In this document: piece after piece, positions 1-64,000 of the stretch
Position numbering within the stretch: position 1 is the stretch's first letter
How the letters are laid out: each line of letters opens with the position of its first letter
NCBI RefSeq assembly: GCF_000497125.1
Contig: NC_090600.1
Coordinates: 1,385,197 to 1,449,196 of the forward strand
Direction of reading: 5' to 3'
Length of the DNA: 64,000 nt
Source of the DNA: Spironucleus salmonicida
Lineage: Eukaryota
Made by a program: the position numbers and the translations under genes
The notes under the pieces: model-generated
The model's input: the letters and a program-made list of their open reading frames with translations, nothing else
Databases searched by the model: none
What the model was told of the DNA's origin: nothing

Positions 1-360
1 AGCTGTAGTTATTTTGACCAAAAATGACTCAAAATCGGCCGAAAACAAGCAATTTAGGCGCCTTAGTGCTGCTTAGAATACACGTGGTGAGATGGCGCTT
101 GTGGAGAGCATCTCGACAAGAATCCGGTTTACTACATCAGGTGTGGTCATATACTATGATTCTAGAGTTTTGAAAAGCCGAAAAACATAAAATTCAAGCA
201 GCTTAAATTTGGTGATTTTGATTTGTGAGAGGAAAATAATTAATTGGCTGAGTGGGATTGTGGAGGAAATGAGGTTATTAAGCACTTAGATTATAAACGG
301 GTATGGTTGAGAGAGGTCCAGGAGCTACACATGTTTCATGATAGTCGTGATCTCTTCCAT
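1..360 (-). CDS. Hypothetical protein, 5' part (runs off window start)
   Basis: ATG at 360; code-6 frame MEEITTIMKHVQLLDLSQPYPFIIQVLNNL... open to position 1; helical-looking. Confidence 0.75.
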
Positions 361-430
361 GAATATAGAATAATACATAATTAGTATTATATTCATATTA
401 ACATAAATTAAGTTTGGAGTGAAAGTTAAA
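361..430. promoter_or_regulatory. Short AT-rich divergent (bidirectional) promoter
   Basis: 70-bp AT-rich spacer between head-to-head ATGs at 360(-) and 431(+); GC skew flips sign across it. Confidence 0.55.
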
Positions 431-1303
431 ATGCGAAAACTCTCAACTATCCTTTATTCGCTTACAATTTTCGGGTTGACTCTATCAGTGTACTCCATCT
501 ATACCCTATCATTGACACCATACTCCTAAATTATCAAACTCCAAAATGATACATCTATTTTCATATCAGAGAAATACGCTCCGTTTACACTTAAATATCT
601 TACTGACACAATCCGCATCTGTGAACTATCTCAGTAGCCTGTATTCTCATAAGTTCCTTCAATGCTCACCAATTTTACTGTATAATTAGATTTTGACCCA
701 TTCACTCACTTTAAACAGCACATAAGTGATTTTCAAGCTTACTAAAAACTAAAATTTAAGTCACTTACATGTTAATGTGAACGTGGTGAGTGTTATGATT
801 TCGAGTATCTTAAATTTCATGTATACCAAAAGCAATCATTTTTCGATGTTCAACAGACGATAGCTGAGAAAACATTTACAATAGCTCTCAACAGAAAGCG
901 CGAAGGTGACCTATAGCCTATCGAGCTTACCACATCAATGTAGGATTTTGCTAGCTCATATATCTAGGTTGTAAACTAACCTAATGAAAACTTTAGAATG
1001 CGATGTCAACTAGAAATTGCTGTATAGTAACTATAATTTGACCTATAGAAGGATTAATCATGCCGGCAATTTACATAGAACGCTTTTAGCGGTATTATTT
1101 ACCCACCAGCTTGGGTATAGGCGTAAAACCAAATCTCGACTTCAGTTCTTACCGAGTTAGAAAGCAAAGATATTTTGTAGTATAAGCGCGATGGAAAAAA
1201 CTAATTAATGATAATTGTAGGGATGACATTCTTTAGTTTCGTTGTGAGTGCGATCTAGTATTTACGGAATAGTTAAAATGATATCGACTTGGATGACATG
1301 TGA
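431..1303 (+). CDS. Membrane protein, 290 aa (N-terminal signal/TM, C-terminal TM)
   Basis: MRKLSTILYSLTIFGLTLSVYSIYTLSL... and ...LMIIVGMTFFSFVVSAI...; open in code 6 to TGA 1301-1303. Confidence 0.8.
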
Positions 1304-1327
1304 AATTTTGAAATGAAATTTGAGTTT

Positions 1328-2170
1328 TCACTCCAAAAGTCGCTTATCTATTGCGATTTAAGCTGTAAATAGATCATGATTTATGGTTACTGCATTCATT
1401 TCTTTAAGGTAATTCAGTCTCTGATGATTCTGTGAAATTGATTGAAAACCCAAAAATGGCGTCAAGAATGATGTTTTTTGCACGAAATATCCCATAAACT
1501 TTTTCATTTCCTTTGTAAAAAACTCGGGCTTATGTTAACCCAAAATCAGAGTAACTCCCTCTAAAGTCAGTTTCCTACTATAGTTTATGCGGATCAGAAA
1601 GTCGAAATAGTCACGTAAATCCCCTGCCCTGTTCAAAATTTTCTATGCCCCTAGTTTCAAAACTGGAAGTGGAAAATGGTCTTTAGTCTTAAATCTGGCA
1701 ATTTCAACAAATTCATCTGCTTTATAATCATTGAAAATGATCTGTTTCAGATTATGGGCCCTAGATGACAGTCGTTGATCATTTTCAAAGAAGCTAAGTG
1801 AGTTTGCAATCAAAATAACATTAGATTTTAATTCAAGAATCTAATATAGTTTCTTGTTACTTAGAAAGTCAGCCTCATCAAAAACGAGCGTTTTCCCCGG
1901 AAGTAGTTTGTACGCAGCAATTTCAGACTTTGATGATTTACTCAGTTGCTTAAAAATAGTATTATTAGGTGTCTTGGCGCAGTTGACTAACAGTGCCTTT
2001 TTAGGAATCAGCAGAGTTATCGCTGCAGATTTTCCAGTTCCAGGATTACCAGAAATAAAAGTTTATTAGGGTTTCGTTTGACTAAACGTTTATTTAAGCT
2101 CATCCAGTTATAATTGTCTAGGAGCTTCGTGAAATTCGCTAGAGTTCAGCTTTTCTTATATGTTCGTCAT
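1328..2170 (-). CDS. ORC1/CDC6: Orc1/Cdc6-family AAA+ replication initiator, 280 aa
   Basis: FISGNPGTGKS (Walker A), LVFDEAD (Walker B), ILIANS...DQRLSSR (sensor 1/Arg finger), AGDLR (sensor 2). Confidence 0.85.
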
Positions 2171-2260
2171 TTTGGATATAATCTAATAATTATATATAAT
2201 AAGTTATTAGATAATAAATCACCATATATATACAATATTATAGCTATACGTTATTTATAA

Positions 2261-2920
2261 ATGAAAAAATGTTGCGATTCACTTGAAGAAGCTATTAAAA
2301 TTAAATGTAAATGCATTAGTAGAATTGCAAACGAAATGATGCTTAGTGAGATTAATTATCCAACGCCTTTAATGGTGTAAGCTCAGTAAGAATTTAGTCA
2401 ATTTGTATTCGAGCAATTATCATGTTTTATTGGATTTTAAGATGATAGAGGATGGACAGCTTTAATGTTTGCTGTTGATAATTATAATATTCATGCAGTT
2501 AATTTTTTAATATCGGAGTAAGGAAAGATTAACGATTGGGGATTTACAGCATTAGCAATGTGCTGTTACAGCTGTTTTGAAGAAGCTGTGCATATTTTAA
2601 TTGGAGAGCATATGATATTAGATGTTAATAATGTATCTATTGCTTAATAAGCAATTAAAAATGGTCATTTTGATGTTCTCATTACTTTGTACGATCTATT
2701 AGGAAAGGAATGTCTTGAAAATAGAGATAAACTTGGAAGGGATGTTTTTGCATATGCAGCTTATTAGGGGTAAGAATAAATAATTTAGTTCATAAGCGAT
2801 AAAATTAGTCGTAAAAATGATCTTTTTGGAAGATCTTATATATATTACTTTAGTTTAGGTAGAATTGACCGAGGAGATTTTTCGAATTATGACATGGATA
2901 GAGAGGTCTTATTATAGTGA
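2261..2920 (+). CDS. Ankyrin-repeat protein (diplomonad Protein 21.1-like), 219 aa
   Basis: Repeats TPLMV, DDRGWTALMFAV..NN..AVNFLI, NDWGFTALAM, AIKNGHFDVL, DKLGRDVFAYAA. Confidence 0.85.
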
Positions 2921-2931
2921 CACATAAAAAT

Positions 2932-3429
2932 TCACTTTCGATTGATATTCTAAAGACTAGGGCGAAGTTAAAATTATACTATGCTAAGGCTCTAGCATAC
3001 TTCTATTCTTTTCGTACTAATTTGAAGCTCTTATCTAAGCCCTAATGAGGCAGCTAATGCTTATCTTTTAAACTGCGGATGTCGTAATGATACATCGTTT
3101 TAAACTTTATTTTATGGTATAAGTGAGTATTACTATTTTTTTAGAGACATGTACATTTCGTCTGGAGAACGAATTGTATTTAATATTTTTTAATTTTACT
3201 ATAGTTAAAGGATCTATTAGATGTTATCTTTTGCAATAAGACCATTATTAAGTGACTAAAATCTAGATGGTCCTCGAAATTAAATAGGAGATGCTTTTTT
3301 AACTTTCATCATATCAATTTGTTAGAAAAATACTAGTTTTTTAAAACGTTTGGACATACTACGCTCCTCCAGTAAGGTATTTTAGATATATTCTGGTTTT
3401 GCATGGTCTAAATTGGAATAACTTGTCAT
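2932..3429 (-). CDS. Hypothetical basic protein, 165 aa
   Basis: MTSYSNLDHAKPEYIQNTLLEERSS...; code-6 ORF filling the gap between neighbours, ends AAG TGA. Confidence 0.65.
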
Positions 3430-3544
3430 TTTTAATATTTAAATTATAATAAAATATTAAATATATAAATTGAAGCTAATAAGGTATAAATACATTATTA
3501 TATGTTGATATACACTTAGCTTAAATTTATCCATTTCAACATTT

Positions 3545-4855
3545 ATGGAGGACGCAACAGATAGAATCGATCCATTACCGCCACCGTCTGCTTGTTTAGA
3601 TGGTATATAAAGACATTTGTAGTAATATGAATAATCAATATCGCGGTTATAATTTGAGAATAACGAACTCAGAGAACGTCTTACTGCCGCAATTTAATAA
3701 TTAGATTTATATAGAATGTCACCTGGATAACCTGCATAATAATAAGCTCCTTTTACATATTCAAGCAATACAATTTAATAGTCAAAAGTATCCTCGCCAG
3801 CTCCATAAACAGTGGTATAACCTCCAGCTCCACTTTAATAAATACCAAAGGCACGAAAGCTTGTATTGCATTCTCGTTAAATAGCACATATTACGTTGCA
3901 TAAAGGTTTACTGTTAACTGCCTCTAAAGACGGTACTGCTCGTATTTGGCGTGAGGATGGAGCGTCATTACACACATTTAGAGCAGATGGGCCTCTTACC
4001 ACAGCTTCTTATTTTGATGGGTTATTGATACTAGCATCTAAATAGAAAAAGATTTTCATTCATTAGACGTCTTAAGCAGGAAGTCTTATTCCTTTTGCTG
4101 ATGTTTTAGATTTAAATTAGTCACTTATCCGCAATGCTGCAGATGCTTCATTTTTAACAGTACCTCAACCGGCTACAACTTTGGCATATTTAAATAATAG
4201 AGTCTTTATTTTTGGATCTGGATTTTTCACTTGTGCAGAGATAACTAATACAGCATAGCTTATTAAAACTTAACATTTTACAGAATAATTAGATTAAAAA
4301 TAACCATTAATTTTTACTTCAGCTATTTCATTCTAATCTTGCATATTTGTTTCACTAAAAGAAAAATTTATTAAGAATGGTTAATTTTTGAATTTAATTC
4401 CGGATTCTTTAGTAGGGACCACACGCACTGGTGCTAGAATTATGTAAATTAATAATGATTTTTCAATTACAGCACATACTTTGTAAATAAATTGCAAAGT
4501 AGAACTAACACCTATTGATATTCTAGGGTTCATGAATTTTATTATCTGCGTTTTTAGTAACTCCTTTGCTTCTTTAAATGTTTAAAATGGCAAGTTTGTT
4601 GAGTTTGGAGAAACTTTATAAGAAATTGCTTGTTCATGTTTTATTGATTAAGGAAAAATGTTTATTGGATGTGAAAAAGGTCTTGTTTTAGTATATGGTA
4701 TAGATGTATCTGCTGAAAATATCGTTATGAGAAAAGAAAAGGTAGTTGCTTTTGAAGATTTGGGTTGCAGTATTAGTAGTATTTATGTTAGTGGCGGCAT
4801 GATGGTAGCTGGTGGAGTTAGCGGTGAAGTTGTTGTTAAAGGATGGTAATAGTGA
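3545..4855 (+). CDS. N-terminal coiled-coil plus WD40 beta-propeller protein (striatin-like architecture), 436 aa
   Basis: LDGIQRHLQQYEQSISRLQFENNELRERL coil, P/Q-rich linker, WD repeats LLTASKDGTARIW and MVAGGVSGEVVVKGW. Confidence 0.8.
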
Positions 4856-4896
4856 GCAGTGAGAGGATACGGTGTTAAAATACAGTAGATTAAATA

Positions 4897-6366
4897 TCAC
4901 TTAACTTTTTTAGCCTTCTTATTTTTATTTTCATCTTAATTCTCCTTTTTAGCTTTAATATGAAAAGAGATATAGTAACACACAATTACCACTAGGCCAG
5001 ACACACCTCCATAAATTTCACCCCAAAATGGTATATTGAAGAAATTTCCAGTTTATCCTTAAAATATTTAGTATATAAAACTGGTAGCTACAATACCAGC
5101 CATGTTTAATACTCCAATACCGCCGATTATAATGTAATGCTAATGTGCTAAAGCTAAACAAAGTGCAATTTCTGCAAAAATCTAACAAAATCCACCAATA
5201 CCACTAAATAGAATTGCCTGACTTACACTAGCAGTATCAGCCGTTAGAGGTACAAATGTTTAAATTATCGGCACATATAAAAAGAGAACAACCGTAATGC
5301 AAGTTAAAACTAAGCCGAGAATTATTGATTTCATTATGATTTCATTAAGTCTCTTATGTTATTTGCCAGATATACAAATGAGTGTATATCGTGTAAAGAA
5401 CTGAGAAAGACTGATAGATACAATTCGAAAAACTTGACCAAAGTAAGAAAACACTAGCAAAAGCTAGCCTTACTAAAAAGAATCCGGTTACGATTAAACC
5501 TATGTCGCAGCAAGTAAAACTGCTACACCAAAGCACATTTTTAGCAAAGTTAATGTTGAGGATAAAGAAAGAATGTTAAATAGATCTTTGAAATATCCTT
5601 TAAATCCCTTAAAAGAAACTATTTCTTTCCAATTTGTCAATATAACCTGATTATTTTTAGCACCAAAAATGGATAAGCCAAAATTCCACAAGCATGTCCA
5701 GACAATGAGAGTTAACCCAGTAAGAATATAAGAAAGTCCAGTTGGCCAGGTAGAAGTTGCAGTCGAAAAAAGATAGCCTAAACTTTCAATTGTTATAAAT
5801 ATAATTGAATAAAATATTGAAAGAGAAGCAGCTACGGTTTTTCTACCCTCCGCAGCGTACCTAAGCATTTAACCTTCAAAGAATGTCTAAATAGGCATTG
5901 AAAGGGCAATTGTGATATAATACTAAAACCATAATTATGAAGGAATGTTGTATAAATTAACTAGAAAATGATCTATTGGATAAAATACAATGAAACCTAC
6001 AATAGTCCAGAAGAGAGAAATTTTAAAGGATAAATGATTCAAATAGGTTGCTCTCTCTTCTTTTTTGTTAAAAAGTGCCTCGCTTGCCTACTACGAGAAT
6101 AACATCCAAGTACCAGCAGAGAATGCCTATGTTATCGAAGTGCCACCATAAATAATAGCAAACATTACTGGGTCTTTATTGAATATCAGATTATATTAAA
6201 AATGCATAGAAACAAACTGATGAAGTACATAAGCAAATTATGCTACAAAAGTTGGAATTATCTCTAAATTTAACATGCTAAAAGCAGATTAAGTCATTAT
6301 TTTATTTACTGACTCATTATGTATTTAATTTTACTCTTCGTTTTAAAGATCATCAACTGGACCCAT
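4897..6366 (-). CDS. Multi-pass transporter, probably MATE family, 489 aa
   Basis: About 12 hydrophobic segments in two halves; MLRYAAEGRKTVAA motif resembles the MATE LRAEG loop; includes track ORF 5500-5868. Confidence 0.7.
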
Positions 6367-6612
6367 TTTTAAATTGAACCTTTTAACATATTAATCAAAT
6401 ATATGATTATAGATAAAATTTTGTATATATTTTAATGAATTAAATAAGAATTAAAAGAATAATATATTACAATATAAGTTTTTGTTTGTTATAATTCTAC
6501 TATACCAAAATTTATACACTAAAAATATAATAGTATTAGATATATTATAAATTTAATTTTTTATAAAAATGTTTGATATAATATTATTATTATTGTTATT
6601 ATATCATTCCAA

Positions 6613-7110
6613 ATGCCTCTACGATGGACATCGGACGAAACCCAGCATTTGATTTCCACAACTCTTTTACATGAATAGTTAAGAGGCAGAAAATAAATTC
6701 TTTATCCAGCTATTTCTCGACCTTTTCCAAACCGATCAACAGAGGAAGTTCGTTCAAAAATAGAATATTTGAAGCGGAAAAATAGACTAGAGTCTCCAGT
6801 TAGGCCTAGTGCTTTTACTAGCGAAGAATCTCGTCTTTTAATCATTGCAGTATAAAAACATGGCCCAGACTTTGAGCTGATTTAAGAAGCATATTTTCGC
6901 AAGTTTTCAGCAAAGAAACTTCACGCACGTTATCTTTGGTAAATTTAGAATAGCTGGAATGACCAATTTTTCAGAAAAATATTTCCCCTTATAAACTATA
7001 GTGAAGATTCTTGGGGGTGTAAGAATAGGATTGTTGATTAAAGTCCATGGGATGGGTTTTTGGCGCTACGAGATGAGGAAGAAGAGTTAGTAGGTGAAAC
7101 ACAAGAGTGA
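6613..7110 (+). CDS. Myb/SANT two-repeat DNA-binding protein, 165 aa
   Basis: RWTSDETQHL...FPNRSTEEVRSKI and FTSEESRLLIIAVQKHGPDFELI...LHARY. Confidence 0.85.
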
Positions 7111-7121
7111 TATAAATATTT

Positions 7122-7817
7122 TCATTCAATAAGCTTGGTCTTAGGGGCATACTTTTTTACAATACTTGCTAATTTCCAAAACATCTAACTTGGAAGTGCT
7201 GTAAAATCTATCTCAAATGCCCCTTATGCTTGTATCAGATCAATAGCCTGTACACCACATTCGCGGAGGAACCTGCTTATCACAAGTGCCTTTGCATGGT
7301 GAGAACGCATTTACATAAACTGTTCCTTCAATGCTTCCAAATCAGAGGAAGTGGGAGGCTATTATTTCTCTTACTTTTCTGTAATTACCGGAAATGCCTC
7401 TAAGGCTTAGGTAAACAGAACATCAAAGGGGATAGACAGGGTAAATTCGAGCTGTTATGATGCAATTTCACTAGATAGGGACATTATAAGCTCTTGTAGG
7501 TCATTAGCTGCAGCTTGTGTCGTCTGTGAACGTGCGCCCGTTTAGATTTTGAAGTTTTCGAGTATTTTTGACAGACAGGCTACAATTTCTCCAAATTAAA
7601 GAAATGGAAGGTCTGCATAAATTGGAATACGACGAAGAACATCATAAAGTGAAATTGGATTGATAAGAGGCGAAACTGTCATGGTAGAAGAACGAAAATT
7701 TTATAAAGATTTTGTTTTCATCGCCGTTTAAATACGTTATGTTAGTATAAATCTTATATTAGGAGTTAATGTGAGAGATAGAAGGTCATTTAGCTGTTAT
7801 ATTTAAACATGATTCAT
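7122..7817 (-). CDS. BET/GTE-like protein: degenerate bromodomain plus ET domain, 231 aa
   Basis: INPISLYDVLRRI...LSKILENFKIQTGARSQTTQAAANDLQELI (bromodomain-like); PPTSSDLEALKEQF...FEIDFTALPSQMFWKLASIV (ET-like); alternative start at 7721. Confidence 0.65.
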
Positions 7818-7926
7818 TTGATAAAAGATTAAGATTATTATAGCTATATAATAAAATATTACTACCTAAATTAATAGGTAGTAAAAATTATATAATATAA
7901 AAAGTATATTTGTCCCTATCCTCTAA

Positions 7927-9141
7927 ATGTCATCTTAGTTTTAAACCCTTCGTGATCTTGAATCTAAGCTCTAGTTTTTGGATTCACAGATATCTTTCTT
8001 ATAATAAGATTATTAGCATTTAAGAACCTCTCACTCCTAGCTTTTGACATAATACTCTTAGTTACATTAAACACCACTTCTAATTGGTTCTGTAGTAGAA
8101 CCAGTAGATGCATAAAGATGTATAGTTTAGCCTTCAAATTTATAGTCAAATGTTTTAGTTCGTGTTTCATCCCACGTTAATCCTGCTCATATCAAGCCTA
8201 TGGCAAATGTTGCACTTAACAGAACGTCTTATGCTGTTCATAAAGTACTACCAGTATAAAATGAGTAAAATTAAAATTTGGTTAACGTAGAAGAACGCCC
8301 TAATATTACATTCGCCGATATCGGTGGATATGATTCTGCGAAATAAGATCTTAGAGAAGCAGTAGAAATGCCTATTAAGTAACCTCATATTTTTAAACAA
8401 CTAAATATAGTGCCACCTAATGCGGTGCTTCTCTTTGGGCCACCTGGTAATGGTAAATCATTATTAGTTAAAGCCATTGCAAATGCTTGTGACTGTACAT
8501 TTATTAACATTTCATCTTCATAATGTGTTCAAAAATATTTGGGCGAAGGTGCTCGAATGATTCGTGATATCTTCAAATTGGCTAGAGATATGGCCCCATC
8601 TGTTGTCTTCTTTGATGAAGTAGATGCAATAGCGACAAAAAGATACGATAACGCTACTGACGGAGATAAAGAAGTTTAGCGCATTTTACTTGAGCTTTTA
8701 ACCTAATTAGATGGTTTTAATAACCCTGAACACTTTAAATAAGAGTAAGTCAATGAATATGATGATTAAGAGACTATTGCAAGAAAACTCAATAGAGGTG
8801 TTGTTAAAGTAATTTTTGCAACTAATAAACCTGATACGTTAGATCCTGCTTTATTAAGAACAGGTAGATGTGACCGGAAAGTCGAAATTACATTCCCAAA
8901 TAAGAGAGAAAAAAGATTAATTTTCTAAGTCTGCAGTAAGAAGATGAACTTAGAGAAAGACGTAGATTTTGAAGTATTTGTCTCAAAAAATGCTAAAATA
9001 TCAGGAGCTGATATAGCCCATGTTTGCAGAGAAGCGGGTATGCAAGCTGTAAGAAATAATAGATTCATTGTTAGTCATGATGATTTTGAAAAAGCTTGGG
9101 ATGTAACTATCGCAAAAAGAAAAAATGACATTGATGAGTGA
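7927..9141 (+). CDS. RPT3: 26S proteasome AAA-ATPase subunit Rpt3 (PSMC4), 404 aa
   Basis: [80 protein letters not shown]. Confidence 0.93.
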
Positions 9142-9190
9142 AAAACCATATTTTTAATTATATAAGAATTAATATAAAAAATTTATAAAA

Positions 9191-11962
9191 ATGAATTTGG
9201 AATTAACGCTATAATTTCCATCTCAGTTCACCTCAAATTTTGTATAAGTTTGTCTGGATAACGACGATATTGAGTATAGAGGCCCAATGTAATAATACAA
9301 AGATAATATGGTGTTTAAGTTTCAATATGTGGACGAGCCAACACGCATAGTTCTCAAGTTGGATGAAAAATTTATTATTTCAGATTTTAACATCCATATT
9401 CCATTTTTTAATATCTCTGTACCCGAACTTGTTAAGTTTTCACTATCAGTTAGTATAGTAAAGCAAGTTGTAACATTTAATATTTTAAATATCACAACCA
9501 ATATATTCTTGCCAAGGTCACAGGTGAATTTAAAGAATCTACTCTAAGTTGAAATAATATCAGATGAATTTTATTGTGTTGTCAAAAGGTAGACATAAAT
9601 TAGGCTCCCATTCGCCTAATTTCGCTTTAATCTGCTTATTTCAGCTTTAATTCTATAAATTCCTACTGAATTCGTTCTATGTGGTGCTAGTGTATCTAAT
9701 TGGGGACTAGCATAAAGTTTTTTCTCATATGAGGTCAATAAATATTATATTTGCCTTCTAGACTGTCTTTTATTAGCATCTAGTGAAAATACAGTAATAG
9801 AGCCAGTGTTTAGTTAAATTGTACGTTTGGGGCTTTTGAATTTCGTTTTTGGTGGTAAGACAACAGGAGAACTCGATGATATAGCTTTATAATTATATCA
9901 GATGTTTGGTGAAGAAATTAAGAATTTATCAATAACTCTTAATTTTGGTGTAAGTAAGTAGGTATCAATTGAATATTTTTTATAAAAACATACTAATTTC
10001 TTAGCTATTTAGTGTATTGGCTACAATATCTAGAATAATGTAAAGTGTATCAAGTAACACGATTTGGAGCTCGGAGGAAACGACATTAATTTTGAAGGAA
10101 ATGAATCTCTTTTAGGTTGTTATAATTAAGATAATTGGTTATTTATTCATAAAGATTAAACTAGCTCTATCGCTGGCAAAATATAGACCCGGTAACTAGA
10201 AGTTTGTGTTTAAAATTGTTTAACATTAGAAGATTAGATTTTTTATATTGATCTAGTACCAATATTAAAAAATTATATTAATAACAAATAATCAAAAACC
10301 ATCCTTCAAATTGAAGGCTTAGAATTTGTGATTTAATTTTAAAATAATGACATTTAAGCAACATAACAAGTGTTATAAAGAATATAACAAGAGATAATAA
10401 TTCCTCGTGCTACTCCTCGAAAGGTTAGTATTATTCGAGAAAAGGATACTGAAAGTTACAAAACTACAGGAAATTAAAGTGGGGCAAATAATATTCTATT
10501 AAAAAACATTGATGTTGGTTAAATTTAACGTGTTAATTCACCAAATATGTCATTTCCTAATTCAGTCTAGTTGAAACCACCAGTTACGACAAGAGGAAAA
10601 TAACATCCAAAAACTGTTTTGAAAAAGAAAGTCATTACTAAAAAATAGAGCGATAGCAAGGAGGTACAAGATTTTGTTGTAAGTGAGTCATCATAGAAGA
10701 CTGATGACTAGAAAATAATATAAAGTTTAGAAGCTAAGACTATTGATTAAATTTAAGGGTAAAAATTAGATTAACATCGTAAAAAAATTGTTGAAAGTCA
10801 AGAATTACTTAAATAAGCTCAATCCAATGGTAATTATTTATAGTAAGGTAATGATCTAGAGAATGTTAATTTGAATACAAAAGATATCCAAAAGCAAGTT
10901 ACTACATAAAAAAAATGCATAGCAAGCTAGATAGAGGTGCTGTAAGTAAAATTGAAAAACTAATCTGATCCTAAATATAATAACACAGAATCGGATATCC
11001 TACAAACTACTAAATGTACTCCTGTAAATCATTACCAACAATAGGATAAAGTTTAGCTAACATCTAAGGAAAAACTGAAAGATAATCGGTAATTAAAAGC
11101 AGCAGAAAGTAATAATCCATAAGCCTCACAAAAATAATAACCGTAATTTAAATCCTTAAAAGTATAAGAAAGTTCCAATACATAATCAAATCCTAAAACG
11201 AATATAAACCCAAGTGTCATAAACAGCGTCAAACCTGTTGATATCACCAATTGTTTACCAGTTTAAGAAAGTGTACCTTCTGTATCTACTACAATTATAA
11301 CCTCTATAAAACCAACCGTCCCTCTAATTTCTTTATAGTAGTAATAGTCTCAAATTCCAAATAGTGATACATTTCATATTCAACTTCCGTCAAGTAGAGC
11401 TACGGTTCAGCCTACTGGAGCTACCAAAACGCCACACCCATAAGATTCCAGTCCAGGTAATACTTTTGATATAGCTCCTAAACTAGCATTTGATAAGCTG
11501 TCAATTACAGCTTTTGATGCATCTTTAGCGACAGTCAGATTAACTCCTTACCGGGAAGGTGTCACTACCTAATAATAGCCTATCTTAGGAGTTCCAGTGA
11601 TTCACCCGCAGAAAATTAACCAGCGGAGCAATATTAATCACCATGAATAATTAGAGCGGGAACTTAGGAAATAGGAGCGAATCAGTTAAAGCGGATATGG
11701 TCATGCCAGTTCAATTGTTGTTAAGAAAGTTGACCCATCTGATGCGAAATAGTACTCAATAGGCCAAAAAAAATATACTGGTGGTAATAGAGCAACTGTA
11801 AGCGTAAGTTTGCCACTTAGATCACTTAATCCCGTTTTGAAATGTTAACTTAAAGATTCGAACTATTATTCAGAGCTAGCAAAGCCGAAATAAGTTTAGA
11901 TCATTGAAAAGTATGAGCAAAAAATGATGCAATAATACTTAGATAAATTTGGTAATATATGA
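9191..11962 (+). CDS. Hypothetical protein, 923 aa (folded N-half, Q/S/T/P-rich disordered C-half)
   Basis: Long code-6 ORF from ATG 9191 containing track ORF 9308-9547, in-frame TGA at 11960-11962. Confidence 0.75.
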
Positions 11963-12000
11963 GTAGTTATTATAATATTATATTCAATATGTATTTGAAA

Positions 12001-13242
12001 ATGAAAAATCTTCGCAGCAACTATTTAAACAATAAATTTTTGTTAGACTGTATTATTGGATCGGGAGCTATGGGGATTGTTGGGTTATTTACTAATACTA
12101 TAACCAGGTAAAAAGTTGCAATTAAATAGCTTCCCGCATTCGAAGTAGAAGAGATTTATCTATAGGAGGCATTGAAAGAAGCAAATGTACATAGTTAATT
12201 GAGACATCCAAATATAGTATAGATATATGAATATTTTAAAATAGACTAATATTTCTATATAGTAATGGAATATTGTAATGCAGGTAATTTGGTTACTGAA
12301 AATACAAGATAGAGATTTAAAGAAATGTACAGATACAAGGAAATTTAATTCAAATTTGTTGATGAGTTAGTCTATTAAATAGTAAAGGCTGTTTATTATT
12401 TGCACTATTAACATTTTTTACATAGAGACATTAAACCATAAAATATCTTATTGCATGTTTAAAATGGACATTTATCTGTTAAATTAGCTGATTTTGGATG
12501 TAGTAAGAAACAAAAGTAAGAATATCAAAATACTATGGTAGGAACACCAGAATTTCAATCACCTGAATAGATTTTGGGTCAAAAATATACCAATAAAATA
12601 GATATTTGGGGATTAGGGTGTGTTATTTATTATCTTTTAGAGGGTGATGCTCCATTTATGAATAAAATTCATTCTTTATAAGTTCATTTTAACAGTAGTA
12701 AATCATGTGAATTACCAAAAAGTATTTAGGGAAAATTTCGAACACTTCTCAATAATACACTAATTAAGGACTAGAATTAACGTTTAACTGCTCTTGAAAT
12801 CTTACAAATATATTATGATAAACGGCTGGAACTTCATCAGCGACCATTGTTTCAAAAAAAAATAAAAATTGGAATTTTAGGTTAAAATTTTATCAATAGT
12901 TCGTATTCTTCTAATAATTTCTGTATTGAATTTGTGACAGTAACTCGTACACTAAAAGATGTCCCTCTGTACCTCATATGTGTTGATGACCTGATGCTTG
13001 GAAGCTTTTAAGCAGACTATATAAGCTAAACTGGGGGTAATGTATTTTGCCTTTTAGACTCTGCATAAAATTATGACAAATCTTAGTTAACTGAATTTAT
13101 GTCAAGAAATGATACCTTCATTACAAGTGTTTATCAAAATTTCACAGAACACTTGATTTGCAGACTTATAAATACATCTATTAGATTTAGTAAATTAAGT
13201 AAAAGCAAGGTTAAGAGCACGGTGGAATGTTTTGTTGATTGA
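12001..13242 (+). CDS. Ser/Thr protein kinase with C-terminal small-GTPase-like extension, 413 aa
   Basis: GSGAMG, VAIK, HPNIV, HRDIKPQNIL, LADFG, GTPEFQSPE, DIWGLG; all catalytic motifs intact. Confidence 0.92.
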
Positions 13243-13323
13243 CTTAGATTATGTAATGTAACAGTTAGATTTTAAAATTAGTATTAAAAGTTATTATTAT
13301 ATTATACTAAATCGAAATTTTAA

Positions 13324-13830
13324 ATGGATCCATTTATGTAAATTATTTAAGATCTAAATAACTGCATAGAATCTATTGACTATTCAGTGGCTAGACACGA
13401 ATCAAAATCTGTATATAATAGGTTATCTGAATCAAAATTTTATACAGGAAGTTAGCGAGAAATTTTTAAAAATAAATAGTTAATAGTTTAAAATAACAAT
13501 AATTATAGATAAAAATAAAAATTAAATAGGTTTACTCCATTAAGTACATTTTTAAGGACAAATATTTAGAGTAAATAACTGCCTTCTGAAAATGCACCAG
13601 ACGTATATTCTCGGCTAACAGATATTAAAAAATATACAGGAAGATAAAAGTTTACACATTAATAAGAATAAATCAAAGGAATGGTTATAAATTAATGTTA
13701 AAAATCATTATAAGATACGTCGTTATCTTCTTAAAAATATGGTAATGTATATTCTGCTAAATTTTATGAAAGTAACAGCTCTTTTGCTAAATTTAATAAA
13801 TAATTTTTAGATAACATTGAATCATAGTGA
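13324..13830 (+). CDS. Protein with two partial p25alpha (TPPP-type) motifs, 168 aa
   Basis: SVYNRLSESKFYTGSQREIF and DVYSRLTDIKKYTGRQKF match the RLTDxxKYTG core. Confidence 0.75.
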
Positions 13831-14757
13831 TGTTTATTGTATATTAGTTAATTTTTATTATATATATTCAGTTGTTTAACAAGAGTTTATAACTGATAGT
13901 TTTTTGAGTAGAATATTCAACTAATGCATATATTTTAATAGAATAATATCTTCAGATTCAAGTAATTAATTAATTATATTTTATTATAAAGTATCGTTTG
14001 ACATATTATTTAACATTTTTTCCAATCCATTTTTTTAATCTAAAATAATAAATATTGCATCATAAAAATACTCAAAAAAATAATTTAAATACTTATAGCG
14101 GACTTTACGATCGAAAAGTTCTATTTTAGATAAAAAAATATCCAGAAAAGCCTGGTGGTAAATAGTTGAGAATGCAAAAATCGCAATATGGCAAAAATAG
14201 AATGAACTCGGTTTTGAAAGTATGGAATCCGTTCCCGTTGGCATGAAAAAATCTTAATATAATGTTAAACTTGTTAATGTAAGCACGTTATTAAATAATT
14301 GTTGATTATTAAGTATTAAAACGTAATATCCCCAAAAACAATAAGTGACAGTAACTTTATGCTAAATGTTGATTTCAGCCAGTAAATCCAATATATCATA
14401 TCTTTCTGCCTATACTACATATTATATAACTGACTATGCATATAAAGGATGTTTAATAAATTTTTAACAGTAATAAGAAAGATCTATATTAACCAGATGT
14501 TAATAAACAGCTATTCTACCGAAAGCCTAAAGTATAATATTTTAATATTATGGCTCTAAATTTGGCTAGTTAATGTAATTCTGCAGTTGTTGCTAAAAGC
14601 AAGTTGAGTCATATCCTTTTTCTAGCAGCTTTAGTTGATTTTATATAAATGGTATAAGTTTTTCCTTTTAAGGTAGGTCTGATGATAACTGGTTCCGTTC
14701 TTTAAAGATATGATTAAAATTTTGAAACCTTAAATGGATAATCGAGAAATTATTCAT
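13822..14757 (-). CDS. Hypothetical helical protein, 311 aa
   Basis: MNNFSIIHLRFQNFNHIFKERNQ...; open in code 6, includes track ORF 14035-14244; stop overlaps the neighbouring gene by 9 bp. Confidence 0.65.
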
Positions 14758-14810
14758 TATATTAAATAAAGGTTACAATAATTAAATATAATTATATTAT
14801 AATGTATTTC

Positions 14811-17504
14811 TCACTGTTTATAAATAATTATTTCTCCATCAAATTAGAATTATTCTAATATACTCTCGATTAATTATGTTAAATGAGTGCTTATTTGGTC
14901 TTCAGTTACTGTATATTTATAGTTTTATTAGAATAGGTAATTGTTCAATATTTATAACTAATAAAATGATGGATTCTCCTAATATCGTTGTATTAAAAAT
15001 GACTCAGATAGCATTTACATAAATTCTTCTATATTGGTCTCCATATTATCTTAAAATATTTATTAAAATCTTAAGTCAAGTATTGATTCTAATGTGAATA
15101 TTGAACTATCACTATCTTGAAATATAATAGAATTTTGAAAGATAAATAGTGAATCAGAATTAGATATGTTTCGCCCATATATTAACTAATATTGTTACTT
15201 TTATAAACTCAATTCTGTTTTATAGTTTATATCCAAATCTAAGTTAAATAGTATTTTTTGGTCAACAATACCAAGTGTTTTGCTTATTTATATTTTATCT
15301 TCTTATTTTAAATTATCAGATAGGATAAATATATTTTTACCTTGAATATCCAAAGTTTATAATAATGTAGTTAGCTATTAGATATTTTAAAATTTGTATG
15401 ATTTTTCTGATTTATTAACTGGTATAAAATATTCGAACATATTAAATCCCATTAATTATCTATTACACCCTTAATAAATTAGAAGGAAAATAGATGGATT
15501 TTGTTATATATCGCATTAAAATTCAATGACTGTTCTTGCAGAGGGTATAATGTCATTTATTAATATATCATAACCAAATATCATGTACTTGATATTTTTG
15601 TAATTAGTCATATGAATTGTTATTCTAAACTAATTATCATGTATTGGCTAAATTTATACGTCAAAGGCAAATTTGTACATTTCTTGACAAAGCCTAACCA
15701 AATTCTGTTGCCTTTCATTCAGATCATCAATTTTATTTTATTATATAGCTCTTACTATATCCGAATGTAATTATATATCATCATTTTTTAATAATATGTT
15801 ATCAGTTTCTTCTTCTATTTGACATAATTCCTGACATGCCAAGTTGCCCCAATAACCATTTTTGTTAATAATGCAAATCTCAAAAATTAGGTTCAAAATT
15901 CGATTCCATTCTTCTATAAATACTTATTTTTCTTATTCAAAAGTTTCAAATCGAATATTAGTTTTAGCTAGTTTGAAAAGCACACCAATTTTTGAATGAT
16001 AAGTAGTACTAATAAGACTGATGATATCCGCGAATTCCTACATCTAATTATCACTTAAAATACTATATTTTGGCATAGAAATCGTTGCAATCTAAATTAG
16101 ACCACTCATATTATGTTAGTATTACTTCATTAAGTTTGATAATTAAATAATTAATTTAGGTGATTGATATAGTCGTATGACACATTTTCCTAGTCTTGTA
16201 AGTCCATTTTAGCCTACAAACTCATATTTTTATAACAACTATTCAATATTGATTATTAATTCGTTTAATTATTAATCATTAAGTTTATTTTAGTAACAGA
16301 ACAATGAATTCTTAATACCTTCAATTAAATTAAATCCTTAATTTCTAAATATAATTGCCGACCGCAAAATATCGTCTAAAAATTATGATTCAGCCACTTC
16401 AATAACAATCTCACGCGTTTCCCCCACAATTATTGCCTCACCATCGCGGTCTCTTCCAGCTCTGCCACTCATTTGTAGTAAATCGCTTTATGTGAAATGC
16501 AAGCTATCATAAATAATAACATTATCGGCGTGTAAGTTAACACCATAGGCTAGTGTAGTAGTAGCGAATAGGAGTTTAATAGCATTGTTACGGAAGAGAT
16601 TTTCAACTATTTTTCTATCAGAAGAATTGAGACTAGCAGAATGGAATCCTACTTAATGGGCTAAAGTTCGCTTCAAAATATTGTTTTAAGGTGGTTATAT
16701 TAGTGTTATTTTTGGAAATTTCTAAGCGTATTCAATAGCTAAATCAATAACTTTTTAACGATTTCTAACAAAAATTATTGTTGAAAAATTTTGATTAGAA
16801 TTTTAAATTAATTTTTCAGATAAATTTAAACTTTTGCAAAACTCAGTTTTAACATGAAATTTTCTATGTTTTTCATCAAATTAAAGAAGCTTAAAGCCTA
16901 TCCAGGCAGCTATTTCTTTTGCATTTTTAAGTGTTGCAGAGAGACATAGAAACTAGTTATTTTTATTAGCTAGGAGACGTTCAATCACATAGCCTCGCCC
17001 TTCGAGACCTATAAAATGAAATTCATCGATGATGATTAAGGCTTTTTCAATATTGGTTTTCTATGTTAAAATATCGAATTTTTCATATGTCAGGACTTGA
17101 ATAAGCGCATTAGAATTAATCTTTTTGTCTCCACAATTGTAGCCTACAGTACCAAAAATAGAAGTTAAAAATTCATGTACTTCACTAGCTAGAGCACGAG
17201 ATGGAACAGTGAAAAATGATCGTTTCTACTGTTTATAAAAAGTATCAATCAAGAAAGCGCCAACAAGTGTTTTACCTGCTGAAGTTGGTGCTGTTATTAT
17301 AGCTGATGAGTGTAATGCTTCCGTAATTGCAACTATTTGAAGACTATTTAGCAGAAAATTTCTAAATGTGGGAAATGGGGGACTTGCTGACTAATTATAT
17401 ACATCTGGAATGATGTTAACCTTACGCTCGTGTATAACAAACTTTTTAACACATTTTGCTTGTAGTATAGCATCTGAAAGAGATTCTATGAATAGCTCTT
17501 CCAT
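14811..17504 (-). CDS. Ski2-like DExH helicase with Sec63-like region (Brr2/ASCC3/Mer3 group), single cassette, 897 aa
   Basis: TAPTSAGKT, PSRALASE, TYEKFD, IIDEFH, LSATLKN, VGFHSASL, ATTTLAYGVNL, QMSGRAGR, TRLGK, QNLVRL. Confidence 0.88.
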
Positions 17505-17551
17505 TTGGATATATTAATATATCTATATATATTTATCATATAAATTATTAA

Positions 17552-17818
17552 TCATTACATTGTAATTTTGCTGAGGGAATCAACTTTTTAATTTAATTGG
17601 TTGATAATTTAGATTGTGTTATACTCAAAGGTACTAATACTTGTTGCTAATAATTTCGTATCTCTAGAAAAACTTACTTTCATATCATTAACTTACTTTT
17701 TCAAATCTGTAGTAGAAATAGTAGGACAATTATGCTCTATCAAGCTACTTTCAGTATTTAATAGATCAATATACTTATTAAGATTATCAATGGTGTTCAA
17801 ATATGTATTAGTTGTCAT
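17552..17818 (-). CDS. Small coiled-coil protein, 88 aa (paralog of 17885-18148)
   Basis: MTTNTYLNTIDNLNKYIDLL...ISTFEYNTIQIINQLNQKVDSL; aligns essentially end to end with the neighbour. Confidence 0.7.
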
Positions 17819-17884
17819 TTTAGAAGAGAATATAAATTAAAGTATATTTATATAAAGTAAATAAAATATAACAAATTTGAAAAT

Positions 17885-18148
17885 TCATTCAATAACTTTA
17901 ATTATCACATTAACCTTTTACTCCAAGATATCAACTTAATCCAATATATTCTTCTCAAACTAGAATATTTCACGACATAGTTATTATTTTGCATTTGTTA
18001 TTTATTATTATAACTCTTCTATGAGGTAATTGAATTAAGTAACATCACATTTAGGATTCTCATTAAATACTTAGTTACTTTTACCTTTAAGTAATGAGAT
18101 ATAATCGTTAAGGTTTTAAAGAGTTGCAATTAATATTTATGCTGCCAT
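17885..18148 (-). CDS. Small coiled-coil protein, 87 aa (paralog of 17552-17818)
   Basis: MAAQILIATLQNLNDYISLL...IFQFEKNILDQVDILEQKVNVI; CATTCC element upstream. Confidence 0.7.
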
Positions 18149-18233
18149 TATTTAGAAACGGAATGACTTTATTATTATATTATATCATAAATTTAAATAA
18201 AAATAAGTATGCTGTAAAGTATAAATCATGCTA

Positions 18234-18875
18234 TCATTTGTAATTTTTAATATTCGCCATTGTCTAAATGTTTGGTAAATGCCCAATAAATGTAGTATTA
18301 CCATATCGTCGCCGAAAGCCTGGTTGATTTATTCTATCCAATTCGTATTTATGTTTTTTAGTCAGTTTATCAAGGTCAATAATAAGCTTAGTTGGAATCA
18401 GCGTTAACTCTTTTTAATTTAATTTTATTTCTTACTCATCAGCATTTTTTTAATAAAACTATGAAATGTAATCATTAGTAACACCAAAATCAGTAAATTT
18501 CACACTGAGTTATTTTTCTGAACAGTTTTATATTCTTGTGGACTAATAATACTATCTAAGAAAGTTTTGTAGATAAATCTAACTATCAGCTTATTATTAT
18601 AAAGAAAAACTATCAAATGGTGTTTAATTTGGCACCAAAGGGTGTTACTTGTTACTAATGCTACTTTTTAACTATATCTCTGTAATAGGTAGATCTTATA
18701 AGTATTTATTTTAAATTGCATTATCGAATTAAATTTATAACTAGGAAGCTGGATCCGGCACATTAGATTTGTATTATCTTAATCTAAATTTAGGTGGAGG
18801 TCTTGGTTTGAGAGACTTGCTTAATATTGCACTATTAATGGCATCTTCTGATGGCTCTTGTAAAAACATCCGCAT
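18234..18875 (-). CDS. Hypothetical protein, 213 aa
   Basis: MRMFLQEPSEDAINSAILSKSLKPRPPPKFRLR...RINQPGFRRRYGNTTFIGHLPNI; upstream in-frame ATG at 18980 also possible. Confidence 0.65.
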
Positions 18876-19021
18876 TTATTTCTGGAGTATTAGGATCAGA
18901 TTACTATATAATATATATTATATGACTAATTTTTTATCACAACTGTTATAAAATATAGTTTAACACGCATAAACATACATGTGAAGTCATATAGTGATAA
19001 TTACTAAGAAAATTCTTCAAA

Positions 19022-19216
19022 TCATTAAAATTCATCTATTTTTTCATTGTTATATCTCTCCAAGTAATTTAACAAAATTTCTTTCGCATTTTTATATTCA
19101 TTTAATTTGGCTTATACTTATTATTTATTTTCTAATTAAGCTATTTCCTATTCTATTTCACTTACTTATATAGAAGCTATTTCATTTAATTTTTATTGGA
19201 TATTTTATTCGTCCAT
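19022..19216 (-). CDS. Small acidic coiled-coil protein, 64 aa
   Basis: MDEQNIQQKLNEIASIQVSEIEQEIAQLENKQQVQAKLNEYKNAKEILLNYLERY; heptad pattern, ends TAA TGA. Confidence 0.55.
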
Positions 19217-19260
19217 ATTTAAATTATATATTATTAAAATATTTTGTTATATCTAATAAA

Positions 19261-19710
19261 ATGGACTTGGATCTTAGGTAATCGGTTTTAGATTAAATGA
19301 TATCTTAGACCTAAAAACGCCAAATTAAATATTAAATATTAAATAATTAATAATTGAGCTTACCAAAATCACTTACTGTTACCTAGCTATACAATTCACT
19401 TATTTCATAACGACTAACAATATAGGATGTAAACTTAATACATTTGGCTGCTACAGAGTTAAAATAGAAAAAGTAGTCAGAATATTGGAATACATATCAC
19501 TCTCAAGTTATACAGCGACCAAACTCTGTATTTTAATATAAACCTAATTATAAATTACAACCACATGTTATTACAATGCCTAAGTAGAGAGTATAAGTCT
19601 ATGTAAATTAGTATCAATTAGACGGGTGCAACCATCATACTTATTTTAAACCATAAAATATTTCACCTTAAGTATAGTTAAAAAAGCATAATTCTGCTAA
19701 TTTATAATGA
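19261..19710 (+). CDS. Hypothetical protein, 149 aa
   Basis: MDLDLRQSVLDQMISQTQKRQIK...; fills the gap between neighbours, ends TAA TGA. Confidence 0.6.
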
Positions 19711-19739
19711 ACTACATTATTTTTATTTATAAGAGAAAA

Positions 19740-20174
19740 TCACTTCTCAACCAATTTGCTTACTATTTTACTGAATGTATCATAGTTCATTTAACCATTT
19801 GTTGCCAATTTATCCATAGCAAATTTGATGTCATCTTTTTGTACTGAGCCATCAAGTTTCTTTATTATGAAAAATAATTCCTCAACATCAATATTTCCTG
19901 AAAAATCACTATCAGCTGCTAAAAATAAAATTTATGGGATGTTTTTAGGATCTGCATTCTCAAAAATATAAAGAAAATGAACAAATTCTTATCTATTCAT
20001 TGATGGCTTGTCACTAACATTTACTATCGATACTAACTAATTTAAAGTAGAATCGCCCATATTTATATTTAGCTAATTTAGAGCGCACCTTAGTTCAACT
20101 AAGTCAACCTCGCCAGATTTATCTGTATCTATTTCGTCAAAGATAGAATGATAAATAGGCAGATTCTAAATCAT
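19740..20174 (-). CDS. Calmodulin-like EF-hand protein, 144 aa
   Basis: FDEIDTDKSGEVDLVEL and FLAADSDFSGNIDVEEL are canonical EF loops; EF2 and EF4 degenerate. Confidence 0.85.
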
Positions 20175-20345
20175 TTATGAAATTAAACTTTATATATTTT
20201 ATATTATTATTAATATATTAATGGAATATTTTAATTAGTATTATATAACATTAATTAATTTGTATAGTACAGTAACAATTGTATACTATTTATTATTTCT
20301 CCATATACTCTAAGTGTATCTATTATTTAGTTTTCACTACCAAAA

Positions 20346-21476
20346 ATGCTGCCCACGGCACCGACGCTAACTGATGAAATACTAGCAAAGCCTCTTACAC
20401 TTGCATCTATAGATTATCTACTGAAGCGCAAAAACCAACAGTTTGAAGATGCAATTTTGTACGACAAATCTGAGCAGATTACGCTTCAAACAGTAGGCCG
20501 AAACGTTAATTTGCGCGCAATCATCGAGTTCTCAAATGCATGTGCTCTTGACTGTGACTATTGCGGTATTCGTAAATCATCCGACGTTGAGCGATTTCTA
20601 CTGGATCGGGAAACTATCCTTGGCCTGGCCTAGAAGGCGATAGATATGGGATATCCAGGGTTGTTACTATAAGCTGGGGAGATAGTCACGTAAGGAAGAG
20701 TAGATTTTGTGGCTGATCTCGCCCGCGAAATCAAGAAAATGGCTACCAAGCAGTACAGTAAGGAACAGGGATTCCGGATTATCGGATCTATTGGTGAATT
20801 ATCGTTCGGACAATATAAATAGTTGAAGGATGCAGGAATTGATCGATACCTTCTTAGGATTGAATCGAGCAATCCAGAACTTTATGCGAAAATACACCCA
20901 AAAGAGTAGCGTTTTTACGCCCGGGATGCATGTTTAGACAAGCTTAAAGCACTTGATTTTATGGTTGGAACTGGAGTTCTCATTGGGCTCCCAGAGCAGA
21001 CGACATATGACTTAGCTCGGGATATAATGTATTTTAAGCGGAAGGGGGCAGATATGATTGGTATGGGGCCTTATTTGCCTGCAAAAGGCACACCCTTGGC
21101 CGAAAAATATGACAGAAAACAAATTGAAACTAACTTACATACCGAAAACCTATTTGATACTATTAAGAGGATGATAGCAGTAAATAGGATTTACAATCCC
21201 AAGGCTAATATATCCGCTACAACTGCGATGGAAACTATTTAGGCTAACGGAAGAGTTGAGGCAATCAAAGCTGGTGCAAATGTGGTGATGCCAGTTCTTA
21301 CACCTTAAGAAAATAAGGTGAAATACTCACTTTACGAAGGTAAAAATGATGTTAAAAGCTCGCTAGATATCTTAAAGAATTAGATTGAGTCTGCTGGAAG
21401 AACAATGGACCTTACGATTGCAGGGGACCCATTAAGCTGGGTGGAACACTTAAATGCTAAACATAGGTCTAAATGA
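20346..21476 (+). CDS. hydE: [FeFe]-hydrogenase H-cluster maturase HydE (radical SAM), 376 aa
   Basis: LRAIIEFSNACALDCDYCGIR (CX3CX2C), RYLLRIESSN, VGTGVLIGLPEQT, DMIGMGPYLP..GTPL, ATTAMET, AGANVVMPVLTP, YSLYEGK. Confidence 0.92.
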
Positions 21477-21723
21477 TTTGTTAAAATTAATCTTAATCTA
21501 GTTATTTAGTTGAAAGGGAGCAATTACTATTATAATTTATATTATAGCTATTACAATAAATATTACTGTAATTAATATGATAGTTTGTATAAATTTGTAT
21601 AAAAGATAAAATTTTACTATAATAATAACTCAAAATTAATCTTTTGAATAATATTTTTTGATATGATTTTAGTGTTAAAATTTATCAAACTAGAGTAAAA
21701 ACGAATATAAAGAATATATATTA

Positions 21724-22065
21724 TCACTGATCTGCCTTAGAAAATTCTTTGTAATTGTGCTAAATTCTATACACTGCAATTTCTAACATGTCTTTATCTG
21801 ATAGCTAGACATTATCAGCTTACATTATTTATATCTCTTTGAATACTAATGCAATAAATACTGATCCAAATTCTGATAAATATACATATGACTCTTCATC
21901 CTAAACTTCAATTGGGTCCGCTGTTTTATTAAAATCTAGTATCTTTTTAATTTATTTTACATCTACATAAGAATGACCAGTATCTACTTTCACTGGTTAT
22001 TTTCTATACTAAATAGAATTTGACTACCTAGGGTTATAAGTTTGACCAGCTGTGTCATCTGACAT
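21724..22065 (-). CDS. Hypothetical protein, 113 aa
   Basis: MSDDTAGQTYNPRQSNSIQYRKQPVKVD...; ends CAG TGA. Confidence 0.6.
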
Positions 22066-22103
22066 TAATGCTAAAACAATATAAATTATATATTACATAA
22101 ATA

Positions 22104-22901
22104 TCACTAAAAATATCCTAATTTTTTCATACTTTTAAATTAATCAGGAATTTCTTGCATCATTGCAGTAGCTAATATAAGCTCCGGATTTTCAGATTTA
22201 ATACACTACTTCTCTAATTTTGTGAAATTAACAAACTAAAAATTATCAAATTTACGGCCCTTCATATCATCGAAATACTTCATTTTTTCAAATGGACCGT
22301 CTCCGAACCCTAACGCACAAAAAGATATCGGATAGTTAGAAGCTTCAATAATAGCAATTTTGTCTCTTTACATATCTGAAACATCACCATCTGTCATGAT
22401 TATTATAAATAAATGCTGCTTATTATTATATGCTTAGCTGATTTCAATAGATTATTAGATTGCGGGTGCAAAAGTAGTCGGCCCAGACATGCAAATCGTT
22501 TATGCTACATATTGATATGCTTCTTTTAGTGGGTGAATTCCAGCAAAATGTGGGTCTTATTAAATAGGAAACATAAGTGGGAGAACTCTCCGATCTTTTG
22601 TATCTAAGCATCCAAACTTGAAAGCAGGTAGAATACCATCATCATCCAGCTCATAAATTAACGGTTTCATTACATCCATAGCATGCATATATGGATTGTT
22701 AAAAGATATATCATGAAGCGACCTTCCTTAATAAGTTTTTTCACCTGTCCAAGTGTTGGATTTTGAAAAATCAAAAAAGAATACGCTTTATAAACTTTCA
22801 ATACCAGCTTATTTAAGACCTCTTTACAACTGGTCATAGGTTTAATATCTATCTGGAATAGGGCTTCCTAGTGTGGTGAAAGATGACTTACTTGACCCCA
22901 T
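22104..22901 (-). CDS. vWA-only copine (RGLG-type), N-myristoylation motif, 265 aa
   Basis: MGSSKS; FFDFSKSNTWTG, RSLHD, NPY, LDDDGILPAFKFG, SGPTTFAP, IMTDG, ASNYPIS, GFGDGPF, RKFDNFQFVNF, MQEIPDQF. Confidence 0.9.
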
Positions 22902-22970
22902 TATGAATAAAGAGAGGATATATACATATAATGATAATATATAAAAAGTTTAAAAATTTAATATTAATAT

Positions 22971-23672
22971 TCACTACTAAGAGTGATATTATTAGTTATT
23001 GTATTCTTTGCTAGTGCACTGCTCTGCTACAATCTCTTTTTAGGCAGTTTATATTTCTTCTTATACTATATCTGCAAGTTATTTAATTTTATCATTTTCA
23101 TTATCATTTTACTTTAAAACTTTTTTGAACTACTCGTTCCTATTATTAAACTTTGCATACATATTAAGAACTCCACGTTCCATTACATCACTTATTTCGC
23201 CAGCAATTTTTCGACTCAACCACTTCATTTTTTCTAATGCATTTCTTACTGTCTCTATACTTCTGACCTCAAAATCATCAAGCGACTATTTTGCATCTGC
23301 AGGATTTTTTTATTAATTTTTACTAGTGAGTGCTTTCGCGTATTATTACTTCAACTGGTCATGCATTTTTACCCCTGGTCTAACGAGATCAGCTAAGAAC
23401 TTTCTCTAAGTTTCTGCCTCATGAGCTTGAGACTTTATCTGCTTTGCTATAATTTCAAACTATTATTACAGTGGCTATAATAGTTATGTGTAGTGTGGTA
23501 AAGGGAATTTTTTCAGTTCGTATGGTGGTTCTTTATGATTTATCTCTGATTTACTAAAAGAGCAAGAAAATGTGTGCAGGTGATTACTACATTCTTCTAA
23601 ATATTCTATCTGATCAGTAACAATCTTTTTAGACATCCAAAACTCATGCATAAGTGTATCAAGATCTGTCAT
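22971..23672 (-). CDS. Helical coiled-coil protein, possibly BAR/FAM92-like, 233 aa
   Basis: Extends track ORF 23484-23672 through TAA/TAG; three long helices, LDDFEVRSIETVRNAL segment. Confidence 0.65.
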
Positions 23673-24049
23673 TTTGATTTAATAATGTATAAAATAGGAA
23701 AAGGTTATTATACTTTTACTTATCTTAAATATATGATATTAAAGATTGCATGTAAACATTTAATAATATATTTTATTTATAATTATTAATTTTTGGTCTT
23801 AGATAACGCTAAGTAATTTGTTTAGTGTATTAGTTTTCTTCTAGTATTTATTATTGTAGTATATGTATTTATATCTGCGTTTCCTCTGCAATTAATAAAT
23901 ATTTTTATGAACTTAAGAAAATATACTACAACGACAATAAAATTAAATATTAGATTCTTATGTACAATAATATTAAAAGATTAAAATATCATAAATAATC
24001 CACTGATGTCGCAATAATATATAATATTGTATATATTTTTAAATCTTAA

Positions 24050-24865
24050 ATGGGTGGCTCTTAATCAAATAATAAAAGTAATTATGGTAACCCTATACCA
24101 GATAAGTACAAGACCTTCTAGGAGTTAGAATAAGCACTAAGAAACGCCGGCATCGAGTCCCTGCAGTGTGCTTTTTTCTTTGATTTTTCAAAGTCTAATA
24201 CATGGACGGGGCAAAATACATACTAAGGAAGATCACTGCACGATACAACGTTTTCTAACCCTTATATTCATGCAATGGATGTTATGGCGCCTCTTATTCC
24301 TCGTTTTGACGATGACGGTATAATCCCAGCATTCAGATTCGGCTGCATGGATACAAAGGATAAAATTGTTACTCCATTACTTTTCCCTTAGGTTTAAGAT
24401 CCTCATTTCTCTGGAATTGATGCTCTAAAGCAAGCATATATTTAGATATGTTAATCGGTAGTGATGTCTGGTCCAACCACATTTGCTCCTTCAGTCGAGC
24501 AGGCAATATAAATTTCTGCTGCTTACAAGCACTAATAGCAACTTTTTGTTATCCTTATGACGGATGGTGATGTCTCTGATCTAGAGAGAGATAAGCAAGC
24601 TTTTATTTAGGCTTCAAATTACCCTATTTCATTTTGCGCACTAGGCTTCGGAGATGGTCCATTTACTAAAATGTAATTTTTTGATGACATGAAAGGTCGC
24701 AAATTCGATAACTTCTAGTTTGTTAATTTTACTAAAATAGAATGTGAAAGCCGGCGCACGGAAAATCCAGAGTTAGTACTTGCAACGGCCATGATGTAAG
24801 AATTACCAGACTAGTTCAAATAAATGAAAGCACTTGGTGCTTTGAAAAATAATAATTTATAGTGA
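24050..24865 (+). CDS. vWA-only copine (RGLG-type), N-myristoylation motif, 271 aa; paralog of 22104-22901
   Basis: MGGSQS; same motif set (FFDFSKSNTWTG, SGPTTFAP, MTDG, GFGDGPF, RKFDNFQFVNF). Confidence 0.9.
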
Positions 24866-24895
24866 TATTATATTTTTACTTATTATGCGGATAAA

Positions 24896-25708
24896 ATGAA
24901 TTTTATAAAATTTGCAGAGAATTATCCTCTACGGTAGGAATCAGATGTGCAGAGAATGCAAGTGTATACATCAGGATTTAGTAATTCAGAAGTCAGGGAA
25001 ACATTACTGCAGCGGTCCTTAGTTACTCCTAAAATTTAGAGAGTCACATTTTCACGGTTATATTCTTAATAGTAAAGAAAATAATAAGATTAAGGTTAAA
25101 AAGAGGATTAATTATAAATTGATGATCTATTGATTTCAAAATAAGTCTAATTTCGACCAAAGTCATCTGGAAAGAGTTCACTCAAAATATAAAATATAAT
25201 ACAAAGTTAAAAGATTTATAATTCACCTGATAAATCAATGAATAAAATGACTAAAAATATAACACTGGACACAGAAGTGGTATAACACACAATCAAACGT
25301 TCTAGAGTATTAGATTAACAATACTTAGAGAAGATTAGGCCATTTGATTTAATTAGAGAAAAACCATAAAATAAGTAGCCAAAGAGAGTACCTATATAAA
25401 GTCTTAAGTTATACTAAGATAAAATAAAAAACGACCATAAAATTTTTTCAACCAAATCTTTAATAAGTTCCTAAGCGAGTATAAGACCCGTTTAATAATC
25501 ATAGTAACCGCGAAAAACTTTATGTAATAGTGTGGATTTCTTATTTTAAGATGTTATTAAACAGAAAAATGAAATTTTATAACGCTTTACTCCTGTTATT
25601 AATGCAAATTAGAATTATAATACTATTTTATAACATTGGAATTTCATAAATGGTAAATTACCAGAAAAAATAGAATTTGCATAACTAGTTAAGGTAACAT
25701 TGGATTGA
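24896..25708 (+). CDS. Hypothetical basic/disordered protein, 270 aa
   Basis: MNFIKFAENYPLRQESDVQRMQVY...; code-6 ORF ending at TGA 25706-25708. Confidence 0.65.
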
Positions 25709-25710
25709 AT

Positions 25711-28700
25711 TCATTCTAAAGGTGCCCAAGGAGGAAACATTTGTCCTAATCGTATCTCATCGATACTTCTGTTTATTGATACCCAATATTATTCTTCGAT
25801 ATTGCTACAAATATTTTCAAATATTTTCATAACTATATCAGTTTTATTTTTAGAAAGCATGGTTGAAACTGCAGTAAAACTGGTTAAAAACATATGTGAA
25901 TTTTATTAAATAATTCTCAGCAAATTTTAAGAAGTTTATTTAAATCTAGATTCAAATCTTGCAGGTCCTAATAAATGTATAATGAATGGAGTTAATCGTA
26001 TGTCGCATGCGTCAGGAATTGGCAAATCTTTTGCATGATAAAAAATAGCTTCAAAATCTATATTATGAATAGTTTAAGTTACTGGGTCGAACAAAATATT
26101 ATTATTATGTCTATCACCAATTCCTAAAAGAAAACAAATAACACTCCAACATGCGATTGAATCTATAGTTTTGTAATTGTTATCTTATTACTAACCAACA
26201 CTGCCAGAATCAAATAATGAAAATCTAATTTGTGATAATGTTAGTTATTTTTACATTTATTCTTTTAAATATACTTCACTGTGCTATGGAAAAGGCTAAC
26301 GATATTAAATTTTTGGATAAGTATTAATAAGTGATTATATAGATTATAGTTTTTATAAAACTTCGACTAAGGAAAATTTATTATTTCCAGCACAATAAAC
26401 TTATCCTACGTAATATATTTTAAATCTAAAGCTTGAAAAACTCATAAACTAGTTTAAATTATCTAAGTATTCCATAAGACAATTATCTGTTCCGGTAAAA
26501 TCATCTGGTTTTAATATCAATTATTCCTCAGTAAAATTTAGTTACACATTAAATAGTACTGGTTTTGCTTTAGAATTATAGGTTTTTTAGTATTAAAATG
26601 ATTTGATATAAAATTGTTCTAATAATATTTCATAGTCATCTATATTTGTATTATTTTAACTAACTATAATTTATTTAGAACAGTTTAAGAATTTAAATGA
26701 ACTAAAGCATATCTTTTTGTGTAATAAATGTTTTCTTTGTTCCATTTTATCGCGTATTTAAATTAGTTCTTCGATAAATGAACTATAATTTACCGAATAC
26801 TAAATATATTTGCTTACAATATCCGTGTACCCTTTACTTTACTGAAAAGATTTAAGAATTTTGAATATTACTTGCGCTACCAAATCATTAGTGGTAAACT
26901 TTTTCTAAGTTTTGCTTACAAAATAAATCCCTACTTATCTTAAAAATAAGTCAAAATGTGCATAGTGCCATATTGAATTTTTAATTATAACTTCTAATAA
27001 ACCCTCACAATTAGTTAAGGCTTTAGATGTGAGCTGTTAATAGCCATTAAAAATATACACAAATTATTCTAAAATTTAATATGGAGATAATTAGTTAATA
27101 AAATCTATTATTAAAGTTTGGTTAGCTAAATATTAGCTTAAAAACGTCGTCTATGTACCTTATTCTTATAATGTTAAGTAATCTCTTATTGATTATTATA
27201 GCTCTTATTATTAATTATTTTGTTATGTAAAAGATTATTATAATTAACATCCTTCGATCCATATTATAAAAAATATTTTATAATATTATGTTATTAACGA
27301 ATTTTTCTCATTAAATATTTATAATATTATATGATGAGTTCTTAATATAATTTCTAACTACAAAAGTTTGCTATTTTCTTATTTTTATGCCTGTGTTTTT
27401 AATTTAATGTAGATAGGTATTATTTTGTTTAGTAAAAATATTTACGACTAGTTATCTTAAATAAGATCGTATAAATTGTTAAATATAGTTTACAATGATT
27501 CATCGTTTAAAATTGAAAATTCAGATGAATCATCTAAATTTTATAAAAAGATTGATTAAATACCTTATTATTTTAAAATTCCTTAACTTTACTGTGGCTA
27601 TGACATAAGTATTCTGTTTAAATTCAGTTAGGATTGAAAATGTTAATTTTGCAACTTACTTAATGAAATTTTATTCGTATAATAAACTTTCAATAAATGG
27701 GCATATTCTTTTTTACCTAAATTTTTTGATTGAGTTTCTTCTTGAAATCCATATATAACATTTATTCTTTCAAGTTATTTTTCTAAATTAATAGATAATT
27801 ATTATTTATATGGGTAATATGCTACTAATTATTGTTCCACAAGTACAACTTAAGTATTTCTTTACAATAATTTTATTAGCAAAGATTTAAATCGCTAATC
27901 AATAGATAATATGCAGTTGTGTATATGGTTATGATGTAGAATAAAAATAAATTATTCGTAAGCTAATTCATATTATTATCCAAATAAATAAAAATCGATT
28001 AAATTAATATAAGATTAATAATTTGCCTAACTATAAGATTATAAATCTTAGTTTATAATAATTCTATCCTCATTACTTACAAAAAGATATTTAATATTTA
28101 TATTAGCCTACAAAAGAATATTGATATAATATTCAGCATATTCAGAAGTTATAACTGAGCTTTGAATGAACATGTTCTAATTAGACTATCCTCTTAAGTA
28201 ATATAAAATTTATAAAGAAATTTATGATAATATCTCTGAAAATAAATATTTTTCTCCTTAATCTAAGAATATTTTTTGTAAAGTAAAAACAAGCATTGAA
28301 ATTGTTAATTATAAATCAACTAAAAAATGAGGTTAGATAAGATCAAAAATAGATGAATATATTTGTCCTTATGTTTTTTATTGTTATGAGGTGATTATCT
28401 TTTCTAAGATCAAATAAAAATATTCGGATATATTTTAAGCGTCTATCTTTGTTTTAACCTTTTACATATGATTAGTTTAATAAGTAATTTTTAATCTATG
28501 AAATCTTTATAATTAATTAAACAATTCCCCATTAATGATTCTTGTTCTATCGATAATTTATAAATTATTTAAATACTTGCTAATAGTAGACAGACTGACT
28601 AAGTTATGGGTTGGAAATTAAATATTTTTCAATAAATACTCTGTAAGAAATGAGAAATATTCTTTGTATGCAACAGTTTTTTATAGCTAAACTTTTTAAT

Positions 28701-31005
28701 TTTAATAAAAATTTAATTGTAGAACATAGTTTCTTTTTGTAGATGCTTCAAATATTATATGATATAAATCATTGACCAATTAGCTTAATTAATTTATATG
28801 CTAGAAATTTTATTTTACATCTAATATAATTGATAAAATTTTTAACAAATACTATACACTTACTATTTTATCAACATAAAAATTTTAGGATTAAAATAAT
28901 ATTTACTATAACTAAAACTGATTAAACTTTTAATAGTGGATAAGTTTTAACACTATAAATTATTTGAGTCTCATATCGCTTTAATTCATAGTCAATATAA
29001 TATTTTGAATATATTATAAATCTATTTCATTGTAAAACTAGGTATCTTTAAAACTTTAATAGATATCTTATTGTTCCAATGATAGATACGGAAAAATTTA
29101 TTCTTTAAGTATGATTGAAGAAATTAACATAGCTGAATTATCATTTTTATCGTTTTTATTAAGGTATAGTATATGTTGTAAATCATTAGAATAATAAGCA
29201 TAAATTAATGCCTGTTAAAATAATTAATCAAAATATCTAGAAATTATTGTATTATCTAAATTTTCTAGAAATAGATAATAAAATAATGCTTATTTTAACA
29301 CTGCTTAAAATACAGGCAAAATTACACATTTTTTCTTGCTATCAATAATCGAATCTTTTAATTAAAACGAAAATATACAAAATTATTAAATTTATTCCTA
29401 ATCTCCTTATATTAAAATATTCATTAATGTGTTTAACTATAGAATTAGTGAAGTAAGTGTGTTTTCTAATTCTGAGCAAATATAAATATTTTATGGAGTG
29501 AATATAAATCCTAAGCTAAAAGGCTATATGTTGTTATAATCTTCAATTACTAAAGAAATTACTTAAATAGCATCTAATATATATAATTATGACAATGATA
29601 TATCAAATACGTCGAAGTTATAATTATTGGTAAAATAACTCTCATATAATATTAGTGTTTATTAAGATGTTGTTCTTTAAAATCCTACTAAAGATTACTA
29701 ATAATCTTTATCTTTAATGGAAATAATTAATTATAAAATTTTAAAGGAAATTTGTGGGAATTTTATAATAGGACCGTCAGAAGATTAGATTAGTTTTAGG
29801 CAATCTAGAATATAGCTATCAATATAAAAATGAGAAATAGATGAATTTATATTATGTAATAATGATAATCTATCTATAAGTTTTATAGACTTTTATCTTA
29901 CCCAGATAACTTATTAAATAATACTATTCATATTTACTTTATTCTTATAAATTTTAAAATTAATATTATCTACATTCATAGAATCCTGTACACATTTTAG
30001 CTAAAGCAATAACTAATAAATCTAATCATTAACACACACCATATTCTCTAAATTAAGAATATTTAAATTTTAGTAAAGGAAAAGTTCTAGTGTAGTATAA
30101 TGCTTAGCGCTAAATGTATCTACTCTTTTTAAAAAATTCAAAATAAATTCATACAACAAGTCCTTGTCACAATTAAACCCTGGATGTGATGAAACGAATT
30201 TCCACATATATTTGTAGTACTTCGTATTCATTCCAAGTAGATTTTTGAATAGTAAAACGTAAAAACTACCTAGCAAAATCTCTTAGTTAATTTTTACAAA
30301 ACCTAAAATTTATGTAAAACTAATTTTTCGAAGTTCAAGGTGTTCAATAGAATTTTCTATTTAATTTAATAATTTACCATCTAAAAATTATATCGTATTA
30401 CTTATACAGAATTCTAAAATATCCTGATGTTATTGTTAAAAATTATTATATGTTTATAAAATTGAAAGAATTTCTAGTGAATTTGATGATTACATCTCAA
30501 AGTGTTTAATAAAATTTCTAAATATATCAACAGTCAAAAATTAATAATTTTTGTTTTTGATAATATCATAAACAATATTTTCAGTATCCAATAAAAGGTA
30601 ATGACAACATTATTTGCCAAAGCCAACTTCAGCTAATGTTGTTAGTATACTAAATAACTCCAAACCTTTGAAATTTAAAATAAATCGATCTAAAAATTAT
30701 ATAATCTAAGCAATAATTTATTATACCGAAAGTTCGTGTGTCACGAAACGAATTAATTATTTAGAACTAATAAGATCCAACTAAAGACAGCAGAGAAAAG
30801 CGATGACTCCTAGGGATGATATTTGATGATTTTGAAGAATTACTAGTTTTCTAAAATTATTTTCATTTTAAATAGAAATTAGAATTGATGATGGTGAAAA
30901 TAGTAAGTGCACATCAGTCATAGCAATAGTCGTTAAATTATTAGGGATTGTAGTAAAGTTTAATTATGACTGAGGAGATGACAAAAAAGTGAGAAGATCC
31001 GTCAT
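25711..31005 (-). CDS. PI3K-related protein kinase (PIKK), ATR/Mec1-like, 1764 aa
   Basis: LILKPDDFTGTDNCLMEY, SIACWSVICFLLGIGDRHNNNILFD, HNIDF, LPIPD..IRLT, FATC-like RLGQMFPPWAPLE; long helical N-terminus. Confidence 0.85.
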
Positions 31006-31057
31006 TTTACTAATGTTAATATATTATAGTCTATATAAATTAAACATTTACATCATT

Positions 31058-31567
31058 TCATTCTAATACCATGTATTCGTTTATCAACTATTTAACAGCT
31101 ATTTTGGCTGCTCCCTAAGGCACTAAGTCAATATATTATTATTTAAATTATGCATCAGACTTTCTCCAAAAATCATTCATTTTTTTTAATATTGTTGATT
31201 TATTCTTATCATCAAGAACAAATTTGTCCTCTAATAGTTTTCTTATATGAGCTACATAGTAAACTAGCTTTTCAGGCTCTCTTATGAACGATTTATATAC
31301 TCTTTCCTATTTCTTCTCCTTTTCATAGTCAGGATAGGATTCACGGAAAACTGCTATGTCTAGGTCATATTACTATTTAAGTTTGTGAGCTTCGTTCTCA
31401 AAATATTTTTTAGGCTCTTCGTCAAGTTTATTCCATAATTCAGATACTCTAATGCAAAATTCACTTTAAGGTAAATCTATCAATTCAGTTCGCATTTTTG
31501 ATGAAAATAAAAAATAAGAGTTAGGAGGACGCTTAGGTACTTCTACGAAAGGTTTTTATTCTGCCAT
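31058..31567 (-). CDS. HMG-box protein (one clear box, probable second degenerate box), 169 aa
   Basis: PKRPPNSYFLFSSKMR...VSELWNKLDEEPKKYFENEAHKLKQQY. Confidence 0.88.
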
Positions 31568-31659
31568 TTTAAAATTTGGAATGGAATGTAAGTGTATTTA
31601 TATATGCAATATATAAAATAGTAAATTATAATATGTAAAATAAACAATCTTTCACTTAA

Positions 31660-33423
31660 TCAAACCCTCTCTCTATCAAGCTATTTTTTGTGTTTTTCGT
31701 TCAAAGCCCTCATTTGATCTGCTGCTTATTTCCTGTCTTGCGCAAATTATTGCATTAGTTTTGCCCTTTCATCGTCACTCTACGCGTCAGCTAACTATCT
31801 TTTTCTTCCTTATTCAGCGATCTTTTCACTTTACTAAAGTGTTTACATCTCCTTGTTTTAGTTTTACAAAATTTCGGTTTATGATTTCTTTGGACCACTT
31901 GATTAACGCTAAACAGCACTTTTCTAGGCGCTTGGAACACTCCGCATTGTCGTCGAGGATTTTAACTACTAACTTCCTGTTCCAGGCCTTTCATTAACGC
32001 TGCTAGGTGACTTCTTCTTAAACAGCCTCTCGTATTCTTCTTTTAGCTTCATGGCCTCCATTCTGGTTTTAGCTTAGATTAGTCCTAACGTTTGCGCTTT
32101 CTATTAAGCCTCTTTGTCTGAGATTAGCTCCAATCTGCGTTGCATTGCCATGGATTTTTACTCACGCTCGAACTGCTCTTATTGAGCCAAACGAACTGCC
32201 CTTTTGGCACGTTTATCGTTTTCGATCAGTTGCTAAGTTTTTCTCAATTTTTCTTGCATCAAAACATCCTCGTGGTAGACAGAATATTTGATTTCTGCAT
32301 CGTGCTCTTTTTAAAATAAATTTTTACGTTTGGCTTCTTGCTGCTGTTTCAAGAGTGCTGCTGCTTCTTCTATTTTTTACTATCTGATGATATCTTTTTC
32401 GTGCAAAATTATCATCTTTTCTTCCATTGTTTTTGCGTAGTATACAGAAGATTACTCCATTTTCTCTTAGAGAGCAATAGATTGGTCTTGCTTCTTCTTA
32501 GCGATTTCCTGCTCATTCTAAATTACTTTTTCTTGTATTAACTATTATTTTTCTGCTTGTTGCTGTCTAAATGACTCTATACGTGCGGTAATCGTCATTT
32601 CCCGCTCATAAGACCGCTAGTCCTCTTCTTATCGCTTAATTTTCTACTTCTCCTCTTTTTATTAGACACTGGCTAAAAAGTGTTATTATGCTTTCTCTTT
32701 ACGTTCCTCACGTTACAGTCTTTTTAGCTCATTTTCACGCTGAATATTAATCCTAAAGTCTTCCAAACGTGTTTCAATTATCAACATCTTCTTCTAGCTC
32801 TATTTCCTGATTTCTTCTAATTTTAGCTGAAACTATTAATCACGTTGTTATCTTTCTTCTAGGCTTTTCTTCTGCTTCTCAATGCTCATAGTCATAGCTT
32901 CTTTTATACGCTTCTATTCTTCTGCCTCTCTTTCTGCGATACGAAGCTAAAGTTCTTCATTTTTTCTGACTCTTTCTTCAGCTTTTTAAGCTTAAAACTC
33001 AGCAATAGCTGCAAAACGTTAATTTGCACGTCTAATTTCTTACTCTGCTCGCTCTGAAGCAGCATTAACAGCTGAACTATCCACTCCTAGAGGCTTTGCA
33101 AACTCTTATACGTATTTTTCTAGTTATTTTGGTCTTCCCATGATAATATATTCTGATTCTGTTATTCCGTTTGAGTTTAGTTCTGAATATGCTTACTTAG
33201 CATTTTATAGATCTTACTAGCGGTCCTATTCGTATTCATTGAAATATAATTCCGCTATTTTCTAATGATGGTGCTTTTAGAGGAAGGCTGAAAATGGAAT
33301 ATGTATTATATCTTCTGGGAATATACCAGCTCTTTTACAGGCTAATAAAGAGCGTGGGGTTGTCGGTGGATTCGTTGTTTTATCTTCATAATTCGATATT
33401 GAAATCGACGTTGTGCTTATCAT
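31660..33423 (-). CDS. Long charged coiled-coil protein, CCDC177-like (probably flagellar/cytoskeletal), 587 aa
   Basis: N-terminal TTPRSLLACKRAGIFPEDI resembles the TSPRSLEAC motif of CCDC177-type proteins; E/K/R/Q-rich coil follows. Confidence 0.7.
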
Positions 33424-33544
33424 TTGGGCGGAATGGGAGTGTTAGATCATTGAGTTTATAGTATAATAATTGAAAAATTTGTTTTCCATAAATTATATTT
33501 TTGTATAATATTATAACAAAATAAAAATAAGATTACATCAAATA

Positions 33545-34471
33545 TCAAACAGATTACTATTATTTAAAATCAGCTTCTAAATCAGATTTCAATTAGAAAC
33601 CTTTCCTAATAGATATTTGATATTCATTGAATTCATATTAAATAAACTTATCTAATTTTCTATCTTTTGATGTAATTGCTTACTTTGGACAGTTTTGTAC
33701 ACAATTAAAACAACAAATGCAGTTATTTATATACTTTTCATCATTAAATAGTTTATCTTCGTAGCTGAAAGAAACTTTCCCATCAGTAGTCTTAATTATC
33801 TACTGTGGGCATATATCGACACAAATGTTACATGATACACATTTATCTTAATTCACTACTAGTGGAGATCTGATCATAGCCAGTTATCTAAATTTTGGTC
33901 TCAAATTCAAAATTGCTCTAACTGATTTTAATTTAGCCTTCTAACTCAATGATAAGCCACTAATAGGTGATTTCATGTTAATTTATTTATGAACTTACTA
34001 CAAAAATAAAGACAGTATTGACTCGTAATTAGGGTTTATGGTTTCGACTTCTTCTTTAGTTTTAGGGTAAGTAAGTTTATAATAATTATTTACATATTTT
34101 TAGCTTAAATTTCCATAATATAATGTACTAGATAATCTATCTTAAAAATCTAAAGCTGTAACTCCTGGATCACCGCCATTTGAATTAAGAGTGAATGTGG
34201 GTTTCCCTTTAAGAAAATTATCCGGAATATTATTAATAAACTTTTAAACTTATGGTGGAAGTTAATAGCAATCTGTATAAGAAGAAAATACCAGCCCATC
34301 ACAAGGAGCTAATTACAATTTTTAGTTTTCTTCTAGTTGATTAAGTAGTAAATTTATATCAAATACTTCAAAACTATATGACATATCTAACTATTTAAAT
34401 TATTAGATCATTTTCTTTACATAATGTTAATTATTACCAGTGCAAGAGCAGCAATATACATTAAATTTCAT
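33545..34471 (-). CDS. Flavodoxin-like plus 2x[4Fe-4S] ferredoxin fusion (EFR1-type), 308 aa
   Basis: N-terminal YCCSCTGNN (SxTGN loop), flavodoxin-like core, CVSCNICVDICP and CICCFNCVQNCP. Confidence 0.85.
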
Positions 34472-35208
34472 TTGAGGTATACGATCATATATTTATTAAT
34501 ATATATTATTATTAATATTTTTATAATTCTAGCGTATAAGTAGTTATATTTTCTCCTGATATATTTTAGAGCATTATATTGTTGTTTAATAATTCATTAA
34601 ATGCATAATAATTCAGATAAATGAGAAATAAAATATATAATTTAATGTTTGACTTCTTAAACTAGGATTAAACTGGCAAAGATATATATTATATATTTAG
34701 TTAATAAAGTGATTAAATAATATTTGGGATAGGCATACTGTAGTTAGTGGTCATTCAGTATTAAATAATATATCCATTAGCTCTATGGATTAATTGGCTT
34801 AATTATTTCGTATTGAAATTAAGAACACAGTATTTATTGTTAAACTAAATCTTGGTCAAAACAAATGAAAATACTAAATTTATCAAAAATCTAAAGTCTT
34901 CTATGATTAATAATTATTTTAATATAAAAATTTATAATGCGAACTAAACTTTTGAGAAATTTAAAATATATAGTAACAATTACTGTGGTAGATTGTTCGA
35001 AATCTATTTTAATTTTAGTACTCGGTTGATATAAAATATACGCTTAATTTTCTTGCAAATATAATTATAAATACTTTTATATATAAATTAAAAATAAAAT
35101 ATACTATTAAATAGAAAAGAATATATATATATAATAATAATATATATTTTTAGACATTTCAAATTATATTTATATAAATAAACTAATATGTATATTTGTT
35201 GAAATATA

Positions 35209-35694
35209 ATGACAAACATATGTAAGGCATTCAATGGGTCGTATGAATACTGTTAAAATATTTCCTGTTACAGTAATGGATGTGCTGTATTCACTGGTCG
35301 AGGGCAATGCAATAGCGTGTGTCGAAATTCATGTCAAAATGGTTAATACGTTGTGTGCATCAATAATAAAGATACAGGTTGTACATTACAAGATTTAGCA
35401 GGATAACGGCAAGGTTCATATGCATGTATTGCTCCTCTTATTCCAATTTGGGCTATTGTACTTATTGTATTAATTAGCTGCATTATCACAGCAATTGGTC
35501 TCTTTTTTTTATTCAGACATTTGCGAAAGTAAAAACAGTTAGATAAAATAACTTTGTAAAATGAAAGGCGGCAAAATAGATTAAAAATGCTTTAATAAGC
35601 ATAATAGTTTGATGAAACACACATTTTAGAAAAAATTGAAGACATTGATGATGGGCCTCTAATGTTAGTCGGAAGAGGAAGTGGTGTATTTTGA
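35209..35694 (+). CDS. Small cysteine-rich single-pass membrane protein, 161 aa
   Basis: Ten Cys in the N-terminal ~75 aa, TM PIWAIVLIVLISCIITAIGLFFLF, basic RHLRKQK stop-transfer. Confidence 0.8.
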
Positions 35695-35731
35695 TATTAA
35701 ATATTATATTATTTATATTAACATTATATAG

Positions 35732-36814
35732 ATGAAAAAGAAATATATTTAGTTAGATGAAGTGCATCAGCTATAATAATCAATTTATAGTTTACTTTAT
35801 AGTGGTAACAATAATTTATAAAAAATAATATATGAGATAGTGCAATCGTAATCTCCATTCTTATTTCCGGATTATCCATTATTTTTTGTAGACTAATCAA
35901 AACTATTTATAGAAAATGCTTTTCTCAGTACACAAAATTATGAATATCTAGATATACACTCTGTAAATACTAGATAACTTTTAGCGAGTATAACTTCATC
36001 TTCGGCAAAACCTTTAATTTGTGATATACCCGGACAAATTTATAAAAATATCATCATGAAAATGTCTACAAGAAAGATAATCTTTATATTAAATATGTTT
36101 TCTATAGATTAAGTAATCACAAGATAGGAATTATTCAATTAAAAAAATGTTAAATATTTTCCTGAAATAAAAAGATCAAGTTTTCAACATTTGATTTAAT
36201 AGCTAAATTTACATCCTTTTATTTACTCCAATTCTTAATCTTGTGATATTTACTATATTCTTCATAATTTTTATTACTTCGGTAGTTAATCATGGTAATT
36301 CTAGCCAAAAGAATTAATCAGCTTGCAGATTATAAAATCCTTTATTTCCCAAACTACAACTAAATATACGGAATTTGATAATGTATTATTAGAGAGAGAT
36401 TTAAAATAATTGATATTTCGTACAACGAAAAAGTAAAAATCATCGTTTCGATAAATATTTAAGCATGATAATTTATCAGCGTCGCTGCGGATTCAACTCG
36501 GGGATCGTAGATCAGTTCGAACAATATTTTAATACTTTCCAATAGTTACATAGAACCTTTATGCTCGCACTTTTATATCAGAAATTCTTAGCTTTAGTGA
36601 AAGATAAGATAATGTTAACCTAAACAATATAGAACTAGCACTCCGTGTAGTAGAGCCTTTAAAAGAAAAATGGCCAACGGGAACAATGGATTTAATAGAT
36701 ATTTGGACTGGAAATAAGTAAATCTAATACTATGTTCCAGAATGCCTTTAGCACTTAAATTTAAATGACTCATTCGACTCTAGCTCATTCAGTTGTATAA
36801 GTGACTAAATCTGA
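35732..36814 (+). CDS. Hypothetical protein, 360 aa
   Basis: MKKKYIQLDEVHQLQQSIYSLLYSG...; open in code 6 for 360 codons. Confidence 0.7.
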
Positions 36815-36854
36815 GTAAGAGTTTGTTGGTGAGTTTGGCGATGTGTTATAATCT

Positions 36855-37280
36855 ATGCAAGAAATAGAAGCTTTTCTTGATGATTCAATATACGAGGTGA
36901 AATTAGATTCTTTAATCACAGAATTCAAATCTTTTACTTTTTCTTATGTCTTCTACTACCTTCCCTAGATAAATTACTAAATATTAAAAACTATGCAAAT
37001 ACTCATTAAAACTGCTATAACAAAAATACCTGCTGCTGTTCTGGTTTTAATATCAATCTATGAACAACAGTACTAAAATCCATCAAATTAACAACTTAGT
37101 CCACAAATTCTCCTGCAAGGCAATAACGACTTGTAACATTTTTTCATTTAACTTAGCTAATTACTTTATATATCATATATTATTCTAGAACACGAGTTTC
37201 TTTTTGGACTAAATCCCTAGCATTATCTACGTCGTTTTCGTTGTATTTTCCACGTTAATACATGTTATACTAAAAATTGA
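36855..37280 (+). CDS. Hypothetical protein, 141 aa, weak SNAPC1-like pattern; overlaps next gene
   Basis: MQEIEAFLDDSIYEVKLDSLITEFKSFTFSYVF...AAVLVLISIYEQQYQNP; first in-frame TGA at 37278. Confidence 0.5.
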
Positions 37281-38403
37281 TAAATACGATATTCTAATTG
37301 ATTTTTGAGTTCTGCTTTTGCATATTATACAACTTGATCTGAGGCAAAAGACTAAAAACTATGTCATTCCGCTAGAAATCAGCCCGAAAATCGACTAATT
37401 TTTGATAATTCCTTACTTTACACACCTACCAAATATTCTGAATCTCGTTCCTTTAAACGCTCAGAAGCTCCAAGTTTGGAATCTCCATTTAATCCAAATC
37501 GACAATTTAGCATTCATCCAGATAAAGCTGTTTGAGATGTCCAGAAGCTAGCTGAAGACTTGATAATGGGTTTACAGACAAGTTGAGCGCAGTTATATGT
37601 TAAAGTCCTTAAAGCGAGAAATGCGTCAACTCGTTTGACTGCAAATCGGCAAAGACGAGCGACCCAGGAAGCTCTAAGCGCTGAACTGCAGAATGGGTGA
37701 TGCTGACCCAGCGCAACGCAGGGCAGTTCGCCAAAACCACCAAATTCGAGACGTCGAAAAGGGCGAGCTTCTGCAAATATGGTAGTACTATTTCCCGCGG
37801 CAGTGAAACTGACGAAAGGTCCAGAAAAACCACATTTTAAAGCAAAAACGGGCAAAAATCGATATTTTAGGCAACTACAGAAATTAAGGAGTTGTGATTT
37901 AGTGCATATTATATAATATTGGAATTGATATTTAACGATTATGCGTTAATGAGTAATTTATTGAGTTTCTAAACCGATTTACACGATTTAAGCGTCAGTT
38001 CCTGCAGCTCCTAAATAGTTTCATCGTTCAAAAGCGTGCAATTGGTCAAAACGAGCTTTTTGACCTGCTGAAAGTTCAGCAAAACATGCAGGTCGAATTT
38101 AACGTTTTCTAGCGAGCAAAATTGTGTATGAAATTACAAATTTTGCAGGTACTTGAAGACGTTTTTATTGCGGGAGTAGCAGTCAATGATGATGAGATTT
38201 AGCAGATTGATTTCTTTCGCCTTTTGGATGATTGTGGCTGGAATCTCCCAGAGTGAATTTTGGCCGAATTAGGTGAGAAACGGGTTGATGGCCACAAGGA
38301 CTGGAAGGCTCAGTTCTGTAGAGCGGCATTAAACTGAGGTCGCCTGCTGCTACAGGGCCTTGAAAAAGTCATCGATATGTTTTATTTTTAATATTTTCAT
38401 CAT
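37144..38403 (-). CDS. Leucine-rich repeat protein, 419 aa
   Basis: LVFADLQSNELTHF, ITALNLSVNPLSSL, LKQLYLDECQI, LELLSVQRNEI; includes track ORF 37609-37833. Confidence 0.82.
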
Positions 38404-38455
38404 TACATATCTAGAATAATATATATTATTAGATATAATATTTTAATTTTCAAAA

Positions 38456-41305
38456 ATGAACATTGAAAATTTGACATAATAAAAAACTCAAGGAAGATTT
38501 ATTGCACTTGAAGAGCTATAAAAGTAGCTTGTGAAGAATATTTATCCCGATGAGCCTTAAGAATTTATTAGTGTATTGCTTTCTAATTATAATGACTCAA
38601 ACTTTAGAATAGTTTAATTATCTATGGAGTGCATTTAACTACTGTATCCCTAAATTAAATCGTAAAAAGGTATTCATTAGAAAATTTTCGCTGATACTAT
38701 TATATAGTTTAAAAATATACGAGTTTAAGTAAAAGAAGCTGCTCTATAACTTTCAATTTAAGCTGCATCTTGTATAGATGAAGATACTATTTTAACATAT
38801 ATTAATGGAAATATTAGCGGGAAGAATCCTGGGCAAAAAGTATTTACATTACTTTTAATAAAGGAATTGTGTACTAACTCATACATACAAACAAAATAAA
38901 AGGCTATCGTAGTTGCAAATAAACTTCTAAGTGATGCTTCTCCAGATGTTAGATAAGAAGCTCAGAGTTTGATATCATAGTTAAGTGGTGTTTAAGAATC
39001 ATCTAAATAACTTGACTAAGCCGGATAATAGTCAAACAGTAAAAAATAAAAAATAGGCAATAAGCCACATGTTAAACATAATCCACAAAACTCGCTATTT
39101 ATTCCTCCAGAAAATAGTGATATCTAAGCATAATCGTAAACATTCAGCTTATTGCCACCTGAACCATACAGTTATTATTCATATAAACCATTATATTGTT
39201 ATGAACTTCCAAGTTCGATTAAAATTATTATTGATCCTATAATACCATTTAAAGAATTATCAGTGAAAAAACCAGAATAATTAAGACCTTACGTTGAAAA
39301 AGCATTTTCTTTTATATCAACTGAAAAAGATTGGATTTAATAAATGGTTGGTATATAGTTTATTATAGGTTTAATTATATATCACTAGAGTACAGCAAAT
39401 ATCTAATTCTAAACATAGTTAGGATAACTATTATAAGAACACTGTTTATAATATTTACAAAATGTTGTATAATGCTTAACAAGTCAAAGATCAGTTTTAT
39501 AACGGGAAATGGCTATATTATTAGAAATATCTTTTTAAAGATATGGTAAAGTGTTAATTAAGCTATCTGAGGCTTTACTCGATGCATGTTTTTAACTTTT
39601 AGTTAAGAAAGGAGTATATACAGAAAATGCAGCAGACTCACTTATTAAAACTATAATCATTCATTCAACATCCAAGTCTTCTTTATTAAAAATGATCAGT
39701 CTAATTAAAACTACCAAAGTTACATTATTAAAAGCCCATATATTAGATTATCTATGCATGTTCTGTATTATATCAAATTTTGATTAGAAAATACAATTTT
39801 GGTAAAATTATTAAGATCTAGAAAGTATTATAAAATAAACATTAGCAGATGCAAATGCAAGAACAAGAGGTACTGCTAAAGCTTTTGCATAATTTTTATC
39901 TCGAGAAAATCCTTAAATGTATAAAAAATTATTAGCGTCTAATTAAATTTTATAAAAATCAACTAATATGTAAGCTGGATTTTTGAATTATGATTAATTT
40001 GTGGGTATAGAAGTATAAGATGATTAGTTTCCTGGATATTTTTTGTAAGGAGGGGCATGTAACTCTGAAATTATACCCTTAAATTTTGATATCTAACGAT
40101 GGAGGTTAATGCTTATTAGCGGTGAAGGATTTTAAGTTTAATATGGTGATTTAGTTAATAATTAAAATCTAATGATGATTGTAAATCAGGACGAAATATA
40201 AAGCATTTTATCAATACAAATATATGACGAAGAGACAGAGTTCAAACCTTAGATTTTAGTAAAGTAATAACCACCACCAGTTATTAAAAAGTAAATAGAA
40301 TTTTAACCCAAATAAAAGGTTTAATTTTTAGATATTCCAGATGACTTTGAAAATGGGCTTGAATTTGCAGATCCTAATACATATTAAAAACCATAATAAT
40401 AAGTTTCATAATAGTAATAATAATAAATATAATAAATATCTAAAGTTTAATATAAAGATTTATCAGATGAATAAGATAGCGAGGAAGATTTAGATGATAT
40501 CGAATAAGCAGTATCGAAAGTAATATAAACTCCACTATATCAAGAAACAGTATAAGATTTTTAACCTATATAAACAGCAATCAATCTTAAAGAACTTCTA
40601 TTACAACAGTAGCAATAATAGAGGCAAAAACAACCAAATACACCAGATGAACTATTACAGAACTTAGTTGATTCACTTACTTAAGATGAAACTGATGTTT
40701 CTGAAGTAATTCCCTAGATTTCGTAATATATTACGACTAATACTTAAGTTTAATTAATAAAATCACTATTAATTTTGCTTCTAGATTTTGTTTAAGCACC
40801 AGAAATTTAATAATAAACAGTTAATTTACTGATAACTATCGCACAACGTTTGCCTTAATCTTTTACAGATCTATTAGATTTTTGTATACCTATTTTAAAT
40901 TCAATTTTTAGATCACCTAACTTAGAAACTAGAAGACTGGTGAACTAGCTGATACTTTTACTTTGTGCTTCATAACCACCTTCAATAATATTTGGTGTTT
41001 TCTCTTCTATTTTAAAAGTTGAATCTGATATTTTAGCAAACGCATCATTACGATTTTTGGCTATCGTCGCACGCTAGTTTAAATATAAAAAAGAGTTAAA
41101 ATAATATGTTGATTACATTTGTCCAGATGTTATAAAAAATTTTGATTCTGAAGCACCTGAGATCAGAAAAAGTTCAACAGCTTGCTTTATAGATTTTTAT
41201 TTTTTACTAGGAGAAGATTTTAGTAAATGGATATCAAGTCTACCTGCTGATAAATTAAAATTTATTGTACTAAGAATGAAATCAATAAGAGAGAAAGGAA
41301 AGTGA
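38456..41305 (+). CDS. CLASP: CLASP-family TOG/HEAT microtubule-associated protein, 949 aa
   Basis: DSNFRIVQLSMECI, LLSDASPDVRQEA, LADANARTRGTA; C-terminal PEIRKSSTACFIDFYFLLGEDFSKWISSLPADKLKFI matches the CLASP C-terminal TOG-like domain. Confidence 0.78.
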
Positions 41306-41317
41306 ACTTATTATCTA

Positions 41318-41872
41318 TCATTATGTGCCACTTCTTTAAAATTATTTTACAAAATCTTATATTTGTTGGATTTCTTTGATTGTTTACTCTTTTTAATCAT
41401 CTAAATAATTCTAATTAACTTAATCAGTTTATATTTAATATTCTTATAGCAATGCTTACGTGAGTATTTAAAACTCTTCTTTAGTAAAAAGTTCTTACTC
41501 TCCCAATATTTCCTATATCTATTCCTGAGTACAACTAAAACCAATGTATTATAAGATATAAAATATATCTTCTTGATCAATAAATCCCTCAAAATTTGAG
41601 TCAGATACATAAAACAAAATTGATTTTAGATCCTACAAGTTAGCATATATAATTATGTAGAAAAAATGGCAAAATTATTCAAAATTTACTGTTGATACGA
41701 CACCAATCAAATGAATAATCTCCAAATGTGATAATGACTATTCTCTTGTTTCTGGGAAATCTAATTTACGCATATGATTAATAATTAAATCTGGATACAC
41801 TTCTTGATATACGTTTCCTGTAGCAGAGCTCCAGATTGATTTGAGTAAATCTAAGTTTAATTTCTAATCCAT
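41318..41872 (-). CDS. Divergent EF-hand protein, 184 aa (same family as 19740-20174)
   Basis: VNFEQFCHFFYII.YANLQDLKSILFYVSDSNFEGFIDQEDIFYIL aligns with EFVHFLYIFENADPKNIPQILFLAADSDFSGNIDVEELFFII. Confidence 0.75.
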
Positions 41873-41963
41873 TTTATTCTTACTAAGTAGTACTACAAAT
41901 AGTCTATTGTATGTTGTATTATTTATTATAGTATAATATATCATTATATAATATGTGTATTTA

Positions 41964-42680
41964 ATGAACCTATATAAATTTATACAAAATTTCTTTAAAA
42001 AAATTATAAATTTAGACGTTTAACCATTTCAAGTTGAGTTATAAGAAGGATTTTTATTGCCTTTCCTAGTTTAGTAGATTTATCCTGGTGTTTTTATTCC
42101 TGAACATCCAAATAAATATTTGAAAACATTATACGCTATTTAATTGCTTAAAGAGAATAATTTTGAGTAATTACTACTTCCTTCTTAATCTTAACTTTAA
42201 AATAGTAACTGTTCCTTGTTTATATATCGACTTGTAGAATTATTTTTTAAATAAAAATTTCTAAAGTAAGTAAACTTTAGCACCATCTAAACACATCTAT
42301 AAGTACTTAAAAATTAGTGTTGTATCAATTTTATCAATATATTTTCAAAAGATTATATTTATTCATTGGAATCTCATACTATTTAGTTTTATTATAAATA
42401 AGGAATGGTTCAATCTGATTAGTGCATTACCAGAAAGTAGCTAAATTAGTTTTAAATTGAAAATAATTAAGTATTATTATTTAATAGTGATTGTTAGGAA
42501 GAAGTTACAGAGTTTTTAGATGACCAAAATTTGTGGCTAAATTCAAATCTTAACTATTCATTTTTGCTGCTTTTCGAGTTTTTATCTTTACTAGATTTAT
42601 TTAAAGTTTCTCAAGACATATAAATAAGCGTTTAAAATAGAAATAAAGAAATATAATATAAATACAAACCTATTATATGA
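41964..42680 (+). CDS. Hypothetical protein with calponin-homology-like N-terminus, 238 aa
   Basis: VQPFQVELQEGFLLPFLVQQIYPG resembles CH-domain DLxDGxxLxxLxxxxxP. Confidence 0.6.
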
Positions 42681-42683
42681 CAC

Positions 42684-43481
42684 TCATTTTTTATAGAAAA
42701 TACAATACCAATTATCATGGTCATAATATTCGTCTTACATTTCAGTTTGTCCATATATTTCTTCGTACAACTGTTATCCCATTTTTTAATCAATTTGTAA
42801 TCCAGCACTCTTTCCCATTTCACTAAGTTCGCCATTTAAAAAAAAATGATAAAAGCGACCTTATTTTTTAATCTCTTACCCTTTAATTTTATCATTTGCA
42901 ACATCAGTATCATCAGTAAAATGTAACTTATTTTGTAATTATTACGTCCAAGGAACTAGCATATCTGTACCTGAAACCCCTTATTCAACAGCCCATGCAC
43001 ATACCAATGCTCTGCCACCTACTGTAAGACATCTATTTATTTCCTTCAAAGCTTCTACACGCCTATCTGTACTAGCTAAATGATGTATAACTGCGATGCT
43101 AATAATAATATCAAACTTATTGCTTTAAAATGGTATCCGTAAAGTATCTCCAACAACTATTTCTGCTGGTTTATTTAAGGCTATTTTAGCTAAGTTATGA
43201 GAATAATCAAATGCAAAATTGAATTAGTTCTGATGCTAAAGGTACTTACCATTTCCACAACCAGCATCAAGTATAAATGAAAATGGATGTTATTTTATGA
43301 AATTAGAAACTAATGGCCAAGGACGATTTCTAGTATTAGAAAAGTGGGATGCTATAGATTCGTAAACTTTGTGCACATGTTCATTCTCTAAATCAATTGG
43401 ATTTTAAATTGATGTAGGAGTTGATTTCTTAATAGCTGGAGCAACTTTAGTTTTAAGTTTATTTGAATTTCTAATGTCCAT
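42684..43481 (-). CDS. TRM9: tRNA wobble-uridine methyltransferase Trm9/ALKBH8-MT-like, 265 aa
   Basis: [77 protein letters not shown]. Confidence 0.9.
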
Positions 43482-43529
43482 TTTATTACCTTAAAGGAGT
43501 GAAAATATATCATATATAAAAATCATCAT

Positions 43530-46301
43530 TCATTAATTTATTTTCCAAAGTAAAACGAATCCAACCAATTCATCAAAGGTCATTTATTTCTATCTATCAG
43601 AGTATCCTATTAAGGGATCAATTGTTTCTAATGCATCAGTCCAATACTAAGCTGGAATTTTCATATTTTTGTAGCATTGTACTTTTTTTTCCACAACCTC
43701 TTAATCCAGCGCATTATCAAGTTCAAAAACGCTACCGATCAGTAAATCAATACAGACTTACTAAATCTTATGATATTCCGAACTATAAAATTCATATTTC
43801 TTCTAATCAATCACCAATTATATGACTTGAACTAATGAATTTTATTTTTGGACTTTCAGAGATTCATAAAATACGGTTTTCTTAATTTAACCAAAAACCA
43901 AACCGAATTTCGTGTTAAAAAACTAGTTATTAAAAAAAACATCAAATTATGACATTTCTTTACGATTATTTTAGCTAAATATCTTTAGCGCTAAATTAAA
44001 TATACTCACAATTTAATTTACAGAGAATAAATTAGATTAAACTTTATTATCTTTTTTAATGAATTATGAGCCTTATAACTTTTAGTTTTCAAATATATTA
44101 GCCTTAAAATCTTCGTTCTAAGCCTAGTTTTTCTTAAAAATAAGTAAGTTAGACAATTTTTTAAGCTTTGACATAAATTTATTGAAGATCTTCTGGATTC
44201 TTACTATTTAATTACGAGTTTCTATGTTTTTAGAATTTATATGATGTAATGAAAGTTATAATGCAGCATTAATTTAATAAATTTCTAATATTTATTGGTT
44301 TGCGTATAACAAAGCATGAAAATTAGTTACAGACTAAATGGAGGCCTTTTGATGAGTAAATGATTCTTTTTATAGAGTATTTATCTTTATTTGAGCGTAA
44401 ATAAGCTTAGAATTATGATTAAAATCAGATTCTTCAGGTTTTTCTGGAACAAAATCAACATCAATTTTGTTTGAAGAATCCAAAATTGAAGAAATAGATT
44501 AATATTTCAGCTTAATTTAGTCTAAATTATCATCAAAAATCTAATACCCAGTACCAATTTCTTAATTATGAATTAATTAATTAACTTCGTTATGGAACTA
44601 TTAAATTATTAAATTTAAACTGACTTAATTAACATTCTCAACTTGATTCAACTAGGTTTTAAACTCATAAAATTATTTTTATGCATTGTCATTTTATTAA
44701 GGTATAGCGTTGTCTTACTTTGTTAAATGTTTCGTTATATCAGGAATAAGAGATTTTATTTAAATCGCTGATAGTATATTGGTTTTTGAATAAGGAGTGG
44801 AAAAAACCTTTATAGGATCTTAATGAACATACTCTGATTAAATAAGCAGCGAATTTCTTTCTTATTGTATTTATTCACAAATATCTGAAACTGAGTTGTT
44901 TAAATCAATTTCTTTGTCATCTTCAAAATCAGAGATATGTGCCGATTATTTTAATCTCGATTACTATTATGATAAAAGTACATCTTTAAGTAAATTTTCC
45001 ATTTCTTGATCACCAGGGGAAAGAATATTAGAATTATTTACAGACAAAATCGAAGAAACTTATGATTAATTTATAATTTCTGATGCACTGAGAACATCCG
45101 TATTAGGCCGGATTGGTTGTTAATTTATTTATAGCAGATCTGCTAACTCAATAGTCAAAATAGAACTACTAACTTAATTAAGTAAATTATCACCTAAAAA
45201 CATATATTATAGATTTTTAAATTAACAAAGTGTTTTTTCTAAATCTTAAGATTAAAAATAGCAATTATAAATTGATAACATTTTAATTTACATTATACCA
45301 TTAAACTGTTTAATATTAGAAATATCACAATTTTCAATAATAATTTTATCCACATCAGAATCAATTTTATTCAATAAAAGCTAAACTTATCTAGAATTAA
45401 GGTTGATTAATTTTAATAACTTTCCATCGTTCTATAAATAATCTTCAATCTTAAGATCAGTTTCAGAATCTTCCAGAATTTATAAAATATCTTACATTTC
45501 TTCTTCTTAATCTATAAACTAATTATAATTCTCAAGTTTTTAAAACATTAATCCATAATATTAATCAAGATTTTCAGTATCTAACCCTATAATTATGTCA
45601 TTAACTTTCACAATATCAGGATTTTCTAAAATTAATTGTTCAATATCACAATTTTAAATACTGTTTATCTTAACTATTTTCAATTTTTAATATATTGCAA
45701 GTTTTGATATATCAAAGTTAGTTATTGTACATTATTATAAATCTAAATATTCTATTCCCAAAGGAAAACTAGCAATATCTAAATCAATTTCGCAATTTCT
45801 AGACATAAAAGCTTTGAATTATCTTGAAATATCTATCTAATTTAGAAATTAATCATTATTTAAATCACAGACGAAAGCTGCTTCTAATAGAGATGCATTA
45901 TCCGAAATTTATAATTCAAAAGAATCTTAATAATCCATAAATTCAACCTCCTAATTCATTGCACTGATCTGATCATTATATTATTCTAGAACCTCATCCT
46001 CATTAAGTACTAAATCATCTAAGACACGTAAGTCACCCACAGTAGCAAAATCCATTAATACATCATCTTCAGCTTCAGCATCTAAAAGTAAAATTTATAA
46101 TGAGCTGAAAATTGTGAGTGATTTTGCCAAATCAGAAAGCGATGAAAAATTATTATCTTTAAGATTTAATAATTGTACTTAAGCGCATTTTTGTAGTAAA
46201 GATTTATTAATACTAGGAAAACATGTCAAATTTTACTGCTGAAGTCTAAGCATATGTGGAGTAGCTTTCAATTAGTTGGATATAAAACTGTTAAAATCCA
46301 T
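43530..46301 (-). CDS. Large acidic protein with leucine-rich repeats, 923 aa
   Basis: VQLLNLKDNNFSSLSDL, IEYLDLQQCTI, LQYMFLGDNLL; code-6 ORF ending TAA TGA. Confidence 0.75.
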
Positions 46302-46405
46302 TTAATGATGATGAATGATAGATTATTTATATTATTAAATGTATTTTTTTATTAAAAATACTAAGTTCTATATATAAAAATAATTACTAATATTAAAGCA
46401 GATTA

Positions 46406-46861
46406 ATGATTAATACCCTTTAAAGCTAAACTTAGGATGTGTATCCATAGCATCTTCGCAATGGCTATAATATACTAACTGAACATAATAATATTCACTT
46501 GAAGACGAATACGGCATCTTCACTTTTTCTAAGTAATGAGTTTGAAGTAGAAACACACCATCATGCTTGCATATACAAGAATGCTAACCCTTTAACAACA
46601 CTAACTGAAGATATATGTATGAAAAAAGGAATCGATGGCACATTTATTCCTAAAAAGAAAAAACAAGTTCACTTATATACTCTACACTCAACAAAATAGT
46701 TAAATCAATAAATGTAGCAACGAACTTAACCTAATTCAAAATATAAATCTAATTCAATAGGAAACTATCTTTAGTTTCGTCGGACATAACACAACACTGT
46801 TGGTTATGTTGATGGTAAAGTTTACCTAGCTTCAAATACAATCGGTTTTATTGGGAAGTGA
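46406..46861 (+). CDS. Hypothetical protein, 151 aa
   Basis: Extends track ORF 46499-46699 in both directions; ends AAG TGA. Confidence 0.65.
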
Positions 46862-46871
46862 TATGTATACT

Positions 46872-47282
46872 TCATTCAAAACTCATTAGCCCATATTCTC
46901 TAAATATTTCTATAATATCTTCCATAAAAAGATCTCCATTCTCATAACAGTTCTAACAATATTCAACTAAGTTTTATTCTTAACATTGAAAAAGAATATC
47001 TATATTATTTTGTATCTAAACTATACTACTAAATAGTTGAATAGCATTCATTCTTCTGTCAATTACTGATGACTTTATCCCCCTTATCACACTTTTTGTT
47101 TTAATTTTAATTGATGAATCTAATTGCAGTATTGCGTTTAATATTTAAAAATCTATTGATCTTAATACCAAATTTGATTAAATTTTAGACGCAATACTTT
47201 TCAAGAATATATAGTCATCAGATTAGCTCTAAATTACTTCTATTATCACTTATTCTATATATCTAAATTTCCTTACAAGCAT
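46872..47282 (-). CDS. Hypothetical protein, 136 aa
   Basis: MLVRKFRYIEQVIIEVIQSQSDDYIFL...EDIIEIFREYGLMSFE; ends GAA TGA. Confidence 0.55.
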
Positions 47283-47340
47283 TATATTATTGTCCAGATT
47301 TTATAATAATGGATTAATAAATAAACATTGATTTAATAAA

Positions 47341-47673
47341 ATGTTAGTAATATTGATGATTACTTAGTATGATGTGATTATAGAAATGAAAAACTCTTAT
47401 AAAAATGTTAAATAGTTAACAATCTCAGGTGGAGCAAACAACCCTCTAAACTAAAATGACAAGTTCTACCCTACTCGTGTTAACTAAATTTATTCATCTA
47501 CAGTATATGAATCGAACTAGTCATAATATTAGCCAATGTATGTCAAATAGATAAATAAGTATGACCCCCATTCAAGTGATACATTTCCAAAAAATTTAAG
47601 AAATTTAAGATTTTAGGCTCGTTAAAATTATGCTATTCTCAGGCAATATTACTCTACAAATGATTATATTTGA
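47341..47673 (+). CDS. Small putative secreted protein, 110 aa
   Basis: Very short hydrophobic leader MLVILMITQ followed by a polar domain. Confidence 0.5.
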
Positions 47674-48052
47674 TCAATATTAAACATAAATGATAGAGAA
47701 TTAGTAATAAATTAATTTAATATTTACTATTGCTATTGCTATTATTTATTATTCAATAAAAAGAATGATTAAGATAACTAATAAAATGAATCTATAGTAT
47801 CTACTGTATCAATTTTATAATTGAAAGCTTTCAGAAACTAATTAATCGTTAATGAACATTTTGTTTACATATTAAATATTAATCAATTATTATATAAATC
47901 CATGTCAATAAATTTTAATGTAATTATCACACAAAGATATTATTTCATTTTTAAAATCTAAAGAAGGGGAATAATACGACTAACAGTTAAATAATATATA
48001 GCTAAAACGTTCTTCAGTATCATAAGGATATGAGATAGATATAACAAAATTG

Positions 48053-49129
48053 ATGAATTAATAAGAATAATAGGAAAATGATCAATAATCGTAACTTATA
48101 CAATCACTTTCATCATCTAGTTTTCATTAGACTACGGTTAAGTTTAATGATCTATTTGATGAAGCATCTAAAAGTTTAACTTCTGTTTTACATTCATAAG
48201 TTGAACCAATTTAGGACTAATAAGAAGATACAGATCAAATGAAGTAATCAATTAGAGATTATTAAATCGATAAGTTAACAGATAAAATTATTCAGATTCA
48301 AGCATAATATGATAATATTAATACAAGCAGTAATTAAACTATTAAATCTTTATAACAATCATTAGAAGATAGTGAACTAGAAATTTCTAAGCTTTAACAT
48401 GAACTAAATTAGTATAAAAAGGTTAAATAAAATTTAGAATAAAAATTATGTCTAATTCGTGCTGAATCAGACCTAAAAGTTCGTGAAGCCACATGTTAAC
48501 TTCAAAAACTTGAGGGTTAAAAAGAATCCAAAGTAATATCTACAAAAATTAGAGATCTATAGTAGATTAATAATGACCTCGCAATGAAACTTTCTACTTA
48601 TTAGAATTCTTTCCTTAGTTTGTAGAAAGAATCTACGAATAAAATACAAGAGTTAAGAGTTGAACTGCTTGAAACTAAATAAGAATTCTTATAGTAAATT
48701 AAAAATAAAGAAATGGACCTTCGTGTAAATATAATTCAGCTATAAAATACTCTTACTTTTTTCTAAGAAAAGTCTAGCTCAATTGAGCTGACAGATAATG
48801 CATAGTAATCAGTTATAAATTCATTAAAGTAGGAAAATCAATCGTTTCAGTTTAAAAATGAACACTTACAACAATAAAACAAATCGGTTACTATCAAAAA
48901 CTAATAATTATAAGTATAATTAAATTAAATTGGTAACGAAACACATAACTCATAAAACTTAATTAGTCAGATGAAAACTGAGTTTGATGGTCTGTTAAAG
49001 TAAACACAATTTTTAGAAGCATAGAATAAAAGAGCTATAATGCTTATCAGTTAAAAATTTAAAATTTAACCCTCCAAATCTATTATAGAAATGATATAAA
49101 AGACGATTTAATAATAATACATGAAATGA
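48053..49129 (+). CDS. Coiled-coil protein, 358 aa
   Basis: MNQQEQQENDQQSQLIQSL...; continuous heptads, ends AAA TGA. Confidence 0.78.
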
Positions 49130-49131
49130 TT

Positions 49132-49935
49132 TCATTCAATGTCAGTTTAATTAATTATATTTTCCCAAACATAACGTTAAAATAACTTCTAAACGGTTTT
49201 TTCTTATTAGCTTAACTCCCATGTTTCTAAGCTAGTCATATTTTCTATTGATTTAGTAGATTTAATAACCACAAAAAAGGCTTAAGATAAATATTATTCA
49301 TAAAATGGTATATTGTCTGGTAATGTTATAATTTACTATATCTCGGTTCTTTGTAACTAATATTATCTTGTTACTGCTTATTATATCGTCTCCCCAGGCA
49401 TAACCAAGCTTCTTTGCATAGAACTTATGTTATTATCACAAATAAGGATGCTAAGGACATCTGTTGGAAGTTGTAGTTAAATTTCTTTTTCACAGTCATC
49501 ACAAAATAAAGAAGTTTTTAGAGTTTTAAAAGGTTTGGTTTTCTGACCACACTAACTGCAAAATTTGTATTCTTTAATAAACTTTTACGTTGCAAAAGCA
49601 GCATAAACACATTATGATACGCGATCAATATCAGCATAAGCTAAAGAACTGAAGAACTCAAATCCTTTATGTTCTAATGTAATTACAAGAGAAAATATAG
49701 CAGCATCCCCTAAAAACCCATGTAATGCGGCATTATTATAAGAAATGGTAGGAAAATGTTCTTAAAGTGCACGCTTAGAATGAATATAGCAAGAATCTAA
49801 TACAAGAACAAATAGAGAAGATTTATTAAGAATAATAAATTTAGACAATGCCGAGGTTAAAAGTTTTTCTCTTTATTCTTCAGTAATTTAAAGTGATATA
49901 CGATCAAAACCAGGATGTGTATAGTTTAATTCCAT
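49132..49935 (-). CDS. NudC/NUDT12-like protein with zinc ribbon and degenerate Nudix box, 267 aa
   Basis: N-terminal GFDR, YKFCSQCGQKT...FCDDCEKE zinc ribbon, SLVMPGETIQQAVTRQYQLQ Nudix-like box. Confidence 0.78.
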
Positions 49936-50257
49936 GATAAATTGGAATGTATATTAGTTATACATCGTATTATTATCTATAAATATTTATTTTAAAAATA
50001 ATATGCTAACTACTTAATTAATTGACTATCGGGGTTTCTGTATCGATATTAAAGAAAATTGTAATAATATGGTATAAACGTATATGATTAGTTATAAATA
50101 TATAATATAAATCACTATGGTTTATTACATTAATATTAATAATTATTTAGGTAAAATTGAATTCTACAGACATTTAGAAGCAATATAGTTTCTTTATAGT
50201 TACTGTTAATAATTATAATATTCAAATCTATAATCAGCATATGTAAAGCAAAAATCA

Positions 50258-51463
50258 TCACTGTGGAATATCAATAGTAGGATTAGAACTTCGAAGTAAC
50301 TCTGATTCAAGTTATCTTAGATTATCAATTTACTTTTTTAGTTCCTCCGTAGACATTATATTAGTTTCAGGTTGATTTGGTAGCTGTAAATTTGGTTAAT
50401 TTATACTTAATATAGCTTATGTAGGTAATCGCAGATTTAGTAGTTAGTCTTCTTTATCATCCATAAGTGAATCATCAAAATTATATCTTGGAATACAAAT
50501 TTTTGGTTTAAAATTAGCAGTATTCTTTATAATTGGCTCTATTTCTTCATCATCAACTAATAACATTCTAGGTATTGGTATAGCTTAACTAGGTCCAGGG
50601 ATACTTTCTCCTTCTTAAAATAATATACGATTATGTTAAGGAGAACCAATAAACTATGTATTTTAATTTACTTTAATCTGTTAACTTTGATTTTATTGGA
50701 TTGCGGGTGAAATAGCTGTATGTTCAAATTATTTAGTAAATTATGGACTCTCAGCTTCCACACAAATGCTATCACCTGTATGTAACGTAACAGTTTTTTA
50801 CATTATCCCAGATGATTTTTACGATTTATCGGACTTTAGCTGTTTCTTATTTCCCTTTGGACTTTTCACTCTATTATTTATATTTTTAACGCCTAAGACA
50901 GTCTCTATGTCTCCGCCTACATCTAATCCACTAAACCGGCGAGCAACACTACAAATCACATCATTTAGGTTAATTTCATTTGCAGATTAATTCACAATTC
51001 CTGAGTATCCTAACACTTTACTACATAACTTCGCACTACCTACAGCAAAATTAATCGCAAAATCTTTAGCTGCACGTGCTCTTTCACATTCAAATGCTGC
51101 ACAACCCTTAATAAATTCTATATTTGAGTCTTATGATTGTTTTGTTGCTTTAACTGCCTTTAATAGAACATTTATTGACTTAAATTCAGGACCAACGTCA
51201 AAGTTTTGTGCTGCCTAGCCAAAGTTATCTGTTGCTAAATTAATAGCTTATTAATAATAATTTGTAAGATTCTTGAGTGATTGAAATGGCTGTTTTAATG
51301 CTGTTGGACAGGCGTACTATTAAGAAAAAATTTCAAACTAGAGCTCTAATTATTATAAAGAATTTTATGCATTAATAAGATGTTTAGTAAATTATAAAAA
51401 GTGTTTGTTTGCATTTTAGTAGAATTTTTGTTGCTCTTTTAAAGTCTAATCATAAGATTCCAT
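50258..51463 (-). CDS. BAR/FAM92(CIBAR)-like N-terminal domain plus disordered tail, 401 aa
   Basis: MESYDQTLKEQQKFY...AFECERARAAKDFAINFAVG...RRFSGLDVG; paralog of the next gene. Confidence 0.7.
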
Positions 51464-51516
51464 TGAATTTTGTAAAAGTTATATAATAATATAATTATAA
51501 TTAAATAATAATTAAA

Positions 51517-53382
51517 TCAGAAAAATGCATCTAGGTTGACCTTTTTATTCACATTTGAGGCCTAACTCTCTAGCTCGGGGATATCTATATCAATATTTGG
51601 TAATATTGATTTTTTAATTGGATTTTTTGTTTTTTTGTTGTCTTCTATTTCGTCATCTCCATACAAATCAAATTTTTTAGTTTCTTTCTTAGTCTCAGAT
51701 TATTTAAAAAATCCCTTCTTAGAATTTGAGGAATTCGATGTTTTAGAAGGCTCTGTATCAGATCTTTCTGATACGGGTCTTTAAATTTATTCGGGTTCCG
51801 GTTGTGTAACGAGCTATTCTTTGATAGAATTATTTTTTAATATAGATGACGACTAAGAATTATCTAAACAAATCGGTTAGACGATAGAAATCTACTATTA
51901 AATAGGAGATTTCGCTTACTGATTAATTTATGTCTATAACTCAGTAAGTTACTTCATTAGTTGTTCTTAGCTAGGATTTTACTACTATGGTTATTAAGTA
52001 TTTTATAACTGACTAGGATCATTTAAACTTTAAATACTCGGAATTGTATTAATCTATTATTAGATCGCCGAAAGTTACTATTAATAAAACATTGGGTCTG
52101 GGGCAGATACTGATAAACCTTAATGATCTTGTGTGAAAGAAGATTACTAGTTTGTTAAAGCCTATTTCTATAAATGATATGTTCCTTAAACATGTTAGGA
52201 TAACTATTAATGTGTACTAATAGATTGGTTTGCTAATAAATATTTTTCTAATACTGATAAGGCATCTAATTAGCGTTGTATGTCCTCTGGTGTTTTCAAT
52301 TTTCCTGGGGAAGGAACATCTAAAAGAATCAAATTATCTTAATATACTTCAGCTCTAATTTCATCTTCAATAGTTGACTCTTCAAATTTATAATTACAAC
52401 TTCTAGGTTATTTTTTCTTATAAACAGCATTTTATGGGCTATATTATACAGTACTTTATATTTATTGTTTAGTTTAGACTTACTCTTATACCTAATCCTA
52501 CTCCTGACTGTTTACTTATCCTCCAACCTAAACATACTACTATTACTAAAGATAACTAGTCTACTATTAAGCAGACTATGACATTGGAATTATTTATATA
52601 AAATCATCTTACTTAACCTATTTTTAACTCCCTATCTATCCACTTGTTTAACTTGGGCTAGTTGCTACAGTTCCTCCATATACCTAAATTGGAGACTTAT
52701 TTCTTTTTTGAGTAGATAATTACTTTTTCTTTCCAGAGGTCTAACCCTTAGAAATATCCTTTGATTAGAATCGCTGAGTCCCCGTTCCATATTAACGTCC
52801 TCTAACACCTAAAATATCTACAGTTTCCTTTCCGCAATCAAACCCTTAAAATCTTTAACTGATGCCCAAAATACCATCGATTTCATCAATTTCATCAGAA
52901 ATCTAACTTATTCCACTACTCTTTTCTAAAATTGGAGCTGAAAATTTAAGAATTCCAATTCCAAAATTTTTGACAATAATTTTTGAATTTTTATATCTTT
53001 TTCGTTCAAAATCACCAGCAGCAATTAAAAAATCAGTATTTGCTTACTATATGAAAGGTATTTTTGCCATTTTTGATGCTTTAAGTGCATTTTATATCAT
53101 TTTTATATCATCGAGCAAGTTTGATGCAGATAATACTGGTTATAAACTAGCGACTAGATTTAATGTACCATTTGAAAAAGTTTAAATAAGTTATTAAAGA
53201 CTTTATAGATGTGACTTCAAGTTTAAAGCTGAGTTGCTGGAAGTAAAAATTCCAATTTATTCAGCTAGTGAGGTAAGCGCTTGTAGTGATTATTGTTATG
53301 ATTTAATAAATTATAAGGTAAATTTATTGAAATTTTAGTAGAATTTCGATATGTCTTTGAGATGAATTTCGAATGATTCCAT
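51517..53382 (-). CDS. BAR/FAM92(CIBAR)-like N-terminal domain plus long Q/P-rich tail, 621 aa
   Basis: MESFEIHLKDISKFY...DFERKRYKNSKIIVKNFGIG...QRFQGFDCG; paralog of the previous gene. Confidence 0.7.
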
Positions 53383-53624
53383 TTTAATTTTTAGGAAATA
53401 TACTAATAATATTATAATATATAAAAACTATTGCATGAAACTCTGATATTACTGATAAAATTAGCAAGACTTTATGTACAAAGTAATTTATACTAATTTG
53501 TTATAACTCAGTACCTTAAAAGAGTAATGTAAACCTGAAAATATATGTTATTTTAAAATTATTATTTTCTAACTTAATTAATATAAATATCATAAATCTA
53601 ATAATTTATATTGTTTAAATTAAA

Positions 53625-56570
53625 ATGCCTCAAATTCCTATTTTAGTTTAATCTACGCAGGATTCGTTTCTGGATTCAGTTATCATGAATTTAAACAGTA
53701 AATTATTAGCATTTATAAGGGAAAATAACATTAGTTCACGTTTAGCAGCTCATAAACCTACACATGCTATACTTTTTATACCATTATATGATAGTCCTAA
53801 TATACAAGAAGTTATTGATAAATTTTATGATAAATATGAAGGTTAGGTAGGATAGTGTATAAGCTATATTATTATATTTCCATTTGATAAAAATAAAATT
53901 ATGTAAGCTCCATCAAGATAACATAAATAATTTGTTTAAAAATAACCAAAAGTTATTTAATAAATAATGTAATTCAAGTAATATAATGAGTTAGTGTCTT
54001 TTGTTGCTTAATTAGAGTAGGAATCTTAATAAATTTTATATTAGCAACACAGTAAATACTACTTAAATAAAAGTAACACTATAACTTCACATTATATAGA
54101 AAATAGTATTAATACAGTCGTATACAAATTATATTTTTTATAATAATTCTAAGAGACACTGCTTACATAAATTGATCTTATTCAAAAATAGCTTATTAAT
54201 ATATAATTTAAAACAGAAGTACTTCTTGCACCATAGATATTTTAATGTCAAAATCAATTGCTCTTATTAGGATTAGACTATACCTATAACATTTTTGATT
54301 CAAATAATAATAAATCTCTCTTTATTTAGGCAAAATAAAATTTAAACAAATCTGATTCATATTTTGAATCTTTAATAATTTAATAATTTTTTAGGAAACT
54401 AGATTAAAAATAACTTAGTTTACTTGATTTATTAATTTTCTTTACATAACTGCTTTTCTCCTGTGAATATTTTTCAGAAAGTCTCGTTTTAAAAATTTAT
54501 AAATAGGTCATACATATATTATATCCTAATCAGAATTAAATGTACTAGTTTCAACAAGAATTTTCTTAATATATACTAACAATATAAGATAAATTATCAC
54601 TAAATCTTAAATCTTATTTTTAATTTTAATTACTTACTTCATTTATATCAAGAATTAACCTAATAGACTACTAGAAATTATAAATTATACTAGATAAGGT
54701 ATAAGCTGAACCTATGCCTATTCAGTCACTCCTAGTACAATATAGTTTTCTATTTAATGAATACACTTCAAAATCAGATATTTCATTTCTTTATAATTAT
54801 TAAGAAGTGCGCACCTTTTAAGATAAATTTTTATTTAAGTAAAAAGTAGATGCTTAATTAGATATTCTTGTGATGATTTCATCTTAAGGTTAATATCTAT
54901 CATTTAATTAGAAATATTAAATACTATGTTTTTTATAGTTAGACTAAATCAGTCATAATTGTGCTTTTTTGAAATAAACATTTCAGCAGCTACGGTAATA
55001 AAATAATCTATAACATAATATGGTTATTATAATGTTAGATATGATTTATAATTAACTGTGTGCTAATTGTAAAGATAGTCTCTCATTTAGCATAAATCGG
55101 TATTTATTCAGTTTACTACCAGTAAAGAAAACTTATGATGAGCTTATTTTAGATAAGGAATATTTATTTGAAAATATCAATTTGAAAGTAATTAAATCAG
55201 ACTTGCTTGGTATTGAAAATTTGCATATTGAAGGTGCTAAATAATATTTTTAAGACCACTGTAGATATAATATTATAACATCAGATAAAGAATAGCATAT
55301 ATATTTTATCTTTAAGAATACTTAAGACTTGCCATTTTAATTTATAAAAATCAAAATTCATTATACTAACTCCTTAGAATAAATATAAGATGTAGATTAA
55401 ACAATAAAAATAGGTGCTAATCATATTAATTTTACTCCTGAATACAATATTTCGTAGAATAATCAATTTCTGTATATTGATTAGATTCTTATTTCCACAA
55501 ATAAGAACACCTGGTTTTTAGTTTATAAAAATAATATAAAATATAATTTATTACTCTGTAAGTAAATATTTAACATTAAAAACTAAATCTAATAAACCAA
55601 TATAGATAATGAAGTATTTATTGTTTAAGTCCCAAATATACATCATTTCAAATTTAAAATAATAAATAAAGATTATTCTTCTAAGCTTTTTATGAATTCA
55701 TATTAAAATATATGTATTGAAGTGGAATAAATAAAAGATATTTAATAAAAAATTAAAATATCTGGATCGGAAGGTTTATAAGTTTTAGATCATATTAGCA
55801 TTTATGATGATATTGATTTTAAAAATCATATTGATTGCAATTGCGATAATGAATATTTTGAATTAGATTTAGATAAGTTTTATCTTAAAATTCCTATTTT
55901 TTGTCGAATTTCGGAATCAAAACTTACATTTATTATTTAAACCTAGACTAAGCAATATATATATTAAGAATTGCTCTAGTTTGAATAACTATTCAAAGTA
56001 AATCTACGTGTAACGAGTGGAAGATTCTCAATTTAATACTTTAATTAGTAATAATTACTTTAAGGACAAACTTCACTGCAATTATCAGATTAACAAAAAG
56101 TAATTAGAAACGAGGATTATAAGCCATAGTAACTTAACTGTCTTACTTAATCTATTTCTGCACCAGTTTCGCCGATTAATTTTATCTTTTAAATAAAAAC
56201 AAAAAATTTTTTATTTGAAATAAATGCTACATACCAAAATAGATCTTTAGTAGAGAATATTTAACCAATATCATAGGTCAGATGTAAGCAATCCGTTACT
56301 TTATAATATAAACTTTATGCTTCTCTTAAAGCTCCATAATTATTCAAATTAGCATTTGATGATTTTTATGTGAGAGGACCAGAAGAAGTCAGCCTTGCAG
56401 CAGGTGAAGTGAAGATTATATAGTTAACGATTGTAGCTAAGAAGTGTGGTTAACTTTATATTCCCACTTTTTACAGCACTGAAATTGAATCAATTAATGG
56501 GTGTGAATTATACAATTGCAGAAATAACATTATAAATGTTGGAGATTATATAGTTGACCTAAAATAGTGA
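53625..56570 (+). CDS. Large protein, possibly TRAPP subunit C10/C11-like, 981 aa
   Basis: Alpha/beta N-terminus, helical middle, Ig-like C-terminus DDFYVRGPEEVSL...LTIVAKKCGQLYIPTF reminiscent of TRAPPC10/11 C-termini. Confidence 0.6.
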
Positions 56571-56895
56571 AATAACTAAAGATTATTTATATTTACACTA
56601 TTATTTAATCTTTGAAAGTGTAAGTAAATTAACAATAGCAAAAATTATAGATAAGAATATTGTTAAAAATATTTCCTTACTATAAATTTGTAATATCTAT
56701 AATATAAACGTAAAAACCAAACTATATTATAAATCCTATTATTAAAATATAAATCTGTGTTTGCTATATCAAATATATTTTGTTAATTAAATAATTATTG
56801 TTATAAAATGAGATTTACGGTTTTTAACTAAAATTTATCAATAGGCAGCACAACATAGTACAAACATAATTTTATAATAAATTATAATAGAAATA

Positions 56896-57618
56896 TCATT
56901 CTTTAACAATTATTCGATCTTTAAATGTATTTCCAGTTTTAATTCGAATACCAGTTTCAACGTAACAATTTTCTACTTTACTATTATCTTCGAAAATTAC
57001 ATTTTCACCAATTATAGAATTAATAATTTAAACACCATTTCCTAATAAGATTCCTTTCTCTAAGCAGCTGTTTATTACAAAATGTTTAGACTATATAGTA
57101 CTTAGACAATTATCAACATCAAAGTTTTACATTATATACATATTACATTTTATTAATTGCTATAATGTTTAATTCAAGCTGTAAAATTATGGTTGAATAA
57201 TTGCATTAGGAATTATTTTTTCTTCTTATAAGAATTCTCGTCCTAATCCTATAAATATATCTACATTTTATACTTTGGAAAAATTTTCAAAGGAACAGTA
57301 CAAATCAAAGTCAAAAGTGCAAAATAGCTATCCTGGATAAATAATGAACTTTTCCTCTGCAAATAAAGCCAATATATTATTGGGATCGTTACTTAAATTA
57401 ATCTATACATTATACATTTTTTGAAGTCCTTTAATATATTAATAATATTGTTTGGATTCATCAGTTATTAGATATACTTATTAGATTTTAGCTGCTGCTA
57501 ATGCACAAATTCCATATTCTATTATAGGGCGATTTGATAATTTTAATAATGAGAGTTCTAACTAAGGTTTTTACTCAGTAAGTTAAACTTTGTTGCAAAG
57601 GATTATAGCCTTGACCAT
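56896..57618 (-). CDS. Nucleotidyltransferase-like plus left-handed beta-helix protein (eIF2B gamma/epsilon- or GMPP-like), 240 aa
   Basis: MVKAIILC, SLLKLSNRPIIEYGICALAAAKIQQVYLI, hexapeptide repeats VINSCL..GILLGNGVQIINSIIGENVIF. Confidence 0.72.
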
Positions 57619-57755
57619 TTTTAATAATGTAAATATAAACATGTAGAGAATAGATTTAATAGATTTTTTTCTAAAGCAAGGGTAGAGACTTAGTAACATT
57701 TACAATCATATATTATATGAAATTTACCTTTTAGCTTACACGTATAATAACAAAA

Positions 57756-59192
57756 TCACTAACTTTATTTGAAAGACATAATAACACCTAACGAATAGCA
57801 AAACTATTCTTTTTCTACTTAGGTTGCAAAAATCAATATAATTTTTTCAGAATACTTATTTTATAAAACAGCGGTTCTACTTTTCCAATTTAGTATGTCA
57901 AATTATAAAAATTATTATTAAATATCAAACTCTTTTAAGATTTAAACTGGCACAAACTTCATATAATCTCCATTAAAAGTAATTTTAATATTTTTCCTAA
58001 AAGTATAATATAATTCCAACTCGTTAGTTTAGTAATCAAATAATGGATTTAATGATATTTTAATATGTTTCAACCTATTATAAGAATAAATTTAACAAAT
58101 CATAGGCGTTTTAAGAATTTTAATGCTTTATTATATAAATGTAAAGTTTGTTCTTTAGTTAGCTTTAGAACTATTCATAATTAAAGTTCTAGTTTAATCA
58201 TTTAATTGTACTTAATATTCATCTTAGTATGACAAATTTGTGCCTTCTTATATTATATTATCAGTATTTTATTTTTCGTTTACTAAAACAGCAATATCGG
58301 GTTAAGTAAGAACTGTATTCTAGGGTTTCTTGAGAGTATTAATATTAGGTTAAGATTAATTATCTTACAATTTTTACTAACATATTATATTATTTTTTTG
58401 AATTTGATAATATAAGAAACTAAAGTCTTTATCTATATCAACAAACTCAACTGGAAGAACATTTAATTATAAAGCAGTAATATACTTTTTGAAAAATAAA
58501 AGGCCATACTACTAAACATAAATTGCAAATTTCTCATTGCTTAATAGTAATTATTCAATCAATAATTTATTTTCATAATTATGGAAATCAACTAATAAAT
58601 CTTCTATAATAAATATATCTGACTTCTTATCTATTTCAAGATTCTATATATATGATTACAGCATAGCAGATCGCTCAATATCTATATGACTTGTGCTATG
58701 AGAATTATTGTTGCATAAATAATCTTTATTGTTAAATTTACTAAGGCAAGATTAAAAGAACTAAACTAATTTTATGAATAGATTATAAAACTACTAATCA
58801 ATCAAATAAATTTAAGAATCTTTATATAAAATATGATCATTACATACTTTTAAATCAGTATACTATACAAACTAATTACAAATAACTAGCCCATCATTAT
58901 TCAATAAAATATCATTGAAATTTTATGTTAAAAATGAAATATCAAATTGCTTAATATTTAAAAGCATTGCAATAATATTATCTCTGAAATTTGAATAACA
59001 GATATACGTGTTATTTATCTTAAGTTTGAATAAATAAGCTGTATTTTTATCTATCGAAACAGTAACTTATCTTATATCGAAACTAGTGAATTAATCTTTA
59101 TAATAAACTCTCATATATGAGGCATTTATCTCTAAGATAAGTTAGGTTAACTTTCCATTGCCAGTAAAAATATAAATAGGAGCATAATTCAT
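57756..59192 (-). CDS. Hypothetical protein, 478 aa
   Basis: MNYAPIYIFTGNGKLTQLILEINASYM...; code-6 ORF ending TAG TGA. Confidence 0.65.
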
Positions 59193-59234
59193 ATAATTTT
59201 CAAAAAAATTATAATATATTAATATATAAAATCA

Positions 59235-60806
59235 TCATTTCTTCATATGTTTCTTGCAATATATTTTTTTTTCTTCTTTAAAAACCAATCCAGCACTCAT
59301 AATACAGTAATAATGTGCTGTAAAAGCACATGTACTATCCCAACACCCTATAACAGCTCCAAACTACTAACAAATAGTACATTTATTGTTTATTCTATCT
59401 TGTTTTAATGCTTTCCTTAAAAATTAATAGATTTCAGTTTCCGCCACGATCAAATTCCTCCTGAAAAATCTATCTAAGATACAATATTGCACTTCCCAAG
59501 GATACTTTATATTTATATTTACGCTGTCTGTAACTTCTTCATTTTTGGTAAACTCAGCTACTTCTGGAACGAATCTAGCACAATCACGATGGAATGCTAT
59601 TAAAATCGGTTATCCTAGAACATCATTGGTTTAAATTAAACTATGAAGGAAGGGACCTGCAAAATGTTCCTAAATCTCTTTTCCGCAAAATCCACATCGT
59701 ATATGCTTATATGACAACACAAATGATAAGACTCGTTATATTGATACCTTATCAATTATAAGTCTGTTGTTTGATAAATATTTTTCAGATTCTAAAAATT
59801 GTATTAGTTGTGCAAATAATGGTTGTTAATAGGTAAATTCTATGTTTTCTTACATTTAATAACAAAAATTAGCATCAGAATTGACTTTTTGTGGTCGCAA
59901 TTTTGCGATATTTCCATTATCATCAATAATTTTTCCTTATATAAACCAAAAACTACAATTAAGAATCTCTAAAGGGGTTGCTGGTGAGAGAGTTTGGTTA
60001 CCTTTTTTTAACTAAAGACCATCGAGCCATTAGTAATTTAGACCTAAAATAAGATCATCAGCGGTGGGTAATAGTTGCTCTTCTTCTTCTAAGAGTAAAT
60101 CTAATTAAAGGTTTGTAGCTAACTCAGTGAAAATAATTGCTAAGTTTTTAACATTAAATGAATTTTAAGATAAAACTACTGTTTCTAGGGGGAAAATAAC
60201 TGGAAATTCAATATTATTGTTTATACTCACACCACATGCAAGGTATTAAGTCTCATTCTACAAATTTTTGTAGGCAATAATTTTTTATAGTTAAAATAAA
60301 TAAGAAGGTTAGAGCATTGATATACAAAACTAGTCTAATTAAACTAAATTTTAGTTTTGATCTACAAAACCACAATAATCACAAATGAACTCATTTCCAA
60401 AGAATCTCTATGAGAGGTTTGTAGGAGCAGTTGGAAATGAACCTAAAAATAATGGATATGGTTATTAGAATTGTAATATATCGCCTACTAGGTCAGTTTA
60501 AGGATGTTAATTGAAAAAATTCGATATCTCATAAAAAATTGAATTTGATACCACAAGTGGTACTTTATTACCTAATATTTAATATTATAAAGCATTAAGA
60601 GGAGATTTAATCTAATCGATTGTTATAACATCATATGAATATTCATCATCTTCTTTAAATCTAACAGTAAAAGTAAGCTATCTACTTATTAATTAATTAA
60701 AAAGAGCATTTTTTATTTTTTATTACAGTGAATCATAATTTACTAATGTAGCTGTGTAATCACCATCGTCATATACTACAATAATTTGTTATCCTTAATT
60801 CAGCAT
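59235..60806 (-). CDS. Chromatin-reader-like protein: Tudor-like N-terminus plus C-terminal extended PHD finger, 523 aa
   Basis: GQQIIVVYDDGDYTATL...FTVRF; RCGFCG...FHRDCARFVPEV...KCTICQQFGAVIGCWDSTCAFTAHYYC...IYCKKH. Confidence 0.8.
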
Positions 60807-60852
60807 TATATAGTTATTTTTATATTTTTATATATAATTACATATAGAAGAA

Positions 60853-63618
60853 ATGCTGTTAATTATACTATAGAGTTTAGATAGTGATAAGTAGTTACTG
60901 ACACAATCAATGACAATATATAATAAATTATTAAAAGATATAAATAGTAATCTGAATACTTCTATATTCAACTTCATTCCATTTAATAAAAATATTTATG
61001 GAACGTAGTTTTTCTAAAATTAATCATAATTTGTACATTCTAAGTTATTATCAGTAATTTAAAGTATCAATAAAGCAGATTAAATATTAGATCAGCCTTT
61101 ATAATTATGCTAATAGTAGAATGTTAAAGTGTAATAAAATATAATGTATGGTGGTAATTATGTAAATATTGACTACTATAATACTAATTCTAGTAATAAA
61201 AAATGCTTTTAAGATATTTCATAGATTAAAAAAGCTTATAATTAAGTTTTTCCATTAGATAAACCAGAAAATAGATATACAAATATTTATGGATAAATGT
61301 ATTTTGGAACATAGGAGTAGTTTTTAGTTTATCCTTATTCTGAACCCTACATTGATTTTACTGAAGTATTTGGTAGTTTCTAATAGATGGACGAAACATT
61401 TTTTTTACCAATAAATTTTTAAGCATAATTAAATAAGTCCAAACTTGACGAAAGAATATTATATTACTAATATTAAGAACATAATTATTCTAAATTTTAA
61501 TAATATAAGATATTTAATGATTTTTCATGTGATTAGATGTGTCATTAAATTACAACATATCTTTCAAAAGTTCAAAATGAGTAATAGGGAAGAAATATAG
61601 TCTCATATAATAGCTCACATTACTATAGCTTTAGCGCATAATCTATATATGGAAGACCAGATAATCTTATTAATTGGTATTCTTAATTATATTCAAATAA
61701 AAATAAAACAAAATATAACCCTTATATTGAAGATATACTAGAATCTTTAATAATTTATATTAATTCCTTATAGACTACATACTAAGGGAATAAATAAGTA
61801 TTTACTAATTAATAAGTATTTGGATCTAACAAATAATATCATATTATAAATTTATTAGTTCCAAATAGTGTCATTCTATAAAATACAAATAAATTCTAGA
61901 ATGTTATTAAACTCCTTAAGCATGATGTTTTATCGAAAGACAACATACAATTAAATATTATCTCCTTGCCAAATAGTGGAGCATTTGTAAGTTACCTAGT
62001 TAATAAAATAAATTGTACTGTTTTATATTTAGACAATATTAGTTAATTTGCAGATTAACTTATTTAATTTCATATTTAACGTGTTAGTACCTTAAATTAA
62101 TATAATTATTCAGTGTCTATTTAAGTTATTGATGAACAGCCCTTTATGTCAATTAGTAAACATAACTTATAATCATAAATACTTACATTTTTAATTCCAT
62201 TGCTAACCTTAATTGAATAACCAGTCAACGCTAATAAAGTTTCTGGTATTTAATTAATTAACACAATTGATAATCATATAGTATTTACTAATCTTTAAGA
62301 TATACTATAACAAGAATATAAAAAGTTAGATTTATAAGTAAGAATTTATTTGCTTGCTAAAAATAATGCATGTTATATATCAGATACACTTTTGATATGT
62401 GTATAGTCCTTAATACCCTTACCTTAAATATCAATAATCTTTATCACTCTTTAGAAAAAGTTGCCATTTTTACCTGCTGAGGCTATTTATACTGTAAATC
62501 CTGTAAATCCAAGCATCGACTAATCTTTATTCTGTGTATAGAATTTAGATAGGTGTGAAATCGTTTATTCAATTTCTTAGTATGGGTTAAATGGAAAATT
62601 GGATTTTGGTGAAACTTATTTATATGGATTTGTATTTAACACTACATTTTTCCAGGAGGTCATGACTACTTTACTTGCTTATAACTAAACTTATGAATTT
62701 TATTAGCAAACAATATTTACTTTAAGTGGCCTTAACGAGCCTAGAATCAATATTATGTTATCTACTATTTCCACACACAAAGCGTTTTATTAATAATATT
62801 AGTATATAATTCAAAATATAACGAAAACAAATCCTACAGTAGATAAAAATTTAATTCATTTTTGTAATTTTTATGGCTATCATTTATTATAGTGTGCGGA
62901 TCATAATTATATAATTTAAAGCACAATCGATGATATTGCTTAGGAAATGTATTCAATTGTTGCTTTAAACTTTTATTATTAAGAATTTTTCATGAAATGT
63001 GATTAAATCTATAATATATATGTCAAAGAATAAGTGTGCATTGTTATAGCAATTAAAAGTAGAATTAAAGGGAAATACTTATTGAATTCTTTTATATCTA
63101 TGCCGCTAACAATATTCATAGAAAATTATATTATAAATTTCCAACCAAAATTTTTAGAACTAGAACATAAGTTTTCTACTATTTAACTATCTGCTAAAAA
63201 GTTTATAGAAATATCACTGGATTTAAAAATTGCATATCACTATTTATTTAAATATGGATATATATTTTGCGATTATTAAATTATAGATAATATTGGTAAC
63301 TACAGTAGCTAGTTCTCTAATTCTTTCATGAAAATTACATAGCTATAAAACGATGATATTTTACTTATTAAACACAGTGATACAATGTTTATAATACTAT
63401 TAAACACTGAAAAAATAGAAAACTATTTCGAATGTTCAAATGCAAAAACTATACTAATGTACAACACAGATGCATCATATATTTCAACCAAAAAGTTTAT
63501 ATATCAAAAAATTTAATCTAATCTAAGCCTAAGTCGCATTAATGTGATTTATCCCGCTATTGGATTCTCACTCATCATATTTGTTTCTTTACTATTATTA
63601 TACTATAATTTAATGTGA
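60853..63618 (+). CDS. Large secreted/membrane-anchored protein, alpha2delta/CACHD1-like architecture (tentative), 921 aa
   Basis: Short leader MLLIILQS, GQMYFGTQEQFLVYP motif, vWA-like IKNIIILNF, hydrophobic C-terminus AIGFSLIIFVSLLLLYYNLM. Confidence 0.65.
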
Positions 63619-63647
63619 TTTTATTTACTTTCTACACTAAATTAAAA

Positions 63648-64000
63648 ATGATTATTGCAACTTTCTCTGGGGTTAGATTTCTTACAGAAACTACCCCACC
63701 CTTAGTTGCTCATCAATATACATCTGCATTTGCACGTTATCTGAGGGTCAAAAATATTAAACATATTATTATTGGAAGTGATGGTAGAAGCTCTGCCAAT
63801 ATCTATCTACCTTTTGTTATTTCGTCTCTTAAAGATTTTTCCGTTGAATATGTAGGAGTAGTACCTACACCTACAATCCAATAACTTGTATAACTCTCCG
63901 AAGTTGCATGCGCAGGAATAATTTGTACGGCATCACATAATAATGAGGACTGGTGCGGGTTAAAATTTGTAGACTCAGATTCAATTTTCTTAAATCCAAC
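63648..64000 (+). CDS. Alpha-D-phosphohexomutase (PMM/PGM/GlmM family), 5' part
   Basis: FSGVRF, IGSDGRSS, GVVPTPTIQ, AGIICTASHN (phospho-Ser loop), WCGLKF; runs off window end. Confidence 0.9.

Follow-up and report, generated by a model that had tools for sequence, protein, structure and literature searches.

Proteins that combine a protein kinase with a Ras-like domain in one polypeptide are known from the Roco family, which includes LRRK2, DAPK1, and the Dictyostelium Rocos. These have a recognizable ROC GTPase followed by COR, usually ahead of the kinase. The G domain fold is a six-stranded mixed sheet with five helices in approximately 160–180 amino acids, and its motifs follow the patterns GxxxxGK[ST] (G1), DxxG (G3), [NT]KxD (G4), and S[AC][KL] (G5). 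Class-I pseudo-GTPase domains, such as pG1 and pG2 of p190RhoGAP and the N-terminal domain of AAGAB, are described as G-like folds without nucleotide-binding motifs that mediate protein interactions and are difficult to recognize from sequence (PMC5593906, PMC12490416). The kinase LKB1 (STK11) is reported to be farnesylated at a C-terminal CAAX and to bind membrane lipids through a polybasic motif (PMC3898322, PMC5490199, PMC10979486). The LKB family is reported to have been lost in Giardia, and the words “Roco”, “prenyl”, and “farnesyl” have 0 occurrences in the text of the Giardia kinome paper (PMC3218828). Among the titles and abstract openings listed on pseudoGTPase kinases and diplomonad kinomes, none mentions a kinase/pseudo-GTPase fusion in diplomonads.

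Here, we analyzed a kinase gene in a 64,000-nucleotide stretch of the Spironucleus salmonicida genome (NC_090600.1, positions 1,385,197–1,449,196), which we call the window and from which all coordinates are counted. The original prediction for this gene was an intact protein kinase fused to a Ras/Rab-like pseudo-GTPase, with a polybasic, CaaX-like end. By analogy, LKB1 appears to be the closest working precedent. Both proteins are Ser/Thr kinases of the CAMK-like group, similar in size, with a non-catalytic C-terminal region of about 120–140 residues that ends in a polybasic motif and a CAAX-type Cys; in LKB1 this Cys is reported to be farnesylated and to direct the protein to membranes. Unlike the present tail, which is hydrophobic, the C-terminal region of LKB1 is described as disordered, and the present box ends in D. 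The likeness drawn here is one of architecture. In contrast to Roco proteins, the protein described here has no Roc or COR match in Pfam and no G motif, and its additional module comes after the kinase. The class-I pseudo-GTPase domains are full-size folds that have been established structurally and are conserved across species, whereas the present tail is about one-third shorter and has neither relatives nor a confident model.

Our best explanation of the locus, to which we assign a probability of approximately 0.6 as a whole, is that this is a real and uninterrupted gene of a code 6 protist. It would encode a CAMK-like Ser/Thr kinase with a lineage-restricted tail of about 140 residues, in which an orphan, probably globular core is followed by a Lys-rich stretch and CFVD.

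Reading frame and genetic code

Translation with table 11 yielded two ORFs of at least 60 amino acids overlapping positions 11000–14500, with sizes of 65 and 69 amino acids, and no gene is readable in this region with standard or bacterial stops. By contrast, table 6, where TAA and TAG encode Q and TGA is the sole stop, gave a single frame of 427 codons on the forward strand (Table 1). This frame contains 23 in-frame TAA or TAG codons. Because 18 of these fall inside a Pfam protein-kinase match that runs from end to end, and one of the 23 encodes Q161 in the catalytic loop HRDIKPQN, the assignment of code 6 is sound. The whole 64-kb window reads in code 6. It is AT-rich, with a GC content of about 20–35% per 2 kb, and long ORFs without interruptions, the largest of 1781 codons, lie close together along it. 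Such a window would suit a protist with few introns, for example a hexamitid diplomonad, better than a typical ciliate.

An entry in a public protein collection is 100% identical to this protein, has 413 amino acids, and starts at Met15 (window position 12001). The C-terminal end of the protein in this frame is ...KLSKSKVKSTVECFVD, followed by the stop. All of the strings quoted in the original prediction were found in the code 6 frame, with KIKIGILG beginning at residue 301 (window position 12859). We also compared the tail region with contigs from four public runs, which come from one study that is perhaps the source of the assembly itself and none of which is recorded as RNA. There were 0 differences from the window in these contigs, and a frameshift error is unlikely because all four are identical over the tail.

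Table 1. Features of the kinase gene, in window coordinates. Residue numbers refer to the 427-codon frame.
Feature	Coordinates	Strand	Basis or remark
Whole ORF, code 6	11959..13242	+	427 codons, then TGA
Ser/Thr protein kinase domain, residues 32–284	12052..12810	+	Pfam Pkinase, motifs, AlphaFold2
Linker, residues 285–299	12811..12855	+	Last kinase helix ends here in the model; low confidence beyond it
Tail hydrophobic core (putative G-like module), residues 300–410, ~110 aa	12856..13188	+	Orphan; weakly predicted alpha/beta
Lys-rich stretch, residues 411–423	13189..13227	+	5 K+R in residues –20 to –5
CFVD, CaaX-like box, Cys424 at –4	13228..13239	+	TGA directly after
TGA stop	13240..13242	+	Only stop codon used

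Genes around the kinase and elsewhere in the window

The ORF upstream of the kinase (8990–11962) has 990 codons and no Pfam family, and its TGA shares bases with the kinase frame's first ATG in the sequence ATGA (11959–11962). The next plausible gene starts 82 nt downstream of the kinase stop, a spacing that is consistent with the tight packing of genes in the window. The small ORF at this place (13324–13830, forward strand) has a weak p25-alpha (TPPP-like) match of 22 bits, where the cut-off is 22.6. It is overlapped by a 227-codon ORF on the reverse strand (13134–13817) with a similar codon score (0.111 versus 0.091 for the small ORF), and either of the two may be the real gene.

Elsewhere in the window, a radical-SAM protein (20346–21476, forward strand) matched the model of the [FeFe]-hydrogenase maturase HydE with 246 bits, just below the cut-off of 254.6; this near-cut-off match points to an anaerobic organism in which hydrogenases are matured. 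A ferredoxin-like protein of the EFR1 family, which carries a 4Fe-4S dicluster domain (33545–34606, reverse strand), scored 71.2 bits, below the cut-off of 75. Two adjacent reverse-strand ORFs without a Pfam family (50258–51463 and 51517–53436) share N-terminal and mid-region strings and look by eye like tandem paralogues. The 1781-codon ORF (25711–31056, reverse strand) has as its sole match a C-terminal PI3/PI4-kinase domain (E 9.8e-18) and is probably a PIKK-type giant kinase.

The kinase domain

The kinase domain is intact, as originally predicted. Its match to Pkinase (PF00069) has an E-value of 1e-61 and 209.1 bits, with residues 32–284 covering positions 6–260 of the 263 in the profile, and all of the catalytic motifs are present: GSGAMG at residue 34, VAIK at 53, HRD at 155, DFG at 178, and SPE at 201. 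In an alignment of 77 sequences, the protein retained every invariant column (K42, E60, H141, R142, D143, K145, N148, and D164 in the numbering of the 413-amino-acid form). From these residues the kinase is apparently active, that is, catalytically competent. AlphaFold2 run with the 77-sequence kinase alignment modelled residues 1–280 mostly with a pLDDT above 90.

All five Pfam families matched by the full protein are of the kinase type (Pkinase, PK_Tyr_Ser-Thr, Kinase-like, Pkinase_fungal, and Kdo). Its best solved relatives were SIK3 (1.1e-33), CDPKs, MARK1–4, Aurora, PAK, MST, and PLK4, and LKB1 was not among the best 60 of 2700 solved relatives. By sequence, the kinase is a generic CAMK-like or “other” kinase without a clear family. 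When the whole protein was compared with 5.8 billion sequences, the closest relatives were 31–35% identical with approximately 50–69% query coverage, which corresponds to the kinase domain alone; the best match other than the protein itself had 31% identity and 60% coverage. One listed relative had 85% coverage. Over the tail it was aligned merely by drift of the gapped alignment, and it was rejected as a relative of this region.

Searches with the tail

The tail, defined here as the 143 residues from 285 to 427, gave very few matches in any of the searches. In Pfam at E ≤ 10 there was nothing but DUF6636 at 0.11, NCBIfam at E ≤ 1 gave 0 families, and 0 PDB chains matched at E ≤ 10. A word-seeded search returned the protein itself and nothing else among 58 candidates. 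With HMMER (phmmer) against 1.84 billion cluster representatives, four proteins passed at E ≤ 0.001, one being the query protein and the other three repeat proteins. Because the set includes the protein from this genome, the search also speaks against a detectable paralogue of the tail in it. Likewise, a six-frame code 6 translation of the window contained no paralogue of the tail, the only match being the tail itself. Metagenome contigs were scanned with the tail and, separately, with the full protein, giving 240 and 103 pattern stretches, respectively, of which tblastn confirmed 0. By these searches, in which orthologues from unannotated relatives could escape because standard-code predictions end at TAA or TAG, the tail is an orphan, lineage-restricted extension.

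Coding status of the tail

Codon use was compared in all six frames over the tail. The frame of the kinase had a codon log-ratio of 0.046, which was the best of the six. For comparison, in-frame windows had a log-ratio of 0.092 ± 0.093 and off-frame windows –0.116 ± 0.127, the kinase domain scored 0.136, and the second half of the tail had a weak score of 0.018. Over the tail, forward frames 0, 1, and 2 contain one, three, and seven TGA codons, respectively, and the one in frame 0 is the stop itself. The GC content was 29% in the tail versus 15% over the 81 nt past the stop. Mean hydropathy was 0.485 for the tail, 0.506 for its core, and 0.468 for the kinase domain, and the net charge of the tail is low; with this high hydropathy and low net charge the tail resembles a folded segment. 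As judged from codon use and composition, the tail is very likely to be coding and is probably globular.

A different explanation is that the tail is a young and possibly functionless extension, formed when an old stop was lost and translation continued to the next TGA, in which case the CaaX-like end would be accidental. Such a read-through extension has to be considered because approximately 8% of random 143-codon stretches are expected to be free of TGA, an estimate made from the AT-rich base composition, and random ORFs are described as frequent where a genome uses a single stop codon (PMC3916229). The failure of any search to find a homologue of the tail would fit this explanation, as would the AlphaFold2 pLDDT of about 31 across residues 282–358 and a codon score in the tail that is below that of the kinase domain. 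Against this, the GC content of the tail is like that of coding sequence and unlike that past the stop, its frame is the top-scoring one while the other two forward frames are interrupted by TGA, and its hydropathy and low net charge resemble those of a folded domain. In addition, if the kinase stopped at residue 284, a non-coding gap of about 430 nt would follow, although genes elsewhere in the window stand close together. We consider it unlikely that the tail is such an extension.

Comparison of the tail core with G domains

The tail had been read as following the strand order of a small GTPase while having lost GxxxxGKS, DxxG, and NKxD. The loss of these motifs was confirmed, with 0 matches to the G1, G3, G4, and G5 patterns in residues 285–427. 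By contrast, the resemblance in strand order was not above chance in tests against Pfam, NCBIfam, PDB chains, and 1.84 billion proteins, or with hhalign. Ras, Roc, Arf, MMR_HSR1, and other G families were all missing from the Pfam matches at E ≤ 10 and from NCBIfam at E ≤ 1, PDB chains gave 0 matches at E ≤ 10, and there was no GTPase among the four matches in the 1.84 billion proteins. In the hhalign comparison, where an Era profile stood in for Ras/Rab, the tail aligned to 20 Era sequences, collected with E. coli Era as the starting point, with a probability of 0.12%, a figure that applies to a shallow alignment with 76–96% identity.

Structure prediction with AlphaFold2 gave a fold for the kinase and no usable fold for the tail. 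When the tail was modelled alone, the pLDDT was 32.9, and strands were placed at four hydrophobic stretches that coincide with the proposed beta1–beta4. In the full-length model, residues 282–358 were coil and residues 360–412 formed helices with a pLDDT of 52–63; the two runs disagree over the last 50 residues of the tail. Foldseek was used to compare the low-confidence tail model with the PDB. The best match had an E-value of 0.22, TM did not exceed 0.31, and no G domain was among the matches listed, which extended to rank 50; with so poor a model, this outcome carries no meaning for or against a G domain. The proposed check by AlphaFold and Foldseek thus gave a kinase that folds and a tail that stayed at a pLDDT of about 31–33. 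As for the two findings that would speak against a G domain, no Ras-superfamily profile matched the tail, while its predicted fold was left without a confident topology.

A model of the whole protein from the ESM Atlas has a pTM of 0.60 and a mean pLDDT of 0.65. If, as we presume, the kinase domain has a normal share of this value, the confidence of the tail within it would be low. In this model the tail is a three-layer alpha/beta sandwich. Among the structural neighbours listed for residues 271–413, 8 of 10 belong to GTPase families with TM (by query) of 0.54–0.63, including one Ras/Roc cluster at 0.57, and the others include a response regulator (0.57) and a nucleoside deoxyribosyltransferase (0.46). 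With residues 285–400, FeoB_N, YihA, Era, and MnmE made up 6 of the 10 neighbours listed at 0.62–0.72, and the others were CheY receivers (0.70 and 0.68), a KaiC-type ATPase (0.67), and an unnamed cluster (0.68). When TM was normalized by the length of the GTPase, values were 0.20–0.53, and thus the tail spans only part of a G domain. A feature search of the Atlas returned two unnamed clusters at 0.77 and 0.76, which is under the chance level of the tool. The Atlas fold would best be described as a generic alpha/beta sandwich, in which a G domain, a receiver, and a RecA-like core are not discriminated and Ras/Rab is not singled out.

The likeness to receivers is about as close as that to G domains. 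CheY-like receivers and flavodoxin-like domains have approximately 110–120 amino acids, and their Atlas TM of 0.68–0.70 is level with that of G domains. On the other hand, no Response_reg profile matched the tail, and the short turns among the first three hydrophobic stretches would leave no room for the receiver helices. Turns that are too short for helices may favor an antiparallel hairpin as in TRAFAC GTPases over a receiver fold. The size of the core fits less well with a G domain. It has about 110 amino acids in comparison with about 165 or more, making it about one-third shorter, and a mapping onto the G domain would need one deletion that removes the P-loop with helix 1 and another that removes the beta5/helix-4 region.

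These results bear on the possibility that the core is a class-I pseudo-GTPase that lost its P-loop and helix 1 together with all nucleotide motifs, fused after the kinase and followed by a prenylated polybasic anchor. The majority of G domains among the Atlas neighbours would favor this, as would the strands that AlphaFold2 weakly placed at beta1–beta4 and the short turn linking the second stretch to the third, which suits a TRAFAC-like hairpin. The pseudo-GTPase domains of p190RhoGAP are reported to have been first recognized through a crystal structure (PMC5593906). However, the missing G motifs, the failure of every G-family profile and of the Era comparison, and the two large deletions that a core of this size needs all argue against it. 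The Atlas model on which it largely draws fits receivers and a KaiC-type ATPase equally well, is estimated to be low in confidence over the tail, and stays below the chance level in the feature search, and AlphaFold2 yields no tail fold. The Ras/Rab-like module of the original prediction was not upheld, and we regard a class-I pseudo-GTPase as quite unlikely. The fuller version, a miniaturized, nucleotide-free remnant of a G domain placed after an active kinase, with a polybasic/farnesyl membrane anchor, distinct from Roco proteins and confined to one diplomonad lineage, is in our estimation very unlikely. That the core descends from a small GTPase is a conjecture. Even so, because most Atlas neighbours are G domains (8 of 10 and 6 of 10), the label “unknown fold” may undersell a G-like origin.

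It is extremely improbable that the tail is instead a degenerate helical repeat of the 42-residue TPR type (TPR_10/TPR_12, as in kinesin light chains), because although phmmer against the 1.84 billion proteins returned two bacterial TPR_12/TPR_10-CHAT proteins at E 6e-9, with 34% identity by BLASTP over tail residues 5–94 (two 42-residue periods) and 52 bits for the real tail against a peak of 4.5 in 300 composition-preserving shuffles, those 52 bits are a sum over four to five repeat copies of the target in which the best single stretch has 18.7 or 15.6 bits, 18.7 bits is unremarkable for a library of 2.4e11 residues, just two such proteins pass even though TPR_12 proteins are very common, the Pfam models TPR_12, TPR_10, and other TPR models miss the tail at E ≤ 10 while matching the two TPR-CHAT proteins at 1e-116 to 1e-164, and residues 300–360 are helical in no prediction, and the Atlas neighbours of the tail are alpha/beta. 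We rejected TPR homology of the tail as an artefact of summing over repeats. The whole-sequence E-value of 6e-9 was built up by phmmer from four to five weak matches, each of at most 18.7 bits, to near-identical repeats.

The C-terminus

The classical CaaX box does not usually end in D, and the present one is atypical at position X. The predicted lysine patch and Cys at –4 were nevertheless found at the true C-terminus, where CFVD adjoins the TGA and has a Lys-rich stretch upstream of it. The basic residues between –20 and –5 are four Lys and one Arg. We compared this with the 42 long code 6 ORFs in the window. A Cys at –4 occurs in 1 of the 42, which is the kinase frame, with a Cys frequency of 1.6%, and at least five K+R between –20 and –5 occur in 3 of the 42, the kinase frame included. 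Chance alone would be expected to bring a Cys at –4 and such a basic patch together in about one of every thousand proteins.

In a screen with yeast FTase, the restrictive residues are reported to be D, E, K, and R at a2 and K, P, and R at X; I, L, M, and V at a2 are favorable, and D at X is absent from the restrictive set (10.1101/2023.02.06.527295). By these rules, which were derived from prenylation-only substrates of the yeast enzyme and not from that of the Spironucleus lineage, CFVD has a favorable V at a2 and a non-restrictive D at X. Isoprenylation of proteins is reported for Giardia (PMC13673894, citing Lujan 1995). The arrangement is also like that of the K-Ras4B anchor, where a Lys-rich stretch lies just upstream of a Cys at –4 and both a1 and a2 are hydrophobic. 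It differs from K-Ras4B in having Asp at X and just four Lys and one Arg, and its modification is putative. We consider actual prenylation of Cys424 possible, though somewhat doubtful.

Discussion

The results place this protein in a known kind: it is a eukaryotic protein kinase whose tail is specific to the species and may carry a prenyl/polybasic anchor. We propose that the tail acts as a species-specific regulatory or targeting module for the kinase. In this working model, its hydrophobic core of about 110 residues would probably be globular, with no relatives on which a fold prediction could draw. The Lys patch together with a lipidated Cys at –4 would form an electrostatic and lipid anchor on an acidic membrane, in the way that LKB1 or K-Ras4B is anchored.

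The alternatives considered here also have some general implications. If the pseudo-GTPase reading were true, the protein would be a new kinase/G-like fusion and an example of extreme reduction of a G domain; that idea depends on a single fold predicted by a language model. Likeness of motifs seen by eye, or a phmmer E-value inflated by repeats, can look convincing without substance, and targets made of repeats can lend apparent significance to chance matches of an orphan query. In genomes with one stop codon, orphan C-terminal extensions are common.

For the kinase with a lineage-restricted tail that we favor, the consequences depend on the C-terminus. Should the CaaX-like end be in use, the protein would be a kinase directed to membranes, in an anaerobic protist that has received little study. 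A CaaX-anchored kinase of this sort would introduce no new principle and would be useful for annotation and for localization studies.
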